DNA from: an archaeon | GTDB lineage: Archaea; Iainarchaeota; Iainarchaeia; Iainarchaeales; JAAZKV01 | Assembly: GCA_041661245.1 (NCBI GenBank) | Contig: JBAZUY010000001.1 | Location: forward strand, 156,355 to 220,354 | Direction of reading: 5' to 3' | Length of the DNA stretch: 64,000 bases | Part shown: piece after piece, positions 1 to 64,000 of the stretch | Position numbering within the stretch: the first letter of the stretch is position 1 | Layout: every line of letters begins with the position of its first letter | The notes under the pieces: generated by a model | Database searches by the model: none | What the model saw: only the letters and a program-made list of their open reading frames with translations | Told to the model about the DNA's origin: nothing | Translations under genes and position numbers: made by a program

Positions 1-592
1 CAGTGTATTTTATTGTTTTATTTTGAATAGTTTGAATATAAGGCGCACTATCTAATGAACAATCTCTTCCAATTAATTGGCAATCAATTATTACTGAAGA
101 AATTGCATGGCTTGCTTGGAAATTTAAGTTAATTGAGTTTTGTGCTTGTAAAGTTACTACTCCGCTAAGCGTTTGTCTATCAGCACCACAAAATACTGTT
201 CCAACTGGATCTCCAGGGTTTGCATATCTATCAATAGTTGTTCCTATTTCTGTTCCGTTAATTGAAATTGTTGTTACTTCATCAGGTTGGTTTTGGTTTG
301 GAGCATCACTTGCATTACCAAATCCGGTTGAAACAACTTGAACAGAACAAATGTGTTCCCCGCTTGATTGAGAAGTAAAAGAATACGTGCATGGTTCACT
401 GCCGCCAGGACCACAATTACCATACATTCCGGGCAATGCTTCTTGTCCGCCATGCAAAGCACAATAATCATCCGCTCTGCAATTAAAAACACTTGAACAA
501 TCAAGAGTAGTTACACTTGCATGAGCAAAAACAGTCATTGCCAATATTAGTAATAAAATTCCACCTAACAAACAAACGTGATTGAACTTCAT
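1..592 (-). CDS. Partial CDS (continues past window start): Cys-rich secreted protein
   Basis: ATG at 592..590 on the minus strand. The frame was hand-translated to position 1 without a stop; it is absent from the ORF track because it is incomplete. N-terminal signal-peptide-like MKFNHVCLLGGILLLILAMTVFAHA, then a Cys-rich region (CSSVFNCRADDYCALHGG...). Confidence 0.5.
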   Translation of the reverse strand, partial: MKFNHVCLLGGILLLILAMTVFAHASVTTLDCSSVFNCRADDYCALHGGQEALPGMYGNCGPGGSEPCTYSFTSQSSGEHICSVQVVSTGFGNASDAPNQNQPDEVTTISINGTEIGTTIDRYANPGDPVGTVFCGADRQTLSGVVTLQAQNSINLNFQASHAISSVIIDCQLIGRDCSLDSAPYIQTIQNKTIKYT

Positions 593-593
593 G

Positions 594-1175
594 TTAATTC
601 CCCCTCTTTACTACTCTTGCAATAAAAGCGACTACCAAAACTGCAGCCACAATAACTAAAATCCAAAACAAAACCCAATCTGTTAAAGTAAAACTACTTA
701 ATTCTCCGCCCCCTAAACTAAATGAAAATAAACCACTCAAAACTTTTGTTGCATCTTGAGAAAAATTAGAATTTGCTTTTGGTTTGAATACTAAAACAAT
801 TTCTTTTTGAACAGTTTCATTATTTGTAATTGCTTCAATTGTTGCATTAACTTCTCTCTCATCACTAAATTTATTATAAACCGTTACTCGCGCTGTTGCT
901 TTTGAATTAGGTGCAATTTGGTTTGGCACTACAACTTCAACTTTTACTGGTGCGAAAACATTTACTGATAAATTCACTGCACTATTCGAAGGGTTATTTA
1001 TTTCAACTAAAAAAGAAGTTTTATCAAACACTGTTACTGTTTCTGGTGCGCTAATATCTAACGCATATGCTTTGGAAGTAAAAATAACTATTACGAATAA
1101 TATTAACACGAGCAAGTACTCTTTGTCAAAAGAAGAAATTTTCTTTGAAACACTCGAAATGTAATTTGTGACCAT
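594..1175 (-). CDS. Hypothetical surface protein with N-terminal hydrophobic segment and C-terminal TM anchor plus basic tail
   Basis: 193 aa ORF. C-terminus WVLFWILVIVAAVLVVAFIARVVKRGN has the TM-plus-KR pattern typical of archaeal surface-anchored proteins. Same strand and tightly spaced with downstream genes. Confidence 0.5.
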   Translation of the reverse strand: MVTNYISSVSKKISSFDKEYLLVLILFVIVIFTSKAYALDISAPETVTVFDKTSFLVEINNPSNSAVNLSVNVFAPVKVEVVVPNQIAPNSKATARVTVYNKFSDEREVNATIEAITNNETVQKEIVLVFKPKANSNFSQDATKVLSGLFSFSLGGGELSSFTLTDWVLFWILVIVAAVLVVAFIARVVKRGN

Positions 1176-1370
1176 AATTAATTTACCCCTTAATTTGGAT
1201 CTTCAATAATAAACCCTGATTAACCCCTTAACCAGACTTTTGTTAACTTTGATAAATTACAAAGTTAGTTCTATTAAGTAATTCCTGTGGAAGAAGTATT
1301 TAAACTTAACGTGTTCACTAAAAGAAGGGACTTTAGGCTATTTTTGCTTAAAACAGCTAAATGAATTAGT

Positions 1371-2015
1371 TTACTTCCGTCTAAGAGACTTAAGTTTAGT
1401 TACAGTTTTTCTTCCAAAAGCAGCAGTATTTTGTTTCCAAACTTTCGCTCGCTCTCTTGCCCGCACTAATTGACTTGGAGAAACTCTTCCATCTAAAATA
1501 GCAGCTTGTAATTTTTCAAGTCGTTTCCTTTTTCTTACACCCAAAGCAACACCCACAGCCGCACCAGCAACAGCACCAGCCGCGCCAACAGGAATAGCTT
1601 GCTTTGTTAGAGGAATAGTTGGTTTTAAACTTAAATAATCTGGAGCCCCACCCAAAATACGATCCTTACCAATTGAAACTAAATGATTATTTGAATCCCT
1701 AACTGTTCGCCATTGTTTTCCAACAGGAATTTGGGCAGGCTTTTGACCTTTTCGAAATAATTTTTGTGCAATACTCCTTGAATCTCTTTCCTGAACTAGC
1801 ACTCTTGCAACTTCTTCTTGCGCGGATTTACTATGCAAATAAGAATTAACTACATTTTCTTTATAACCTAAAGCCAGACCTGCCGCAATAACTCCAACTA
1901 TTGCACCGCGTTTTGCAGAACCCCAAATACCAGGAATTCTTCTTGCAATTCTATTCGCAGCAGCAATTCTCTCTTGCTCAGTAGTAGGTTCAGCCATTTT
2001 TTTCACCAAAAACAA
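1371..2015 (-). CDS. Hypothetical basic protein with two glycine-zipper segments
   Basis: 214 aa. Segments GAIVGVIAAGLALGY and GAAGAVAGAAVGVALGV; Arg/Lys-rich termini. Confidence 0.45.
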   Translation of the reverse strand: MFLVKKMAEPTTEQERIAAANRIARRIPGIWGSAKRGAIVGVIAAGLALGYKENVVNSYLHSKSAQEEVARVLVQERDSRSIAQKLFRKGQKPAQIPVGKQWRTVRDSNNHLVSIGKDRILGGAPDYLSLKPTIPLTKQAIPVGAAGAVAGAAVGVALGVRKRKRLEKLQAAILDGRVSPSQLVRARERAKVWKQNTAAFGRKTVTKLKSLRRK

Positions 2016-2039
2016 TATTCACATTCAACAAAAATAATT

Positions 2040-2903
2040 TTATTTAATTGAATTAACTATAACTTTGTCTTGTGCGATAAGATTATCCTGAAGTTCAACA
2101 ACCACAGTATTACTATTTGCCCCAGAAGTAAAAGTTATTGAAAAAGGATTAGTCCCAGAAACAGTTGCATTTGTGTTTTTAGTTTGAATAAATTTATCTG
2201 ATTTATCCAAAGTTGCAGAATATTCTCCGGAAAAGTTTGTTCCAACATATTTTACAGTAAATGAATCTCCTTCATTAAATTCTTTATCCTTAGAAGAAGA
2301 AGTCACAACAAAAAAAGGACTTATATTTGGCAAAGCACTTGTAGAATCTTTTGGAGTTGCAATATACTGTGAAGCAGAATCAAAAATTAAAACCCTATAC
2401 AAATTAGTTCCAACTTTCTTTGATTCAAATACTACAGGATTATTTACTTTTGTAATTTTATAATTTGAATAATCATTATCTTTTATTACGAAAAAGGAAA
2501 TTCCAACCTTGCTATCTACTTCCCCTGACAAATCATAACTCACATCCGCAGGATTTTCTACAGGCAAAAAAGTAAATGATTTTAAGTCCCCAACAACACT
2601 AGGCGCTGCAGACCCCGTTGCGGCAGGAGCGCCTTGTGCAACTCCGCTTTGGAGAATGTTCACCTTTGATCCAGTGGATTCAATAACAATTTTTGCATTT
2701 AAAGTTTTCAAATAATACTCAATAGACTGCCCTGAAAGAACATTAAGATTTACTTGAGGAATATTTAACTGCTCTTTCCCGCTTGTCATATCCCCAATTG
2801 TTGATATTTCTTGCCCTGCGGAAAATACAAGTCCAATCAAACAAACAAATAATGCAAAAGAAGCCAAAATAATTAAACTATTTTTAGTAATCATATGAAC
2901 CAT
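2040..2903 (-). CDS. Hypothetical secreted protein (N-terminal signal/TM)
   Basis: 287 aa. N-terminal LIILASFALFVCLIGLVFSA; Ser/Thr/Asn-rich body. Separated by 2 bp from the next gene (operon-like). Confidence 0.5.
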   Translation of the reverse strand: MVHMITKNSLIILASFALFVCLIGLVFSAGQEISTIGDMTSGKEQLNIPQVNLNVLSGQSIEYYLKTLNAKIVIESTGSKVNILQSGVAQGAPAATGSAAPSVVGDLKSFTFLPVENPADVSYDLSGEVDSKVGISFFVIKDNDYSNYKITKVNNPVVFESKKVGTNLYRVLIFDSASQYIATPKDSTSALPNISPFFVVTSSSKDKEFNEGDSFTVKYVGTNFSGEYSATLDKSDKFIQTKNTNATVSGTNPFSITFTSGANSNTVVVELQDNLIAQDKVIVNSIK

Positions 2904-2904
2904 A

Positions 2905-5010
2905 TTAACTCACCACTCTCATTCCTATTGTTGTTCCATCATTCACATACAAATACTTCTTTGCAATATTTGGATATGCTGAATTAAGCACTGCATAATT
3001 AACGTTAACTGAATAGGTCTCATTCTTTGTTGGTTGACCATCAACAAAAACAACTGAGATAATATTTTTCCCATCTTTAATATCTTTTTTAATTTCTTTA
3101 ATTACAGAAATCCCTTTGGAATCAGTCATACTAATAACTGAATTAATCTTACTTAACTCACTATCGTAAAGCCACTTATCTACATTTATTCCTCTCCAAA
3201 CAGTATCATTTCCAGAATAACTAACTCCTGAAATTTCAAACACACCAGGATTTGAAGGGAATCCTGCCGAAGTCAAAAATGACATCGCTGCAGATTTATC
3301 TCCAGATTTATAATAAAGGTTTCTTACAAAATCAGGAAGATTAGGCAACGCAGGGCCCTCCCCAGTCATTACTTTTTCAGTGTACTCTTGATTAAATCTT
3401 GCAAACACCATTAACATGTGAGTCCCATTAGGCAACTCGAAATTATTATATCGGTCATTTTTAATGTCTGAAATAATACACTTTTTATTTTTGAAATATT
3501 CTGCCAAAGCAGCAGGATCTGAATCTGTAGCCACCGCAACTGAGCAACCATTTTGAACCAAAAACTTCTGTTCATTATCCTTCATAGCAGGCAAATAATC
3601 CGCACCCAACCAAATAAGTTCACTAGGATCAAAGAATGCGGTTGTTTCCCAAACAAGATTACCAGCTCCCCCATAAGATTCATCTATTGCACCATCAAAA
3701 GAATCTTTCAGAGCTTTAAATCGTTTAACGTTCAATTCAAATTGCGGATCAACAATGTACTTTGCACCAATTAATTTCCCATCAACACTTGTTGCATCCT
3801 TCACCATTAAACTTGGAGGAGAAACATTGGGCAAACTTGTTAGAGCTAAAACCCCAATAGCAGTATTATTTACAATTGCATGAGGAATACCCAAGTAAAT
3901 ACCTCCAAATTTAAATATTTTTGAAGCACCTTTAACTACACGAGTATTTTTTATTGCTTGATAAGCTCGACTAATAATTCCCGGTTTAGCTGCAGCAGTA
4001 ACTGCAAATGCATTATCTGCATATCTTGCGCCTGTACCCGCAATTTCTACTATTGACCCGCCAACTTCTTCAGTTGCTTTCAACATTTTACCTGCCCCAG
4101 CAACATCATCAATTGTGAAAAGTAATTTTTTTCCATCAGCAAGAACAGTGTAAACAGTTCTACCTGCAGAATCAGTTTTTGTAACTAGTGGACTTCCAGC
4201 TTTGTAAAGTTTTTCTAATTTAGCAGTTATTTCTCCAGTCATCCTAACCTTGTCAGCATTTAATGCAGGATTAGCTACTGCCCCACTATAAGCAGGACTA
4301 TTAACATAACTTCTAACATCATTTGCAACTTGAGAAAGCATTTTGTATGCCCCTCGAGATTCTTTTAGACCTTTTAACTCACCAGATTCTTTAAGAGTAT
4401 TTAACAAAGCCTTGTACGAAGTAGCATTTTCTAATTTTAAAATATTTTTACTTGAAGTCATGGATTTTATTGTCCTACTTGCATCATCAAAGAAAACTCC
4501 TTTAGTTTGTAAAAATGTTCGTTCAGAATCAGTAATAGCATTAACTGGATCTTTAATTCGATCAACAATAGTTGCAAACTTGGAAGCATCATCAGGAGTT
4601 GCCATTAATCCTTTAAAAAATTTTCCAGGTTCCCCAACAAATTTTGAACCAAGCGGCAAACCAGATGCCCCTGCTTTAGATACATCAATTGCAACCGCAG
4701 TATCTGCAAGAACAGTAGCTGCTTGTCCAGTTTCTTGGATTGTATCCAAAAACTTTGTTTCTACTGTGTTTGTTGAATCAAAAGTTTCATCTAAAACAAA
4801 ACAAACTACATTAAAGTCCTTTCCGGTCCCAACGTCCCCATAAAATGGACTCCCCTTATTCTTTAATGCCTCTTCAATTAAACTCAATCTAACTCCTTGA
4901 TCAACATTCATACAATTATCAAAATCATAATCTGCAAAGGTAAAACTAACTAGGAAAAGCAAAAAAGCAAAAAGACAAATAAGTTTACTATTCATTTGTA
5001 ACAACCTCAT
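2905..5010 (-). CDS. Large hypothetical secreted protein
   Basis: 701 aa. N-terminal signal-like KLICLFAFLLFLVSFTFA. Overlaps the upstream gene by 23 nt. No recognisable catalytic motif. Confidence 0.55.
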   Translation of the reverse strand: MRLLQMNSKLICLFAFLLFLVSFTFADYDFDNCMNVDQGVRLSLIEEALKNKGSPFYGDVGTGKDFNVVCFVLDETFDSTNTVETKFLDTIQETGQAATVLADTAVAIDVSKAGASGLPLGSKFVGEPGKFFKGLMATPDDASKFATIVDRIKDPVNAITDSERTFLQTKGVFFDDASRTIKSMTSSKNILKLENATSYKALLNTLKESGELKGLKESRGAYKMLSQVANDVRSYVNSPAYSGAVANPALNADKVRMTGEITAKLEKLYKAGSPLVTKTDSAGRTVYTVLADGKKLLFTIDDVAGAGKMLKATEEVGGSIVEIAGTGARYADNAFAVTAAAKPGIISRAYQAIKNTRVVKGASKIFKFGGIYLGIPHAIVNNTAIGVLALTSLPNVSPPSLMVKDATSVDGKLIGAKYIVDPQFELNVKRFKALKDSFDGAIDESYGGAGNLVWETTAFFDPSELIWLGADYLPAMKDNEQKFLVQNGCSVAVATDSDPAALAEYFKNKKCIISDIKNDRYNNFELPNGTHMLMVFARFNQEYTEKVMTGEGPALPNLPDFVRNLYYKSGDKSAAMSFLTSAGFPSNPGVFEISGVSYSGNDTVWRGINVDKWLYDSELSKINSVISMTDSKGISVIKEIKKDIKDGKNIISVVFVDGQPTKNETYSVNVNYAVLNSAYPNIAKKYLYVNDGTTIGMRVVS

Positions 5011-5584
5011 TTACTGCAAAAGAAGCACAAACTGCAAAAACAGAATCATAATACCGAGTATAAAAATCTGCAGAAGCAACGTATCTTTCGCTGTTTAAAT
5101 CAATAATTAACGTGTTACCTTGCAAATAACTGTTTTTTAGTGCATTTAATCCAGAATACTTTGCACTCAAACTAGACATATTAACATCCAAATCCCCTAA
5201 ATAATCAATATTTTCGCACAAAGTATTTTCATCGGAAGTATACTTATCTAAATCAGCTAAAACAATTTTTTCTTCTTTTTTCAAATCAATTACTCCCAAA
5301 TAGTAAGATTTTAAAGCAGCCGAATTTACATCCCCTATAACTAGATCAATAGAACTAATTCCTTGTCGGAGTTTATCTAACTTAGAAACATCAACCTCGG
5401 CAGAACCCTCGTTTACTAATGAAGAAAAAGTGTATCCATTTTTTGAAAAAACATCCTTTAAAGAAGATTCAAAACTTGTAAGAACTGGTTTTTTCTCAGA
5501 AGGTTGATTGAAATAAAAAAATGCACCTGCAACAATAAGCACTACTAGCACTAGTAACCCCAAGTTTCGCCAGCGTTTATCCAT
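4988..5584 (-). CDS. Hypothetical membrane-anchored protein (first gene of the 5584->594 minus-strand cluster)
   Basis: 198 aa. N-terminal TM LGLLVLVVLIVAGAFFYF. Divergent from the 5734 gene. Confidence 0.5.
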   Translation of the reverse strand: MDKRWRNLGLLVLVVLIVAGAFFYFNQPSEKKPVLTSFESSLKDVFSKNGYTFSSLVNEGSAEVDVSKLDKLRQGISSIDLVIGDVNSAALKSYYLGVIDLKKEEKIVLADLDKYTSDENTLCENIDYLGDLDVNMSSLSAKYSGLNALKNSYLQGNTLIIDLNSERYVASADFYTRYYDSVFAVCASFAVNEVVTNE

Positions 5585-5733
5585 TGAATATCACTTTATT
5601 ACTATTATAGATTAATTGTTCGGGAATATAAATACCTTTGCCCTAAAGCATTTTTCCCAACTTTCACTAATTGTCGAAACTGAGTATGCTACTTTAAATA
5701 TTCTTTTTCTCTATTTATCTTAGTGCTTAATTT

Positions 5734-6513
5734 ATGGCTAAGGTTATTGGAAAAAATATTACTCTTAATTCTGAAGAAACCTCTCTTTTAGGAGAAGGAA
5801 AAGAGTTTGAACTTATTCCAAACAACAAAGGAGTGTTTTTACTAATTGACAAATCACTCTTAAAAGAAAAAGAAGGACAACAAGTTTGTGTAAGTGTTCC
5901 CCAAAAAGAAAATTTGGAAGAAGAAGCACAGCAAGTAATTGGTTTAATTAAACAAGGCAAACTTGGGGACTTAGTTGAAGGAAAGTTTGAACTTACTTTA
6001 AATGAAAAACAAAAAAAAGCCCTACTTGAACTTATTTTGAAAGGAACTGTTTTTGTTTTCAAACTAAACGAAACTTACAAAAAAGGAGTTTATAGAGTAA
6101 AAGAGGAAGAACTTCCAACAGAAAATAACCCTGAAAAGAAAGAATCAGAAAGCATTAATGCCCCTGAGAAACCATTTGACAAATACACTCTTGAAGAAGA
6201 TGGGTTTTTGATAATTAAAGGAAAAGAAAGTGCAGCAAGAGCGTCATTTCAATTTGAAAAAGATATTAAAGAAGGGTTATTAAAAGGAATAAAAAGTTTT
6301 GACGGAAATTATTACTTAATTCAAACAGATTTATTACAAAATTATATTAGCAAAGCAATGGGAGCATTCACAAAAAAATCCACTCAATCCTTAGAAGAGC
6401 TTTCTACAAATTTAAAAGTTTCAAAAATGCTAATGAAAGTAATCTGCGAATTCTTAAAAGACGAAGGCGAAGTAATGGAAAGAAAAAAAGGAATGATAAG
6501 CTATATTAGATAA
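5734..6513 (+). CDS. Hypothetical acidic/Lys-rich cytoplasmic protein
   Basis: 259 aa clean ORF. No motif recognised. Confidence 0.5.
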   Translation: MAKVIGKNITLNSEETSLLGEGKEFELIPNNKGVFLLIDKSLLKEKEGQQVCVSVPQKENLEEEAQQVIGLIKQGKLGDLVEGKFELTLNEKQKKALLELILKGTVFVFKLNETYKKGVYRVKEEELPTENNPEKKESESINAPEKPFDKYTLEEDGFLIIKGKESAARASFQFEKDIKEGLLKGIKSFDGNYYLIQTDLLQNYISKAMGAFTKKSTQSLEELSTNLKVSKMLMKVICEFLKDEGEVMERKKGMISYIR

Positions 6514-6553
6514 AAGAGGATAAAATAAATACCAACAAAACTACTTTTTAAAA

Positions 6554-7540
6554 TTAATTTCCACTTAAAGCATTATTGTATAATGCATTAACATCACTTG
6601 CACTCAAAGCTTTATTCCAAATAGAAATTTCCCCAATTTTTCCTTTGAAATTTACTTTGTTTGGGTCAGCATCAGGCACAATATCCCCAAATCTTATTCC
6701 GGGGCTTGTAGCATTTCCAGTCCCATATGCCCCAGCAACTAATGAAACTCCGTTCAAATAAATACTTTTGAAATTACTACTTTTTGAAGAAACAACTGTT
6801 AAAAGATACCACTTATCTTTTTCCATCAAAACTGAATTAAAAATATCCTTTTCAACGCCACACGAATTATCTATGTTGAAGGAACAAACATAAAATATCA
6901 AATCCTGGTAATAATTTCTTAAAAAAACACCCCCCATATTATTCCCACTAGCCACGTTAGTAATAAACAAACCATAATTTTTTCCATCTCCGGAATCAAC
7001 TAAAGTAAAGCCTGGAGATAACCAAACGGAAATAGTTCTTTCAATACTATTGGGATAAGTATCTAAAGAAAGAACATCATTTTGTCCATCAAATTGCAAA
7101 GCATTCTCACCAAATAAACCAACCACCGGAAGTGGACAAGAATCACCAGAGCAAGTTAAAGAATTCTCGCCAATTGTATCTGCAACTTTCCCCCCAACAA
7201 CATTGTCCATTCTCCAAACAGAATTCAATTCAACAACTAACGGATCTGATTTCAAGTAATAATGATTATTCACCCTATAATACGCCCCACTAGTTTCTTT
7301 GAGTTGATCAAATGAACTATTCGCAGAAGTTATTCCAGAAATACTTTGCTGTTGACCTTGATTCAAAACACTTGTGATTGCAATTGTAACAATTGCTACA
7401 ACCAAAATCGCAGCACCAATAATCAACAAATACTCAATCGCACCCTGTCCACGCAAGTGGGCCTGCGCCCTAGAATTATCAAAAAACATATCCACAATAG
7501 CACTTTTCCACTTAAAAAACTCTTCGAAAAGTCCTTTCAC
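6554..7540 (-). CDS. Archaeal type IV pilin-like protein (class III signal peptide) with LamG/ConA-like C-terminal domain
   Basis: RGQGAIEYLLIIGAAILVVAIV matches the archaeal prepilin (K/R)G-Q..EY hydrophobic-stretch pattern. The true start is probably the internal Met (MFFDNS...). C-terminal ...KGKIGEISIWNKALSASDVNALYNN resembles LamG jelly-roll ends. Confidence 0.6.
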   Translation of the reverse strand: MKGLFEEFFKWKSAIVDMFFDNSRAQAHLRGQGAIEYLLIIGAAILVVAIVTIAITSVLNQGQQQSISGITSANSSFDQLKETSGAYYRVNNHYYLKSDPLVVELNSVWRMDNVVGGKVADTIGENSLTCSGDSCPLPVVGLFGENALQFDGQNDVLSLDTYPNSIERTISVWLSPGFTLVDSGDGKNYGLFITNVASGNNMGGVFLRNYYQDLIFYVCSFNIDNSCGVEKDIFNSVLMEKDKWYLLTVVSSKSSNFKSIYLNGVSLVAGAYGTGNATSPGIRFGDIVPDADPNKVNFKGKIGEISIWNKALSASDVNALYNNALSGN

Positions 7541-7580
7541 TAGAAATATAAACCTTGTTTGAAGTAAATTAATTACAACT

Positions 7581-7651
7581 GGGGTTATGGTATAGTGGTA
7601 TTACGAGCGGCTCCAGACCGCTATAACGGGGTTCGATTCCCCGTAACCCCA
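7581..7651 (+). tRNA. tRNA-Trp (anticodon CCA)
   Basis: Hand-folded cloverleaf. Acceptor GGGGTTA/TAACCCC, anticodon stem AGCGG/CCGCT with loop CTCCAGA, T-arm CGGGG-TTCGATT-CCCCG, discriminator A. No encoded CCA. Confidence 0.85.
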
Positions 7652-7679
7652 CTAAGTTATCTTTTTATTTTATTTAAAA

Positions 7680-8012
7680 CTAATATCTCACTTGAAAATC
7701 AATAAATTTTTCTGAATTCTTTATTTCATCCATCACAACATTATCCACTCGCACGTGAGAAGGATTCTCTTTGAAATAAAAAATAAATTCATTAATATTT
7801 TCCTTTTCTCCCTGCAAAATAGTTTCAACACAATTAAAATCAAAAGAATTTTTTACCCAACCGGTTAATCCAAGAGAATTTGCTTTTCTTAAAGCCAAAA
7901 ACCTAAACCCTATCCCTTGAACCCTGCCAAAAAAGTTAACTGAAAAAGTTACAATTACCATAGCAATTAGACAGGCAAAACAAAGTAAAAAGGTTTTGGA
8001 AAGCACAAACAA
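7680..8012 (-). CDS. acyP: Acylphosphatase
   Basis: FFGRVQGIGFRF matches the acylphosphatase signature V-x-G-x-V-Q-G-V-x-F-R. The ORF likely carries a spurious N-terminal extension; true start probably MVIVTF... Confidence 0.65.
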   Translation of the reverse strand: MFVLSKTFLLCFACLIAMVIVTFSVNFFGRVQGIGFRFLALRKANSLGLTGWVKNSFDFNCVETILQGEKENINEFIFYFKENPSHVRVDNVVMDEIKNSEKFIDFQVRY

Positions 8013-8103
8013 AACTTTAAATGTCTTTTATTTCTTAATTAACTTACTAAAGCGCTGTTTTTACAGAACGTTTTAGGCGATTACCCAAGTCTAAGGTGTT
8101 TGT

Positions 8104-10509
8104 TTGATACAAGAAAAAAGATTTACTAAAGAAATGGAACTCATTGCTTATGAAGAATGGCGAAAAGAAAACGCATTCAAGTTTGATAAAAACTCAAAAC
8201 TCCCTGTTTACTCAATTGATACTCCCCCGCCATACATTAATTCTCCAATACACATTGGGCACGCTTCAACTTATGTAATAATGGATTTTATTGCAAGATA
8301 TAGAAAAATGACAGGACATGAAGTACTATTTCCACTAGGACTTGATCAAAACGGATTACCAATTGAAATAAGCGCTGAAAAAAAATACAATGTTAATTTT
8401 ACTAAAACTAGTAGGGCACAAGCAGTAGAGTATTGTAGAAAACTACTGGATGAAACTAGTGCTGAAAGTATTGATTCATTTTTCAAATGCGGAATCGGAT
8501 TCTCTTCATGGAACGAAGGAGAGGAATTGGGGGAAATATACCAAACTGATTCCCCGGCATACCGATCAGTTACACAAAGCACATTTGTTACACTTTATGA
8601 AAAAGGATTAATTTACGAAGCAAACAAAGTAGTAAACTGGGATCCAAAATTACAAACAACTGTATCTGATTCAGAAATAATTTACGAAGACAGACCAGGA
8701 TTTTTCCACGAAATTATTTTCAAAGTAAAGGGCACAGAAGAACAAGTAATTATTGCAACAACAAGACCAGAACTTGTTTGCACATGCGCAATGGTAATAT
8801 TTAATCCAGAAGATAAACGATACCAACATTTAGAAGGCAAAACTTTAATCACCCCCTATTTCAACAAAGAAGTCCCATGCAAATCACACCCTGTTGCAGA
8901 AATCGATAAAGGAACAGGAATAATGATGATGTGTGCTTATGGAGATTTAACAGACATTCGATTTTTCATGGAACAAAAATTAGAGGGAAAAGTTGCAATC
9001 AATAAAGATGGAACACTAAACGAAAATGCGGGAGATTTAAAGGGATTAAGAATCAAAGAAGCGAGAGAAAAAATAATTGAAGGACTAAAAGCACAAGGAT
9101 TACTAAAAAACATGACTCCAACTGCAGCACACCGAACACCAATCGGAGAAAGAAGCGGAGCAGCAATTGAGTTCATTGAAATGAAAGAATACTATTTAGA
9201 ACAATTAAAATTCAAAGACGAAATGAGAAGAATTGCCAGTGAAGTAAATATTTACGCGCCACAATCAAGACAAATATTACTTGATTGGATTGATTCCGTT
9301 TCAATTGATTGGCCAATTACTAGAAGAAGATTTTACGCAACTGAAGTACCTGCATGGTATTGCAAAAAATGTGGAACTATTTGCTTAGCAGAAAAAGGAA
9401 AATACGTACAACCTTGGAAAGAAGAATACACTGGAACTTGTAAAAAATGTGGAGCTAGTGGAAAAGAAAACTTTGTTGGAGATGAAAGAGTATTTGATAC
9501 TTGGTTTGATTCCTCAATTTCCCCACTTTATATCTTAGGATACGAAAGACACCCTGAATTTTTTAAAGCACACGACAAGTGTTCACTTAGACCACAAGGA
9601 AAAGAAATTGTTAGAACTTGGTTATACTACACTCTTTTGAAAGATTATTTACTAACTGGAAAAACTATTTTCAAAGATGCTTGGATTCACCACCACATTG
9701 TTACTGAAGATGGAACAAAAATGAGTAAATCAAAAGGAAACGGAATTGATCCGCACAAAGTTTTGGAACTGTATGGATCCGGACCATTTAGAACATGGTG
9801 CGCTGTTGAAGGAAACTTGGACAAGAATGATTTCCGTTGCTCAATGCAAAGAATTGAAAACGCTGGAAAATTACTTGAAAAACTTTGGAATGTTTCAAAA
9901 TTCGTTTCAATGTTTGAATTCACTAGCGAACAAGAAAAAAATGTTGAACTAATGGAAATAGATAAATGGATTACTCAAGAAGTAGACAAACTAGTTGTTG
10001 AAGCACAAGAAGGATATGAAAAATATGATTTCCACAATCCAGTTGTTCACATAATTAACTTCATTAGAGACGAATTTGCTTCACACTATGTTGAAACAGT
10101 AAAGAGAAGAGCATACAATAATGACCCAACAATTAAATTCACTAGTGCACAACGAAACGCCGCAGTAAAAACTCTAAGGGATTCACTCAAAACATTACTT
10201 GAACTACTCTACCCAATTAACCCTGCAATGACACACTTCATTTACTCACAATTATTTAACGCACAAATAATTAAAGCAAAATTCCCTACTACAAAAGGAC
10301 TCACAAGCACAATAATTGGAATGGAAATGATTGAATTTAATTCAGCATGCTGGAAAGCAAAGAAAGACAACAATCTAAGTTTAAAGGACTCCATGAAGAG
10401 TGCAACTGCCCCTGAATCACTAAAACCAATCGAAACGGAACTAAAAGCAATGCACAATTTACTTGCAATAGAATTTAAAGGCAAAGAAAGCAAAGTTGAA
10501 GCAAAATAA
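8104..10509 (+). CDS. leuS: Class Ia aminoacyl-tRNA synthetase, most likely leucyl-tRNA synthetase (short form)
   Basis: HIGH motif PIHIGHASTY; KMSKS motif TKMSKSKGNGIDP (KMSKSKGN is LeuRS-like, whereas Val/IleRS have KMSKSLGN); Cys-rich insert CKKCG...CKKCG. 801 aa is short for an archaeal LeuRS. Confidence 0.6.
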   Translation: MIQEKRFTKEMELIAYEEWRKENAFKFDKNSKLPVYSIDTPPPYINSPIHIGHASTYVIMDFIARYRKMTGHEVLFPLGLDQNGLPIEISAEKKYNVNFTKTSRAQAVEYCRKLLDETSAESIDSFFKCGIGFSSWNEGEELGEIYQTDSPAYRSVTQSTFVTLYEKGLIYEANKVVNWDPKLQTTVSDSEIIYEDRPGFFHEIIFKVKGTEEQVIIATTRPELVCTCAMVIFNPEDKRYQHLEGKTLITPYFNKEVPCKSHPVAEIDKGTGIMMMCAYGDLTDIRFFMEQKLEGKVAINKDGTLNENAGDLKGLRIKEAREKIIEGLKAQGLLKNMTPTAAHRTPIGERSGAAIEFIEMKEYYLEQLKFKDEMRRIASEVNIYAPQSRQILLDWIDSVSIDWPITRRRFYATEVPAWYCKKCGTICLAEKGKYVQPWKEEYTGTCKKCGASGKENFVGDERVFDTWFDSSISPLYILGYERHPEFFKAHDKCSLRPQGKEIVRTWLYYTLLKDYLLTGKTIFKDAWIHHHIVTEDGTKMSKSKGNGIDPHKVLELYGSGPFRTWCAVEGNLDKNDFRCSMQRIENAGKLLEKLWNVSKFVSMFEFTSEQEKNVELMEIDKWITQEVDKLVVEAQEGYEKYDFHNPVVHIINFIRDEFASHYVETVKRRAYNNDPTIKFTSAQRNAAVKTLRDSLKTLLELLYPINPAMTHFIYSQLFNAQIIKAKFPTTKGLTSTIIGMEMIEFNSACWKAKKDNNLSLKDSMKSATAPESLKPIETELKAMHNLLAIEFKGKESKVEAK

Positions 10510-10571
10510 ACAAAAAAAAGCTTTGACAGGAACTATTTAATACCCCTTTTTCCTTTCTAAATAAGGGATTT

Positions 10572-11903
10572 TTGTTGAAGAAACTTGCACTACTATTATT
10601 ACTATTACTAGTACTAAGCACGGCTGTAAGCGCACTAAGTTCGGATGAAGCAATAGCACTTGTTTCAGTAAAAAATAATTACTTACTAACAGGGGAAAGC
10701 GCAACTACTACAAAAGACCCAATAACCTACCAAGGAAGCCAATACTTAGTTGTTGCAACAATGTCAGGAGATGCTGTAACTTGCTACATCCCAATTAGAA
10801 GTTCTGATTCAAAAATAGCAACACTTGATCTTGAAATAAGAGAAATAATCAAAACAACAATTGCTTATTCTAAAATGACTGAACTAAAAAATAATACTAC
10901 TCCTGCAGACTGGCCATTTTCATATTCCACTAAAAACTTTTTTTATGATTTGAGTAATGATTTCACAAGCCTCGCAAACGATATTTTAAGCACACAAACA
11001 ATACTAAACGGAATTGGAACTACAGAAGCAAAAACACTCGCACTACAAGTTGGTTTGGCAAAAAATGCTGCTGAAGATCTTTCAGACAAAAGTAAAACAC
11101 TATCAACACAAATAGAAACTTCAAGACTTTATGAAGAAAGTTATTTATCCGGCCCGGACACAAATAAAACAAATAAATACGAAACAAATTACAAAAACTT
11201 TTTTACTTCAGTTGCGGATTTTAAACAAGAATTTGTGGATTTACAAACAACCATCACTGAAATTAATCAAGGAGTAAGCACACTTGATCCATCAAAATTA
11301 ACTACAGACCAGCAAAAAACCTACCAAATATTACTTACAAAAGTACCAATAGCAATCTCAAAAGGAACAAGAACTAACCCAGGAAAACTTGACTCATTCT
11401 TTAGCACAACAGACCAATTACGAACAATGATTGAAGGAGTATTTAATTCTTCAAGAAACTCAGAGGGATACGCTACCACACTTGATGCAAGAAAAGTAAG
11501 AAGCGACGCATGGATCAAACTATATGGAACAAACGAAACAATGACTAAATTAGACCCAAGTTTTACTACACTGCAAAAAGCAGCCACTGCAGTATTATCC
11601 ACTGAAAATGTAGATTATTGGAAAGACCAAGATTCCGTAGAAGCACTAAAAGTAAACTGGAACGGAGCAGAACAAAGATACAACAATTCAGAGTACACAA
11701 AAGCAAAAGAATACGCACTAAAGGCAGAAAAAAATGTTACTAGTATAATGAGCCAAGGATTAAAACAAACAGAAAGTCCAATTAACCAAGACCTAATAAT
11801 TAAAATAGTCGGAGGACTAGTAATACTACTAATAGGATTATTCATTTTTGAGAAATACAAAGCAAAGAAAAAAAATAAAGAGGACGAGTACAATGAAGCA
11901 TAA
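10572..11903 (+). CDS. Surface protein (signal peptide, C-terminal TM anchor, Lys-rich tail)
   Basis: N-terminal LALLLLLLLVLSTAVSA; C-terminal IVGGLVILLIGLFIFEKYKAKKKNKEDE. Confidence 0.55.
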   Translation: MLKKLALLLLLLLVLSTAVSALSSDEAIALVSVKNNYLLTGESATTTKDPITYQGSQYLVVATMSGDAVTCYIPIRSSDSKIATLDLEIREIIKTTIAYSKMTELKNNTTPADWPFSYSTKNFFYDLSNDFTSLANDILSTQTILNGIGTTEAKTLALQVGLAKNAAEDLSDKSKTLSTQIETSRLYEESYLSGPDTNKTNKYETNYKNFFTSVADFKQEFVDLQTTITEINQGVSTLDPSKLTTDQQKTYQILLTKVPIAISKGTRTNPGKLDSFFSTTDQLRTMIEGVFNSSRNSEGYATTLDARKVRSDAWIKLYGTNETMTKLDPSFTTLQKAATAVLSTENVDYWKDQDSVEALKVNWNGAEQRYNNSEYTKAKEYALKAEKNVTSIMSQGLKQTESPINQDLIIKIVGGLVILLIGLFIFEKYKAKKKNKEDEYNEA

Positions 11904-12726
11904 ATTACTAACAATCCTAATGATACTTGCGCTATTTGCTACTGTTGCACACGCGAGCCTCTTAATTTCTGCAACAGTGGACAAAGATTCCCTATCTACT
12001 AACGAAGTTGGATTACTTACAATAAAAATATTTAATGACGCGGATATGAATGCAAAAAATGTTATCCTAACAATCAAAGGGGATGAACAAATTAAATTCT
12101 TTGAAGACGCAGTAGAAAAATCAAGCATTTACAAAACCATTGATTCAATTGGAGCAGGACAAGGAATCGAAGCAAAAATAAAAATCAAATCCATTTCATC
12201 AAAAAACCCAAGTGCAAACATATACGTATACTACGGATTTGAAGTAAACCCAAAAAATGCGGCGGTTACTGTGGTTCAAACAGTGGATTTACCACAAACA
12301 ATTACTTCCACAATGGAAAAAAAGAGTGTTAATGGAAAAGACCTTATTGTAACAACATTCAAACTAATTAACAATTCAAGTTACCCAATTACAAAAGTAA
12401 GCGCAGAAGTAATTGCCCCCACTGGATTTGAGGAAAACACACAACCATTCTTTTCAGAAACTATTAGCGCAGGACAAACAATAAATCAAACCTTCAACAT
12501 AGCTGCCCCGCTTGAAGCACGAGGAGAACAAAAATTCATTTTAGCATACGGATACTTTGATGCAAATGTACCACACTACTTTGAAAAAAGTTATTCAATG
12601 AACTTCCAAAAAGCGGACTATGGATTTTTGATTTTGATTGGAGTAATTGTTCTAATTATTGGAGTTTATACTTACATGAAAAAAGATACTAAACCAGCAG
12701 TAAAAGGAACTGCCGAAAAGAAATAA
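11848..12726 (+). CDS. Surface protein (signal peptide, C-terminal TM anchor)
   Basis: True start likely MKHKLLTILMILALFATVAHA at about 11893. C-terminal GFLILIGVIVLIIGVYTYMKKDTK. Confidence 0.55.
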   Translation: MRNTKQRKKIKRTSTMKHKLLTILMILALFATVAHASLLISATVDKDSLSTNEVGLLTIKIFNDADMNAKNVILTIKGDEQIKFFEDAVEKSSIYKTIDSIGAGQGIEAKIKIKSISSKNPSANIYVYYGFEVNPKNAAVTVVQTVDLPQTITSTMEKKSVNGKDLIVTTFKLINNSSYPITKVSAEVIAPTGFEENTQPFFSETISAGQTINQTFNIAAPLEARGEQKFILAYGYFDANVPHYFEKSYSMNFQKADYGFLILIGVIVLIIGVYTYMKKDTKPAVKGTAEKK

Positions 12727-12778
12727 GTACTAATTGTAAATTACAAAAACAAATTCAGACAAAATGAATAACTAGATT

Positions 12779-13864
12779 CTAAACTGAAATTTCAATAATA
12801 TCCTTATTCTTTAAAACAAAATCCGGACCAACTGTCTGCCCAGGGAATTTTGCCGAACCCCAAACCTTTGCATACTTTAAATTCTTTGCAAAATCCTTGT
12901 GCAATACTTCAGCAAGATCAAGAACAGTTGCACCTTTATCAAGCGCCATTGGATCATTCAAATCCGCATCCTTTCCTGGTTTTTTTGTGTAAACTAAAAT
13001 TTTTTCCAAAAGCAAAAACAACCTATCCTTCACATCAACCAAATTATGATCAGTTATTTGATAAGGATTAACAAAAACTGCACGCTTATAACAAATCTTT
13101 TCATTCAATGCCTCAGCAACTTCACTTAGAGAATTAATTGTTCCAGAAATAATTACTTGCGCATTAGTATAACCTGAATTTTTTAAATACTGTTCTAATT
13201 GTTCAACTGGAAATTTTAAAAATTCTTTTCCGGACAGTGCAATTCCTGGAAAAGAAGAAACCTTAACTGAAATAGGGGGCTTTGTTTTGTTAATGTAAAT
13301 GTACGCCTTATTCATTTCATCCAAAATTATTCTTTTGTGTTCATCTGAATTAAAAGTAAATAAAACCGCATCAGAATTTCTAATTACCCCCATTATTTCT
13401 CTCCCTTGAGCTTTTCCTTCTGCAGAGCCTTCAATTATCGCAGGAATCTCAACTAATTGAATTCTCGCACCATCGTAATCAAACATAGCAGGAGTAGGTT
13501 CTTTTGTTGCAAATGGATAAGGAGTATCATCAGTAATATGTTTTCCAACAAGTCTATTTAATATCCAAGATTTTCCTGAGTTAGGCAACCCAACAATAAC
13601 AATCTGGCCAATCCCATCCTTCTTAATATACATTGAAGGCCCGCCAGAGCCTTTCTTAGCAGAACCCGCAGATTTTTGTTTTTCAAGTTCATTTCTATAC
13701 TCCGAAACCTTTCTATTCAAATCAGCCCTAAGTTTTTCAGCACCCTTATGTTTTGGCGCCTCGGATTGCATTTCAAGAAGAGCTGTTAATTTTTCCTCAG
13801 GCGTTTTAGCTTCCTCAAATTTCTTTTGAGCAACACCATATCCCACAGAAGTATTTGTTGTCAT
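12779..13864 (-). CDS. DRG/Obg-family GTPase with C-terminal TGS domain
   Basis: P-loop GLPNSGKSW; switch region LVEIPAIIEG; C-terminal beta-grasp/TGS-like tail. The architecture is typical of archaeal/eukaryotic DRG. Confidence 0.7.
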   Translation of the reverse strand: MTTNTSVGYGVAQKKFEEAKTPEEKLTALLEMQSEAPKHKGAEKLRADLNRKVSEYRNELEKQKSAGSAKKGSGGPSMYIKKDGIGQIVIVGLPNSGKSWILNRLVGKHITDDTPYPFATKEPTPAMFDYDGARIQLVEIPAIIEGSAEGKAQGREIMGVIRNSDAVLFTFNSDEHKRIILDEMNKAYIYINKTKPPISVKVSSFPGIALSGKEFLKFPVEQLEQYLKNSGYTNAQVIISGTINSLSEVAEALNEKICYKRAVFVNPYQITDHNLVDVKDRLFLLLEKILVYTKKPGKDADLNDPMALDKGATVLDLAEVLHKDFAKNLKYAKVWGSAKFPGQTVGPDFVLKNKDIIEISV

Positions 13865-13917
13865 AATACAAAATAAAGAACTAAAACGTTTAAAAACTTG
13901 AAATCAAAGAGAAAAAA

Positions 13918-14517
13918 TTATAATTTAACCCTTAAAACCAATAATTCTTCAAAAAACAATTTTCTTCTTCCGACAACCTTAACACCAAAACCCAATTCAA
14001 TAAGTTTCTTTTTAATTTCACTTGGTTTATTAAGTGAAGAGACCAAAAGCAATAAAACTCCATTTTTATTTAAATGCGCAGGAAAAGAGGAAAGAAATTT
14101 ATCAATCGTTTCCCTTCCATTTTCCCCCCCATCCAAATCCACCCACTTTATTTCATCACTAGGAACATAAGGAGGATTAAATGCAATAAAATCAAATTTA
14201 TCTTTTTTTAAAGAAGAAAACAAATTACTTTTTTTGAATTTTATTACGGACCCAACGTGTCCAGGAAATTGAGTCCTCTCTTTGGTTGAATTTTTAATAT
14301 ACCCCAAAATATTTTTTTTAGATTGCTTTAATGCAACCGCATTAATGTCAACAGAAACTAATTCTTTTGCCCCACACTTAAGCATTGCAATTCCTTGCAC
14401 CCCACTGCCCGTACCAATGTCAAGACATTTCTTTCCACTTAAGTTTTCTTTTAGAATACATTCTTCAAGCAAATAAGAATCCTCAGCAGGAGAATAAACT
14501 TCTTTTGAAACTTTCAT
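13918..14517 (-). CDS. HemK/Mtq2-like SAM-dependent methyltransferase (NPPY family)
   Basis: Motif I LDIGTGSGVQGI; motif IV FIAFNPPY. The about 200 aa size fits the archaeal Mtq2-type release-factor/N6-amino methylase. Confidence 0.65.
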   Translation of the reverse strand: MKVSKEVYSPAEDSYLLEECILKENLSGKKCLDIGTGSGVQGIAMLKCGAKELVSVDINAVALKQSKKNILGYIKNSTKERTQFPGHVGSVIKFKKSNLFSSLKKDKFDFIAFNPPYVPSDEIKWVDLDGGENGRETIDKFLSSFPAHLNKNGVLLLLVSSLNKPSEIKKKLIELGFGVKVVGRRKLFFEELLVLRVKL

Positions 14518-14552
14518 TTAAACAACCACACAAAATAGTTCTTTTCAAAAAA

Positions 14553-15293
14553 TTAATTTGCTTTATCTGAAATACTCCACAAGTGATCAAAATCAGATTT
14601 AAACTCGGCAGCAATAGAATAACTCTCAATAAAAACCAAATTCTCATCATTCCGTGTATCCGCATTTTGAGAATAATTAAACGAACCAGTTGCAACAAAA
14701 TTACCATCAATAATTGTATATTTACTATGCATATACCCCGAACCATTTCTTCTTGAAACCTTAATCCCCGCATCAATTAATTTCTCATCATCACTAGAAG
14801 CATTAGCACTCTGATCATAATCAAACACAACTTCAATCTCAATGCCCCTCTTCTTTGCATTAACTAAAGCATCACTAATACCATCATGAGTAAATGAATA
14901 AATTGCAATGAAAATATTTTTATCAGCTGAATTAATTTTTTGAATTAGTTGCTCTGCACACGCATCCCTGGGACAAAAAAATACTCCGACTTTGTCCACT
15001 TTAACTGGTTCAATAGGTTTTGAATTAGTATCAAACAAATCAATTCTAAAATTAGAAAGATTACTATCCGAATTTGCCCCACTTGAACTAATAGTAGGAA
15101 TAATGGAATACCCATTATCAGTTCTAGCAAAAAATACAAATAACCCTCCAATGGCTATTACGAAAACTAAGAACCAAACTCCCGAACTAATTCCTTTACC
15201 TTCTCCAAAACCCACACTAGACCCCACCAAGGATGGAATAAAGCAGTTTTTATTCATTTCCCCCCATTGGTTAAGGTAAAGAAAGGGATACAA
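14553..15293 (-). CDS. Secreted/membrane-anchored PLD-superfamily (single HKD) Nuc-like endonuclease
   Basis: HKD motif MHSKYTIIDGNFVATGSFNYSQNA (H-x-K-x4-D...GS-N). N-terminal TM VWFLVFVIAIGGLFVFF. Confidence 0.65.
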   Translation of the reverse strand: MYPFLYLNQWGEMNKNCFIPSLVGSSVGFGEGKGISSGVWFLVFVIAIGGLFVFFARTDNGYSIIPTISSSGANSDSNLSNFRIDLFDTNSKPIEPVKVDKVGVFFCPRDACAEQLIQKINSADKNIFIAIYSFTHDGISDALVNAKKRGIEIEVVFDYDQSANASSDDEKLIDAGIKVSRRNGSGYMHSKYTIIDGNFVATGSFNYSQNADTRNDENLVFIESYSIAAEFKSDFDHLWSISDKAN

Positions 15294-15722
15294 AAGATGA
15301 CAGTACAGAAAATGGCAGAGCTCAATACAAAAGAAATCAATCTTTGGGTAGGTTCAGACAAAGTAGTACGCTTTATAGTAGTTACAAAAAATCTCACTGC
15401 ATTCGCAACAATAAAATATTTAATTAAAGTAATACTCTCAAAACACTCTGAACCCCTCCCACTACTTTTAGATACAAGAGGGGCAGATTCAATTTCAGAT
15501 TTATCAATTTCAATACTCTTAAGTCCAAGATTAAGAAAAATGACTCTTGCATCAGCCCTCCTAGTAAAACGCCCAACCCCTGCCAGGATAATTGGAATGA
15601 TTAACAAGGAACTTTTAGAGAGCAAAGTAAAATATCCATTGAAAATATTTACCGAAGAAGAGGAAGCTCTGGATTGGGCAAAACAATATTCCCCAAAGAA
15701 TTATGATTTCTCAAAACTTTAA
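15267..15722 (+). CDS. Hypothetical protein, paralog of 26805..27209 (STAS/SpoIIAA-like fold suspected)
   Basis: The C-terminal block ...KIFTEEEEALDWAKQY aligns with ...KVFMDEKKALAWLKSF in the paralog. Confidence 0.45.
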   Translation: MVKVKKGIQKMTVQKMAELNTKEINLWVGSDKVVRFIVVTKNLTAFATIKYLIKVILSKHSEPLPLLLDTRGADSISDLSISILLSPRLRKMTLASALLVKRPTPARIIGMINKELLESKVKYPLKIFTEEEEALDWAKQYSPKNYDFSKL

Positions 15723-15736
15723 TATTAATAAAAAAA

Positions 15737-16501
15737 ATGATTTTTATGCTGTACGATGCACACTGCCACCTTGATTTGATAACTGACGAAGAACTACAAA
15801 ACGCACTTACCCAAGCAAAAGAAGAAAATGTTTTCCAAATGATTTCTTGCGCCACTTCATTTTTTTCAAACGAACGAACACTTGAACTAGCAAAAAAATA
15901 TCCTTCTATTAAAGCCGCTATTGGAATATACCCCCTTGATGCACTTGAACTAAACGAACTGGAACTGGACAAAGCCTTTTATTTTTTTGAAGCAGAAATA
16001 AAGAAAGCTATTGCAATAGGAGAAGTTGGACTTGATTTTAAGTATTCCAAAAAAAAAGAAGAACTGGAAAAACAAGTTCAAATCTTTTCCAGATTTATTG
16101 ATTTGGCAATAAAATACAATAAACCCCTAATTATTCATTCAAGATTTGCTCAAAAACAAGTACTTGAACTACTCGCAGAGAAAAACGCTAAAAAAGTTTT
16201 ACTACATTCATTTATTGATTCACAAAAACTAATGGAACAAGCTGCAAAAAAAGGATACTTTGTTTCAGTAGGACTAAGTGTATTATACAATATTGAAGTT
16301 CAGAAGAATATTTCTTCTTTCCCACTTGAAAACTTACTCTTTGAAACTGATTCCCCAATTAGATTTAATGGAGAAAAAGCAGCCCCATCAAAAGTAAGTT
16401 TAATTGCAGACAAAGTTTCAGAACTTAAGAAAATCCCTGTGGAAGAGATAATCAAACAACAAGAAAAGAACTTTACCGCCCTTTTTGAAAAAGTAAAGTA
16501 A
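15737..16501 (+). CDS. tatD: TatD-family metal-dependent hydrolase/DNase
   Basis: N-terminal MLYDAHCHLD (TatD signature 1); length 254 aa. Confidence 0.8.
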   Translation: MIFMLYDAHCHLDLITDEELQNALTQAKEENVFQMISCATSFFSNERTLELAKKYPSIKAAIGIYPLDALELNELELDKAFYFFEAEIKKAIAIGEVGLDFKYSKKKEELEKQVQIFSRFIDLAIKYNKPLIIHSRFAQKQVLELLAEKNAKKVLLHSFIDSQKLMEQAAKKGYFVSVGLSVLYNIEVQKNISSFPLENLLFETDSPIRFNGEKAAPSKVSLIADKVSELKKIPVEEIIKQQEKNFTALFEKVK

Positions 16502-16551
16502 CCGAATATTTTTTATACTTCCCCCACAGAAGATGTTTAAGTGAAAAGCGC

Positions 16552-16872
16552 ATGATACTGATATTTCTTTTCGTTTTAATAGTTGCACTAATTATAGCAA
16601 ACATACTCGTTTCAGTTTCAAGAGAAAGAAAAACAAAATCAAACGAAAAAGGCTTTGCTAAACCCCCGCTCGAATACGTGGAAGAACCCGAAGTAGTAAG
16701 CGCATCCGTAGCCAACCTACAAGAGAACAATGCCCTCTTACAAGGCTCACTACAAGCAACAAACAAAAAACTTGAAATGCTCAACGAAAGAGTAGCCAAT
16801 GTCGAAAAAATAGTAATGAGCATGATACAAAAGAAACTTGATGATGAAACAAGCGACGAAACAAAATACTAA
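16552..16872 (+). CDS. Small membrane protein with coiled-coil tail
   Basis: N-terminal TM ILIFLFVLIVALIIANILVSV. Confidence 0.4.
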   Translation: MILIFLFVLIVALIIANILVSVSRERKTKSNEKGFAKPPLEYVEEPEVVSASVANLQENNALLQGSLQATNKKLEMLNERVANVEKIVMSMIQKKLDDETSDETKY

Positions 16873-16891
16873 TTCTTAAGGGAACAATACA

Positions 16892-17026
16892 AAAACTAAT
16901 TCCAAAAAAAATAAGTGGCCTCAGAGCTGTCTTAGCCATGTCCAGCCATGGCAGAACTGAAGATTCCAACGTCCTTTCTACGAAAGGACTGAAAACTAAT
17001 TCCAAAAAAAATAAGTGGCCTCAGAG
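16892..17026 (+). repeat. 35-nt direct repeat x2 with exact 100-bp period, plus internal hairpins
   Basis: Copies of AAAACTAATTCCAAAAAAAATAAGTGGCCTCAGAG at 16892-16926 and 16992-17026. The intervening sequence contains the palindrome GCCATGGC and the hairpin GTCCTTTCtacgAAAGGAC. Confidence 0.6.
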
Positions 17027-17112
17027 TTGGATTAACTAATCACTAAATCATTAGGGATTTACTTCATCATTGGCCAATAGAATTATGTTTGCCAATAATT
17101 AAAAACTCTCTT

Positions 17113-17673
17113 TTAGAGCCACAAAAAGAAAAGAAATGCAAGAGTGTTTGCACAAAAACTTAATGCAACAAGTTCAGGTTCGCTCAGTTTTGAAATAATG
17201 GCAACAAGTTTCTTTCCAGTGTCATTAGGCAAGGGTGCTGCAACAATCCATCCTGCAAGAGCAAAAGAAGCATAGTTAACTAATTTCCTGCCAAACCAGT
17301 TCTTTGAAAAAAAACCATTCAATTGAATTAACTGTTTATCTTTAACATGAATAAAATCATTCTTGAATAATCTCCTAATTAACCTAAAAATGGATAAATC
17401 CACTATTACAGCCCCAATTCCTGCAAGTAAAGCCGCTGCAAAAATATCCGGAACGTACGTATTAACCATAAATGAAGCTGAAAAAGGAGCAAGTATTCCA
17501 AAAGGAAACAATGCCCCGGCAATAAAAACAAAAATATATGCGGTATTCCCTAAGCCAGTTGCCCATTGCAAAAGATCTTTATTTAGAAATGGTAAAAATG
17601 AAATCGCTATTAAAATAAGCAACACCCAAAGCTTTGGATACTTAATTCGCAAGAAAAGTTCTTTGGAAAACAT
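17113..17673 (-). CDS. Polytopic membrane protein (DedA/TVP38-like?)
   Basis: Multiple hydrophobic helices; no catalytic motif. Confidence 0.45.
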   Translation of the reverse strand: MFSKELFLRIKYPKLWVLLILIAISFLPFLNKDLLQWATGLGNTAYIFVFIAGALFPFGILAPFSASFMVNTYVPDIFAAALLAGIGAVIVDLSIFRLIRRLFKNDFIHVKDKQLIQLNGFFSKNWFGRKLVNYASFALAGWIVAAPLPNDTGKKLVAIISKLSEPELVALSFCANTLAFLFFLWL

Positions 17674-17786
17674 GTTAAAAGTAAGGAATTTGGGGTTTAA
17701 AACGCTAACTCTAACGGGGCTTTTGAGTTAACTCAGAAAAACCAGCCTTTAGCAATGATTAAATAGACCTGAAGAATTAATTAATT

Positions 17787-18407
17787 ATGAACAATAAAGT
17801 AAAACTCCTTTTACTTGGATTAGTACTTATCCTATTCTCAGTAAGTGCCCTTTCAATTGCTTCTCCAGAACAAGGAAAATCAATTGCATTTTATTTACAG
17901 ACAATTAACGCGAGTCTTTTAGGAAACCAAACTACTACCCAACAAACCACTCAAATTACTACTACAGGAACAGGCACAAGTGTTATTGCAAATCAACAAA
18001 CACTCACTGCAGAATGTATTGAAAGAGTTTTAGTTCAATATGATTCCCCTGTAAAAAATATGGGACTTGGAGAAAAGATTATTAGTGAAGCAAAAAAATA
18101 CAACATTGAAGCAGGATATGCATTAGCAACTTTTAGAGCAGAAAGTACTTTTGGAAAAAATGGTTATGCAGTAGATAACAAATCAATTGGAAATAGGAGA
18201 GATACTAGCGGAAACTTTATCAAATACAATACATGGGAAGCAGGAATAGAGGATTGGTTTAGTTACATCAACAGAAAGTACATTAGCGAAAAGATTACAA
18301 CTGTAGAAACAATTGCCCCAATTTATGCTCCATCCTCGGAGAATAATACTGCAAAATATATTACTGACATTACTGGATTCATGGCACAACACAAAGGAAT
18401 GTGCTGA
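17787..18407 (+). CDS. Secreted protein with glucosaminidase (GH73/FlgJ)-like domain
   Basis: Signal peptide LLLGLVLILFSVSALSIA. ALATFRAESTFGKNGYAV resembles the GH73 A-x-A-x-x-E-S-x-x-G catalytic-Glu block. Assignment is tentative. Confidence 0.45.
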   Translation: MNNKVKLLLLGLVLILFSVSALSIASPEQGKSIAFYLQTINASLLGNQTTTQQTTQITTTGTGTSVIANQQTLTAECIERVLVQYDSPVKNMGLGEKIISEAKKYNIEAGYALATFRAESTFGKNGYAVDNKSIGNRRDTSGNFIKYNTWEAGIEDWFSYINRKYISEKITTVETIAPIYAPSSENNTAKYITDITGFMAQHKGMC

Positions 18408-18417
18408 AATTGTCACA

Positions 18418-19203
18418 TTAAATAATGGACCTCATTACTTTTAGTCTTTCTTTTGCGAACGCTTCGGACTCAACAAATGCGGAAGTTTTATCATTAATCG
18501 TATTTGAGGAAACCATAACCAATTCCCCGTTAGTAAGTGCAAATACTTTGTCTGAAAAAAGTAAAGCGTCATCAGGATTATGAGTGACAAAAATTGCAGA
18601 AATGTTTCGGGATTTAAGTATTTTTCTTAAATCTTTAATTAGTTTTTCTTTTACATTCCAATCAAGCGCACTAAAAGGTTCATCAAGCAAAAGCACTTTT
18701 GGATTAGCTGCCAAAGCTCTTGCAATCGCAACGCGTTGTTTTAATCCCCCCGAAAGTTCTTTTGGGAGTTTATCTTTATCATCAAGAACCCCAAGCAGGA
18801 CTAAATTCTTCAAAACAATTTCCTCTTTTTCTTTATCAGTTACTTTTTTTGAAAGAAGCCCCAAAGCAACATTTTCATACGCATTCTTCCATTCAAGAAG
18901 ACCAAGTTCTTGGAACACCATTGCTGCAAAAATATCCCCCCTTGACTCGAGATGAACTATCTTTCCAGAAGTAGGAACACTAAAACCCGCAACTAAATTT
19001 AACAAAGTTGATTTACCAGATCCGTTCTTTCCGCAAACTGAAATTATTTCTCCGCAAGAAACTTTCAAATTAATGTTTGAAAGAAGAGAACGTTTTGTTT
19101 CCCCCTTTTGAGCACAAGGATAAGAAAAACTAACTCCTGAAAGATTAAGACAAAGTTCATTCACCATGCGAAACACTCCTCCAAGAAGTAAGTTTTGTTT
19201 CAA
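18418..19203 (-). CDS. ABC transporter ATP-binding protein (NitT/TauT family)
   Basis: Walker A GKNGSGKST, signature LSGGLKQR, Walker B LLLDEP. Overlaps the permease gene. Confidence 0.8.
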   Translation of the reverse strand: MKQNLLLGGVFRMVNELCLNLSGVSFSYPCAQKGETKRSLLSNINLKVSCGEIISVCGKNGSGKSTLLNLVAGFSVPTSGKIVHLESRGDIFAAMVFQELGLLEWKNAYENVALGLLSKKVTDKEKEEIVLKNLVLLGVLDDKDKLPKELSGGLKQRVAIARALAANPKVLLLDEPFSALDWNVKEKLIKDLRKILKSRNISAIFVTHNPDDALLFSDKVFALTNGELVMVSSNTINDKTSAFVESEAFAKERLKVMRSII

Positions 19204-19924
19204 TAACTTGAATTACTTTTTGTAAAATTAAACCAATTACCCCAATGATTAACATTGCTGAAATTACACTAGAAGTATTCAATGAAAAACGATTTATTTC
19301 AATGAAATACCCTAAACCCTGACTTGAAGCAATTATTTCCGCAGCAATAACACACATCCAAGCCCAGCCTATTGCAGTTTTACAACCATTAATCAAATAC
19401 GGAACTGAAAATGGAAATACTATATGAACAAATTTCTGACTAAATGTAAGGGAATAGTTCTTTGAAACTCTTTCACAAACAATTGGGAGCGAAGTAACTC
19501 CAAAATACACACTTGTAAATACTGGAAAGAAACTTGCAAGAAAAATAATAAAAAATGCAGAAGCATCCCCAATACCAAACCACAATATTGCAAGTGGAAT
19601 CCATGCAATTGGAGGAATTGGACGAAGTAACTCAATTATTGGCTTAAGCACTGCATCAATGTATTTGTTCATCCCAGTCAAATACCCTAGAGTACTTCCT
19701 AGAATTAATCCTAACAAAAATCCAATTATTGCCCTGTTTAATGTTGCTAAAATATGAGGAAATATTTCCCCTGTAAAAATTAAAGTAATTAAACTCTCAA
19801 ATACTTCCAATGGCCCTGGAAAAATGAAACTGTTGAAAAGCATTGCAAAAGTTGCCCATATTGAAATGAAGAGAATTGCAGCAAAAACTGCCCCCATCCA
19901 TTTCAATAAATGCTTTTCAACCAT
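19157..19924 (-). CDS. ABC transporter permease (NitT/TauT family)
   Basis: Six-TM ABC permease pattern, immediately upstream of the ATPase. Confidence 0.75.
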   Translation of the reverse strand: MVEKHLLKWMGAVFAAILFISIWATFAMLFNSFIFPGPLEVFESLITLIFTGEIFPHILATLNRAIIGFLLGLILGSTLGYLTGMNKYIDAVLKPIIELLRPIPPIAWIPLAILWFGIGDASAFFIIFLASFFPVFTSVYFGVTSLPIVCERVSKNYSLTFSQKFVHIVFPFSVPYLINGCKTAIGWAWMCVIAAEIIASSQGLGYFIEINRFSLNTSSVISAMLIIGVIGLILQKVIQVIETKLTSWRSVSHGE

Positions 19925-19937
19925 TTTTTCACCAATT

Positions 19938-20933
19938 TTAGTTTACCATTGACAAATCTACTTTGCTATTGAAATCATATCCTTTCTTTAGTATGTTTTG
20001 ATCTCTTGCAAAATCTACTCTTGATTGCAAATCAATTATATCCTCTAAAGTCAAGTCAAAATTCACTTGAGCAATTGTATTTGCATCAAAATTTGGATCT
20101 GTGTAAGAGATTTTTTTTACCACATCTAGATTCATTTTTGCATCTTCTGAAACCCAAGCATATACTTTGTCTTTGTTTTGTGCAAAGTAAAGACTTGATT
20201 CTTTCATTGAATCCATGAATGCTTTTGCAGCACTAGGATTTTTAGCAATGAACTCTTTAGACATTGTTACAATTGCATAATCTTTTTCGCACACAATAGT
20301 TTCCGCTAGACCTTTAGATTCAAGAGCAACCATTGTACTTTTTCCCCACCCAACCCCATCAACTTGGTTTGAACTCAAAGCTGAAGCAAAATCATTTGGA
20401 CCAATATTAACCAAAGTTACATCTTTGTTTGGAACAAGTCCATTCTTTGCTAATTGCTGATAAACAACAATGAATGGCCCAGAACCAAAAGGAACACCAA
20501 ATTTTTTTCCTTTCAAATCCGCAACAGTACTAATTCCCGAACCTGTTTTTGCTAATAAGCAATCATCAAAGTAAGCGAATTTTCCAACAACTTCCCAACT
20601 AGGATCTTTTTCCAATAAGAATGAAGTTGGAGCCCAACCCATTAACATTACATCCAAATTTTTTGCTGCCGCTGCCTCAGACATTGGAGGACCAGTTAAA
20701 AATGCAGTAAATTTTCCTTCAAGTCCATTCTTTTCTAATATATCTGTTTTAATTAAAGGCTCAGAAACATAAGCGCTCTCCGCGAATGTATTAATCCACC
20801 CTACTCTAACCACATTAGTTTCTTTTGAAGCACTAAGCCCAAAAAACCCGCTTTGCGCTCCAAAGTTCACCGCAACAGCCAAAACAGCTATTGCAAGTAC
20901 TACTCCAATAACTAAACCAATATTCTTATTCAT
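19938..20933 (-). CDS. ABC transporter substrate-binding protein (NMT1/SsuA-like)
   Basis: Signal/TM N-terminus, 331 aa, first gene of the SBP-permease-ATPase operon. Confidence 0.65.
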   Translation of the reverse strand: MNKNIGLVIGVVLAIAVLAVAVNFGAQSGFFGLSASKETNVVRVGWINTFAESAYVSEPLIKTDILEKNGLEGKFTAFLTGPPMSEAAAAKNLDVMLMGWAPTSFLLEKDPSWEVVGKFAYFDDCLLAKTGSGISTVADLKGKKFGVPFGSGPFIVVYQQLAKNGLVPNKDVTLVNIGPNDFASALSSNQVDGVGWGKSTMVALESKGLAETIVCEKDYAIVTMSKEFIAKNPSAAKAFMDSMKESSLYFAQNKDKVYAWVSEDAKMNLDVVKKISYTDPNFDANTIAQVNFDLTLEDIIDLQSRVDFARDQNILKKGYDFNSKVDLSMVN

Positions 20934-20975
20934 TTACTCACCGTAGTAAGTTTCTTTCGCCGGGCATATATACTT

Positions 20976-21770
20976 ATGTGGTATTGGTACAACACCACAT
21001 TTATAAAAAGATTGACAGTTAGTCTTTGTATGGACTTTTCAATAATAAAAAAGCTTGGACTCTCTGATGGAGAAATAAAAGTTTATGAAGTTTTGTTAAG
21101 TAAAGGGGCCTCCCAATTAAATGTGATTCATGAATCAACAGGAATTGAGAGAAGAAACATATATGACATCTTAAACAAATTAATTGAGAGAGGACTTGTA
21201 ACTTACATTAACGAAAATAGAAAGCGAAAATTTCACATCAGCCACCCAAATCAATTAATCCATTATATCGAAGAGAAAGAAAGTGAACTTGAGAAAGTAA
21301 AAGAAGATCTTTCAAAAGAACTCCCGCCCCTAATAAAACAATTTAATGCACGAAGAGAATCCCCAACTGTAGAAGTTTACCGTGGAGAAGAAGGACTAAA
21401 AGCGGTTTGGGAAGATTCCCTAAATTATCCCGAGCTATACTGGATTGGGGCTGGGAGATATATTCCAAAACAAATGCCCACTTGGTTTAATTACTGGAAC
21501 AAAAAAAGACTTAAGAAAAAAGTTGTTTGGCACAACTTACTTCGATATGAGCTTAAAAAAGAAACTAAAGAAATGGAATATGAAGAAATCAAATTCCTCC
21601 CTGAAGAGTTTAGTAAAAACCCAACTGTAATCGGAATTTATGGAGATAATACTATTAACGTTTGGACAGCAAAAGGATTCTATTTCGTAGTACTAATCAA
21701 AGATAAAGCAATGGCTGAAAACTATATAGCATATTTCAAATATCTTTGGGATAATGTTGCAAAGAGATAA
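20976..21770 (+). CDS. TrmB-family HTH transcriptional regulator
   Basis: LSDGEIKVYEVLLSKGASQLNVIHESTGIERRNIYDILNKLIERGLV is the TrmB winged-HTH pattern. True start likely MDFSII... Confidence 0.7.
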   Translation: MWYWYNTTFIKRLTVSLCMDFSIIKKLGLSDGEIKVYEVLLSKGASQLNVIHESTGIERRNIYDILNKLIERGLVTYINENRKRKFHISHPNQLIHYIEEKESELEKVKEDLSKELPPLIKQFNARRESPTVEVYRGEEGLKAVWEDSLNYPELYWIGAGRYIPKQMPTWFNYWNKKRLKKKVVWHNLLRYELKKETKEMEYEEIKFLPEEFSKNPTVIGIYGDNTINVWTAKGFYFVVLIKDKAMAENYIAYFKYLWDNVAKR

Positions 21771-21791
21771 ACAGGACTTTACCCCTTACCG

Positions 21792-21850
21792 GCAAAACGC
21801 TTGTGTTTTGGATAAACCCACCTACCCCTGGCAAAACGCTTGTGTTTTGC
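21792..21850 (+). promoter_or_regulatory. Two copies of inverted repeat GCAAAACgcttgtGTTTTGC plus motif copies and TATA-like CTTTAAATA upstream of the radical-SAM gene
   Basis: Read directly: the inverted repeat occurs at 21792-21810 and 21831-21850. Confidence 0.5.
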
Positions 21851-21903
21851 ACCGGCAAAACACTTCCTCTGCTCTTTAAATACCAAAAAATAACAACTAA
21901 TTC

Positions 21904-23250
21904 ATGATTCTTGAGAAACTACAAAAACTAGGAATGGCTGCTAGTTACGATTCATGCGGGGGAGGAAAAGAAAAATCCTTTAGAGAATATGGAATACCAT
22001 ATGAGTATCAAAATTTTATTTACAATTGCACACAATCAAGTGAAAATGTATTCACAAGAAAAGTAATGAATAGTGCAAATAAATCAAATTTAAGGAACAC
22101 AAAACTCTATGAGAAGCAAGAGGTTACAACTCAAGATAAAAAAGAGTTGTGGGGCAAAATGTCAAAAGTTCTTCCAACTTCAAAAAGAGAAGAACTAAAC
22201 AAACCCAATAAGTGCTTACTAATGAAAGTACTTCAAGACAATACCTGTGTTCATGATTGCAATTATTGTGTTAACACTACTTGCAAACAAAAAGTCAGTC
22301 TTGAACCAAAAGAACTAGCTGATTCATTTGAATACTTATGGAAGAATGGATACACAACAGGATTATTTCTTAGCAGCGCAGTACACGGCACACCCGAACT
22401 CAGCACTGAAAAAATGATTGCAAGTACGCGCTTACTCCGCGAAAGAGGATACAAAGGATACATTCACATGAAAGTACTCCCTGACACACCGGATTATTTA
22501 ATTAAAGAAATGGCACTTTATGCAAACAGACTATCAATCAATATTGAATCAACTACCACTCAAGGCTTTGAAGAAATCACTACAACAAAAAACTACAAAG
22601 AAGGAGTATTAAGAAAAATTAATACGCTTGATTTGATTAAGAGGAAAGTTGATCGTGAACAAAACAAAAACGCAGGTTGGTTTTGTGACAATGACCAAGT
22701 AGAAAATGGAACTGATATGCGATTCAAGTCATTTACTACCCAAATAATTATTGGTGCAAACGAAGAAACTGATCAAAACATTTTAGATAGAATGAACTCA
22801 CTCTACGAAGAAACTCAACTCTATAGAACCTACTTCTCCGCTTTCTCCCCAGTAGAAGGAACTGCATTTGAGAAAAGAAAAGCTGAAGACAAAACACGCG
22901 AACATAGATTGTATGAGACTGATTGGTTGTTCCGAGTGTATGGATTCACGAAAAAAACAATTGAAAGTGGACTTAATGAATATGGAAATCTTCCCCGAAC
23001 ACAAGATGTAAAGGAAAGCATTGCGATTGCGAACAAACAACTCTTTCCACTTGACCTTAACTCTGCAACACGAGAAGAACTCTTACTCGTGCCAGGATTT
23101 GGACCAAAAACTGTTGAAAAAGTACTACAAGTACGCGAAGAAAAAAGAATAAGAGAATTTACTGATCTGCTTGAAGTCGGAGTAAGAATCTCAAAATCAA
23201 AAAACTATTTGAATATTGAAGGAAAACAATCAAAACTAACTTGGTACTAA
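21904..23250 (+). CDS. Radical SAM protein with C-terminal helix-hairpin-helix (putative DNA modification/repair radical SAM family)
   Basis: CxxxCxxC motif CVHDCNYC; C-terminal HhH LLLVPGFGPKTVEKVL. Architecture is radical SAM plus a DNA-binding HhH. Confidence 0.65.
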   Translation: MILEKLQKLGMAASYDSCGGGKEKSFREYGIPYEYQNFIYNCTQSSENVFTRKVMNSANKSNLRNTKLYEKQEVTTQDKKELWGKMSKVLPTSKREELNKPNKCLLMKVLQDNTCVHDCNYCVNTTCKQKVSLEPKELADSFEYLWKNGYTTGLFLSSAVHGTPELSTEKMIASTRLLRERGYKGYIHMKVLPDTPDYLIKEMALYANRLSINIESTTTQGFEEITTTKNYKEGVLRKINTLDLIKRKVDREQNKNAGWFCDNDQVENGTDMRFKSFTTQIIIGANEETDQNILDRMNSLYEETQLYRTYFSAFSPVEGTAFEKRKAEDKTREHRLYETDWLFRVYGFTKKTIESGLNEYGNLPRTQDVKESIAIANKQLFPLDLNSATREELLLVPGFGPKTVEKVLQVREEKRIREFTDLLEVGVRISKSKNYLNIEGKQSKLTWY

Positions 23251-23275
23251 GATTTATTCAAAAACCACACACTAT

Positions 23276-24190
23276 TCAAATCCCGCTTTGGGATAATAAT
23301 ATCGCACCAATTACCATGATTCCAATAAAAAGTGCTTTTTGAAGAATAGATTGCTTAGAAATATTTTCCTTCCCCAACCAAGGCGCAAACAAAGTAATCA
23401 ACACGCCAATGGATAAAATGAAAAATGGCTGAAACCCATTCACAATTGAAACTAAGCCAAGCGGAGCAAGGAGAGTAACAAAAGAAAAAAGAAATGCAGC
23501 TAAGATGTTAATTATTTCATTAAAAATATTCAAACCCAATACTTTCCCAGAGTTCTTTTTGAAAACCGCAAAAAACTGTTCGCGATATTGCTTTTTTAGA
23601 AGTAATAAAAGCCCAAAAAGGAAAAATCCTATTTGTTCCCAAAACAGAGTAGTAAAAAAATCTGTTTGAACAGCAACATATTTTAGAATCACATAACTTA
23701 AAGCAATTAAAAAAGAAGCAAACAACATATATGCCAAAACTTTTTTGTTAAAGTGCAATTTTCTAGAGATAAAATTAGTTGAAAGTCCAAACGCACCAAA
23801 TACAATTAACGCACCAGCAACTAATTGCAACCCTGATAAACTTTCCCCCAAAATCAAGAAACTTAAGATTACTCCAAACACCGGAATTGATTGAAAAATT
23901 GGAACAACTTTTGAGGCCTCATCAAGCTTAAGCGCCCAAAAATAAGGAAACATGTAAAGAATGTAAATAAAACCTACAAAAATCATTACAAGTGCGTAAA
24001 ATAAAGAAATCGAGAAAACTGCAGGGTGAATTAAATAAATTACAGGGAGAGTCAAAAGACTAATAAAACTTGAGAACAAAATTAATGCCCCAGTTTCACC
24101 CTTAAAGTAGCCATCAATTAAATATTTGTCAATTCTATTACTAAGCGCAAAAAGAAACGGAGGAATCAATGCAAGCCAAAGCCAATCCAT
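23276..24190 (-). CDS. Polytopic membrane transporter (EamA/DMT-like)
   Basis: About 10 predicted TM helices; 304 aa. Confidence 0.5.
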   Translation of the reverse strand: MDWLWLALIPPFLFALSNRIDKYLIDGYFKGETGALILFSSFISLLTLPVIYLIHPAVFSISLFYALVMIFVGFIYILYMFPYFWALKLDEASKVVPIFQSIPVFGVILSFLILGESLSGLQLVAGALIVFGAFGLSTNFISRKLHFNKKVLAYMLFASFLIALSYVILKYVAVQTDFFTTLFWEQIGFFLFGLLLLLKKQYREQFFAVFKKNSGKVLGLNIFNEIINILAAFLFSFVTLLAPLGLVSIVNGFQPFFILSIGVLITLFAPWLGKENISKQSILQKALFIGIMVIGAILLSQSGI

Positions 24191-24289
24191 AATAAAAGAA
24201 AGAAAACTTCAATTTTTAACTTTGTGGTATTAAAAAATATGTCCAGGAAATAGTGCCCTTCGAGATAATTTAAAAAGTACAAAGTAGTA

Positions 24290-24910
24290 ATGAATAGTAT
24301 GAACTCGCCAGGAAAAAAATCTATTTTGAAGAAAGCAATCTACAAATTAGGAAAAACACGAACTGAAGAGGTAAACTCCAGAATAAAAAGCATAAATCGA
24401 AGACTTGCTAATCGAGATCTCACTAAGGCACGATTCACACTTGTTGAACCATATCACCCGCAATCGTTAGGGCACCTTAAAAGAAATGGACTCCTATTCA
24501 ATCCAAATAAAGGAGGAAACTGTTCAGGGTATGCAACAAGAATTGCAACCGCGGTTTTTGGCAAACAATACACTAGGGGCGCGGCTTGGGAGCTTGCAGC
24601 ATTAAATGAAGTAAGTTACAGAAAACCAAAGAATGCAATTGAAATAAGCAAACAAAGATTGTTAAGACTGATAAGAAAGAATGTGATTAGGCCCGGAACA
24701 ATAATTGGAATATATTACCCAAATAGCCCACAAAATATTAAAGGAAGAGAAAATACTCACGTAATGACTTACGCAGGAGAAGGACAATTTTGGCACAACT
24801 ATGGGGGGCCAAGAGCAATTTCAATAGACTCCATTTACAGTAAAACAAACAAAGAGGGCGAGAGAGTTTTCTTCCCAGTGATTGTGATTAATCCAAAAAG
24901 GACGAAATAA
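24290..24910 (+). CDS. NlpC/P60-like papain-fold peptidase/amidase
   Basis: Catalytic-Cys block GGNCSGYATRI (compare DCSGF) and His block THVMTYAGEGQFWHNYG (compare HVGIYIGNGQFIHA). Basic N-terminus; no signal peptide seen. Confidence 0.5.
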   Translation: MNSMNSPGKKSILKKAIYKLGKTRTEEVNSRIKSINRRLANRDLTKARFTLVEPYHPQSLGHLKRNGLLFNPNKGGNCSGYATRIATAVFGKQYTRGAAWELAALNEVSYRKPKNAIEISKQRLLRLIRKNVIRPGTIIGIYYPNSPQNIKGRENTHVMTYAGEGQFWHNYGGPRAISIDSIYSKTNKEGERVFFPVIVINPKRTK

Positions 24911-24939
24911 AAATAAAGAGCTTAAAATAAAAAAAAGCA

Positions 24940-24986
24940 TTGGCTTAATTAGGCCAACACTTTCGTACTCGCAACTATGCGAGTAC
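24940..24986. terminator. Two hairpins between convergent genes, likely bidirectional terminator
   Basis: Hairpins TTGGCttaattagGCCAA and GTACTCGCAactaTGCGAGTAC (9-bp stem) between convergent genes, flanked by A/T runs. Confidence 0.45.
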
Positions 24987-26141
24987 TTTTGCTTCAGCCT
25001 TTAGTTTATCAGCAAGATCTGTTTTTTCCCAAGTGAAATCAGGATCATTTCTTCCAAAGTGACCATAAGCAGCAGTCTTTCTATAAATTGGTCTTCTTAA
25101 GTTCAATCTATCAAGAATGTCTTTTGGTTTAAGTGGGAAATACTTTCGCACTAAAACAACTATTTTGTCTTCAGAGATTGTATTTGTCCCAAACGTATCA
25201 ACAAATATTCCTGTAGGTTCAGCAACTCCGATTGCATAAGCTAATTGAACTTCACATTTAGTTGCAAGCCCTGCAGCAACAATATTTTTTGCAATATACC
25301 TTGCAGCATATGCAGCACTTCTATCAACTTTAGTTGGGTCTTTTCCAGAGAAAGCTCCTCCTCCGTGTCTACCCATCCCACCATAAGTATCTACAATTAT
25401 TTTTCTTCCAGTTACACCAGTGTCCCCTTCAGGCCCACCAATAACAAACTTCCCAGTTGCATTAATGTGAATCTTTGTATCCTTGTCAAGCATACTGCCG
25501 CAAACAGGAGTGATAACCTTTTCAAAAATGTCTTTCTTTAGTTGAGCCTCAGAAACTATTTCTAAGTGTTGTTGTGCAATAACAACTGCCTCAATTCTTT
25601 TTGGTTTACCATCATCATATTCAATAGTAACTTGAGTTTTTCCATCAGGACCAAGATCTTTTATGATACCTTTTTTTCTCACTTCAGCAAGTTTCATTGC
25701 TAATTTATGCGCAAGCATTATTGGTAATGGCATTAATTCAGGAGTTTCATTGCAAGCAAAACCAAACATCATTCCTTGATCTCCAGCACCCTGTTCTTTG
25801 TTTGAAGATTCATTAACTCCTTGAGAAATGTCAGGAGATTGACCATGTAAAGAAACCCAAACACCAGCATCTTCCCCATCAATTCCAAATAAAGGATTAG
25901 TATATCCAATTTCTTTTAGCACAGTTCTTGCAACTTTTTGCACGTCAACGTAACCTTTAGTAGTAACTTCTCCAGCAACGTGAATTGATCCTGTTGTAGT
26001 TAAAGTTTCAACAGCAACTCTTGAGTAAGGATCTTGTTTTAGTAATTCATCAAGCACTCCATCTGAAACTTGATCACAAATTTTATCAGGGTGTCCTTCA
26101 GTCACACTCTCTGATGTAAAAAAATATTTCTTCTGTTCCAT
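24975..26141 (-). CDS. metK: S-adenosylmethionine synthetase, bacterial/eukaryotic MetK type
   Basis: N-terminal [22 protein letters not shown] is the canonical MetK signature; 388 aa. Confidence 0.9.
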
Positions 26142-26347
26142 TCTAAAACCTCCAAAAAAACTATCCGACTAGTTCAAAACCCAAAACGAGGGGTTAATTA
26201 CTAGTTGCTGATTAGTTGCTGACTAGTGATAGGAGGTTTGAAGGGTAATTTAAACCTTTCCAAGGAAAAAATCAATTTAGTTGCTGCAACAGCACTGCAA
26301 TAGAACTGTTGAGATAATTTTTGACTTGAAACAAAAAGGTGGATAAA

Positions 26348-26509
26348 ATGAAACAAGAAAACAGAGTGAGCCCATATTTTTCTGATGAACAAGTAAAAAT
26401 TATTGATGAACTAATAGATAAAATTGGGTGCACAAGAGCGGACGTAGTAAAACAACTCGCACTAATCAAATTAACAGAAATGGGTTACTTTAATAAAAAT
26501 AAAAAATAA
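26348..26509 (+). CDS. Small ribbon-helix-helix-like protein (53 aa; not in ORF track, below size cut-off)
   Basis: Hand-translated MKQENRVSPYFSDEQVKIIDELIDKIGCTRADVVKQLALIKLTEMGYFNKNKK, an RHH/CopG-like pattern. Confidence 0.35.
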   Translation: MKQENRVSPYFSDEQVKIIDELIDKIGCTRADVVKQLALIKLTEMGYFNKNKK

Positions 26510-26734
26510 TTATTCAAGCATTGATTTAACCCAAAGCTCGATTTTTCTCTTTGATGCATTCGGCCCAAACTTTTTTCTTGCAAGAGTAAGGAGTTCTAAC
26601 TTGGAAGGATCTATCCAGGGTTTATTTCTTGCCGCCCTAGTTGCCCTTGCGCTTTTTGTAAAAAGTCTTTTGCTTAGTACTGCTTTCGGCACGCCCGCAA
26701 ATATTCTTCCAGTCATAGGAAAATAATTTTCCAA
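26510..26734 (-). CDS. Small highly basic protein, function unknown
   Basis: 74 aa, K/R-rich. Weak resemblance to the L19e N-terminus (KPWIDPSK) but too short. Confidence 0.3.
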   Translation of the reverse strand: MENYFPMTGRIFAGVPKAVLSKRLFTKSARATRAARNKPWIDPSKLELLTLARKKFGPNASKRKIELWVKSMLE

Positions 26735-26804
26735 AAAGATTATTAATGCCCTCTAAAACACCCCCAAACACTAAATATAAATAGACTAAATCCCAAAGAT
26801 AAAC

Positions 26805-27209
26805 ATGGCAAAAAAGATAAACTACACTGAAACCAAAGGATTTGTTGTTTGGATTGAAGAAGGAATTGCAAGAGTCAAAGTGAAACCAAACGCAGAAATT
26901 GACTTAATGGACGTTGTGTGTTACGAGAAGGCGATTACTTGTTTTGCAAAAAATACTCCTATGCTGGTAATCTTTGATATTCGCGAATTATTATCCATTT
27001 CAGACCCTGCATTAAATTATTTGCTTACTAATGAAAAAACCATGAAACCACTCACGATTGCGGCTGCGATACTTTTTTCATTCCCCACAATGAGGATAAG
27101 ACTTATTCTTAACGTCCTAACACTATTAAAAAAACCACCTTTTCCAATGAAAGTTTTCATGGATGAAAAAAAAGCACTTGCTTGGCTGAAATCCTTTCCC
27201 CAAAGATAA
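26805..27209 (+). CDS. Hypothetical protein, paralog of 15267..15722
   Basis: Shared C-terminal block with the paralog (KVFMDEKKALAWLKSF). Confidence 0.45.
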   Translation: MAKKINYTETKGFVVWIEEGIARVKVKPNAEIDLMDVVCYEKAITCFAKNTPMLVIFDIRELLSISDPALNYLLTNEKTMKPLTIAAAILFSFPTMRIRLILNVLTLLKKPPFPMKVFMDEKKALAWLKSFPQR

Positions 27210-27240
27210 GGATTAGATTAATTGACTTATTTAATCAATT

Positions 27241-29208
27241 TTAAGGACTCTTTTTTTGCATAAGCTCTTTTTGCATTGAAGATATTTGGTCTCTTAATGC
27301 AATTGCCAGTTCAAAATCAAGTCTTTCTGCAGCAGCACGCATTTCAACTTCTAGTTGAGTAACAAGTCTTTCTTTTTCTTTATTAGGAATATGCTTTGTA
27401 TCCTTAATTATAATGCTCTGCTCTTCAATTGCTTTAATTATTGTTTTAGGAGTAATGTGATTCTTCTTATTATATGCTAATTGAATTGTTCTTCTTCTAT
27501 TTGTCTCAGCAATAGCTTTTTGCATTGAATCCGTATTTTTATCAGCGTATAAAATTACTTTAGAAGTAGAATTTCTCGCAGCCCTCCCAATAATTTGAAT
27601 CAAACTCTTCTGGTCTCTTAAGAATCCTTCTTTATCAGCATCAAAAATAGCAACAAGCCCAAGCTCAGGAATATCAATTCCTTCTCTTAGTAAATTAATT
27701 CCAACTAAAACATCAAACTTTCCTACTCTAAATTGCCTAATAATTTCACTTCTATCAAGGGTTTTAATTTCAGAATGCAAGTATCTTGCCTTAATTCCCT
27801 TTGAAGCAAAAAAATCCGCTAACTCTTCAGCAAGTTTTTTTGTTAAAGCAGTTACTAAAACTCTATTTCCTTTCTTTATTACTTCATCAATTTCTTTTAG
27901 CATATCTTCCATTTGCCCTTTTGTTCCCCGCACTGTAACTTCAGGATCTACAAGTCCAGTCGGCCTAATGATTTGTTCAACAAAATTCTTTGAAACCAAG
28001 CGTTCGTATTTATCAGGAGTTGCACTAACAAAAACAACATTTTGTTTGTTCAAATACTCCTTTTCAAATTCACTAAACTTAAGCGGCCTATTATCAAGTG
28101 CACTTGGAAGTCTGAATCCATAGTCTACAAGAGTTTGTTTTCTTTGTCTATCTCCATTATACATTCCATTAAGTTGTGGAATTGATTGGTGAGATTCATC
28201 AATTACAATCAAAAAATCTTCTCCAAAATAATCCATTAAAGTATAAGGTTTTTCCCCTTCCGCTCTTTTATCAAAATGTCTTGAATAATTTTCAATCCCT
28301 TTACAAAACCCAAGGGTTTTCATTAACTCAAGATCATAATTTGTTCTTTGTTTTAATCTATGCGCTTCAATTAAACCCAGTTCTGGAAGTCTCTTGTCAA
28401 GTTCTTTTTTTATTGAATCCATCGCACTAATTGTTTCGCTTTCAGGAACAACAAAGTGACGGGCAGGAAATAAATGATAATGCGTCAAGCGTTGTAGAAG
28501 TGCATTAGTTTGTTTATCAAGAATATGAATTCTATCTATTTTATCCCCATCAAGTTCTACCCTTAGAATATTTCGCTCATACCCTGGGATAATGTCAATA
28601 ATACTTCCTTTTACTCTAAATCGTCCACTCATTAATTCTAAATCATTTCTCTCATACTGTGCATCAAGCAACTTTGACATTAATTCGACCCGAGGAAAAT
28701 TCATTCCCTCTTCAAGTTCAAACCCCATCCCCAAATAGTTCTTTGGATTACCCAACCCATAAATGCAAGAAACACTTGCAATAACAATAACATCATTTCT
28801 TGATAACAGAGAAGTTGTTGCAGAGAGACGCATTCTTTCAATATATTCATTAATTTGAGAATCCTTCTCAATGTATTGATCAGTTGAAGGAATATAGGAT
28901 TCAGGTTGGTAATAATCATAAAAAGAAACAAAATATTCCACTCGATTATTTGGAAAAAAAGCTTTGAACTCATTGTATAATTGAGCTGCAAGAGTTTTGT
29001 TGTGCGCAAGAACTAAAGTTTTCTTTTGCACATTTTGAATTACATTTGCTATTGTAAAAGTTTTTCCTGAACCCGTAACTCCTAAAAGAGTTTGGGGAGA
29101 TTTTCCTGTTTTGATTCCTTTAGTGAGTGAATCAATTGCCTCTGGCTGAGAACCCGCAGGCTTAAAACTCGAAACAAGTTTGAACTTGTGCTCTTCAACT
29201 TTTTGCAT
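27241..29208 (-). CDS. uvrB: Excinuclease ABC subunit B (UvrB)
   Basis: 655 aa. N-terminal F-K-L-V-S-x-F-x-P-x-G-x-Q-P..A, helicase motifs GSGKTF, DESH, QIIGRAAR, C-terminal UVR coiled coil. Confidence 0.9.
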   Translation of the reverse strand: MQKVEEHKFKLVSSFKPAGSQPEAIDSLTKGIKTGKSPQTLLGVTGSGKTFTIANVIQNVQKKTLVLAHNKTLAAQLYNEFKAFFPNNRVEYFVSFYDYYQPESYIPSTDQYIEKDSQINEYIERMRLSATTSLLSRNDVIVIASVSCIYGLGNPKNYLGMGFELEEGMNFPRVELMSKLLDAQYERNDLELMSGRFRVKGSIIDIIPGYERNILRVELDGDKIDRIHILDKQTNALLQRLTHYHLFPARHFVVPESETISAMDSIKKELDKRLPELGLIEAHRLKQRTNYDLELMKTLGFCKGIENYSRHFDKRAEGEKPYTLMDYFGEDFLIVIDESHQSIPQLNGMYNGDRQRKQTLVDYGFRLPSALDNRPLKFSEFEKEYLNKQNVVFVSATPDKYERLVSKNFVEQIIRPTGLVDPEVTVRGTKGQMEDMLKEIDEVIKKGNRVLVTALTKKLAEELADFFASKGIKARYLHSEIKTLDRSEIIRQFRVGKFDVLVGINLLREGIDIPELGLVAIFDADKEGFLRDQKSLIQIIGRAARNSTSKVILYADKNTDSMQKAIAETNRRRTIQLAYNKKNHITPKTIIKAIEEQSIIIKDTKHIPNKEKERLVTQLEVEMRAAAERLDFELAIALRDQISSMQKELMQKKSP

Positions 29209-29267
29209 AAGTAGTACTTCCTATAAGAGATTTAAAGAACTTTCTAGAGCAATTTGCCGGGCGATTT

Positions 29268-30809
29268 TTATTTTCCAAAAACTTCTTTTCTCTTTAGAAC
29301 TTTTCTATACGCATTGGCAAACCTGTGCGCTTCATCCCTAATAGCTTGAAGCATTTGTAAGCCTTTATGTTTCTTATCAAGTTTAATTGGAAATTTTCTA
29401 TCAGGGCGATAAATTTCTTCAAATTGCTTTGCAAGCGAGATAATAGGAATATTAAGTTTGAGTTGTTGCAACACTTCACTTGCAACCCCTAATTGAGTTG
29501 GCCCCCCATCAATTACAATAAGATCCGGATTTCGCATTGTTTTTGATAATGATCCCGAATATCTTCTTTCCACAGCTTCCCGCATAGCCATTAAATCATC
29601 ATTATTAGTTTCTGCCCTAATTTTGAATTTTCTATACTCCGATTTATTTGGAAAACCATCTTTAAATGAAACCATTGAAGCAACAGTATTTGTTCCACTC
29701 AAGTGAGAGATATCAAAACACTCAATAACGTGAGGAACTTTTTCTAAGCCTAACGCTTTTTGAAGCTCTGTAATTCTCTCACTTCCTGCAAAAAAAGTTG
29801 CAGTAATGTTTTTTGAAACAAATTCAAGAAGTTCTTTCTTTTCTCCACTCTTTGGAACGATTACTTGCACTTTCCTTTTTTCTTTTTCACTTACTTTTTT
29901 TGTCAAGTATTCTTGGATAGTTGGATTCACTTCCACTGGAAGAATAATTTCTTGAGGAATGTTTGACTCGTCATAAAATTGCACCAAAAACTCTTCCAAA
30001 AAATCCTCTTTTTCAGGAAAAACAAATTCTTGTTTATCTTCGACAACCCCTTTTCTAACATTAAACAGCAAGAGATGAACTTCTCCGGCAGAGATGGTGT
30101 AATTAATTACGTGCGCATCAATGGTTTTTGTAAACTCCACTCTCTGACGTTCCTTTAATGTTTTAAGCGCAGCGATTTGGTTTCTTAGAGTAATAGCATA
30201 TTCAAAATTATTCTTTTCTGAATTTTCTTTCATATTTTTTTCGAGTTCTTCTATTAATTCATCCACATTCCCTTTGAGAATCTTTTTTACTTGATTCACT
30301 CGTTTATTGTACTCCTCTTTATTCATTAATTTTCTTAATTGGGGAGAAGGTTTTTGAGTGAGAACTTTAAAGTTTCGGCTCACAGTATCCATTATTACTT
30401 TTCTAATACTCCCACTCACAAACGGGCCAAAGTATTCTCCCTTTTCATTCCTAATTCTTGCAACTTCAAGCCAAGGCAATTCATCCCCGCTTACTCGAAT
30501 ATAAGCATATCTGCGCGAATCCTTCAAATCAAGATTAAAATGAGGATAATATTTTTTTATTAAATTATTTTCAAGCAATAATGCTTCAACTTCAGTTGAA
30601 ACTAAAACAAAATCAATCTTTTTTATTTTTGTTACTAATAGTTCTGTTTTTGGATCATGTTCTTTTTTTTGAAAATAGTTAGAGACTCTTTTCTTCAGGT
30701 CCTTGGCTTTTCCAACATAAAGCACAACATCATTCTCATCTTTGAAGAGGTAACACCCAGGAGAATTGGGCAAGAAACTAATTTCATTTGGAGAAATCAT
30801 ACAATTCAC
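29268..30809 (-). CDS. uvrC: Excinuclease ABC subunit C (UvrC)
   Basis: GIY-YIG N-terminus (GCYLFKDENDVVLYVGKAKDLKKR), UvrC central region, RNase H-like/HhH C-terminus. Confidence 0.85.
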   Translation of the reverse strand: MNCMISPNEISFLPNSPGCYLFKDENDVVLYVGKAKDLKKRVSNYFQKKEHDPKTELLVTKIKKIDFVLVSTEVEALLLENNLIKKYYPHFNLDLKDSRRYAYIRVSGDELPWLEVARIRNEKGEYFGPFVSGSIRKVIMDTVSRNFKVLTQKPSPQLRKLMNKEEYNKRVNQVKKILKGNVDELIEELEKNMKENSEKNNFEYAITLRNQIAALKTLKERQRVEFTKTIDAHVINYTISAGEVHLLLFNVRKGVVEDKQEFVFPEKEDFLEEFLVQFYDESNIPQEIILPVEVNPTIQEYLTKKVSEKEKRKVQVIVPKSGEKKELLEFVSKNITATFFAGSERITELQKALGLEKVPHVIECFDISHLSGTNTVASMVSFKDGFPNKSEYRKFKIRAETNNDDLMAMREAVERRYSGSLSKTMRNPDLIVIDGGPTQLGVASEVLQQLKLNIPIISLAKQFEEIYRPDRKFPIKLDKKHKGLQMLQAIRDEAHRFANAYRKVLKRKEVFGK

Positions 30810-30835
30810 TTATCCTTAAATCAAAAATTATGCCC

Positions 30836-31528
30836 TTATTCCTTACCTAAATCAGTAGTCCCCAAATAATCCCTTAATAAAACTGGAAGTAATTTACTTT
30901 CAGCTTTTCGCAAATGCTCCTGGTAAGCTCTTCTTTTCATTCTATTTTTTTTTGCAAGTGCATCCAGTGTTGCCCCTCTTGGCCAAGAATAATATTTTTC
31001 ATTAACTGCAAATCGTAATGCATCAGTTTGTTTTTCTGTCAAAAAATCTTTTTCCATTTCTGGGGCCACATCCCCAATTCTTGTTACTTTCAAGTCCCCT
31101 ATTTCATGAAGTTCTTTAAGGACACCTTTTAGACTTTTGAAATCAGTTGTAATAATTGAATGAACATCAACCCCCCCTTTCATTTCAGGAGGCTTAAATA
31201 ATAATGCGCCACTTGCAATTATTTCATCATAACTTGAAGTAGGAACTTTAACTTTAATCATTGCAAGAGTAGTATTTGCCTGACTCTTAAGCAACTCAAC
31301 ATCAACTACTGCGGAATGTTTCTTTAATTCTGAGAAAAAAGCACTCACTTGTTTTTTACTTTCCCCAGTAACATTAATCAACGCCAAATATCCATTTTTG
31401 CCAATACTCTTTCTTATGAATTTCATGGAAACAAGTTTCATTACAAGCCCAGGATAATTTTCTGTAACCTGACTAAAACAGTCATGGTGAAAAATACTCA
31501 AATCAAGAACCTTAACATCTGAATTCAT
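30836..31528 (-). CDS. HTH_10 (bacterio-opsin activator/Bat-type) family regulator
   Basis: C-terminal LTEKQTDALRFAVNEKYYSWPRGATLDALAKKNRMKRRAYQEHLRKAESKLL is the HTH_10 pattern. Sits immediately upstream of uvrC-uvrB. Confidence 0.6.
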   Translation of the reverse strand: MNSDVKVLDLSIFHHDCFSQVTENYPGLVMKLVSMKFIRKSIGKNGYLALINVTGESKKQVSAFFSELKKHSAVVDVELLKSQANTTLAMIKVKVPTSSYDEIIASGALLFKPPEMKGGVDVHSIITTDFKSLKGVLKELHEIGDLKVTRIGDVAPEMEKDFLTEKQTDALRFAVNEKYYSWPRGATLDALAKKNRMKRRAYQEHLRKAESKLLPVLLRDYLGTTDLGKE

Positions 31529-31563
31529 ACTAAACTTGATTTTTGTAATTGTTTATAAAATAG

Positions 31564-31577
31564 TGACATACGTCACC
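31564..31577 (+). promoter_or_regulatory. Palindrome GTGACatacGTCAC in the divergent HTH_10 / LivJ-like SBP intergenic region
   Basis: Perfect 5-bp inverted repeat about 50 bp upstream of both start codons. Confidence 0.35.
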
Positions 31578-31623
31578 CACGGGGTAATATCCCTCCGACA
31601 GGGAAGGTTACTTGTGGTGATTT

Positions 31624-32769
31624 ATGAATAAAAAAATAGTAATCGGAGTAATAATAATTTTAGCAATAGTATTAGTAGAAGGGGCAGTAGCAATTAATTT
31701 CTCTTCAAGTACTGGACTTTTTGCCTTGCCCGCAGAAAAAGAAATCTTAATTGGAGTAATACAGCCATTAACAGGAAATGCAGCAAACTTTGGACAAAGC
31801 GGGAAAGCTGCGCTTCTTCTTGCACAAGAGGAAATTAATTCTAATGGAGGAATCAATGGAAATAAAATAAAATTAATTTTTGAAGACTCGCACTGTAGTT
31901 CTGAAGCAGCTACTACTGCTGCACAAAAATTAATTGAAGTAGACAGGGTAAGCGCAATTATTGGGGGAAATTGTTCCTCAGAAACTCTTGCAATTGCGCC
32001 TATTGCGGAGAAAGCAAAAGTGCTTGTTTTGTCAAACGGTTCTTCAAGCCCTGCAATAAGTGATTCAGGAGATTATATTTTCCGAGACTATCCATCAGAC
32101 AGTGTTTCTGGAAAAATAGCTGCAGAATATGCATACAATGTTCTTGGAGCTAGAAGCGCAGCAATTCTTTACTGGCAATCAAATTGGCCAATGGGAATAA
32201 AAAAAGTGTTTAAGGAAACATTTGAAAACCTTGGAGGAAAAGTTATTTTGGAAGATTCATTTTCTACCGGAAGCATAGATATGAAAACCCAATTAACAAA
32301 AATTAAGAATTCAAAAGTAGACGTGGTTTACTTTCTCGCAATGACTACTGAATCATTAACCGGAGTACAACAAGCCAAACAAATTGGTTTAGAAACACAA
32401 ATGATTGGGGGAGAACCTTGGGATGACCAAGCATTGTGGGACTCTGCAAAAGATGCCGGAGAGGGAAAAATATTTGTTGCTCCAAAAGCAAGTGAAAATG
32501 AATGGTTCATTAACGAACTAACCAAACAAAACACTCAAAACATTCCTGGTGCGGCACAAGCATATGATGCACTAAAAATAATTGCTAACGCAATTACAAA
32601 GTGCGGAACTAACGGAACATGTGAAAAGGACTACCTTTACGCAATGCCAGAATACAATGGAATAAGTGGGAAAATACAATTCGATTCAAAAGGAGATTTG
32701 AAAAATCCTCTATTCACAATAAAGAAAATAGAAAATGGAAAAATAATAGAAGTGGCTGACGCAAGTTAG
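31624..32769 (+). CDS. LivJ/LivK-type (type I periplasmic) substrate-binding protein, orphan
   Basis: IGVIQPLTGNAANFGQSGKAALLLAQEEINSNGGINGNKIKLIFEDSHC and later blocks match the branched-chain-amino-acid-binding family. No permease or ATPase nearby. Confidence 0.7.
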   Translation: MNKKIVIGVIIILAIVLVEGAVAINFSSSTGLFALPAEKEILIGVIQPLTGNAANFGQSGKAALLLAQEEINSNGGINGNKIKLIFEDSHCSSEAATTAAQKLIEVDRVSAIIGGNCSSETLAIAPIAEKAKVLVLSNGSSSPAISDSGDYIFRDYPSDSVSGKIAAEYAYNVLGARSAAILYWQSNWPMGIKKVFKETFENLGGKVILEDSFSTGSIDMKTQLTKIKNSKVDVVYFLAMTTESLTGVQQAKQIGLETQMIGGEPWDDQALWDSAKDAGEGKIFVAPKASENEWFINELTKQNTQNIPGAAQAYDALKIIANAITKCGTNGTCEKDYLYAMPEYNGISGKIQFDSKGDLKNPLFTIKKIENGKIIEVADAS

Positions 32770-32795
32770 CCATTTTTATTTATTTGAATTCAAAA

Positions 32796-33650
32796 CTATT
32801 TTTTGTTTTCTAATTTTTTCTTTTCTGTTAGGTGCAAATAGTTTTGATTAGTTATTGTACTTTTTCCTGTTTCGGTTTCAATTTCTTTTCTTGTATTGTG
32901 AGCGATTTCTCCCCCTCTTTTCGCTGAACTTTTTAATTCAGGCAATTCTTTTGCATCTCTTGCTTTCGTAATATCGGTTGTTGCTTTTTCTCCAACCATT
33001 GTGAAAATCAATTCCCAATCATTCATGTGATCTCGCAAGTTCTGGTTTTTCTTGGGCACGCTTTTGAATTCTTTGTATTCTTGCACTGTTTTTCCGAATG
33101 TTGCTTTAGTTATTTCGTTTGTTAAAATAGCAAAATCTGTTTCTTGTTTTACTCCTCTTTCTTTCCATTCATCAGTTAACTCTTGCCTTATCGCCATTCC
33201 CCTTAGTCGTTTATCTATCCACTCTTTTGGATAACCTTTGAGTTCATAGTATCCTTTTGCCCTGTTTTGGGCTAGTTCGGGGTTTTCTATTTCTTGTATT
33301 CTTTCATACCCTGTTTTTGCTAGCCATAATTTGAAAGGTTCAGCTTTTGGCGAAGGAATTGATTGGATTATTCTAAATGCACCTTCAGTATTAGCGCAAT
33401 TCATTTGTTGTTTGCCCCCAGCAGTATCAATCGGAAGGGTATGTACAAGTTGTACCCACCCTTTGCTAAGCTCTTCATCTCTTTCACGCATTCTGTTAAT
33501 ATACTGTTTGACATCAGTAGAATCAGTTAATGCAAAGACAATGTCTTCAAGCACAAACCACCATTCTTCCTTGTGCCAAGTTTTTCGTATTTTTTTTCCT
33601 TCAAAAACCGCTAAAGCATTTTCTTGATTCATTAAGTTCACTAATAACAA
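32796..33650 (-). CDS. Bro-N domain protein (phage antirepressor/DinD-like)
   Basis: N-terminal EWWFVLEDIVFALTDSTDVKQYINRM matches the Bro-N/AntA core (WF-V-DV--AL). Confidence 0.55.
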   Translation of the reverse strand: MLLVNLMNQENALAVFEGKKIRKTWHKEEWWFVLEDIVFALTDSTDVKQYINRMRERDEELSKGWVQLVHTLPIDTAGGKQQMNCANTEGAFRIIQSIPSPKAEPFKLWLAKTGYERIQEIENPELAQNRAKGYYELKGYPKEWIDKRLRGMAIRQELTDEWKERGVKQETDFAILTNEITKATFGKTVQEYKEFKSVPKKNQNLRDHMNDWELIFTMVGEKATTDITKARDAKELPELKSSAKRGGEIAHNTRKEIETETGKSTITNQNYLHLTEKKKLENKK

Positions 33651-33716
33651 CGCTAGTTAAAGAGTATAAAAACATTTGTGGAGTGCTTTGCCGGTGGTCG
33701 TAACCAATTTTTTATT

Positions 33717-34421
33717 TTAAGGTTTGGCAATCTTCCAAAGTAACCCAAAGTGTTTTCTAAACATGGAAGCAACTAGTTCTGAGCGGATTACTATCGCAAC
33801 CAGATTTGGTTCCCAAATATTGATGTTCACAGTATTCCCGTAAATGAATGTAGCAACTGGACCAGAAAATTCCTCCGAAACATACCGCAGTTCAGTAAAG
33901 TAGACAGGATTATTTCCTTTTTTAGTATAAATCCCATAATATGGAATTTTTTTGCTTTTCATTTCTCTTATCCATTTCTCTCCAAAAAGAGGCAATTTTT
34001 CTCTTAACTGCCCTTTAACCCCATATGCATAAATTGGTCTCCCAACTTGAATCATTTCTCTCCAGGCTGATTTCATTCCCTCAGGGCCTTTGTAAACTTC
34101 AACCAGTATTTCGCTCTTTTGAGATTTGAACAGATCCTGAAGTTCCGGCAAAAAAGTTCCCAATAACTCTTCTTTCTCTTTAATGAATGCATACAAATTA
34201 TTCGGATCAGATGCATGATACCGCGTAGTTTTTCCTTCCTTAAATATTGTCACAAGACCTTTTTCTCTCAACTGCTCAAGCACATCGTATATATTTGTTC
34301 TGTGAAATCCACATTCTTTTGAGATTTCCCTAGCAGTGCAATCATTTAGTTTCAGCACAGCATAGTACACCAAAGCCTCGGCTTTAGTTAATCCTAACTC
34401 CACTAATTTTTCTACACCCAT
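33717..34421 (-). CDS. TrmB-family HTH transcriptional regulator
   Basis: LTKAEALVYYAVLKLNDCTAREISKECGFHRTNIYDVLEQLREKGLV. Confidence 0.7.
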   Translation of the reverse strand: MGVEKLVELGLTKAEALVYYAVLKLNDCTAREISKECGFHRTNIYDVLEQLREKGLVTIFKEGKTTRYHASDPNNLYAFIKEKEELLGTFLPELQDLFKSQKSEILVEVYKGPEGMKSAWREMIQVGRPIYAYGVKGQLREKLPLFGEKWIREMKSKKIPYYGIYTKKGNNPVYFTELRYVSEEFSGPVATFIYGNTVNINIWEPNLVAIVIRSELVASMFRKHFGLLWKIAKP

Positions 34422-34498
34422 GACAAATTAATGCTGGCCCCTATTTTTAAAGTTGTCTATTATTAGACACACCTTGGATATATACCTCCTCTGCAGGA

Positions 34499-35359
34499 GT
34501 GTATATGGTGATGCCTCAAATGAACGCTAAATCAAAAACAATTCAGGACGGATACAAGATACGAAATGTTAGATATGAAGAAATCCATAATGTTCCCCAG
34601 GATTTTTTTGATACAATTGTAAAAGGGTTGAGTATAAAAAATGGGGACAATATAGGCGACCTTATGTCAGGGTATGGAGCAATTAGTAGAGAAGTATTAA
34701 AGTACGCTGAAAAAAACAAAAAGCGCATTGAACTATGGTTGCTAGATAACCATCTTGAACAACTCGACAGATCCCATGAGGAACTAGCGCATTGGGAACA
34801 CCCATCAAATTTACAACAATTGAAAATCCATCGAATCCATTCAGATGCGCGGTTTTCAAATGTACTCAAGGAAAATTCACTTGACCATGCAGTAATGAAA
34901 ATGGGGCTACACGAAATACCTCAATGCGATCAACAAGGCGCAGTGGATAATGCGTATAACTGGCTAAAAAATGGCGGAACATTAATGATTTGGGATCGAA
35001 TGGCAAGAAAGAAAGAAGACCAAGAATTATTTTCCAAAATAATTTCTGAAAAAGACCGCTTGGCAGGATTTGATAGTTTTGTAAAAAACAGGTATTTCTT
35101 TAGACTCGACGAAGGAATAGAATATATGAAAAAATCCGGATTTAAAGAAGTCAAGGTGTTCAAGGAGATATACTTGAACTTCACAAGCAAAGTTAGATTA
35201 CATACAGAATTTGGAGGAAACGAGAACACTCTCAAAAGCTGGAACGAATTTATTCGAGCAAGTGTTCCAGAAGCTATGAAAAAAAGATTAAAGTATCAGG
35301 ATAACGGAGATGACATAAAAATGGTTTTTGCAAAAGCAATAATTTGCGGAAAAAAATAG
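34499..35359 (+). CDS. Class I SAM-dependent methyltransferase-like protein
   Basis: Motif I-like IGDLMSGYGAIS; 286 aa. Confidence 0.45.
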   Translation: MYMVMPQMNAKSKTIQDGYKIRNVRYEEIHNVPQDFFDTIVKGLSIKNGDNIGDLMSGYGAISREVLKYAEKNKKRIELWLLDNHLEQLDRSHEELAHWEHPSNLQQLKIHRIHSDARFSNVLKENSLDHAVMKMGLHEIPQCDQQGAVDNAYNWLKNGGTLMIWDRMARKKEDQELFSKIISEKDRLAGFDSFVKNRYFFRLDEGIEYMKKSGFKEVKVFKEIYLNFTSKVRLHTEFGGNENTLKSWNEFIRASVPEAMKKRLKYQDNGDDIKMVFAKAIICGKK

Positions 35360-35371
35360 ACCAAGAATCGC

Positions 35372-38179
35372 CTAGTGCCCTTTCTTCAAAACAGGCGCAA
35401 GGAATTTTCCAGTATAACTTTCTTTTACTTTTGCAATACTTTCAGGAGTTCCTGTTGCAATTATTTTTCCTCCGCCCTCTCCCCCTTCAGGGCCAAGATC
35501 AATTAAGTAATCTGCGCATTTAATTACTTCCAAGTTGTGTTCAATAACAACAACTGTATTTCCTTTGTCTACTAAAACTTGTAAAACATCAAGGAGTTTT
35601 TTAATATCGTGGAAGTGAAGTCCTGTTGTAGGTTCGTCCAACAAATAGAGGGTTGAACCTGTTCCTCTTTTTGCAAGTTCTTTTGTAAGTTTAATTCTTT
35701 GTGCTTCTCCCCCAGAAAGAGTAGTTGCGCTTTGACCAAGTTTTATGTATCCTAGTCCAACTGAATTTAGTACCCCAAGTTTTGTTCTAATATGCGGAAT
35801 TGCTTCAAATAATTTAGTTGCTTCTTCAACACTCATGTTTAATACATCAGAAATATTTTTTCCATTAAACGTAACAGTAAGTGTTTCATCATTGTATCTT
35901 TTTCCTTTACACTCTTCACACTCTACGTAAACATCAGGCAAAAAGTTCATTTCAATTTTTATTGTTCCATCACCCTGACACTTTTCACATCTTCCGCCAG
36001 GCAAATTAAAAGAAAATCTTCCCTGATCATATCCTCTCATTTTTGCTTCCTTTGTTTGTGCAAATAGCGCACGTATTTCATCAAATACTTTAATGTAAGT
36101 GGCTGGATTTGATCTTGGAGTTCTGCCAATTGGAGACTGATCAATTACAACAACTTTGTCAATCTTTCCATCAACTTGAATACTCTCGTGCTTTCCTGGA
36201 TTAATATTTGCAGTTGAGAGGCCTAGTTTTTTTATTAATCCTTTTTGAATAATTTCTTCTAACAAAGTAGATTTTCCTGAACCACTAACCCCAGTTAAAC
36301 AAGCAAATATTCCCAGCGGGAGTTCTACATCAATATTTTTGAGATTGTGTTCACTACAACCCTTGAAAGTAATACTTCCTTCTCCTTTCCTTCTCACTAG
36401 CGGGATTGGAATACTCATTTTTCCTGATAAGTATTGCCCTGTAATTGATTTTGGATTCTTTTCGATTTCAGTAGGAGTCCCTTCGGCAATTACTTCCCCA
36501 CCATGAATTCCAGCACCAGGCCCCATATCAACAACATAATCTGCTTTTCTAATTGTATCCTCGTCATGCTCAACAACAATCAAAGTATTTCCAATATCTC
36601 GAAGTCTGTGTAACGTTTCAATTAATTTATTATTATCTCTTTGGTGAAGTCCAATTGAAGGTTCATCAAGAATGTAAAGTACTCCCATTAAGTTAGAACC
36701 AATTTGTGTTGCAAGTCTAATTCTTTGAGCTTCTCCTCCAGAAAGAGTGCCCGCTTGTCTTGAAACAGTTAAGTAACCCAACCCCACATCATTAAGGAAT
36801 TTTAATCTTGAAATTATTTCTTTTAAAATTAATTTTGCAATTTCTCTTTCTTTGTCCGTGAGAGAAATATTTTCAAAGAACTCAAGTGCTTTTGTAACTG
36901 AAAGATCAGTAAGATCCACAATAGATTTATTGGTTATTGTTACAGCCAAAACTTTATCCTTTAGTCTTTTTCCATGGCAAGTTGGGCACTCTCTTGATTT
37001 CATGTACTTTTGCAATTCTTCTCTTCGATACTCAGATTCGGTTTGTTTGTAAAGTCTATCCGATTGAGGGATTAATCCTTCCCAACCATCAGCAAAATTC
37101 ATGTTAGCTCCCGTATCCCAATGCCCCTTAATCGGAGTAGAATCTCCATTCATTAACACATCAAATTGTTTTTTTGTAAATTTTTCAATCGGAGTAAATA
37201 AATCAAAGCCATGAACTTTTCCAACTGCCTGAAGTTGTTGTGACCTCCAAGAGAGATCCATTTTTCCGTAGATATCAATAGCCCCATCGATAATACTTAG
37301 TGATTTATCAGGAACAATTAAGTCACTATCAAATTCTATTTTTACGCCCAATCCTTTACATTCCTCACAAGCACCAAAGGGAGAATTAAATGAAAACATT
37401 CTAGGTTGAAGCTCTTCAAAACTCATTCCACAAACAGGACACATTAATGCACTCGAATACAGGTGTTCTTTTTCTTTTGAATCAAGAACAATAACAATTC
37501 CGCTTCCACGCTTAAGAGCACTTTCCACTGATTCAACTAATCTTGTTTTTTCTTTTGCATTAATTCTATCAACCACTGCTTCAATATCGTGCATTTGATA
37601 TTTTGAAAGAGTAACTTTTTCATCACTTCGCATTATTGCCTTATCCACTCTAACTTTTGCATAACCTTCTTTTCCCAAATCCAAAACTAATTGTTCATAC
37701 GTTCCTTTTTTTTGTCTAATAATTGGAGCAAGAATTGTCAAGTCCCCGTGGAGTTGCTCGCGAATTCTTTTTGCAATTTGCTGTGGAGTTTGTGATTCAA
37801 TTTTTACGTGATGAATTGGACAATGCGGAATCCCAACCCTTGCATAAAGCAGTCTCAAATAATCATAAATCTCAGTAACCGTCCCAACAGTGGACCGCGG
37901 ATTATTTGAAGTAGATTTTTGTTCAATTGAAATTGCAGGAGATAAACCCTCAATTGAATCAACATCAGGTTTGTTCATTAAACCAATAAATTGCCTAGCA
38001 TAAGCACTCAAAGATTCCACATATCTTCTTTGCCCTTCAGCATAAATAGTATCAAAAGCCAAAGTTGATTTTCCCGAACCTGAGAGCCCAGTTATCACTA
38101 TGAATTTATCTCTCGGCAGTGAGATTGTAACATTCTTCAAATTGTGTTCCCTTGCTCCGCGAACAATAATATCCTTCAT
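35372..38179 (-). CDS. uvrA: Excinuclease ABC subunit A (UvrA)
   Basis: 935 aa. Two ABC modules (GLSGSGKST / GVSGSGKST; LSGGEAQR x2) and Zn-finger Cys clusters. Confidence 0.9.
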   Translation of the reverse strand: MKDIIVRGAREHNLKNVTISLPRDKFIVITGLSGSGKSTLAFDTIYAEGQRRYVESLSAYARQFIGLMNKPDVDSIEGLSPAISIEQKSTSNNPRSTVGTVTEIYDYLRLLYARVGIPHCPIHHVKIESQTPQQIAKRIREQLHGDLTILAPIIRQKKGTYEQLVLDLGKEGYAKVRVDKAIMRSDEKVTLSKYQMHDIEAVVDRINAKEKTRLVESVESALKRGSGIVIVLDSKEKEHLYSSALMCPVCGMSFEELQPRMFSFNSPFGACEECKGLGVKIEFDSDLIVPDKSLSIIDGAIDIYGKMDLSWRSQQLQAVGKVHGFDLFTPIEKFTKKQFDVLMNGDSTPIKGHWDTGANMNFADGWEGLIPQSDRLYKQTESEYRREELQKYMKSRECPTCHGKRLKDKVLAVTITNKSIVDLTDLSVTKALEFFENISLTDKEREIAKLILKEIISRLKFLNDVGLGYLTVSRQAGTLSGGEAQRIRLATQIGSNLMGVLYILDEPSIGLHQRDNNKLIETLHRLRDIGNTLIVVEHDEDTIRKADYVVDMGPGAGIHGGEVIAEGTPTEIEKNPKSITGQYLSGKMSIPIPLVRRKGEGSITFKGCSEHNLKNIDVELPLGIFACLTGVSGSGKSTLLEEIIQKGLIKKLGLSTANINPGKHESIQVDGKIDKVVVIDQSPIGRTPRSNPATYIKVFDEIRALFAQTKEAKMRGYDQGRFSFNLPGGRCEKCQGDGTIKIEMNFLPDVYVECEECKGKRYNDETLTVTFNGKNISDVLNMSVEEATKLFEAIPHIRTKLGVLNSVGLGYIKLGQSATTLSGGEAQRIKLTKELAKRGTGSTLYLLDEPTTGLHFHDIKKLLDVLQVLVDKGNTVVVIEHNLEVIKCADYLIDLGPEGGEGGGKIIATGTPESIAKVKESYTGKFLAPVLKKGH

Positions 38180-38314
38180 ACCAAAACCACAAAACAGTGA
38201 CTTACTCGATTAGAAAGTACTTAATGCAATAGTTAATAAATAATTGGAGAGGAGTTTGCCGGAACAAAAATAGTAAGCAAAAAGAATTTAATACTCCCAA
38301 AGCATTAGATTAGT

Positions 38315-39292
38315 ATGTTTAAACCTAAACGAGCATCTATTCCAAGACTACTTTCAAGACAAATTACTGCTGGAAACAAGTTAGGCACAACAGGAGTTAA
38401 AGCTGGCACCGCCATTTGGGCAGGGGGAAGCGCTCTACTTTTGCAGCAAGCACACACTGCAAGTCAAAGTAACTTGCTCCCAGGAATTGGATTAATTGGA
38501 GCAATGGGCGGACGCGCACTAATGAAAGCATCAAGCAAAATGGAAACCGAGTTAAAAGAAAAAAACCTGCTTAAATTAATTGGAAAAAGAAGACTGGCGT
38601 TTGAAGTATCTCAAAAAACTAACGACCCACAAATGAGGTTATTCACCCTCCTAATAGCAAGCGCAAAAACACAATCAGAAAGAGAAATTCTAAAAAGAAT
38701 TATTTCTGGCGAAAGAACAACAGCCCTGGCCCCCGAATTAACAATCCTTGCAAGAAGAGTAATTAAACTAGAAAACTCACAACTAACAAAAGGATTCCAC
38801 AAAGAAATCAGATCAATACGCGGGATACCCCTAAAAAAACTTGATTTCCTAGCAAAAAAAATAATAGCTGAACTACAAGGAAATAAATTTAAAACACAAC
38901 AGGACTTCCAACAAAGAGTTCAAGAATACATTAACCCCTATGCACTATCGACCACAATGGATCGATTTGAAATAACAAATCCTTCATTTGGAAAATCATT
39001 TTTAAAACTCCAAAAAGCCCAATTTATCCGAACTATTCAACGAACAACAATAGCTAATCAGCGTACATTAAACGAATTGGCCCAAGACCCAATTTTACGC
39101 CAAATCAAAGAAGATATAACTCAATTAACGATAGACCAATTAGGTTCAGAAAAAAGAGCAAAGGAATTTTTAGATCACCATTCAAAGGTAACAACTCAAC
39201 TTGTAAGATACATTGAAGAAGAAGTCCATGTTGCAACACGTGTAGAAACAGCCAAAAGAATAATATTGGATCTGCGTTTATTAAAACTATAA
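38315..39292 (+). CDS. Hypothetical basic helical protein
   Basis: 325 aa. Gly-rich N-terminal segment; no motif. Confidence 0.45.
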   Translation: MFKPKRASIPRLLSRQITAGNKLGTTGVKAGTAIWAGGSALLLQQAHTASQSNLLPGIGLIGAMGGRALMKASSKMETELKEKNLLKLIGKRRLAFEVSQKTNDPQMRLFTLLIASAKTQSEREILKRIISGERTTALAPELTILARRVIKLENSQLTKGFHKEIRSIRGIPLKKLDFLAKKIIAELQGNKFKTQQDFQQRVQEYINPYALSTTMDRFEITNPSFGKSFLKLQKAQFIRTIQRTTIANQRTLNELAQDPILRQIKEDITQLTIDQLGSEKRAKEFLDHHSKVTTQLVRYIEEEVHVATRVETAKRIILDLRLLKL

Positions 39293-39336
39293 TTAACAAA
39301 ATAGCGGTAGTGAATGTTAAAAATAGTCTAATTTAA

Positions 39337-40305
39337 TTAAGCAGGAGTACTAACTTCCCAAAGAATTTTGTAAACCGCTCGCATAGAAGCAACTACTTCT
39401 TTGTTTTCAATCAAAATTGCCCCTGGCTGTTCCCCGACAGTGAAGAAACCCATTTTGTCCCCATAAATAAAAATAGTTGCTTTGAAAGTTGTAAGATTGA
39501 ATAAATAACGCACATTTCTTTTTCTTTCAGGTTCTGATTTATCATAAATTTTAGGAGTACTTTTTGAAGTAAAAATAACATTATGCCAAAATCCTTTCTC
39601 CACTCTTTTTGCAATAAAGTTTTGGATAAATAACTCTTTGAATAATTGCCCAAAAATATCATAATCAATAACAAAAAAAGTATCCTTTCCAACTACAAGC
39701 ATATCATCCCAAATACTTTTGATTCCCTTCATCCCAACAAAGGTCTTAACATTAAGAGAAGTTTTTGCCCCAATTGCAAGTTCTGCAAATTCAGGCATTG
39801 CGGCGGCTAAAAGTTTTTTCTTATTCTCAATCATTTGGAGCAAGACTTTTGGTTCAACCGCATGAAACACTTTAATGTTATCTGTTGTAGACTCAGCAAT
39901 TATTCCCCTCGCCATCATTTTATCCAAAATGTCATAAACGCTTTGACGTAAGATGTTTGTTTTCTTTGAAACTTCCGCAGCAGTGGCATGTCCAGTTTTT
40001 AGTAGTATTAAATAAATCTCAGCCTCCTTATTTGACAGACCAAATTCTTCGAGCACTTCCTTTAGTTCCATATTATTATTACTAGGGAGAATGTAATTTA
40101 TATTCTTATGCATGTGTCGCAATATTCCTACGACAATAACATAAGTACCACTTCCAAAGGGAGTTACTTTGGTGAGCACGAATATGAATGTAAAGACCAC
40201 AGTAATAGGAGTAATAGCATTAGTAGTGATATCGCTTCTTTTTTTAGCGATTTCACCAAACGCAACAGGTAACTTTGGAGTAACAGCTAGTAATGAGGAG
40301 AACAT
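39337..40305 (-). CDS. TrmB-family HTH transcriptional regulator (ORF as listed probably has a spurious N-terminal extension)
   Basis: LSNKEAEIYLILLKTGHATAAEVSKKTNILRQSVYDILDKMMARGII. Likely true start MELKEV... near 40068. Confidence 0.65.
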   Translation of the reverse strand: MFSSLLAVTPKLPVAFGEIAKKRSDITTNAITPITVVFTFIFVLTKVTPFGSGTYVIVVGILRHMHKNINYILPSNNNMELKEVLEEFGLSNKEAEIYLILLKTGHATAAEVSKKTNILRQSVYDILDKMMARGIIAESTTDNIKVFHAVEPKVLLQMIENKKKLLAAAMPEFAELAIGAKTSLNVKTFVGMKGIKSIWDDMLVVGKDTFFVIDYDIFGQLFKELFIQNFIAKRVEKGFWHNVIFTSKSTPKIYDKSEPERKRNVRYLFNLTTFKATIFIYGDKMGFFTVGEQPGAILIENKEVVASMRAVYKILWEVSTPA

Positions 40306-41254
40306 TAAGATTGGAGCAGTACTTGCTCTTAGTGGACCATCAACAATTTGGGGAGAAAGTGTTCGTAATGGAATGGAACTAGCCCTACTTGACCACCCAA
40401 ACCTGACTGTAGACTATGAAGATAGTAAAGGAACAGCGGCGGATGGAATAAGCGCATATCAAAAATTAAAACTTGAAGAACCAGACATATACGTGAGTGC
40501 ATTAAGTATAGTAAGTGTTCCACTTTCAACACTTGCAAAAGAAGATAAGAAAGTAATGATAATCACTCAAAGTGCAGCAAACAATATCACAAACGAATAC
40601 GCATTTAGATATTATACGGATGCAAATCATTTCGCAACACCATCATTTGAATCAGAAAACACTCCTCTTATGAATGTTAAGAAGATAGCAGTAGTATTTA
40701 GAAATGACGAATATGCAAAATCAGTTGCAGCAAAAATAAAAGAACTAAGCACAGAACAAGGAAAAGAAATTGTTTTCATGGAATCCTACACTCCTAACGA
40801 AACAGATTTCTCAACAATACTTGCTAAAGCAAAAGCAACAAACCCCGAAGCATTATTGTTTGTACCAACTCCTCCAAGCGAATCGTTAGCAATTTTAAAG
40901 AAAGTTAACGAAATGGATTTCAATATACCAATAGTAGAAGTATCAAACGTTCAATCAGACCCAGAGACACAAGCAAAAGCACCAAAAATGACTTTCTATA
41001 CAAACGAATTTGCTTTCTCAATCCCTGGAAACAATGAAGAGTTCAAAACAAAATATAAAGCAAAATTTGGGAAAGAACCAAACTTTGTTGCAGCATTTGG
41101 GTACGATATAATCAACTTGATTGCAAGTTGCCCAAAAGATAAAATGAAAGAATGCTTAGAAAACAAAAACGAAGTAAGCGGAGTAACTGGTGTCGCAAAA
41201 GATATTACAAACAACGACATAGTGCTCCCAATGTTTTTGGAAAGAGTGAACTAG
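40169..41254 (+). CDS. LivJ/LivK-type substrate-binding protein, orphan
   Basis: Signal/TM N-terminus; IGAVLALSGPSTIWGESVRNGMELALLD. True start likely MNVKTT at about 40184. Confidence 0.7.
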   Translation: MVSTNMNVKTTVIGVIALVVISLLFLAISPNATGNFGVTASNEENIKIGAVLALSGPSTIWGESVRNGMELALLDHPNLTVDYEDSKGTAADGISAYQKLKLEEPDIYVSALSIVSVPLSTLAKEDKKVMIITQSAANNITNEYAFRYYTDANHFATPSFESENTPLMNVKKIAVVFRNDEYAKSVAAKIKELSTEQGKEIVFMESYTPNETDFSTILAKAKATNPEALLFVPTPPSESLAILKKVNEMDFNIPIVEVSNVQSDPETQAKAPKMTFYTNEFAFSIPGNNEEFKTKYKAKFGKEPNFVAAFGYDIINLIASCPKDKMKECLENKNEVSGVTGVAKDITNNDIVLPMFLERVN

Positions 41255-41268
41255 AAACTAATTAATTA

Positions 41269-41306
41269 AGTACTATCGCTAATGCGATAGTACTATTTTT
41301 TTATTT
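41269..41306 (+). terminator. Hairpin AGTACTATCGCtaatGCGATAGTACT plus T-run
   Basis: 11-bp perfect stem followed by ATTTTTTTATTT, immediately after the SBP gene and convergent with the ATPase gene. Confidence 0.5.
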
Positions 41307-41337
41307 AACCAAAATGCACAAAGATAGTTACTTGGAT

Positions 41338-44082
41338 TTATCCAGCGTACTGTAGACTGTTAGATTGGATGATTTTCTTTCTTTTAATTTCCAATATTCC
41401 TTGAATAGATTTCTTTGCCTCAAAAAATAGTGGCAACAATAGTGAAACACCAACAACAACCAACCAATCAGTGGAATTTAACGGAGTTGTACCCATTACT
41501 TCATTCATAAATGGTATGTGAACAACAATTATTAGTAAAAGCAAAGAAATTATCCCAGACACAAGCAAAGGCTTGTTTGATAATATTCCCGTATAAAGAA
41601 GGGGCTTTTTTGACCGAGCATTAAATGCAGAGAATATTTGGAATAAAACTATTACTGAAAACGCCATTGTTCTTGCATGAACTAAATCCTTTGAAAAATA
41701 CATTAAATCAACAAAAAATACAATTATTGTCCAAAATGCAATTATTGTGGATGTCCAAATAATAAAACTCATTACTTCTGTTGAAAGAATTGGCTCTTTA
41801 GGGTTTCTGGGTTTTTCCTTCATTACCGAATCCTCTTCTTTTTCCATGCCCAAAGTTATTACGCAAGCACTATCCGTCACAAGATTAATCCAAAGTATTT
41901 GAATAGGGATTAAGACTAATGGCAATGCTTCAGGCCGGAATAGTACGCTAAATAAAATAAAAAATAAAATTAATACTTCACTTAAATTAGTCCCAATCAA
42001 ATACGAAATAACTTTTTTGATATTGTTATAAGATATTCTTCCTTCTTTTACTGCCACTGCAATTGTGGAAAAGTTATCATCCTTTAGTATTAAATCACTT
42101 GATTCTTTTGTTACCTCTGTTCCGCTTTTTCCCATAGCAATTCCCACATCTGCTTTTTTTATTGCTAAAGCATCGTTGATTCCGTCCCCAGTCATGGCAA
42201 CAACATGCCCCTTTTTTTGCAATGCTTCAACGATTCGCATTTTGTGCATTGAAGAAGTTCGGGCAAAAATAGTGGCATGGTCAAGTGCAATAGAAAGTTC
42301 TTTGTCATTCATTTCATCTAGTTGATCCCCAGTAAAAGAAAGCGAATTTTTATCCATTAAACCCAAGTAAGTTGCAATACTTTCAGCAGTTGTTTTATGA
42401 TCCCCAGTAATCATCATTATTCTAATTCCTGCTTCTTTACATTCTTTTATACTCGCTTTCACTTCTTCCCTTGGAGGATCAATCATTCCAACTAAACCCA
42501 AGAAAGTTAAATCCATAATTTCTTTTTGAGAAACCTCTTTCACACTTTTCGTTGCCAAACCAAGAACTCGCATTGCAGAAGAAGCCATTTTTCTATTCTC
42601 TTCAAGGAATTGTTTTCTTATTCCTGCGGTTAATTCCACTTTTTTCCCATTAACAAAAGCATACTTGCATAAAGCCAACAACTTTTCCGGCGCACCTTTC
42701 GCGTGAGCAATAATTTCTTTTCCTTCTTTGTTGAACGTAACCATGTATTTTTTTTCTTGATCAAACTCAAACTCTGCAACCCGAGGAGAAGAATCTTCAA
42801 GTTCATCTTTGATGTACCCTGCTTTTTCAGCCAAAACAAGTAAAGCCGCTTCTGTTGGATCCCCAATTATTGAAGTGTCTCCTTCTTTCTTTTCAAGCGC
42901 GGCATTATTGCATAAAACTGCAGTTTTAAATAAAGAAAGTAAGTGTTTTTCTTTATGCACACTTGTAACTTCTCCCCCAACCAAGAAATTTCCTTGAGTG
43001 GAATAACCATCCCCAGTAACCTCAATAATGTCTTCATTAAAATAAATTTGTTTAACAGTCATTTCATTTTTCGTTAAAGTACCGGTTTTATCTGTACAAA
43101 TAACAGTTACATTTCCCAAAGTTTCAACAGCAGGTAATTTTCTCACAATTGCATTTCTCTTAGCCATACTAGTTACTCCGATAGCAAGTACAACAGTAAC
43201 AACAATAGGCAATCCTTCAGGGATAAATGAAACAGCTTGAGCAATAGAAAGTTTTATTGTTTGAGCCAAAGTTAGATTCAAAAAAAGCTGACCTGCAACT
43301 AGGACTATTATTACTCCCAGTATAACTAATACTCCAATGTTTTTCATAAAAACATCAAGTTTTATTTGCAAAGGCGCAGCCTCATCCTTAGTTTCGGATA
43401 ACATTCCTGCAATTTGCCCGATTTGAGTATTTTGCCCAGTTGCAACAACAATAGCTTTTGCTTTACCCCCAGTAACAATTGTATCCTTAAATAACATATT
43501 TTTCATTGAACCAATAAGAGTTTTTTCTGGCAAAATTTCTACAGTTTTCTTTGAAGGAACACTCTCCCCTGTGAGCATGGATTCATCAATCATCAAATTT
43601 GATTCGTGAATTATTCTTGCATCAGCCGAAACTTTGTCCCCCACTTCAAGAAGAATAACATCTCCCGGAACAACTTCTTTTGCAGGAATAACTAACTGTT
43701 TTCCCCCCCTAATTAATCTTGCACTTGTTGCGGAGAGTTTTTTCATTGCAGCAAGAGCTTTTTCTGCTTTAAACTCTTGAAACGCACCAATAATAGCATT
43801 AACAAGTAAAACAAATCCAATTACTGCCGCATCAACATATTCTCCGGTAAAAATCGAGAACAAAATAGCAACTAATAAGGCGGCAACTAAAATACTTTTG
43901 AATTGCCTGAAAAAAACTTCTACAATAGAAGTTTGTTTTGTTTCTTTGATTTCGTTAGGACCAAATTCAATTAACTTCTTTTCAGCAGACTCAATAGACA
44001 AACCAATTGTTGAACTTGAACCAAGTGATTTTTCAATGCTTACAAGCGGCAAATGATGCCAAGCAGTAACCATTTTTTCCAT
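41338..44082 (-). CDS. P-type cation-transporting ATPase (type II, Ca2+-ATPase-like)
   Basis: CTDKTGTLT phosphorylation site, PEGLP in M4, TGDGINDALAIKKADVGIAMG hinge; 914 aa with about 10 TM helices. Confidence 0.9.
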   Translation of the reverse strand: MEKMVTAWHHLPLVSIEKSLGSSSTIGLSIESAEKKLIEFGPNEIKETKQTSIVEVFFRQFKSILVAALLVAILFSIFTGEYVDAAVIGFVLLVNAIIGAFQEFKAEKALAAMKKLSATSARLIRGGKQLVIPAKEVVPGDVILLEVGDKVSADARIIHESNLMIDESMLTGESVPSKKTVEILPEKTLIGSMKNMLFKDTIVTGGKAKAIVVATGQNTQIGQIAGMLSETKDEAAPLQIKLDVFMKNIGVLVILGVIIVLVAGQLFLNLTLAQTIKLSIAQAVSFIPEGLPIVVTVVLAIGVTSMAKRNAIVRKLPAVETLGNVTVICTDKTGTLTKNEMTVKQIYFNEDIIEVTGDGYSTQGNFLVGGEVTSVHKEKHLLSLFKTAVLCNNAALEKKEGDTSIIGDPTEAALLVLAEKAGYIKDELEDSSPRVAEFEFDQEKKYMVTFNKEGKEIIAHAKGAPEKLLALCKYAFVNGKKVELTAGIRKQFLEENRKMASSAMRVLGLATKSVKEVSQKEIMDLTFLGLVGMIDPPREEVKASIKECKEAGIRIMMITGDHKTTAESIATYLGLMDKNSLSFTGDQLDEMNDKELSIALDHATIFARTSSMHKMRIVEALQKKGHVVAMTGDGINDALAIKKADVGIAMGKSGTEVTKESSDLILKDDNFSTIAVAVKEGRISYNNIKKVISYLIGTNLSEVLILFFILFSVLFRPEALPLVLIPIQILWINLVTDSACVITLGMEKEEDSVMKEKPRNPKEPILSTEVMSFIIWTSTIIAFWTIIVFFVDLMYFSKDLVHARTMAFSVIVLFQIFSAFNARSKKPLLYTGILSNKPLLVSGIISLLLLIIVVHIPFMNEVMGTTPLNSTDWLVVVGVSLLLPLFFEAKKSIQGILEIKRKKIIQSNSLQYAG

Positions 44083-44257
44083 TATAAAACAAGAACTTTA
44101 ATTAATATAAAGACTTGGGTAATTAGATTTTAAAAAACTAACAAACAAAATACACGCAAGAACACTTAATTTTGATTGGGTTTCTTGGACTCAAAGTAAC
44201 TATACTTTATTCTATTGCCCAAACAGAGATATTGAACAAGTACGCAAGGAAAATATT

Positions 44258-44758
44258 TTAGAAAATAATAAACCTTTTTTTACTATTCTTCTTTTTTATA
44301 AAATCCGCATATTCTTTATCAAAAGTAAGCAAATGATGATCTAACCAATCTTCTAAAAAATCAACAACATCCCTAAGCTTTACTTTTCCAACTAAAACTC
44401 CATCATATAACAAGTTCGTTTTTTCGAGCAATTTTAAGTGCTCTATACTGTGTTCTAATATTTTATTATAATTAATGGATTTGAGAAACTTTTCTTCAGT
44501 ATCGAAATGCTTTCTGGCATAAGCTTCAAGTTCTTTAACAATATCATCTGCGCCACTATTAGGATTTTTTTGTTTTAGCAATTCATCAGCACGATCCAAC
44601 AAATCAATAAAATATTTATGCTGCTCGTCAATCTCCTTAACCCCAACAGAGTACTTTTCACTCCAAACAAACCTTCCCATAAATATCGTACCAAAATATA
44701 GAACTTTAAGAATAAGAAGCTTACTTAAGGAACAACTGAGTGAAACTACTCTCTTCAC
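44258..44758 (-). CDS. Hemerythrin-like metal-binding protein
   Basis: W..KYSVGVKEIDEQHK...H...E..F...H pattern of bacteriohemerythrin HHE domains. Confidence 0.6.
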   Translation of the reverse strand: MKRVVSLSCSLSKLLILKVLYFGTIFMGRFVWSEKYSVGVKEIDEQHKYFIDLLDRADELLKQKNPNSGADDIVKELEAYARKHFDTEEKFLKSINYNKILEHSIEHLKLLEKTNLLYDGVLVGKVKLRDVVDFLEDWLDHHLLTFDKEYADFIKKKNSKKRFIIF

Positions 44759-44835
44759 ACTTAGACAAAAAAGTCACCAAAGTTTTTTCTTTGGGATAAC
44801 CTAGCACTTTCTTTTTCGCAAAAAGAAAGGGCCGG

Positions 44836-44919
44836 ACGCAGAGGCCGAGATTCGAACTCAGGTACCCTTTCGGATAACGGGTTAGTAACCCGCCGCATTT
44901 GACCGCTCTGCCACCTCTG
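44836..44919 (-). tRNA. Class II tRNA (Ser-type; discriminator G) with apparent anticodon ACU
   Basis: Reverse complement is GCAGAGG-TG-GCA-GAGCGGTCAAA-TGC-G-GCGGG-TTACTAA-CCCGT-[long variable arm]-CTGAG-TTCGAAT-CTCGG-CCTCTGC-G. The 7-nt loop TTACTAA places ACT at positions 34-36. No CCA encoded. Confidence 0.7.
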
Positions 44920-45108
44920 CTTGAAGACTTTCCGCCCCTTCAGGACCAAGTGAAACTTTTGTTTCACGGGTCAAGCAAAAGCCTTACTTTTGCTTTGACG
45001 TGTGCCCCCTCGCTTCGCTCGGTGACACTGATTTATTACAAATTATGCATTCACAGAGAATTAAAAACTTAACCAAAAACCTAATTCAAAAAAAAAGGTA
45101 GAATTTAT

Positions 45109-45726
45109 TCAAGCAGAACCGACTTTACCAATCCACTCAAGCACATCTTTTGGAACAGTTACTTTAGTCCCGTAAGTTTTTTCAGCCCAATCAATTCCCA
45201 TTAAAGTATGTCTGATATCCTCAATAACTGCCCTTCTAATACCTGGGATTTTATCGTAGGTAGCCCTTTTTTCTCTTGTGCCCGCATGTTCAAGTAGTCT
45301 ACTTAAAAAAAAGTCAGCTACATCCTCTTTTGGAATAAGTCTTATTTGAGGAACTTTAGGATTCACGTGAATTGCTTTTCCCCCACTAAAACGCACATAA
45401 GCATCATTGAATCCACCAGGAGTACTCCCCCTCATTTGTTCTTCCCTAGCAGTCATCATAAAATAAGGAACTAAAGCAGGTTTTGGAGAATAATACTGCG
45501 AATAAGTTGCAGGGTTAATTTTCTCTCTTTTTAGGTTAAGCGCCTTAATTTTTGCTTCCAAGAGTACTCTATTTGTTTGTTCATGCATAAGTGCTGCCCT
45601 GCTTCTAATTGAGTGTCTAATCGAAGAAAACTTACTCTTTATTTTCCCAATCGTTTTACGCATAACTAATATACCCCAAAACAAGAATAAAAATCTGCCC
45701 CCTCTTTCAAAATTGAGGGCTTGCAA
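45109..45726 (-). CDS. Hypothetical protein
   Basis: 205 aa ORF; no motif recognised. Confidence 0.4.
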   Translation of the reverse strand: MQALNFERGGRFLFLFWGILVMRKTIGKIKSKFSSIRHSIRSRAALMHEQTNRVLLEAKIKALNLKREKINPATYSQYYSPKPALVPYFMMTAREEQMRGSTPGGFNDAYVRFSGGKAIHVNPKVPQIRLIPKEDVADFFLSRLLEHAGTREKRATYDKIPGIRRAVIEDIRHTLMGIDWAEKTYGTKVTVPKDVLEWIGKVGSA

Positions 45727-45784
45727 AAATAACCCAAAAAAATACCTTTATTAGAGTGTGTATTAGGTATTATTTTAGATACAC

Positions 45785-46324
45785 ATGGAAGTACTAAAAA
45801 TTAAAGGACATTCGGTAAATTTTATCCCAACAAAGGACAACTTTAACCGAAGAGCATTACAATACAAAAACAGGCTAATTTCAGCCCTAGAAAAACTAGG
45901 AACTGCCCAAGACCAAATAGACTTGGATTTGAATGGATTCTGCGGAAGAGAAGCAAAAGCAAGTGTTACTTGGTACTTTAATGGATTTAGAATGTACTAC
46001 GAATGCTCTACTCAAAAAAAGTACGTGGACAATATTTTTATTATCTCAAAAATAATTGAAAACGAAGTAGAATTAGTTTTATCAGAAACAAAGCCACTAG
46101 AAGAATTTATTGCAGAATTTAGAGAAGATGAAGATGTACACGATGAAAGAAAAGAAGCAAGAGAATTCTTTGGACTTGATGAAAAACACAAAGACATGGA
46201 AGAAATCAACAAAAAATACAAAGAACTCGCTAAATCATTACATCCTGACACTCCCACTGGGGATGTTGAAAAATTTAAGCAATTAAACCACCACCACAAG
46301 ATATTGAAAAGAGAACTTGCTTGA
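45785..46324 (+). CDS. Protein with C-terminal J-domain-like segment
   Basis: C-terminal INKKYKELAKSLHPDTPTGDVEKFKQLNHHHKIL contains the HPD tripeptide in a J-domain-like context. Confidence 0.45.
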   Translation: MEVLKIKGHSVNFIPTKDNFNRRALQYKNRLISALEKLGTAQDQIDLDLNGFCGREAKASVTWYFNGFRMYYECSTQKKYVDNIFIISKIIENEVELVLSETKPLEEFIAEFREDEDVHDERKEAREFFGLDEKHKDMEEINKKYKELAKSLHPDTPTGDVEKFKQLNHHHKILKRELA

Positions 46325-46620
46325 AATAATGCTAATTTTGCACCATCAATCAAATTAATAAAATCAAACAAACCTAATTATTCAAGTGATTATATATGCC
46401 TGGACCAGCTAGAAAACAAAGAACTCCAATATTCCAAAAACCAGTAGGGACTGAATTTTCTACGCTAGGCGAATCAAAAGCTAAAGAAGAACAAAAACAA
46501 AAAATTAACAAAATGCCTCACTTTGTTTCAAAGAAAAAAGTAATACTATTACCAGGACCAGTTGCAGAGAAAAAAGAATAAAACAAAAAGAGTTAAAAAG
46601 AACAAAACTCAACCATTTGT

Positions 46621-47301
46621 ATGCCTAAACTTAGAAATCTTTCTTCAAGAATAATCATCGGTCTTACTGGAAGAAGTGCTGAACAAGTTATTTCCAAAAT
46701 AAAAGAAGCTGATAAACTGGGCATTAAAGAAGCAGGACTATTTTTAGAAATCGTTCCACTAAAAGAAAGGGCAAAAATCTATTCCGCACTAAAAAAATCA
46801 AAAATACAAAAAATACCCCTTGTGCACATTAGAAACGATATGGAAAAATGGGAACTTGATTACTTAGAAAATGAATACCACCCGAAATACTTAACGATAC
46901 ACGAAAACAGTTTTAAGTATTTAACAAAATGGAATGGATATCACAAAAAATTATTCTTAGAAATGAACTTTGATAACGAGATCCCAGGTTTTGTGGATGT
47001 TAACAAGATTGGCGGATTTTGCATTGACTTATCCCACTTTAAATCCGGAGAAGAAAGATGGACAAGCGACTTTGAGTATGTTATAAAAAATATGACCAAG
47101 AAAAGACCCCTTTGCAACCACTTAAATGGATACACTTGGAAGAAAAGAAAAGACATACACCGAGTAAAGAATGTCTCAGAATTTGAATACCTAAAAACCC
47201 TCCCCTCATTTGTGTTCGGAGAAAAAATAGCTCTTGAAATGTTTAACCCAATAAAACAACAACTAGAATACAAAAAACACGTTGTAAATATGCTAAACTA
47301 A
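46621..47301 (+). CDS. Hypothetical protein
   Basis: 226 aa ORF; no motif. Confidence 0.4.
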   Translation: MPKLRNLSSRIIIGLTGRSAEQVISKIKEADKLGIKEAGLFLEIVPLKERAKIYSALKKSKIQKIPLVHIRNDMEKWELDYLENEYHPKYLTIHENSFKYLTKWNGYHKKLFLEMNFDNEIPGFVDVNKIGGFCIDLSHFKSGEERWTSDFEYVIKNMTKKRPLCNHLNGYTWKKRKDIHRVKNVSEFEYLKTLPSFVFGEKIALEMFNPIKQQLEYKKHVVNMLN

Positions 47302-47334
47302 AGTTTAACTTTTCAAATAATTGAAAATAAACAA

Positions 47335-47874
47335 TCAAGGAAGTTTTGCTATTATCGCATTTGCAAGTTGAACTACTTTAGTTTTATTATCCTCATAACT
47401 TACCCCATCATTCACTTTTACCGAAGCAAGAACTCCTTTAGCATAAAATCCTAAAGAAGCTGATTCATCAGAAGTACTTCTTTTCTTAAACCATGCTTTT
47501 TCTCCAACACCCGTAGTTTCTTCCCCGCCCTCATTAATTGCAGCATCAGCTTGAATACTCACCGTGTCAGCAGGATAATCTTTAGAAAGCATCATAAAGA
47601 AAGCAATAATTTTTCCTTTGTCAATATTTTCAATATACGCACAAGACATAGTAGTATCCACATACTTTGATCCATAAGTATCATAGATAACATCCTTTGA
47701 TACTACTCCATTAACCATGCTTAAAGAAAAATATTCACAAGCATCCTCTGCCCAAACCTTTTCCCCTGTAGGAGTAACTGAAATTGATCCCCCAGTCGCA
47801 GTAGTTGATTGAGTACAACCAAAAAGTAATAAAACTGACAAAATTATTCCAATAAAAACAATATTCTTATTCAT
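47335..47874 (-). CDS. Putative lipoprotein
   Basis: Signal peptide with lipobox-like LLLFGC. Confidence 0.5.
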   Translation of the reverse strand: MNKNIVFIGIILSVLLLFGCTQSTTATGGSISVTPTGEKVWAEDACEYFSLSMVNGVVSKDVIYDTYGSKYVDTTMSCAYIENIDKGKIIAFFMMLSKDYPADTVSIQADAAINEGGEETTGVGEKAWFKKRSTSDESASLGFYAKGVLASVKVNDGVSYEDNKTKVVQLANAIIAKLP

Positions 47875-48263
47875 TCATCCACCAATAAAACTAATGTTAT
47901 ACTTGTATTAAATACTATTGTCCTAATCAAGTCAAGAAGCCATAAATACAAATAAACTAATACGTGGAGAAAGTTACTTTCAAAAACCATTCATTGTAAT
48001 CACTGCAACAAAACCAAGTTGGAGACATGCATGAAAGTCAAATAATCATTTGCATAAGTTTAAATTTTTAGGAAACAGTATTTTATTTATGATAAAAAGA
48101 GTTCAAGCAAAAACGAGATAGAAGAAATTATTGCCGAACAAAAAAAACTTGTTGAAAATGGAATGCGAAAAGCAAAAGGAAACTAAAGCGAATTTTTTTC
48201 AGCAACAAATTCATAAAATTAGCTTTTTAATAACAAGGGCAGTATTTCTTTTAGTGTACTTAA

Positions 48264-48878
48264 ATGACTCTTAAAGAACTAGTTGATTTTTTTACAGAAA
48301 CTAATAAACTAAAGTACACAATGCGTTATAGTTCCTGCCCAAAAAAGATTCAGGATTCTTCTGCCGAACACTCCTGGCACTTAACCGTAATGATTCCTCT
48401 AATAGCTGAAGAACTCGGACTAAAAATTAACGTACTCCACGCTGTTGAAATTGCACTTGTCCATGATTTAGCTGAAAAAACATTAAAAGAAGATTTTGAT
48501 TCATTCTTAGTGGCAAGCGGAAAACTAAGCGAAACTGACAAAGACAAAGGAGAACTTGAAGAAATGAATAAACTAAGAAAAAAGTATTCTTTTGGAGAAA
48601 AGATTTATTCCCTTTGGAGAGAATATGAAGATAACAAAACTCCAGAAGCAAAGTTTGTAAAAGCAATGGACAAACTTGAAGCACACGCGCACATAATAGA
48701 AAAAGGAACATACGGCAACAACGAAGCTGGAGCAATACACCAAGTCTACTACGCAGACAAAGCAGTCAAAGACTATCCCGAACTAAAACCATTACTTAGC
48801 GAAATGAAGAAAAAACTTAGGCCAGTACTAGAAAAACAAGGATTGAAATGGAAAAAAGAATACGATTGGCCGCAGTGA
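48264..48878 (+). CDS. HD-domain phosphohydrolase (YfbR-like)
   Basis: H..H (EHSWHL) and HDLAE motifs, later D; 204 aa. Confidence 0.65.
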   Translation: MTLKELVDFFTETNKLKYTMRYSSCPKKIQDSSAEHSWHLTVMIPLIAEELGLKINVLHAVEIALVHDLAEKTLKEDFDSFLVASGKLSETDKDKGELEEMNKLRKKYSFGEKIYSLWREYEDNKTPEAKFVKAMDKLEAHAHIIEKGTYGNNEAGAIHQVYYADKAVKDYPELKPLLSEMKKKLRPVLEKQGLKWKKEYDWPQ

Positions 48879-48986
48879 AAGTAAATTAACTTATTTTAAA
48901 CTTACAGTTCTAACTAACACCGGCAAAACACTTACTCCAATATTTATAAATTCTCAAAATAAGTTTCTTTTCAAGGAGGTATTTTT

Positions 48987-49307
48987 GTGCAAAAAGAGCA
49001 TGATTCATTATTGATTCAAAATGAATCATTTAAAAGTTCTTCGTTTCAGAGTAATAGTATGAACGTTGTCGTTAAAGGAGTTCCAAAACAAGTACTTGAA
49101 GAAATGCTTGCAAAAGGTTATGCGAGTACTCAATCAGAAGCCATTAGATTAGCTCTCTTTTGGTTTGGACAAAGCAGACTAAATTTAGACGAACTCGCAG
49201 CAAAAAAAATGGACAAACTTTATGCAGACATAAAAAGCGGCAAAAGAAAAACATACACTTTGAAGCAGATGGTACAAAAATACCCTGAATTCAAAGAGCT
49301 GATGTAA
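48987..49307 (+). CDS. Ribbon-helix-helix (CopG/Arc-type) antitoxin
   Basis: GTG start preceded by SD-like AAGGAGGT. NVVVKGVPKQVLEEMLAKGYASTQSEAIRLAL is an RHH pattern. Abuts the toxin gene. Confidence 0.55.
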   Translation: MQKEHDSLLIQNESFKSSSFQSNSMNVVVKGVPKQVLEEMLAKGYASTQSEAIRLALFWFGQSRLNLDELAAKKMDKLYADIKSGKRKTYTLKQMVQKYPEFKELM

Positions 49308-49562
49308 TTGTTTGAAATAATTCCTTCTGACGACTGGTATAAATGGTGGGATAAAGTTCCTCGCGAACAACACCAAAGAATAATCAAAAAAATGCACGAA
49401 CTAAAAGAGGACAAACAATTCAGACACTTAAAATTGGGTTCCCCCCACTTTGTGCTAGAAGCAGGACAATACAGAATACTTTTCATTGAAGAAGAGAAAA
49501 AACGAATACTTATTTTTGTTGGAAATCATAAGGACTATGAGAAATGGATTGGGATGAAATAA
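49308..49562 (+). CDS. RelE/ParE-family toxin
   Basis: 84 aa; TTG start directly after the antitoxin stop. ...FRHLKLGSPHFVLEAGQYRILFIEEEKKRILIFVGNHKDYEKWI fits the RelE/ParE beta-sheet core. Confidence 0.55.
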   Translation: MFEIIPSDDWYKWWDKVPREQHQRIIKKMHELKEDKQFRHLKLGSPHFVLEAGQYRILFIEEEKKRILIFVGNHKDYEKWIGMK

Positions 49563-49636
49563 ATTAATTCTTGCTTAAATTAATCTAGCAATCATTTCCA
49601 AAATCCTTTTGCAATATTATTAAATATTCACAAAGC

Positions 49637-50455
49637 GTGAGTAATTGTATGTACCGAACGAATAAGCACTTTGGATTAAAGAAGTTAAGAAAGATTGCTG
49701 GCGCTGACTCAAGATGGTTTGTAAGTCCTCACATTGTTTTAACTTCACCAGAGCAATTCAGAATGGCACAAACAAGAGGGAAGGCAAGACTACTTGTTCG
49801 AACTGATGAAGCGGGCAAAAAATATGATTACTTTATGCATGATTATATGCCCCGATTTGAAATACCAGGACCCACTCTATTTGGACAAATAGATAATCAA
49901 AAAGTTCGACTAGCTTCACTTGGAGAAAGAGAAATACAAAAAAGACTTGCCCAAGCAAAAGAAGATGCAAATATACAAAGATACCAAGGAAGACTTAGAT
50001 ACATCCTCCACCCAACAAGAAAACGCGAGGACATCGCTTGGACAGGACGAATACTAATAAGACAAGAAAGAGAAGTTACAAGGGACAAAAGAGGATTCAT
50101 ACAATTCCCCCAAATAGAAATAAGTCTCACAAAAAGCCCAAAACCTTATGAAAAACTCCACCGAAACCTACCCCCAACAACAGAATACAAACTAACATAC
50201 AAAGAAGGAAAATTCTCTCCAACAACACAAAACGCTCCCACAAAACTACAAAAAGAACAACAAAAACAAGCCACCCAAATCCTCACCCGACTCAAAGCAC
50301 TACTAAAAACAGGAGTTGAGTCAAACCAATTAAAACTCGGCCGAACAACCCAAATACATTTTATTTCTTGGAAAGAATCTCCTACTACCCTTGAGTTATT
50401 TGACTTAGAAGAAACACGAGGAGCAACACGAGTAAGAGTAAGAAGATTGAACTAG
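49637..50455 (+). CDS. Hypothetical basic protein
   Basis: 272 aa; no motif. Confidence 0.4.
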   Translation: MSNCMYRTNKHFGLKKLRKIAGADSRWFVSPHIVLTSPEQFRMAQTRGKARLLVRTDEAGKKYDYFMHDYMPRFEIPGPTLFGQIDNQKVRLASLGEREIQKRLAQAKEDANIQRYQGRLRYILHPTRKREDIAWTGRILIRQEREVTRDKRGFIQFPQIEISLTKSPKPYEKLHRNLPPTTEYKLTYKEGKFSPTTQNAPTKLQKEQQKQATQILTRLKALLKTGVESNQLKLGRTTQIHFISWKESPTTLELFDLEETRGATRVRVRRLN

Positions 50456-50540
50456 GGGGAAAATTTAGAAAGATAAGCGGAATTAGGAGTTTTGAACTGC
50501 GGTCTGCAGATTAATAAAGGACTTTGAACTTATACTAAGT

Positions 50541-51266
50541 ATGCCGGACGCAACCAAAATAGAGACTATTAGCGAACTTTTGAAAGCCGCCAAATGGCTT
50601 GAGGGAAAAACACTTGCAGAGATTTCAGATAGCATAAAAGACGAAGATTTTGTTCCAAGAGTATCATCAAAAGCTTATGTTGGATACGTTATTGAGAAAG
50701 GGTATTTTCAAATAGAACGAAACAATGATTCTAAACCAGATTTTCCCCAACTCGGAGTTGAATTAAAAACCTGCCCTTTAAAATATAATAAATCAAAAAC
50801 TAAGCTTACTGTTAAAGAACCGCTTTCTTTGAATATAATTAATTATAAGTTAGAATGTCAAAATACTGATTTAACTGAATCATCTCTATTTAAGAAAAAT
50901 AGAACTATTTTGTTTGTATTTTATATTCACGATTTTGAGAAAAAACGCTCAGAATATTTAATTAAATACACCTTTATCTGGCATATGGATAAACAAGTTA
51001 TTTCTGAGTTAAATCCGGATTATCTGAAAATAATCAAAATGATAAACGCAGGAAAAGCACATGAGATTCATCAAGACCAACATAAATATTTGACTATTTG
51101 CCCAAAACACGGAGGCAAATTCAAAGACCCTCTTTGCAAGAAATCAAAGACTACCCAACCATTTAGCAAAGCTCCTGCCGAAGTAAGGGCGTTTAGACTC
51201 AAAAATGCATATGTTGATTTAATAATTTCTCGAGAATTAGAAACAAATCCCTACTGGCCCCGTTAA
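50541..51266 (+). CDS. MutH/Sau3AI-family restriction endonuclease
   Basis: DFPQLGVELKTCPL closely matches the MutH catalytic block DFAALGVELKTIPV (D...E-x-K). Confidence 0.65.
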   Translation: MPDATKIETISELLKAAKWLEGKTLAEISDSIKDEDFVPRVSSKAYVGYVIEKGYFQIERNNDSKPDFPQLGVELKTCPLKYNKSKTKLTVKEPLSLNIINYKLECQNTDLTESSLFKKNRTILFVFYIHDFEKKRSEYLIKYTFIWHMDKQVISELNPDYLKIIKMINAGKAHEIHQDQHKYLTICPKHGGKFKDPLCKKSKTTQPFSKAPAEVRAFRLKNAYVDLIISRELETNPYWPR

Positions 51267-51301
51267 AGCTATTACTAATCCTCGTGTGTGATTTGTTAAT
51301 T

Positions 51302-52594
51302 CTATTCAGATTCAACAATTTTCAACAAGGTCTTACCAAGTTTTTCTATTACCCCAACAACCAACGCATTGCCCATCATAAAGTATCTCCATCGCAAAGG
51401 CATCCCACAGTCAGTCCATCCTCGAGGGAACTCGTTTAATGCCTCGCATTCTTCAGGAGTCAATAAACGCAACTTATTAGTTTTTGGATCCATTACCACA
51501 TGAGTAGATCGGTTCAAAGTGGCTTCGGAAGTAAGCATTGTCCTTGAAGGTAAGTTAAGATTATCCGGAAAAGCCATTCCCCCCTCGGCATAACTATATT
51601 CATGCCCACTTTTAGATTTACGATTAATCTTTTTAGCACCCTTAAGATAATTCCATTTTTCCAAACTTCCATTTATGAATAATTTATCAGGAACGACAAG
51701 TTTAGTTTCAGTTATTATTTCATGTAACGGTTTTTGCTTAGATAAAACTGGAAGTACCTTAATTGTTTCAACAACCCCTTTGGAATCCATAAACCCCGAA
51801 TTTTTGAAACTCGCTTCAAATTTATCTGAAACTGCTTTCAAATTCCCAAATGAACCTAAATCATAAGTTTCTCTAATGGACAAATCGGATTTTTCAATAT
51901 CAAATTGATTGATAAAAAATCCTTTCGATTTTATTACATCCACGTGAGATAATCCCGAAAGTTTTTTTGCATATGAAGTAGTTTTATTTGCAGCAAAAAT
52001 AAATGTTCGTCTTCTTCTTTGAGGGTGCCCGTACTCCGCGGCATTGATTACTCGCCACTCAACAACGTATCCCAACTCATTAAGGCACTTTAGAATTACT
52101 CCAAAATCCCGACCTCTTTGTTTTGCAGGAGATTTAATCAAACGATCAACATTTTCTAAAAGAACAAATTTAGGTTTTTTGCTTTCAATAATATCTCTTA
52201 TTGACCACCACAATACCCCTTTCTTTCCTTCAATTCCTTTCGCACCAGTTGTTGCAACTGAATAATCCTGACAAGGAAATCCACCAACCAACAAATCGTG
52301 ATTAGGAACATCTTTTTTTACTTTATTGATATCAGCACAAACAACAGTTGATTCTTTATTTGAAATGTGATTCGAGTCAAGTGATTTTTCAAAAAAATCT
52401 TTTCCAAAATAATTTTGAGTATAACATTGGAAAGCATATTGAGTCTGATGACTTTTACCCGGTTCCCATTGATTCGCCCAAATAGTTTGAAACACATCTT
52501 TTGAAGCCCTTTCAAAACCAAGTCGAAATCCACCAACACCGGCAAAAAGTTCTACAACTTTAATTTTACCTTTCATGATGATAAGAGGGATCAA
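51302..52594 (-). CDS. DNA (cytosine-5)-methyltransferase
   Basis: Motif I ELFAGVGGFRLGFE, motif IV GGFPCQDYS, motif VI ENV. Convergent with the endonuclease gene. Confidence 0.85.
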   Translation of the reverse strand: MIPLIIMKGKIKVVELFAGVGGFRLGFERASKDVFQTIWANQWEPGKSHQTQYAFQCYTQNYFGKDFFEKSLDSNHISNKESTVVCADINKVKKDVPNHDLLVGGFPCQDYSVATTGAKGIEGKKGVLWWSIRDIIESKKPKFVLLENVDRLIKSPAKQRGRDFGVILKCLNELGYVVEWRVINAAEYGHPQRRRRTFIFAANKTTSYAKKLSGLSHVDVIKSKGFFINQFDIEKSDLSIRETYDLGSFGNLKAVSDKFEASFKNSGFMDSKGVVETIKVLPVLSKQKPLHEIITETKLVVPDKLFINGSLEKWNYLKGAKKINRKSKSGHEYSYAEGGMAFPDNLNLPSRTMLTSEATLNRSTHVVMDPKTNKLRLLTPEECEALNEFPRGWTDCGMPLRWRYFMMGNALVVGVIEKLGKTLLKIVESE

Positions 52595-52611
52595 AAGCTT
52601 TTAAAACATTT

Positions 52612-52628
52612 GGAGAGTGTTTTGCCGG
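52612..52628 (+). promoter_or_regulatory. Recurrent motif GGAGAGTGTTTTGCCGG in the divergent MTase/52666 promoter region
   Basis: One of 7 instances of GGAG..GTGTTTTGCCGG. The others are at 48919-48937 (rc), 21852-21869 (rc), 21789-21800 (rc), 33680-33694, 38246-38262 and 29246-29263. Lies just upstream of the A/T-rich TATA-like box TTTTAATA. Confidence 0.5.
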
Positions 52629-52665
52629 CAACAAGATTTTAATACCCTTTTTCCATTGATTCAAT

Positions 52666-53841
52666 ATGCAACCAAAAAATGAAGAAGCATATAAAACGCT
52701 TAAACAAGCGTATGAACGTATTTTAAAAGAAGCTATTAATAAGAGTCATTATTTGAAAATTAATAATTTTCCAGCATATTCTGTTGAAGAAATTCTAAAG
52801 CTCTATAAAGAATTATCTGATGGAGCAGAACTTGAACTAATAAAAAATAATGATGAAAAACTATACTTTTCAATAATATCTTACTTTGAAAGTATCAAAA
52901 AAATCAACATTTTTCAGATAATCCTTCCGAAACTAATCAAAGACTCTGCAACACAATATTTTTCAAGTAAACCTGAATCTGAAAAGCTAATTTCAGGATT
53001 TGAATTTTGGTACATTAAAAACTCACCCCTATTCAAAGAAAGCTTTATTAGCGAAGTTACAAAAGGGCAGGAATTATCCAAAAGTTACCCCCAACTTAGG
53101 GCATATGCAAATCATTGCACAGGAATGTCAATGGAAAAACTAATCACCCACATCCCTCAAGAAAGTGCTTTATTTGAAAGAATAGAGGCTGGGCTAAAAA
53201 GTACAGACGAATATAAAGTTTTCATCAAAGAATTTAATTTATTTAATAAACTCGGGACAGAACTACCAGACAGAATCCGAAAGAGAATTTCAAAAGAATC
53301 TATGGAAACCTCTGAAAAACCAACACTTTCATTTGTAAGAGACCCTTTATTTTTAGCAGTAATTGGAATTTTTGGAGGATTACTCCTTGTAGTCTTTTTT
53401 GGAAATTTTACCGGATTTTTTACACAGTTGTTGCAACCACAACACAATTCCGATTTTCAAAGAGACACAAACCAAGAGATTTTTAATCAACTACACTCCG
53501 ATATTAATATTGTCAGGCAAGATGACCTCAACACCCCACCCACAAATACGGAAAAAATACAACCCCCCACTGAACCTCAGCTCACCTTTAACAATTTCTA
53601 TGAAGGCTACAATCAAGGATTTATTATTCAAAATAATACTGATTCAGACATCAATGCAAAATTAAGCTACACACGAATCCTTGACGGATACTATAATCCA
53701 GGATATTGTTCGGGCAACTATGCCGAAACAAAAGAAGTATTTATTACAGCCCATAGCAATTATTCTATAAATATACCTGGGGGGCAGTGTTCGGGGCACA
53801 TAGATAAAAATTCAATAATGTATACACTCTACCAGAAATAA
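52666..53841 (+). CDS. Hypothetical single-pass membrane protein
   Basis: 391 aa. Central TM FLAVIGIFGGLLLVVFFGNF; N-terminal helical domain; C-terminal Asn/Tyr-rich domain. Confidence 0.45.
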   Translation: MQPKNEEAYKTLKQAYERILKEAINKSHYLKINNFPAYSVEEILKLYKELSDGAELELIKNNDEKLYFSIISYFESIKKINIFQIILPKLIKDSATQYFSSKPESEKLISGFEFWYIKNSPLFKESFISEVTKGQELSKSYPQLRAYANHCTGMSMEKLITHIPQESALFERIEAGLKSTDEYKVFIKEFNLFNKLGTELPDRIRKRISKESMETSEKPTLSFVRDPLFLAVIGIFGGLLLVVFFGNFTGFFTQLLQPQHNSDFQRDTNQEIFNQLHSDINIVRQDDLNTPPTNTEKIQPPTEPQLTFNNFYEGYNQGFIIQNNTDSDINAKLSYTRILDGYYNPGYCSGNYAETKEVFITAHSNYSINIPGGQCSGHIDKNSIMYTLYQK

Positions 53842-53870
53842 AAATTTATATAATATGAAAAAATACTGCG

Positions 53871-54701
53871 TTAAGGCCAAGTATACCCTAATTTAAGGTT
53901 TGGAATTTTCCCATCAAGCTCATCTTGAATTTTGTCAATAAATTCTGCAAGATGCTCAATATTTACAACAAAAACTGTTTTTAGGTGTGCACCAACTCTT
54001 GCTTGCTGAGGGAGTGCTAAAGGCTTACCGCCAACATCCATAATTTCCGGAAAATCGTATGCAATGTAGGGCACCTCAGTTATGGGCGCAATCTCAGTTA
54101 ATTCCCCGACTGAATTAAGACCTGCTTTAGAATAATCTATCACGCCTAATTTTGCGTTAGTAACAATAATTGGAACAAAAATTCCCTGAACAAATTTCTT
54201 TTTCAACACATCTATTAAAACACAACGCAATTCTTTAAGCACCTGACGAACATTTTCATTAACCTCTTTATAAGAAACATTTACTTGGCCTCTTGATTTG
54301 CTGAGCCGTTTTTGTTCATTAATTTCAATAACGACATCAGAATAAGTGCCCCTAATAGAAGACCCAGTAGTGTGAACCAAAGGGGCCCAGTCTTTTTTTA
54401 TATGTGCAATATAAAGATGAGCTGGACGCTCAGCAACAATCGGAAAAAGCCAAGTATATGCAGTTCTTTTACATTCAATAATAAAAGTGTAATGCCCGAG
54501 CATATTTGAAACATGACTAATTATGTCTACTTCCACTCTCGAACCATCTTCATCAGAATAAACCTGTCCCCTGTTAAGAGACACTGTACCATGTACACCC
54601 TCTAAAACTTTTACCGCTTTGTCTTCCAAAAGGAGCCCTTTTCTATTAACAACTTTTACCAATTCAGGAAGTTCAGAGCTTAAAAGTAATTCGCCGGGCA
54701 T
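53871..54701 (-). CDS. PD-(D/E)xK nuclease-like protein (second gene of two-gene cassette)
   Basis: EVDIISHV...(17 aa)...FIIECKRT gives D-x(n)-E-C-K spacing typical of the restriction-endonuclease fold; 276 aa. Confidence 0.5.
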   Translation of the reverse strand: MPGELLLSSELPELVKVVNRKGLLLEDKAVKVLEGVHGTVSLNRGQVYSDEDGSRVEVDIISHVSNMLGHYTFIIECKRTAYTWLFPIVAERPAHLYIAHIKKDWAPLVHTTGSSIRGTYSDVVIEINEQKRLSKSRGQVNVSYKEVNENVRQVLKELRCVLIDVLKKKFVQGIFVPIIVTNAKLGVIDYSKAGLNSVGELTEIAPITEVPYIAYDFPEIMDVGGKPLALPQQARVGAHLKTVFVVNIEHLAEFIDKIQDELDGKIPNLKLGYTWP

Positions 54702-54710
54702 TAATTCACC

Positions 54711-55286
54711 TTATTTTTTTAATTTTTCCAAAACAATTTGATTATCTCTCAAAACATCTTTTAGTTCGTTATAACATTGAATACCCAAATCCACAGTTTC
54801 TAAAACTTTGTTTTCAGCATCTCTTTGAAAACGAGAATCGTCAAGATAATCATTTTCGTCAAGAAGATTATAATGCCCAATATTAGAGTGAAGTATTTTA
54901 TTTCTCAATTCTTTAAAACTTTTAATCTTTTTCCTTAAACTTGCTGGAGGAAATACTAAGTTAGAGTGCTTTGGTTTAACGCTTGACCTTTTTAATAAAT
55001 CTAATTTTACCATCCCTGAGAAAAACACAAACTCTTGCCTCAGAGACAACTCAAGAAAATCAATAAGTTCGGCACATTCCTCAGTGGAATAAATTTGACT
55101 TACCACAGAGTCAAGCAAATAATCGACATAAGCGTCAAGTCTTGCAATAACTTCTAGATAATATCCCTTTTTTTTAGGTTCAATAATCTCTTTGTCAAAA
55201 TCAAGTGCAGTCTCTATTTCCCCTTTATCTAATAATCGAGTAGGCATCTTACTTACCTCTCCCTTCGTGCTTTGAAAGTTACCCAC
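54711..55286 (-). CDS. HEPN-like protein (Rx4H motif), first gene of cassette
   Basis: ELRNKILHSNIGHY contains R-x4-H, the HEPN RNase signature. 191 aa; 9 bp upstream of the nuclease-like gene. Confidence 0.4.
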   Translation of the reverse strand: MGNFQSTKGEVSKMPTRLLDKGEIETALDFDKEIIEPKKKGYYLEVIARLDAYVDYLLDSVVSQIYSTEECAELIDFLELSLRQEFVFFSGMVKLDLLKRSSVKPKHSNLVFPPASLRKKIKSFKELRNKILHSNIGHYNLLDENDYLDDSRFQRDAENKVLETVDLGIQCYNELKDVLRDNQIVLEKLKK

Positions 55287-55402
55287 CCACGAGATGTCTT
55301 AAAACGAACCCATCCCTTTTTCTTATCATCCATAACAAAAACAAAATGCGGAACTTTTTATATGCTTATCGAATGAATTAAAAACTAAATAATCAACTGA
55401 CC

Positions 55403-56209
55403 TTATTTTCTACCAATATGCAAAATGTCGTAAACTATTTGAGCCAACCAAAGCATTTTGTAGGATAGGGCATAATGTACTTGATACCAAAAAGATTTAT
55501 TTTTCCAGTTCTTATTAAGTCTCTTTTTAGCTATTAAAACTACTTTAGCATATCTCTTCCTTGACATATTGGCAACAGCATTATACTCCGCAACCCCTTC
55601 ACTGAAGGTTTGAGCAACAAAAAATAGCAAAACAGACATAATCAACGCAAAAGCAAAACAAACTAAACTTATAAATAAAAATTCAAAATTTAATCGTAAA
55701 AAGAATAGAATAATCCCCACAACAATAGCCGCCAATAACTGTATTGAAGATAACCCAAAGATAAATGAGAAAAAGAATAACAGCACTACAGTTAATTTAA
55801 GGAAAATATTTGTCTCAGAATGTCCCAACTCGTGCAATAGAGTGTACTCCAACTCGTCTTTTGATCGAGACAAAACTCGCTTATTTATTATTATTGACCC
55901 ATAAATTGTTTTTTGGCCCCCAAACCAGTCTTTGTCATCTTGGTAAATGTAAACCGTAACATTCTTTCCCGAGGACAAAGAGTAGGTTTTCTTTCTCAAA
56001 AATGCTTTGTCACACTTTTTAAGATAATAAAAAGTTTTTTCATCCATCGAACCAAAAAAAGGCAACAAATATAAGGTATCTAAAATAATCATTCTTATTG
56101 AATCTACCAAACTATGCAAAGACAACCCCATAATTAAAATAGATAATTTTTCTATATGAACCTTTTGGTTCAAAAAAACATTAAAAGCAAAGGGCTTTCG
56201 CCCTTCCAC
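55403..56209 (-). CDS. Membrane zinc metallopeptidase-like protein (HExxH)
   Basis: YTLLHELGHSE followed by several TM helices. Confidence 0.5.
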   Translation of the reverse strand: MEGRKPFAFNVFLNQKVHIEKLSILIMGLSLHSLVDSIRMIILDTLYLLPFFGSMDEKTFYYLKKCDKAFLRKKTYSLSSGKNVTVYIYQDDKDWFGGQKTIYGSIIINKRVLSRSKDELEYTLLHELGHSETNIFLKLTVVLLFFFSFIFGLSSIQLLAAIVVGIILFFLRLNFEFLFISLVCFAFALIMSVLLFFVAQTFSEGVAEYNAVANMSRKRYAKVVLIAKKRLNKNWKNKSFWYQVHYALSYKMLWLAQIVYDILHIGRK

Positions 56210-56397
56210 TTTTAGACCTTGTTTTGTTCAGACTCTAAAAAAGAACTTGCACAACATACAAGAACAACCAAAGAGCCAATGTAGCTAAAAATATTTTTTG
56301 CATCTTAAAACCTCCGTGGGATGAAGCATCAACAGAACATTTAAGAAAACTACTCAAAAAGAGTGTCTTTTTTTCAGAACTACTAAAAAAATAGAAT

Positions 56398-56423
56398 CGT
56401 AGCAGGGGCTAAGCCCCCACTAC
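56398..56423 (-). terminator. Hairpin GTAGcaGGGGCtaaGCCCCcaCTAC downstream of ppdK
   Basis: GC stem about 15 nt after the ppdK stop, followed on the minus strand by a T-rich tract. Confidence 0.4.
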
Positions 56424-56437
56424 AACTAATAATTAAT

Positions 56438-59098
56438 TTACTTCTTCTTTCCTTTAGCATCTTTTGCAGCCATCTTTTCTTTGATTGCAGCGTGCGCAGC
56501 AGCTAATCTAGCAATAGGCACACGATATGGTGAGCAACTTACATTACTCATTCCGATTCTGTGACAGAATTCAACAGTAGCTGGATCTCCACCGTGTTCT
56601 CCGCAAATTCCAATATCGATGTTTTTATTCACGCCTCTTGCGAGTGCAACTGTTTGCTTCATCAATAGTCCAACACCTTCTTGGTCGATTGATTGGAATG
56701 GATCTCTTGCATAAATTCCTTTCTCAACGTATTTGCCTAAGAATTTACCTGCATCGTCTCTTGAGAATCCGCAAGTCATTTGAGTTAAATCATTTGTTCC
56801 AAATGACATGAACTCAGCTTCTTTTGCTAATACATCTGCTGTTAATGCAGCTCTAGGAACTTCAATCATTGTTCCAACAGTGTAGTGAACTTTTCCTTTA
56901 GCTCCAGTTTCTTTTGCAACTCTGTGTGTCAATGCAGCTAATGGAGAATATTCCTTAATGTTTCCAACGATTGGGATTTCTATTTCAGGAATTGCTTTAA
57001 TTCCTTTCTTAGTTACGTTCATCGCTGCGTTAAAGATTGCTCTTACTTGCATTTCCATTATTTCTGGATAAACAACAGCTAAACGACATCCTCTGAATCC
57101 AAGCATTGGGTTGAATTCGTGAAGAGATGCTATTGTATCAACTATTGCTTTAGGAGTTGTGTTTAACTCTTTTGCAATTTCTTCTATTTCTTTTACTTGA
57201 TCTTCTTTTGGCAAGAATTCGTGCAATGGAGGATCAAGCATTCTAATTATTACTGGTAATCCATTCATTGCTGTAAAGATTCCTTCAAAGTCTTCTTGTT
57301 GGTAAGGCTCAATTTTTGCTAAAGCTTTCTTTCTACCTTCAAGATCTTTTGCTAGAATCATTTCTCTAACAGCTTTGATTCTTGTTGCTTCGAAGAACAT
57401 GTGTTCAGTTCTAACTAGTCCGATTCCTTCTGCTCCAAATCCTCTTGCAATCTTTGCATCATTTGGTGTATCAGCGTTTGTTCTAACCTTTAGTGTTCTA
57501 AATGAATCTGCCCAACTCATTAAAGTTGCGAAGTCTCCACTTAAAGTTGGTTCAACAACAGGAACTTTTCCAATTATTACGTGACCAGTTGATCCGTTTA
57601 ATGAAATGTAGTCTCCTTCTTTTACTACTGTTGTTCCGCAAGTGAATTTCTTTCCTTTTTCATCCACTGTTAATTCGTCACATCCAGCAACACAGCACTT
57701 ACCCATTCCTCTTGCAACAACCGCAGCGTGAGAAGTCATTCCCCCTCTTGCAGTTAATATTCCAACTGATGAGTGCATTCCTTCAATATCTTCAGGAGAA
57801 GTTTCTAGTCTTACTAAAATTACTTTTTCTCCGTTTTCTGCTTGAAGTTTTGCTTCTTCTGCTGTGAAAACAACTTTTCCTACAGCTGCACCTGGTGAAG
57901 CTGGAAGTCCAGTAGTTAAATTCTTAGCATCTTTTAGCGCTTTAGTATCAAATTGTTTGTGTAGTAATTGATCTAGTGAAGCTGGATCTACTCTTAGTAC
58001 TCCTTCTTCTTTAGTAATCAATTTTTCGTTAACCATATCAACTGCGATTTTTACAGCAGCTGGTGCAGTTCTCTTTCCGTTTCTAGTTTGAAGCATGTAC
58101 AATTTTTCGTGTTCGATAGTGAATTCGAAATCTTGCATATCCTTGTAGTGCTTTTCTAGTTTAGATCTAATTTCAACTAATTCTTTGTAAACTTTTGGTA
58201 GAACTTTATCAAGTTCTTCAACTTTCTTTGGTGTTCTAATTCCTGCAACAACATCTTCTCCTTGTGCGTTCATTAAGAACTCTCCGTAGAATTTGTTTTC
58301 TCCAGTTGATGGGTTTCTAGTAAAAGCAACTCCAGTACCAGAATCGTCCCCAGTGTTTCCGAAAACCATTTCTTGAATATTAACAGCAGTACCCCAATCA
58401 CTTGGAACGTTGTTTAATCTTCGGTAAACTATAGCTCTATCGTTCATCCATGATCTAAATACAGCGTCTCTTGATCTCTTTAATTGTTCAATTGGATCTT
58501 GAGGGAAACTTTCTTTTGTTTCTTTTTTATAAATTTCTTTAAACTTTTCAACTAATTCTTTTAACATAGGGATTGTCATTTCTGTATCAAGTTTGATTTT
58601 GTTTTTGTGTTTTATTTCATCCATTGCGTGTTCGAATTTCATTCTGTCTACTTCCATTACAACATCAGCAAACATAGTGATGAATCTTCTGTATGAATCA
58701 AGAACAAATCTTTCGTTCTTTGTTGCTTTAATCATTGTAGCAGCAACAACATCGTTCATTCCTAAATTTAATATTGTGTCCATCATTCCTGGCATTGAAG
58801 CTGGAGCTCCAGATCTAACAGAAACTAATAAAGGGTTTTTTGTATCATTAAATTTTTTTCCAGTTTTCTTTTCAAGTTTTTTAACAGCTGTCATCATTTG
58901 TTCGTCAACAGCAGGAGTGTGTTTTTTTCCGTTTGCGTAATAAGCTTTACAAACATCAGTAGTAATAGTAAAACCGTATGGAACTGGTAATCCAGTGTTA
59001 GTCATTTCTGCTAAGTTAGCTCCTTTTCCACCAAGAAGTACTTTCATTGATCTGTCTCCTTCTTCAAACATGTACACTAATTTTTCTGCTTTAGCCAT
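56438..59098 (-). CDS. ppdK: Pyruvate, phosphate dikinase
   Basis: 886 aa. PEP-utilizer phospho-His region GGMTSHAAVVARGMG; ATP-grasp N-terminus; C-terminal PEP/pyruvate domain. Confidence 0.9.
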   Translation of the reverse strand: MAKAEKLVYMFEEGDRSMKVLLGGKGANLAEMTNTGLPVPYGFTITTDVCKAYYANGKKHTPAVDEQMMTAVKKLEKKTGKKFNDTKNPLLVSVRSGAPASMPGMMDTILNLGMNDVVAATMIKATKNERFVLDSYRRFITMFADVVMEVDRMKFEHAMDEIKHKNKIKLDTEMTIPMLKELVEKFKEIYKKETKESFPQDPIEQLKRSRDAVFRSWMNDRAIVYRRLNNVPSDWGTAVNIQEMVFGNTGDDSGTGVAFTRNPSTGENKFYGEFLMNAQGEDVVAGIRTPKKVEELDKVLPKVYKELVEIRSKLEKHYKDMQDFEFTIEHEKLYMLQTRNGKRTAPAAVKIAVDMVNEKLITKEEGVLRVDPASLDQLLHKQFDTKALKDAKNLTTGLPASPGAAVGKVVFTAEEAKLQAENGEKVILVRLETSPEDIEGMHSSVGILTARGGMTSHAAVVARGMGKCCVAGCDELTVDEKGKKFTCGTTVVKEGDYISLNGSTGHVIIGKVPVVEPTLSGDFATLMSWADSFRTLKVRTNADTPNDAKIARGFGAEGIGLVRTEHMFFEATRIKAVREMILAKDLEGRKKALAKIEPYQQEDFEGIFTAMNGLPVIIRMLDPPLHEFLPKEDQVKEIEEIAKELNTTPKAIVDTIASLHEFNPMLGFRGCRLAVVYPEIMEMQVRAIFNAAMNVTKKGIKAIPEIEIPIVGNIKEYSPLAALTHRVAKETGAKGKVHYTVGTMIEVPRAALTADVLAKEAEFMSFGTNDLTQMTCGFSRDDAGKFLGKYVEKGIYARDPFQSIDQEGVGLLMKQTVALARGVNKNIDIGICGEHGGDPATVEFCHRIGMSNVSCSPYRVPIARLAAAHAAIKEKMAAKDAKGKKK

Positions 59099-59250
59099 AT
59101 TTAATCCCCCATAAAAATAATTGAACTTTTTGAAAATCCACCAGACTTTCTTCTGAATAGATTGGGAAAAAAAGGTTAATAAAGGTAAGTAAAGGCTTTG
59201 ACTTAACTATAAAATGTCCCTAAAATAGAGTAGAATTAATTTATTAGTCC

Positions 59251-60867
59251 TTAACCAGTTATATTACTTTGAGTGACATTAATATCATATATTTTTCCAA
59301 CTGTTTCCCATCCCCAACTCATTCCTACTCCACCATATGCTAAGGGGTATTCTCCAGCGCCATAAACTGTGTCATTAAAATCCATGGTCTCGTGCCCATT
59401 AACTGTAACTCTTGTTCTGTTTCCATCAACTTCAATCTTAATGTGATTTATTCCAGTATTAGTGTAAGCTGCAATATTTCCTGAAGCCAAACTAACTCCA
59501 ACACCATGTTTAGGATTATCATATCCTGTTCCTTCAATCCAATAATCATGACTTCTTCCAAATCCCCACTCTCCTTTAGTGGAAGATCCAGGGCAATCAG
59601 CCGTTTGTAATGAAAAAGAATACCCTGTGCTCACAGGACTATTCCAACTCTCTTGTCCATTCACTGTTCTAAAAGCAAAAGTTGAACCCCTATAACAAGA
59701 AGGAATCCAATGTGGGTTAAAACTTCCCACTGCTAAATTCTCATAATCTACTTCCATAGTATAACTCGTCCAATTAGTATCTCCAATGTGAGTCATTATA
59801 GTTGCACTTCTTCCATTTCCCCAGTGACCATAATTAAATCCAACTCTTGATGCTGAGACTACATTTAAACTTCCACTCGATTGTCCAAATTGAAATCTCC
59901 ATAAATTCCAATTAGAATCAATTGTGCCTGAGTCAAAATTGTCGGAGAATAATACTGGAGAAATAGGAATGTGATAAGAAATATTTCTATCAGAAGCCGC
60001 ACTTGCAGAATTAACTGCAGTGTAACAAGTTACATTCCAATTATAATCCCCCTCGCTTGGAAGAGAATAATTAATTGAATAATTTGTATCAGAAAGAAGA
60101 AGAGAATTAATCAAAATATGATTTGCATCAAGATTAGAATTTATTTTCAAATTACAATCCAAAACATTCGCATCTAAACTTGCAACAGCAAAGTTAAACT
60201 CAACAATTCCATTCACAGTAATATTCCCATCAACAGGACTTAGCAGACTAACTATTGGAGGTCTAATTATTGGAACTTCAATTGGAACTACCACATTTTC
60301 ATCAGCCAAATCTAACGCACTAATACAAGTTATTGTTGTACTTATTTTGTAATTGTGATCAATTCCATATTCGCTAGTTCCATAAAAAATTATTTCACAA
60401 GTTTTTGTTTGGCCAACAAAACCATCACAACTACAAGCACTCCCCAAATCATCTAACAAAAATCCATCTTTTCCAAATGAAGACCAATCAGTATCTCTGG
60501 TGTTTACTTCTTTACCATCAACATTTATTCCTGTAATAGTCAAACCTGCGCCAGTGTTATTTCCCGCAGCAATATATCCTCGCCCATTAACATCAATTAC
60601 TGCCTCACTAATACTAATGGCGCCGCTAGTCTGAGAAATTTGCCCAGAAGCAGAAGAAATAGTACCCGCAGAACCAGAACCTGTTGAAGAAATCAATCCA
60701 ACAACAACTAAACTCAAAACAACAACAACCCCAATAATCACCAAATACTCAACAGTACCCTGTGCTGATGCCTGCGCCTCAAAAGGTGCACAGGACAGGC
60801 CTTGTCCTAAAGAGAGGGCTCTCCCCCTACAGGAGGGCTTGGAAGTAGAAACTGACTTACTTTTCAT
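59251..60867 (-). CDS. Large archaeal type IV pilin-like protein (class III signal peptide) with ConA/LamG-like domain
   Basis: AQGTVEYLVIIGVVVVLSLVVVGLI prepilin-like segment; Ser/Thr/Asn-rich beta body. Confidence 0.55.
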   Translation of the reverse strand: MKSKSVSTSKPSCRGRALSLGQGLSCAPFEAQASAQGTVEYLVIIGVVVVLSLVVVGLISSTGSGSAGTISSASGQISQTSGAISISEAVIDVNGRGYIAAGNNTGAGLTITGINVDGKEVNTRDTDWSSFGKDGFLLDDLGSACSCDGFVGQTKTCEIIFYGTSEYGIDHNYKISTTITCISALDLADENVVVPIEVPIIRPPIVSLLSPVDGNITVNGIVEFNFAVASLDANVLDCNLKINSNLDANHILINSLLLSDTNYSINYSLPSEGDYNWNVTCYTAVNSASAASDRNISYHIPISPVLFSDNFDSGTIDSNWNLWRFQFGQSSGSLNVVSASRVGFNYGHWGNGRSATIMTHIGDTNWTSYTMEVDYENLAVGSFNPHWIPSCYRGSTFAFRTVNGQESWNSPVSTGYSFSLQTADCPGSSTKGEWGFGRSHDYWIEGTGYDNPKHGVGVSLASGNIAAYTNTGINHIKIEVDGNRTRVTVNGHETMDFNDTVYGAGEYPLAYGGVGMSWGWETVGKIYDINVTQSNITG

Positions 60868-60950
60868 ACTAGAATGTTGTCCAAAGAAGTATATAATGTT
60901 TTTTAGTCCTCACAAAACGATTATTAATCAAGTAAACAAATAATACTATT

Positions 60951-61544
60951 ATGGCAACCACTCAACCAAAACCGGGTAAAGGAGGACTAAGAGTACTTGC
61001 TGCAAGAAACCAAAAGTATCACTTGACCGCTCCAAGGACAATAGAAAGAAGTGTCATTGTGAAAGCCAGATTAGGAAGAGTAAGAAGAAATTATTTGAGT
61101 GAACTAAGCAAAAGAAAAGGACTTGAATGGGTTAACACAAGAACCCCCTTAGGAACAATTGCTAATAAATCAGGCTATGAATTAATTGGAACAGGAATCA
61201 AAGGAATACCAATAAAAATTATTCCCCTAAAACGCGAAATCACTTTAGATCAAATAAAACCAGAACCACACAAAATTGCATTTATTCTTGATCCACTTGG
61301 AAGAATAAGATTCTTTTGCGCAAAAGATGTTTGGAGCAGACACTTGGAATGGAACGAAATAAGACAATTCAAAGTTTTACCAGGAAATAAGCCTGTTTTA
61401 GAAGCAAAAGAAATGGAATTAGCTTCATCCGCGACTCAAGAAGATTATGACATACACCTTGAACTTAACAAACACCGACACTCCATTAGTTACATTAAAC
61501 AAAACGCAATAAGAACACTAATTTTGTTAAGAAGACTACTTTAA
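60951..61544 (+). CDS. Hypothetical basic protein
   Basis: 197 aa; no motif. Confidence 0.4.
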   Translation: MATTQPKPGKGGLRVLAARNQKYHLTAPRTIERSVIVKARLGRVRRNYLSELSKRKGLEWVNTRTPLGTIANKSGYELIGTGIKGIPIKIIPLKREITLDQIKPEPHKIAFILDPLGRIRFFCAKDVWSRHLEWNEIRQFKVLPGNKPVLEAKEMELASSATQEDYDIHLELNKHRHSISYIKQNAIRTLILLRRLL

Positions 61545-61585
61545 TAAAAAAAAAATAAAAACGATTAGAAACTTAATATAATTGA

Positions 61586-61669
61586 TGCACGGGGACGGGA
61601 TCGAACCGTCGAACGCACTAAGCGGCAGGGTCCTAAACCCTGTGGGTTTGACCGCTCCCCAACCCGTGC
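61586..61669 (-). tRNA. tRNA-Leu (anticodon UAG), class II
   Basis: Reverse complement is GCACGGG-TT-GGG-GAGCGGTCAAA-CCC-A-CAGGG-TTTAGGA-CCCTG-[long variable arm]-GACGG-TTCGATC-CCGTC-CCCGTGC-A. Discriminator A; no CCA. Confidence 0.8.
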
Positions 61670-61812
61670 AAATAATTCTAACTCGCACTTAGTGCAAGTC
61701 TAGTCAATAAAATATTAATCCAAAGGACCTTTTATAAAAGTTGCTAGAAGCCGCAAAACTAAGTCAAAAAACTACTTCTTAGCGATTTTTTTAAATTTTC
61801 TACTACTAAGTA

Positions 61813-62598
61813 TTACTTTGACTCCCAATGAACAATTCGTTTTTCTAAAAAAATTATTAGTTTATTCAAAAAATAACCAATTAACCCAATAAGCAAAACT
61901 ACGGCGTAAAGTTTCGCCATATCATAAGAATACGCTGCATCAATAAGCACTTTCCCAAGACCGTGAGTAGTTCCCACAAACATTTCAGTAACTATTATTA
62001 CTACAATTGCAAGACTTGATGCAGCCCTTAATCCAACAAATATTGTAGGAAGCGCTTCCATTAAACGAACTTGAAAAAATATTTCAAACTGGGTTTTGTG
62101 CAAACTTCTCGCAACAAGCAAATACCCTTGCGTTGTGCTCCTCAAACCTTTTGCAACATGAAGCGCAAGGTAAATTGCACAAATCCACGCAGCAAGTGCA
62201 AGACTAGTAGAATCCCCCGCACCAAGAATGATTATGCACAACGGAAACAAAGCTGTTGCAGGAATACTTCTAAAAAAATCAAGCAAAGGAGAGAATGCAT
62301 CATAAATTTTTGTTGAATGAGCTAAAATTATTCCCATAACAAAACCAATAATGCCCCCAAATACTATCGCAATAACAATCTTTAGCAAAGTACTAACTAA
62401 ATCAATTACCATTTCATTTGAAAAGAATAATTCTACACCGCGTGTGAGTACTGCAAACGGATTAGGAAACAAAAATGAATTCACTACTCCGCTTAGGGAA
62501 ACTATTTCCCAAAGAAGCACAAGCAACACTGCACCCATGTAATGCAATGGATTGAAATTCGTCAAGTGATTTTTGTTTATTGTGTTCATAATATTCAC
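61813..62598 (-). CDS. ABC transporter permease (NitT/TauT-like)
   Basis: 6-TM permease; 4-nt overlap with the upstream ATPase. Confidence 0.7.
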   Translation of the reverse strand: MNIMNTINKNHLTNFNPLHYMGAVLLVLLWEIVSLSGVVNSFLFPNPFAVLTRGVELFFSNEMVIDLVSTLLKIVIAIVFGGIIGFVMGIILAHSTKIYDAFSPLLDFFRSIPATALFPLCIIILGAGDSTSLALAAWICAIYLALHVAKGLRSTTQGYLLVARSLHKTQFEIFFQVRLMEALPTIFVGLRAASSLAIVVIIVTEMFVGTTHGLGKVLIDAAYSYDMAKLYAVVLLIGLIGYFLNKLIIFLEKRIVHWESK

Positions 62599-63359
62599 TG
62601 CCCCCTTGTTAGAATTTCATAAACTTGTTTTCTTATCCCAAGAAATGCATCGGAGTAACGCATTTCGCTTGTGCGTCTTGGCCCTAGCCCAACAGAAATT
62701 ACTGCAACAATTGATGAAGGCTTTTCTGAGAGAATAACTATTTTATCTGAAAATAAAACTGCAGTATCAATATCATGTGAAACAATTACAGCAGTATTAT
62801 TTCCATCCTTAAGTTTGAAAAATGCATTTTCAACTATTTTGCTATTTGATTGATCAAGACCTGTTAAGGGTTCGTCAAATAATAAAATATCTGAGATTGC
62901 TGAAGCTCTGGCTATTCCAACCATTTGCTTTAAACCACCAGATAATTGATAAGGATAAAACAAAGCATAATCGCTAATCCAAAAATCGGCCAATTTATTT
63001 AATGCAATAGAATCATTATTGGATTTACTATCAGAAAGAGCAAAGGCAATATTTTCTTTTGAATTAAACCAAGGAAGTAAAGTGTTATTGCTTTGAGGCA
63101 AATAACCAACTTTCATATTTTTTTGATCAATTCCGTGAAACAAAACTTTTCCAGAATCTGCACTATCAAGCCCTGCAATTATTCTTAGCAATGTTGATTT
63201 ACCACAACCATTTGGCCCCAAGATAGAAACGAATTCTCCTTTTTGGATTTTTATGGAAAGATTGTTAAGGACAGGAAGTTTTTTTTGCCCTTGACTAGTC
63301 ACATATGATTTTGAAATTTTATTCAAAACAATTTGTTCAACCATATTCAACCCCCCCAA
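62595..63359 (-). CDS. ABC transporter ATP-binding protein
   Basis: Walker A GPNGCGKST, signature LSGGLKQM, Walker B LLFDEP. Confidence 0.8.
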   Translation of the reverse strand: MGGLNMVEQIVLNKISKSYVTSQGQKKLPVLNNLSIKIQKGEFVSILGPNGCGKSTLLRIIAGLDSADSGKVLFHGIDQKNMKVGYLPQSNNTLLPWFNSKENIAFALSDSKSNNDSIALNKLADFWISDYALFYPYQLSGGLKQMVGIARASAISDILLFDEPLTGLDQSNSKIVENAFFKLKDGNNTAVIVSHDIDTAVLFSDKIVILSEKPSSIVAVISVGLGPRRTSEMRYSDAFLGIRKQVYEILTRGQ

Positions 63360-63386
63360 TTCTTTTTTTATATAAAAAATATGTTT

Positions 63387-63500
63387 TCAACGTTTAGCGT
63401 AGCACGATTTACAATAATGCTTTAGGCCACTTGCATGGAAGACACCGATGTAATCAGTGGTCTCTATTCCGCAAACATTACAAACTTCAGCATCCTCCAT
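63387..63500 (-). CDS. Small zinc-ribbon protein (37 aa; below ORF-track cut-off)
   Basis: Hand-translated MEDAEVCNVCGIETTDYIGVFHASGLKHYCKSCYAKR with a CxxC...CxxC arrangement. Confidence 0.3.
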   Translation of the reverse strand: MEDAEVCNVCGIETTDYIGVFHASGLKHYCKSCYAKR

Positions 63501-63549
63501 ACATTATCCCCCCATAATATTTTACTTATTTTTTTAATTTCTCTATCGC

Positions 63550-64000
63550 CTAGTTCCTGATTAAAATTGTTCTAACATCCGGCGCACTTTTGATTACATT
63601 GTAATCCACAAATACGTTCACGAACTTTTGGTACGCACTAATTACTGATTCATTTGCATCCGAACTCAAAACCATTAATGGAGTTGGAGTTTTCTTTGCA
63701 ACAGCCTCAGGCAAAGACAAATACTTTACCAAGTATTCTCTTGTTGCTACATTTGAATCAGTTTCTTTAATTGCTTCACCCATTACTTTGATGAATGCTT
63801 TTGCTTCAGTTGGATGTGCATTCATAAAACTTGAAGTGATTACTCCTGCCCCTCCACACCAAGGATCTGCAACATTTTTTACTAAAGGATTAGCTACTAA
63901 GAGTTTTGATACTCCTTTGAACTCCCCAAGTGTTGAAGTTGGTTCAAGAGTAAGGACCGCATCAACTGCTCCTGAAGCAAGACTAGTTAATTGATTTGGA
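63550..64000 (-). CDS. ABC substrate-binding protein (NMT1/SsuA-like), partial; continues past window end
   Basis: The frame stays open upstream of the listed Met through position 64000 (hand-checked: ...DPWCGGAGVITSSFMNAHPTEA...). First gene of the SBP-ATPase-permease operon. Confidence 0.55.
   Translation of the reverse strand, partial: PNQLTSLASGAVDAVLTLEPTSTLGEFKGVSKLLVANPLVKNVADPWCGGAGVITSSFMNAHPTEAKAFIKVMGEAIKETDSNVATREYLVKYLSLPEAVAKKTPTPLMVLSSDANESVISAYQKFVNVFVDYNVIKSAPDVRTILIRN

Follow-up and report, generated by a model that had tools for sequence, protein, structure and literature searches.

The locus raises the question of whether the genes between 48987 and 56209 form one compact defense island, as the original prediction had it, or several independent units. 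The window, meaning the whole 64,000 nt stretch that was analysed, is archaeal MAG sequence. Each of the predicted ORFs between these positions was found where it had been placed and on the expected strand (Table 1). The upstream neighbours were likewise as described: a hemerythrin (PF01814, 8.5e-11), a DnaJ protein (4.4e-8), an HD hydrolase (HD_3, 7.4e-27) and a tRNA-Ser gene. The stretch from the HD hydrolase gene to the pyruvate phosphate dikinase (PPDK) gene is best explained as a small variable accessory region made of independent modules rather than as one integrated element. This explanation as a whole, all its parts taken jointly, was given a probability of about 75%. The island idea held to the extent that part of the region is variable, but the region consists of several units and not of one. 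The evidence is uneven across the items, with the endonuclease and methyltransferase assignments lying far beyond chance and an HEPN-like motif appearing in 35% of shuffles.

Table 1. Features of the region in the order in which they lie along the window.
Feature	Position	Strand	Basis or remark
tRNA-Ser	44837-44920	minus	
106-aa putative antitoxin	48987..49307	+	small, abuts toxin-like gene
84-aa RelE/ParE-superfamily toxin candidate	49308..49562	+	TTG start right after upstream TAA stop
272-aa lineage-specific basic protein, pI 10.3	49637..50455	+	conserved in relatives
Variable block (indel), about 6.0 kb, six genes	50456..56437		absent from L105
241-aa MutH/Sau3AI-type Type II restriction endonuclease	50541..51266	+	Pfam, NCBIfam, PADLOC and PDB matches
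C5-cytosine DNA methyltransferase, 430 aa from TTG	51302..52594	-	convergent with endonuclease
391-aa membrane-anchored ORFan	52666..53841	+	hydropathy
276-aa probable PD-(D/E)xK (NERD-like) nuclease	53871..54701	-	invariant residues, NERD match of a homologue
191-aa all-helical ORFan	54711..55286	-	9 nt upstream of nuclease-like gene, co-stranded
268-aa (242 aa by gene callers) membrane HELGH protein, putative metallopeptidase	55403..56209	-	motif, hydropathy

Layout of the region and the 6-kb block

The region runs from a swappable toxin slot through a conserved lineage-specific 272-aa gene to a 6-kb indel. The 272-aa protein has three homologues (34-52% identity), and 44 columns of the family are invariant, including IxHPT..R....W.G. 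No family match was found for it in Pfam, PADLOC, NCBIfam or PHROGs. On contig L104 the context of the homologue is unrelated. On contig L105 the homologue lies between a MazF-type toxin gene (PemK_toxin, 2.1e-11), in the slot that holds the RelE-like candidate in the window, and PPDK. It is followed there by 90 bp and then by the 3' end of PPDK, whose C-terminus is 99% identical to window 56474-56764 at the amino acid level and 83.5% at the nucleotide level. As the 272-aa homologue is joined to PPDK in L105, the corresponding segment of the window is an indel. Synteny bore out the suspected variability: this segment is missing in L105 and the 272-aa gene, which lies outside the variable block, is kept. 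The direction of the indel is judged from a single 1.5-kb metagenomic contig from one relative, and a deletion there is equally compatible with the comparison. The genes of the block encode the endonuclease, the methyltransferase and the 391-, 276-, 191- and 268-aa proteins.

The block showed no signal of foreign origin in GC content, tetranucleotides or codon usage relative to the rest of the window, so the compositional skew looked for in an island did not set it apart. No repeat of at least 9 nt is common to both block ends, and no mobility genes (integrase, transposase) were found in the region. The block may be ancestral at this locus and have been deleted in the relative, in which case the region would not be an acquired island. 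The matching composition, the lack of integrase, transposase and att-like repeats and a junction known from one relative only all speak for this. Against it, the restriction-modification pair is self-contained elsewhere with unrelated flanks, and a homologue of the 276-aa nuclease lies inside an integrated mobile element elsewhere. Three of the six block genes are ORFans or near-ORFans, and the neighbouring toxin slot, too, is filled differently in the two genomes. On balance an ancestral block is unlikely, while keeping a real share of the probability. In the preferred reading of independent modules, the block, with its restriction-modification pair, 391-aa ORFan and 276-, 191- and 268-aa genes, would most likely have been acquired by recombination without a dedicated integrase.

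The toxin slot and the other genes of the block

The 106-aa gene starts with GTG, has AGGAGG 7 nt upstream and was predicted as a gene on contigs L001, L085 and L086 as well. It had been read as an RHH antitoxin. The pattern VVVKGVP...SEAIRLAL is present, yet no RHH domain was detected by Pfam, NCBIfam, PADLOC or PDB searches, even with the trimmed domain, and the RHH assignment gained no support. The 84-aa protein matched phrog_1213 'RelE-like toxin' (E=1.2e-4, residues 2-75). Sub-cut-off matches were obtained to Pfam Gp49 (E=0.05), TIGR02683 (E=0.097) and PD-Lambda-2_A (E=0.013), and it aligned to the C-terminal strands of a Pfam-positive ParE toxin in L088 (BLASTP E=5e-5). The predicted abutting genes and TTG start of this toxin were confirmed, but its RelE matches all fall below curated thresholds. 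As in type II RelE/ParE modules, both genes are small, they abut, and the antitoxin gene precedes the toxin gene. The toxin protein carries the C-terminal pattern YRIL..(hydrophobic strand)..H..Y and has weak RelE/Gp49/HigB-type matches. It differs from these modules in scoring under every curated threshold and in the putative nature of the DNA-binding fold of the antitoxin. Based on these sequence features the two genes probably encode a RelE/ParE-like toxin-antitoxin module.

Only three homologues of the 276-aa protein were found, giving a family of four detected members. E26, D59 and E76-C-K78 are invariant across the family. Homologue P0003 just reaches the Pfam NERD cut-off (22.5 vs 22.1 bits) and P0004 matches weakly; the window protein itself has no NERD match. 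One family member matched PADLOC CARF_PDDEXK (3.3e-4). AF2 gave a model of poor quality (pLDDT 50.5) with an alpha-beta-beta-beta core in which strands 2 and 3 carry the motif residues; a Foldseek search with this model gave nothing significant. The resemblance to the NERD domain (PF08378) lies in the invariant E...D...ExK, the predicted core and the one member at the gathering score, and also in an association with a mobile element, as for many NERD proteins. An Aenigmarchaeota homologue lies beside tRNA-Val, within an element that also encodes an integrase, a ParE toxin and a D5 primase. The differences are the missing NERD match of the window protein and a further domain at the C-terminus, about 130 aa long, that is conserved, has a TNAKLG motif and is without known relatives. 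The protein is probably a rare NERD-like PD-(D/E)xK nuclease.

The N-terminal ~220 aa of the 391-aa protein are soluble, and a C-terminal part of ~135 aa follows a hydrophobic segment at about 221-256, in agreement with the protein's description as a membrane protein. No match to it was found in Pfam, NCBIfam, PADLOC, PHROGs, viral contigs or plasmids. The 268-aa protein was correctly described as a membrane HExxH protein: a zincin-type HELGH occupies 126-130, and residues 132-207 behind it are hydrophobic, enough for about three helices. Its matches to SprT-like (E=0.03, or 0.0044 with the trimmed domain) and to phrog_87 metalloprotease (E=0.0017) are below cut-off, and a search of phages returned nothing.

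The 191-aa protein matched only itself in the protein collection and no family in Pfam, NCBIfam, PADLOC or PHROGs. Its AF2 model is helical and of low confidence (pLDDT 56.7), and Foldseek returned only generic helical bundles. RNKILH is present at residues 128-133, and 35% of shuffled versions of the protein contain an Rx4-6H motif. With no homologues, no profile or fold match and a motif this frequent by chance, its assignment as an HEPN protein found no support. A conserved HEPN/nuclease cassette was likewise unsupported, as the single informative nuclease homologue has a different upstream gene. Of the cassette originally proposed, the PD-(D/E)xK part has family-level support and the HEPN and conserved-cassette parts are unsupported.

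The 268-, 191- and 276-aa genes could still make up a new multi-gene defense or abortive-infection system, with the 191-aa protein as an HEPN RNase or regulator. They are co-stranded with gaps of 116 nt and 9 nt, and they lie in a variable block beside a restriction-modification system. The RN-x3-H motif falls where a predicted helix ends, and the nuclease has invariant catalytic-type residues. Such a system is improbable given that the 191-aa protein lacks any homologue, that HEPN profile and fold searches were negative and that the motif is so readily produced by chance. In addition, the single nuclease homologue that is informative is preceded by an 88-aa winged-helix-like gene and lacks a peptidase neighbour, and PADLOC matches none of the three window proteins. 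Taken as separate modules, the 276-aa gene would probably share a transcript with the 191-aa ORFan, and perhaps with the gene of the HExxH membrane protein as well, and their function can only be inferred.

The tRNA-Ser gene

The tRNA-Ser gene had been pointed out as a potential integration site. It is 5.5 kb from the variable block. A lipoprotein gene and an HD hydrolase gene separate the two, and both are conserved in relatives with 64-91% identity. Relative to this tRNA, which is encoded on the minus strand, the block lies 5'. A search of 43.5-57.5 kb for direct repeats, whether tRNA-derived, att-like or other, found none, and the suggestion was not upheld. The 45-56 kb stretch could otherwise be the decayed remains of an integrative element or provirus that used this gene as its point of entry, for which the tRNA itself and the numerous small hypothetical genes from tRNA-Ser to PPDK could be cited. 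The 5' position of the region, the lack of repeats and the conserved genes separating tRNA and block all argue against such an entry. Profile searches gave no integrase, primase or capsid-type matches and a search of viral contigs matched nothing, making this origin very improbable.

Endonuclease and methyltransferase

The 241-aa endonuclease matched Pfam MutH (2.7e-23), PADLOC REase_II (2e-37) and, over residues 53-233, the Sau3AI structure PDB 4pxg (E=3.6e-21). The match to NF040973 Sau3AI (4.6e-52, 177.5 bits) covers model positions 3-220 of 475 only and is below the NCBIfam equivalog cut-off of 300 bits. A weak, sub-cut-off match to Pfam MvaI_BcnI (4.3e-5) is limited to the N-terminal 65 residues. 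The block DFPQLGVELKT holds the catalytic pattern D67-x6-E74-x-K76. The endonuclease stop is 35 bp from the methyltransferase stop, and this gap between convergent stops leaves no C-terminal domain encoded. That the protein corresponds to the catalytic half of Sau3AI only, with the C-terminal effector domain absent, is well supported by the sequence comparisons.

The single-domain form is genuine and stable. The nearest relative, P0006, is a complete internal gene product of 253 aa (60% identity), also convergent with a C5 methyltransferase, and the flanks of that pair, in another genome (contig L103), are unrelated to those of the window. Among the 141 relatives that match over the full catalytic domain, 20 have no second domain. 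These short forms are dispersed across the tree, and the sister of the query clade is a two-domain 402-aa protein.

The methyltransferase has an alternative ATG start at 52576, giving 424 aa. It matched PF00145 (5.4e-61), TIGR00675 (4.5e-66) and, at full length, PADLOC MTase_II PDLC03329 (2.6e-155). The FAGVGG, PCQ and ENV motifs are present, so that motifs, profiles and gene orientation all agree with the predicted convergent C5-cytosine methyltransferase. It shares 46% identity with the partner of P0006 and 50% with a methyltransferase from a Priestia plasmid, the latter being convergent with a 491-aa Sau3AI-family endonuclease. By sequence, this methyltransferase subfamily accompanies Sau3AI-family enzymes elsewhere.

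The endonuclease shares with MutH, the mismatch-repair GATC nickase, its fold family, size, single domain and DF..LGVELKT catalytic motif. Highly improbable, and the least probable of the alternatives, is that it is a housekeeping MutH-type strand-discrimination nickase and not a restriction enzyme: MutH models do cover it at full length (PRK05070 2e-18, TIGR02248 1.1e-14), but Sau3AI scores far better (177.5 vs 66 bits; PDB 3.6e-21 vs 3e-4 for MutH), its tree neighbours are Sau3AI-type enzymes, its conserved partner is a C5 and not a Dam-type adenine methyltransferase, and its gene belongs to a block that a relative does not have. The window shows no MutL/MutS context. The original call of a MutH/Sau3AI-like endonuclease is upheld, on the Sau3AI side, with the methyltransferase pairing kept in a second genome.

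The two genes are well supported as an ordinary two-gene Type II restriction-modification system of the Sau3AI lineage. As in the Sau3AI system (R.Sau3AI and M.Sau3AI, GATC), the genes are convergent, the methyltransferase is of the matching subfamily and the endonuclease is homologous to the N-terminal domain with its D-x6-E-x-K site. The window system differs in its archaeal host and in an enzyme of half the size (241 aa vs about 490 aa) without the effector domain. GATC occurs 105 times in the window against 152.7 expected (observed/expected 0.69) and is its second most depleted tetramer (rank 2 of 256, TATA being more depleted), and genomes are often GATC-depleted for other reasons. Going by family membership and this depletion, GATC is the probable target and the enzyme would be active. 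The C-terminal effector domain of Sau3AI has no catalytic role; it binds a further GATC and lifts autoinhibition (bioRxiv 10.64898/2026.04.21.719898; PMC5766183). BcnI/MvaI-type enzymes are single-domain MutH-related monomers that make double-strand breaks via two sequential nicks (PMC5766183). They recognise CCSGG/CCWGG, in which they differ from the window enzyme; in its single MutH-related domain it resembles them, and the two-nick mode is likely for it too.

In the host, sites would be protected by the C5 methyltransferase, presumably GATC methylated on cytosine. Unmethylated GATC would most likely be cut by the 241-aa endonuclease with no need for a second site, because the autoinhibitory, site-sensing domain of Sau3AI is missing. 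Cutting could proceed by a monomer nicking both strands in turn, as in BcnI/MvaI, or by a transient homodimer. For this uncultured small archaeon, the block is a genuine accessory region, though not a remarkable one.

Gene content and setting

The nine ORFs named in the original prediction were all found where they had been placed, and the hemerythrin, J-domain and HD_3 genes and the tRNA-Ser gene were present upstream. The window belongs to the chromosome of an uncultured archaeon, and archaeal-type ValRS, UvrABC and MetK were also encoded in it. The GC content was 0.31-0.38 throughout. The gene order was identical on four to five independent metagenome contigs from the same organism, so the arrangement is not an assembly accident. 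Exact-protein look-ups with the endonuclease, the HD hydrolase and pyruvate phosphate dikinase (PPDK) returned matches from the same organism only, again with identical gene order. The features are listed in the table. The 448-aa protein encoded a few kb from uvrB and uvrC matched its model below the equivalog cut-off.

Features of the window and of compared contigs
Feature	Sequence	Position	Strand	Match or assignment
448-aa protein	window	21904-23250	+	TIGR03916, 'putative DNA modification/repair radical SAM protein', 3.1e-72
tRNA-Ser	window	44837-44920	-	
106-aa ORF	window	48987-49307	+	putative antitoxin
84-aa ORF	window	49308-49562	+	probable RelE-type toxin
272-aa protein	window	49637-50455	+	
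Variable block	window	50456-56437		
241-aa endonuclease	window	50541-51266	+	Pfam MutH, 2.7e-23; NCBIfam Sau3AI equivalog, 4.6e-52, 177.5 bits; PADLOC REase_II, 2e-37; PDB 4pxg (Sau3AI), residues 53-233, 3.6e-21
C5 methyltransferase	window	51302-52594	-	PF00145, 5.4e-61; PADLOC MTase_II PDLC03329, 2.6e-155
391-aa protein	window	52666-53841	+	membrane-anchored ORFan
276-aa protein	window	53871-54701	-	putative NERD-like nuclease
191-aa protein	window	54711-55286	-	
268-aa protein	window	55403-56209	-	plausible membrane zincin
PPDK	window	56438-59098	-	
tRNA-Leu (TAG)	window	61584-61670	-	ARAGORN; Rfam tRNA model below gathering score
ParE toxin gene	L088	2453-2710		just outside the element
Apparent integrated element	L088	4046-15202		next to tRNA-Val
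182-aa ORF	L092	1042-1590		between lipoprotein and HD genes
HD gene	L093	2-228		apparently frameshifted near 3' end
MNT (NTP_transf_2) and HEPN pair	L103	7208-7838		

Restriction endonuclease and methyltransferase

The MutH/Sau3AI-like endonuclease expected from the first inspection was confirmed. The catalytic residues D67, E74 and K76 (D-x6-E-x-K) are intact in the 241-aa protein, and MutH models gave far lower scores (66 and 54 bits) than the Sau3AI model. The latter, of 475 positions, was matched at 3-220 only, with 177.5 bits against a cut-off of 300. The second, non-catalytic MutH-like effector domain of full Sau3AI (approximately 450-490 aa) was absent from the polypeptide. The partial match, together with the 35 bp separating the endonuclease stop from the stop of the convergent methyltransferase gene, indicates that the gene encodes no more of Sau3AI than its catalytic half. 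The enzyme shares the catalytic D-x6-E-x-K domain with Sau3AI but lacks the C-terminal effector domain.

Relatives of the endonuclease numbered 997 in an exhaustive HMMER search, and domains were tallied in the best 150 of them. The catalytic domain was matched over at least 170 query residues in 141 of these, of which 111 had the second domain, 20 did not and 10 were intermediate. In a neighbour-joining tree the single-domain enzymes were scattered. The query paired with P0006, a relative of 253 aa, and the sister to this pair was a 402-aa two-domain protein. Judged from the sequences, loss of the effector domain in Sau3AI-type enzymes is recurrent and derived, since the short forms are scattered and the sister protein has two domains.

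The convergent gene encodes a complete C5-cytosine methyltransferase, as had been predicted. It scored 207 bits against a PF00145 cut-off of 22, and the PADLOC model was matched over its full length. Motifs I (ELFAGVGGF), IV (GFPCQDYS), VI (LLENVDRL), VIII (QRRRR) and X (GNALV) were present in the translation. The P0006 gene, complete and internal to its contig (L103), is also convergent with a C5 methyltransferase gene, the product of which is 46% identical to that of the window. The genes flanking the pair on L103 are unrelated to those found here, which shows that the endonuclease and methyltransferase genes move as a unit. An MNT and HEPN gene pair and a MazE-like gene lie within 6 kb of the L103 pair, so that it also sits among toxin-antitoxin genes.

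The closest annotated methyltransferases were 48-53% identical and located on Bacillota plasmids. The copy on Priestia plasmid pBEH1 faces, in convergent orientation, the gene for a 491-aa "Sau3AI family type II restriction endonuclease", and a Mesomycoplasma copy adjoins a "MutH/Sau3AI family endonuclease". As in Sau3AI systems, the cognate C5 methyltransferase gene is adjacent here, and it belongs to the same subfamily as those beside annotated Sau3AI-family enzymes.

The window contains 105 GATC sites compared to 152.7 expected (ratio 0.69), which ranks GATC second among the 256 tetramers for depletion. Such a deficit fits restriction pressure on GATC without proving it. The most depleted tetramer of the whole window was TATA (observed/expected 0.58), and CATG (0.72) and AGCT (0.76) were also low. 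Avoidance of promoter motifs, or further restriction systems of this genome, may account for these values.

Catalysis in Sau3AI resides in the N-terminal domain. The MutH-like domain at the C-terminus has no catalytic role and acts as an effector, closing the catalytic cleft until it has bound a GATC site (bioRxiv 10.64898/2026.04.21.719898; PMC5766183). BcnI and MvaI are single-domain MutH relatives which act as monomers and cut both strands by sequential nicking (PMC5766183). As the effector domain is missing, the 241-aa enzyme should act without a second site. Cutting would proceed by sequential nicking or transient dimerisation, and host GATC sites would be shielded by C5 methylation. The probability that the 241-aa enzyme represents a Sau3AI catalytic module naturally free of regulation, a monomer cutting single GATC sites, is put at roughly one half.

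Variable block and toxin slot

As the compared sequences indicate, the stretch from the HD hydrolase gene to PPDK is variable and consists of three parts: a slot for a toxin, the conserved 272-aa gene and an indel of 6 kb. Contig L105 encodes P0156, a protein 52% identical to the 272-aa protein, and its source metagenome also holds HD hydrolase copies of 64-91% identity. On L105, 90 bp separate the P0156 gene from the 3' end of PPDK, which is convergent with it. The PPDK segment is 99% identical to that of the window at the amino acid level and 83.5% at the nucleotide level, with the terminator hairpin at the equivalent position in both. Since the 272-aa homologue is joined directly to PPDK, the block at 50456-56437 is absent from L105. 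The expected variability in synteny was therefore observed, in a single relative.

Upstream of P0156, the position of the RelE-like gene of the window is taken on L105 by the sequence for a PemK/MazF toxin C-terminus (2.1e-11). In a relative with a 76%-identical HD hydrolase (L093) a different, convergent methyltransferase-like ORF lies downstream of the HD gene, which itself appears frameshifted. In L092, from a relative whose HD hydrolase is 91% identical, an additional 182-aa ORF takes the place of a 390-bp gap in the window.

Acquisition of the block here is favoured over deletion there, in a comparison with one relative, because the restriction-modification module behaves as a mobile unit and because, elsewhere, a mobile element carries a homologue of the 276-aa protein. 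The GC and codon-usage check gave no block-specific foreign signal. The GC content of the block was 0.32-0.35, as elsewhere in the window, and the codon z-scores of its six genes were ordinary (0.01 to -1.63). The strongest tetranucleotide deviation of the window was located over PPDK and not over the block. No integrase or transposase domain was found in any ORF by Pfam, NCBIfam, PADLOC and PHROGs profile scans. No att-like repeats were found in 43.5-57.5 kb, and no repeats of at least 9 nt were common to both indel junctions.

The tRNA-Ser gene had been proposed as an integration site. It is 5.5 kb from the block and in the wrong orientation, with the block on its 5' side, and the lipoprotein and HD genes in between are kept in relatives. 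The distance, the 5'-side position and these conserved genes rule it out. Called by both ARAGORN and Rfam (53 bits), this tRNA has the anticodon loop TTACTAA, giving the anticodon ACT (A34) compared to the usual GCT for AGY codons. A tRNA-Leu gene was called beyond PPDK. Species-representative genomes were also searched with PPDK as an anchor for synteny. Its best matches were only 57-63% identical and mostly from Bacillota, and so gave no synteny information. The codon-fit z-score of PPDK (+2.18) was the top value, equalled by a single other gene; strong expression or a bacterial origin is possible.

The slot in the window is occupied by two abutting ORFs. All matches of the 84-aa ORF fell in the RelE/ParE superfamily to which it had been assigned, but curated thresholds were not reached. 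The matches were phrog_1213 (1.2e-4), PD-Lambda-2_A (0.013), Gp49 (0.05; 14.1 bits compared to a cut-off of 23.9) and TIGR02683 (0.097; 13.1 compared to 62.85). PDB sequences gave no match. A C-terminal YRIL...strand...H motif is common to the ORF and a Pfam-positive ParE toxin. The 106-aa ORF, for which an RHH antitoxin had been proposed, lies directly upstream of the toxin gene as expected and is preceded by a Shine-Dalgarno-like AGGAGG, but no RHH or other DNA-binding profile matched it, the trimmed domain included. The two ORFs probably form a RelE-type toxin-antitoxin pair.

The 272-aa protein is basic, conserved and lineage-specific, and gave no match in a viral-contig scan. It was rejected as part of the restriction-modification system or of the block on two grounds: it is retained beside PPDK in the absence of the block, and the flank of the L103 pair shows no relationship to it. 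Together with members on L104 and L105 it forms a small family with 44 invariant positions, including the motifs KxxGLKKL, RTD, IxHPT..R....W.G and WK..P...E..DL.E.R. In two genomes a toxin gene is located directly upstream of the family member on the same strand.

Other genes of the block

The 276-aa protein is identical to WCW44_04080 at NCBI, annotated as a hypothetical protein. Three homologues of 29-34% identity were detectable, giving a family of four among 5.8 billion protein clusters searched. E26, D59 and E76-C-K78 are invariant in all four members, as is a C-terminal TNAKLG motif. One homologue, P0003, barely exceeded the Pfam NERD gathering score (22.5 compared to 22.1 bits) and another, P0004, was weak. 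One family member matched the PADLOC CARF_PDDEXK and endonuclease-effector models. The window protein itself had no Pfam or PADLOC match, and the family had no match in viral contigs or, as a profile, among PDB sequences.

An AF2 model of poor confidence (pLDDT 50.5) showed a helix and then strands; D59 fell on the second strand and the ExK on the third. Compared to the alpha-beta-beta-beta-alpha-beta core of PD-(D/E)xK/NERD enzymes, the E...D...(D/E)xK residues are kept in the family, with placement in the fold taken from this low-confidence model. Foldseek returned no significant match. The best nuclease matches (E=0.26-2.2) included the PD-(D/E)xK proteins R2 RLE, XisH, MGME1 and MspJI. The invariant residues and the NERD match of P0003 favour the PD-(D/E)xK assignment originally made, but the window protein gave no profile or fold match above threshold. 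A NERD-like PD-(D/E)xK nuclease is the likely assignment.

On an Aenigmarchaeota contig (L088, JACPJT010000007) the stretch from integrase to tRNA-Val of an apparent integrated element encodes a tyrosine integrase, a NERD protein, a nuclease of the 276-aa family and a D5-type primase-helicase. A ParE toxin gene is located nearby. As a nuclease-like family, the 276-aa proteins are very rare and have links to mobile elements.

The 191-aa protein had been taken for a HEPN protein forming a conserved cassette with the nuclease. It had no homologue and no family-profile match, HEPN included, also in a trimmed-domain Pfam scan. Its model was all-helical (pLDDT 56.7) and matched only generic helical bundles in Foldseek. 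It contains RNKILH, and the Rx4-6H motif appears by chance in 35% of shuffles. The upstream neighbour of the Aenigmarchaeota nuclease homologue is an 88-aa winged-helix-like ORF, no relative of the 191-aa protein. The HEPN assignment is thus unproven and the conserved two-gene cassette unsupported.

The 268-aa protein, predicted as a membrane HExxH peptidase, does contain HELGH followed by approximately three hydrophobic helices, but its peptidase matches were sub-threshold (SprT-like, 17.3 bits compared to a cut-off of 25.6; phage metalloprotease phrog_87, 1.7e-3). It is plausibly a membrane zincin and nothing beyond. A slightly better SprT-like match for this protein was the sole gain from trimmed-domain Pfam scans of RHH, HEPN and both halves of the 391-aa protein. 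The latter is a membrane-anchored ORFan, in agreement with the prediction, and had no match in viral contigs. Tblastn searches of plasmids and phages gave no match either.

The minus-strand trio (the HExxH membrane protein, the 191-aa protein and the 276-aa protein with its novel C-terminal domain), possibly plus the 391-aa ORFan, could be a so far undescribed module of DPANN-type archaea, serving defence or abortive infection and travelling with a minimal effector-less Sau3AI-type restriction-modification pair. This is considered improbable. The reading of the 241-aa enzyme as an unregulated catalytic module was judged the more likely of the two.

The predicted island of defence genes is retained as a small variable accessory region, but the Sau3AI-lineage pair with its single-domain endonuclease is its sole firmly identified defence function. 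The annotation of this uncultured archaeal genome gains a GATC/m5C restriction system that looks functional, a toxin slot with exchangeable content and, beside PPDK, a block of 6 kb that varies between strains. The repeatedly arising single-domain Sau3AI homologues, with their cognate methyltransferases, could be compact GATC cutters needing no second site.

Follow-up and report, generated by a model that had tools for sequence, protein, structure and literature searches.

Proteins of the HEPN superfamily adopt a four-helix up-down bundle with an insert between helices 2 and 3, and carry an Rx4-6H motif that extends from the end of helix 3 into the next loop, with a polar residue after the arginine (PMC3710099). 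HEPN RNases are frequent as toxins of toxin-antitoxin (TA) systems (PMC3710099; PMC4621449). In addition, no fewer than 16 HEPN clades are associated with restriction-modification (R-M), with repeated fusions to DNases of the restriction endonuclease (REase) fold and to SF-I helicases, and for R-M-linked HEPN proteins Anantharaman et al. (2013) proposed a PrrC-like second-line model (PMC3710099). The described systems to which we compared the present locus include the solo HEPN clades associated with R-M (among them DUF4145, AbiU2, the AbiJ solos and ApeA; PMC3710099), the HepT (DUF86) toxin of the type VII TA system HepT-MNT, and PrrC-EcoprrI, in which an anticodon nuclease is embedded in a type Ic R-M operon.

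Within the 64,000-nt stretch of archaeal DNA analyzed here (the window), two minus-strand genes, referred to as A and B, are both labelled 'hypothetical protein' by NCBI and stem from a 788-kb contig of an 'archaeon' metagenome-assembled genome (MAG). The original prediction had described them as co-directional and 9 bp apart, and this was confirmed (Table 1): the TAA stop codon of A occupies positions 54713-54711 and the ATG of B lies at 54701, with the sequence ELRNKILH (R128...H133) being present in A and EVDII...IIECKRT (D59, E76, K78) in B. Coding sequence fills 88% of the compact window, whose GC content is uniform (0.30-0.38 throughout); of the co-directional pairs it contains, the 23% with the smallest gaps include A/B. 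Each gene possesses its own Shine-Dalgarno (SD) sequence, and reading the sequence for a T-run terminator between A and B revealed none.

Table 1. Features of the A/B locus, in window coordinates
Feature	Position	Strand	Description
T-run TATTTTTTC	53855..53866	(-)	Just past the B stop; candidate archaeal oligo-T terminator
Gene B	53871..54701	(-)	276 aa; NCBI WCW44_04080; unnamed PD-(D/E)xK nuclease family
Codons of predicted catalytic residues of B: E26, E57/D59, E76-C-K78	54468..54626	(-)	Conservation in 13 family sequences
9-nt A/B spacer GGTGAATTA	54702..54710	(-)	Contains SD for B (GGTGA); read from the sequence
Gene A	54711..55247	(-)	178 aa; NCBI WCW44_04075; unnamed HEPN-like family
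Gene A, long form	54711-55286	(-)	191 aa from GTG 55286
Codons R128-N-K-I-L-H133 of A (RNx3H)	54888..54905	(-)	End of predicted helix 115-132
Micro-ORF MDDKKKGWVRFKTSRGWVTFKARRER	55253..55333	(-)	26 aa, basic, beta-hairpin-like; stop 5 nt before the A ATG
TATA-like element ATATAAAAAG	55354..55363	(-)	Candidate archaeal promoter; micro-ORF ATG ~25 nt downstream

Two details of the earlier description held only in part. The 191-aa reading frame given for A is real, and residue numbering of A follows this form, but the true product most likely starts at ATG 55247 (M14), since this codon is preceded by an SD sequence (GGGAGAGG; 55263-55256), the alignments of the best homologs begin at M14, and the NCBI annotation carries the shorter form. 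As for the claimed neighbours, the R-M system is solid, with a C5-methylase (E = 5e-61) and a MutH/Sau3AI-like REase (E = 3e-23), whereas the calls for a RelE-like protein (Gp49; E = 0.05) and a HExxH peptidase (SprT/M48; E = 0.03-0.13) are weak. The nearest R-M genes are 1.3 kb off A/B and in a different transcription unit. The proposed setting in a defence island is supported both in the window and around A homologs elsewhere.

The suggestion that A is HEPN-like had been derived from its Rx4H motif, which by itself is weak evidence and becomes meaningful through conservation in a family: such a motif arose by chance in 13% of shuffles of A and was present in 17 of the 54 long ORFs of the window, the RNx3H version being rarer (0.65% of shuffles of A). 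A word-indexed search returned zero relatives of A; an exhaustive HMMER search yielded 36 at E ≤ 1e-3, to which a profile search added ~20. In the alignment of the 36 homologs (21-48% identity), only the columns F124, R128 and H133 are invariant, while at least 90% of the sequences share K125, N129, P37, E45, D51 and D55, N129 providing the polar residue directly after the arginine. R128 and H133 are also invariant in a 22-sequence alignment of a distant clade of the family. Invariance of F124, R128 and H133 together with conservation of K125 and N129 thus defines FKxxRNxxxH as the signature of the A family, and the R128/H133 pair originally singled out forms the core of its conservation.

Profile comparisons pointed in the same direction at sub-threshold scores. 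When the 36 members were scanned against Pfam, the three families matched by the largest numbers of members were all HEPN families (HepT-like, 7 members; HEPN_Cthe2314, 4 members, best E = 1.9e-4; RiboL-PSP-HEPN, 3 members), and nearly every other family was matched by a single member. A scan against NCBIfam likewise gave HepT_toxin for 7 of the 36 (best E = 1.1e-4) and one member each for other families. The A consensus aligned to HepT-like with E = 4.3e-4, the match stopping at the motif; with 20.4 bits (cutoff 23.5), this was also the best score of the family against the curated HEPN models, none of which was matched above its cutoff. The window protein A alone matched no curated HEPN family, and direct scans of A and B against Pfam, NCBIfam, PHROG and PADLOC gave nothing meaningful. 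Sequence searches of the PDB returned no hit for A and chance matches only (S13/Mx1) for the A-family profile, and hhalign comparison of the A family with the single HEPN-like proteins of loci L009 (DUF4145) and L014 resulted in probabilities below 1%. A single-sequence structure model of low confidence (pLDDT 57, pTM 0.55) is all-helical, comprising helices 42-63, 68-83, 115-132 and 151-190 with residues 84-114 disordered, and places the motif (128-133) at the end of helix 115-132, followed by a loop and the long last helix. If this model is right, its layout would be the one described for HEPN in PMC3710099. Taken together, A very probably belongs to the HEPN superfamily and, judging from what is known of this superfamily, whose RNases cleave without metal and leave a 2',3'-cyclic phosphate, is predicted to be a metal-independent RNase using R128, N129 and H133.

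For B, three database homologs and ten metagenomic loci provided relatives. In the resulting 13-sequence alignment, E26, E57, D59 and K78 are found in every sequence covering them, and C77, R79, T80, Y82, W84, S143, Q153, P177, T181 and N182 are invariant as well. E76 is kept in 12 sequences and replaced by D in one, a swap tolerated by the (D/E)xK motif. In an AF2 model of low confidence built from four sequences (pLDDT 50, pTM 0.61), helix 8-34 leads into four strands (39-49, 55-65, 69-78 and 83-89); beyond ~90-140, which is disordered, come helix 147-169 and strand 174-181. This alpha-beta-beta-beta-beta...alpha-beta order resembles the alpha-beta-beta-beta-alpha-beta core fold of PD-(D/E)xK nucleases, in which an E on helix 1 often lies upstream of the D...(D/E)xK motif; here helix 1 carries E26, strand 2 carries D59, and strand 3 carries both E76 and K78. 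According to the model, the nuclease core runs to ~181, with an insertion at ~90-140. The 170 C-terminal residues initially described as being of unknown function were therefore an overestimate: what is left unassigned is the stretch of ~90 residues at about 185-276, which is conserved (TNAKLG, KTVFIVN) and has no match.

Similar to A, the B family scored below the thresholds of known families. Its consensus aligned to NERD with E = 2.8e-3 (18.6 bits; cutoff 22.1) and to the nuclease part of the PADLOC model CARF_PDDEXK with E = 1.6e-4; none of the curated PD-(D/E)xK models (NERD, Card1_endonuc, Hjc etc.) was reached above its cutoff, and window protein B alone was unmatched. Foldseek comparison, a check that had been proposed at the outset and that was run on the B model, found nothing in the PDB at E ≤ 1e-3, the best hit being an integrative YdjA-YdiS model (E = 0.02), and a PDB sequence search with the B-family profile gave a chance match only (Mnd1). 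Nonetheless, the PD-(D/E)xK reading of B is supported, the D, E and K residues put forward earlier being those conserved across the family. We have little doubt that B has this fold, and from the conserved residues we predict a Mg2+-dependent DNA endonuclease acting via E26, D59, E76 and K78.

To ask whether A and B form a pair, both family HMMs were run on all ORFs of 30 aa or more from 28 loci, a sample with 11 different loci for A and 13 for B, several of them on short contigs. The two genes occurred together only in the window: 0 of the 12 other B loci contain A, and 0 of the 10 other A loci contain B. Downstream of A, the three other loci of its close clade (39-47% identity) carry unrelated genes, namely a 2-TM protein or a convergent SWIM-like gene, or run into the contig end, and none has B. 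Hence, a dedicated or conserved two-gene system made up of A and B is not supported. The original prediction had treated the cassette as one module and had named in advance homologs that never co-occur as an observation refuting it; outside the window, this is what we found at the loci sampled.

Instead, A homologs were repeatedly encountered beside enzymes that target DNA. At one locus (L007/L008), the order is hsdM-A-hsdS-SIR2, the sole case of an A homolog between hsdM and hsdS. Elsewhere, A comes after an Eco57I-type R-M system and a UvrD/PDDEXK_1 fusion (L004/L005), shares 4 nt with the end of gajB in a genuine Gabija pair (GajA, E = 7e-112; GajB, E = 6e-103) that lies beside hsdR (L021), overlaps, again by 4 nt, the end of the gene for an NPPY-containing type IIG-like enzyme of 914 aa (L024), or stands behind a NUMOD3/DUF559/Vsr nuclease gene in a Woesearchaeota MAG (L006). 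At two further loci, it follows the gene for a 1361-aa unknown protein (L022) and resides inside a D5-primase element (L023). A is thus a mobile accessory gene, repeatedly set next to DNA-targeting defence enzymes.

B homologs, in turn, were found in an island of integrase, NERD and D5-primase genes of an Aenigmarchaeota MAG, with an 88-aa wHTH-like gene upstream; adjoining a cluster of HNH, methylase and PDDEXK_1 (Cas4-like) genes (L016); among other small nuclease-like genes (L019); and between glmS-type housekeeping genes and the arginyl-tRNA synthetase gene (L017). B is normally a solitary nuclease gene in varied contexts, in variable or mobile regions. From the contexts of both sets of homologs, it follows that A is a portable accessory and B a solitary gene, and that their adjacency in the window is one case of the general theme. 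Both families are patchy and extremely rare (about 60 members for A and about 14 for B among billions of proteins), and they are apparently confined to DPANN-type contigs, archaeal or metagenomic (Aenigmarchaeota, Woesearchaeota and 'archaeon' MAGs). Viral contigs contained no B-family member, phage and plasmid collections no relative of A or B, and a locus search with a tighter A alignment added one new genome locus and zero viral loci.

Inspection of the close clade revealed another companion of A. Gene callers overlook genes as small as 26 aa, and directly ahead of A a homologous micro-ORF is present in 4/4 close-clade loci (window, L009/L010, L026/L027 and L028), encoding a basic peptide of 26-31 aa with the motif VRFxTSxGWVxF and ending 3-15 nt before the A start. 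The peptide reads MADRKPRRRNTEIVRFETSRGWVSFRARKER at L009 and MTPMARQAKKKTKVRARTSYGWVLFNPQPE at L028; at L026, where it was called as an 83-aa gene, it ends in MAKFKTVRFKSSDGWIVFKAKVKKGG. Across the 15-codon core, in which V, R, S, G, W and F never vary, differences distribute over the three codon positions as 33/24/60, with 29 synonymous changes at conserved residues. The micro-ORF is accordingly conserved at the peptide level. RNA structure does not explain this conservation, as the leader has no Rfam match and a fold z-score of -0.18, and an RNA element was rejected on these grounds. The motif, though derived from the same sequences, is unique in the 0.5 million six-frame residues of the examined loci, and the peptide has no Pfam or PDB relative. 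The loci of the distant clade lack the micro-ORF. Since the micro-ORF accompanies A at all four close-clade loci and B does so in the window only, the conserved companion of A in this clade is the micro-protein and not B.

Archaeal TATA-like promoters ~25 nt ahead of a start codon fit a leaderless or short-leader transcript. The TATA-like element of the window would fit a leaderless archaeal transcript starting at the micro-ORF, and TATA-like elements are also present 25-30 nt upstream of the micro-ORF at L028 and L026.

How does the locus compare with described systems? Like the R-M-associated solo HEPN clades, A is small, has an R-polar-x3-H motif and occurs patchily, in defence islands and in or next to R-M operons, REase-fold DNases and SF-I/UvrD helicases. 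Unlike those clades, its members lie below every curated HEPN threshold and have so far been seen in DPANN-type archaeal or metagenomic contigs; moreover, we found no description of an upstream micro-ORF such as that of the close A clade for the R-M-associated clades. HepT, the best-scoring curated family, is about as large as A and likewise carries an RNx3H-type motif, located towards the end of its third core helix. The HepT motif usually continues as RX4HXY, in contrast to the RNxxxHSxxG of A. Membership in HepT-MNT was rejected, given that no MNT nucleotidyltransferase lies beside A in the window or at the A-family loci examined and that scores are below cutoffs. PrrC-EcoprrI offers a positional parallel, the A homolog at L007 being placed between hsdM and hsdS exactly like prrC, and it is from this system that the logic of a latent HEPN RNase behind a first line of defence is borrowed. 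A PrrC-type identity was dismissed, however, as A is a 178-aa single-domain protein without the ABC-ATPase N-domain and its neighbour in the window is B rather than an R-M subunit.

With respect to B, NERD and Card1/Can2-type nucleases differ from B, which carries ~50 inserted residues behind strand 4 and, at its C-terminus, a conserved region of ~90 residues, and its scores against them are sub-threshold. We rejected a CARF-nuclease (Can2/Card1) identity: B has no CARF domain, its nuclease core begins at the N-terminus, and its matches to PADLOC CARF_PDDEXK cover only the nuclease part of that model (positions 228-295 of 361). McrBC was rejected as well, since B has no McrB partner and resembles the McrC nuclease domain at the level of the fold only, and so was Shedu, since PADLOC gave no DUF4263/SduA HMM match and the likeness to SduA is again confined to the fold. 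The statement that no known named system matches the pair stands: PADLOC-DB v2 contained zero matches for A or B, and for the 36 A homologs only seven unrelated single matches. The novelty of the pair was overestimated all the same, because the association of HEPN proteins with REase-fold DNases, helicases and R-M is already common and published (PMC3710099).

We lean towards the reading that the window holds one three-cistron unit, located in a small, variable, defence-type island of a DPANN-like archaeon and encoding a latent HEPN RNase (A) and a nuclease (B), and that no dedicated A+B system exists. Driven by the TATA-like element, a single transcript (53871-55333, minus strand) would cover the micro-ORF, A and B and end at the T-run, its cistrons specifying a basic 26-aa micro-protein, a small protein of probable HEPN superfamily membership and a putative PD-(D/E)xK nuclease. 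The A family would represent a portable accessory module, which in the distant clade is found within operons for DNA-targeting defence or directly behind them (type I R-M, type IIG R-M, Gabija GajA/GajB, the UvrD-PD-(D/E)xK fusion or the Vsr-like nuclease). Purely by analogy to PrrC/EcoprrI and the R-M-linked HEPN clades, A may act as a latent second-line RNase of the abortive-infection or toxin type, restrained by its neighbour and/or the micro-protein and freed once the first-line, DNA-targeting defence has been overcome. In the window, B would by chance fill the slot of the DNA-targeting partner beside A. The analysis shows the ORFs, the motif conservation within each family, the similarity of B at the fold level, the gene contexts, the lack of co-occurrence and the peptide-level conservation of the micro-ORF, and we infer from these the enzymatic activities, regulation, co-transcription and defence role of the unit. 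Several observations count against this reading: the scores of both families fall short of every curated cutoff, both structure models are of low confidence and Foldseek gave nothing significant for B, the nearest R-M genes belong to another transcription unit, and gene order is reversed, with A upstream of B in the window and downstream of its partner in the distant clade. The set of sampled A and B loci is small as well. That A should further be a previously unrecognised DPANN HEPN RNase add-on for many DNA-targeting defences (R-M, Gabija, helicase-nucleases and B), with a free-standing form controlled by a new kind of partner, a translationally coupled basic beta-hairpin antitoxin or RNA-mimic of 26-31 aa, and that B should found a family of DNase effectors whose C-terminal domain is novel, is a possibility we consider unlikely.

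Other readings of the locus fit parts of the same evidence. A dedicated two-component defence or toxin system, in which A and B act obligately together, for instance as RNase sensor/effector and DNase effector, would agree with their co-directional arrangement, the tight gap, whose spacer holds an SD and lacks a terminator, the defence-type island and the lack of a match to any known system; yet the mutual absence of A and B from each other's remaining loci, the unrelated genes downstream of close-clade A and the lone B among housekeeping genes at L017 make it improbable. A self-contained TA-like pair formed by the micro-protein and A, with B as a bystander such as an orphan restriction-type or mobile-element nuclease, accounts for the peptide-level conservation directly upstream of A in the close clade, gains from the abundance of HEPN RNases among TA toxins and agrees with the solitary state of B elsewhere. 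This arrangement is doubtful too, considering that the distant A clade does without the micro-ORF, that a highly basic 26-aa peptide is atypical for an antitoxin and more like a nucleic-acid binder, and that translation of the micro-ORF is only predicted and its peptide has no known relative. Finally, A could be a non-catalytic helical protein that binds nucleic acids or regulates, and B a Hjc/NucS-type housekeeping nuclease for repair or recombination. Such a role outside defence is highly improbable: the invariant residues are the catalytic ones, the genes sit in R-M, Gabija, integrase and D5-primase islands, and with so few, patchily distributed members among billions of proteins neither family shows a housekeeping pattern.

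A and B are new families inside two well-known superfamilies, joined in a known type of association. The defence systems of DPANN archaea are barely charted, and A and B had been annotated only as hypothetical proteins, with no curated family; assigning them to superfamilies and naming their catalytic residues turns them into two small, readily testable enzymes. There is also a lesson in the locus, in that tight adjacency in a compact genome hinted at a system and comparative context revealed genes that travel independently. The micro-ORF conserved ahead of the HEPN gene is the more original lead and might represent a regulator or antitoxin of a new type, acting on a HEPN RNase.

The basic micro-ORF that adjoins gene A, the HEPN-like member of the cassette, encodes a peptide without known relatives, and upstream of the A homologs of the close clade (loci L009/L010, L026/L027 and L028) it is conserved at peptide level. 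Further upstream in the window, the HELGH membrane protein gave only weak metalloprotease matches throughout (E = 0.002-0.13), and a T-run and a TATA-like element stand between its gene and the downstream cassette. The endonuclease and methylase genes make up a convergent type II R-M pair. The two abutting small genes look like an antitoxin and a RelE/ParE-type toxin, with a weak family match (Gp49/HigB-like, E = 0.05).

Features of the window and of loci carrying homologs of A or B (the PD-(D/E)xK nuclease-like protein)
Feature	Location	Strand	Matches and remarks
Micro-ORF, 26 aa, basic, unannotated	window 55253-55333	-	peptide MDDKKKGWVRFKTSRGWVTFKARRER; adjoins gene A upstream
Multi-pass membrane protein, 268 aa, HELGH motif	window 55403-56209	-	SprT/M48 and PHROG metalloprotease
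MutH/Sau3AI-like restriction endonuclease	window 50541-51266	+	Pfam MutH E=3e-23; PADLOC REase_II E=2e-37
C5-cytosine methylase	window 51302-52594	-	E=5e-61; PADLOC MTase_II E=3e-155
Two abutting genes, 106 aa and 84 aa	window 48987-49562	+	antitoxin/RelE-ParE-type toxin-like pair
tRNA-Ser, anticodon ACT	window 44837-44920	-	ARAGORN call
538-aa protein	window 59251-60867	-	N-terminus contains …QGTVEYLVIIGVVVVLSLVV…
Small helical protein, ...VKDTRNKVAHW	L014 8209-8730	+	RiboL-PSP-HEPN E=0.009, weak
Two small PD-(D/E)xK-like genes	L019 4006-4485; 7017-7535	-; +	either side of B homolog
DUF4145-type HEPN protein, 229 aa	L009 33-722	+	Pfam E=7.7e-5, at threshold
Type I R-M operon, A-family gene between hsdM and hsdS	L007 4479-10726		likewise in L008
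Complete Gabija pair	L021, within 1923-7255		GajA E=7e-112; GajB E=6e-103

Elsewhere in the window, the A at position 34 of the tRNA-Ser(ACT) would be unusual and may point to an erroneous call, or to modification or editing of the tRNA. The N-terminus of the 538-aa protein resembles the class III signal peptides of archaeal pilins and archaellins, which fits the view that the window is archaeal.

Among the B loci, the VKDTRNKVAHW protein of L014 is encoded 2.5 kb downstream of the B homolog; it is distinct from A and was not detected by the A-family HMM. At L019, the presence of two further PD-(D/E)xK-like genes flanking the B homolog, one of them with DIDILA...IIECK and weak NERD, Card1 and Hjc matches, suggests an island rich in nucleases.

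Two distinct HEPN-like genes are adjacent in L009, where the DUF4145-type gene precedes the closest A homolog. In the distant A clade (alignment A3; e.g. L024 5001-5585), a C-terminal tail, YYFSxxFYxxNPRGK...FPK, is conserved that is missing from the window A protein and its close relatives. The A-family gene in the type I R-M operon of L007/L008 matches the position of prrC in EcoprrI; next come a SIR2-like gene and a gene of >590 aa, with AbiEi/AbiEii and HicB-like genes close by. In L021, the Gabija pair, which adjoins a type I hsdR and a HARE-HTH gene, is followed by an A-family HEPN-like gene, overlapping gajB by 4 nt, and then by the gene of a 548-aa HRDC/ExoVII-large-subunit-like protein; this arrangement may represent an extended Gabija variant.
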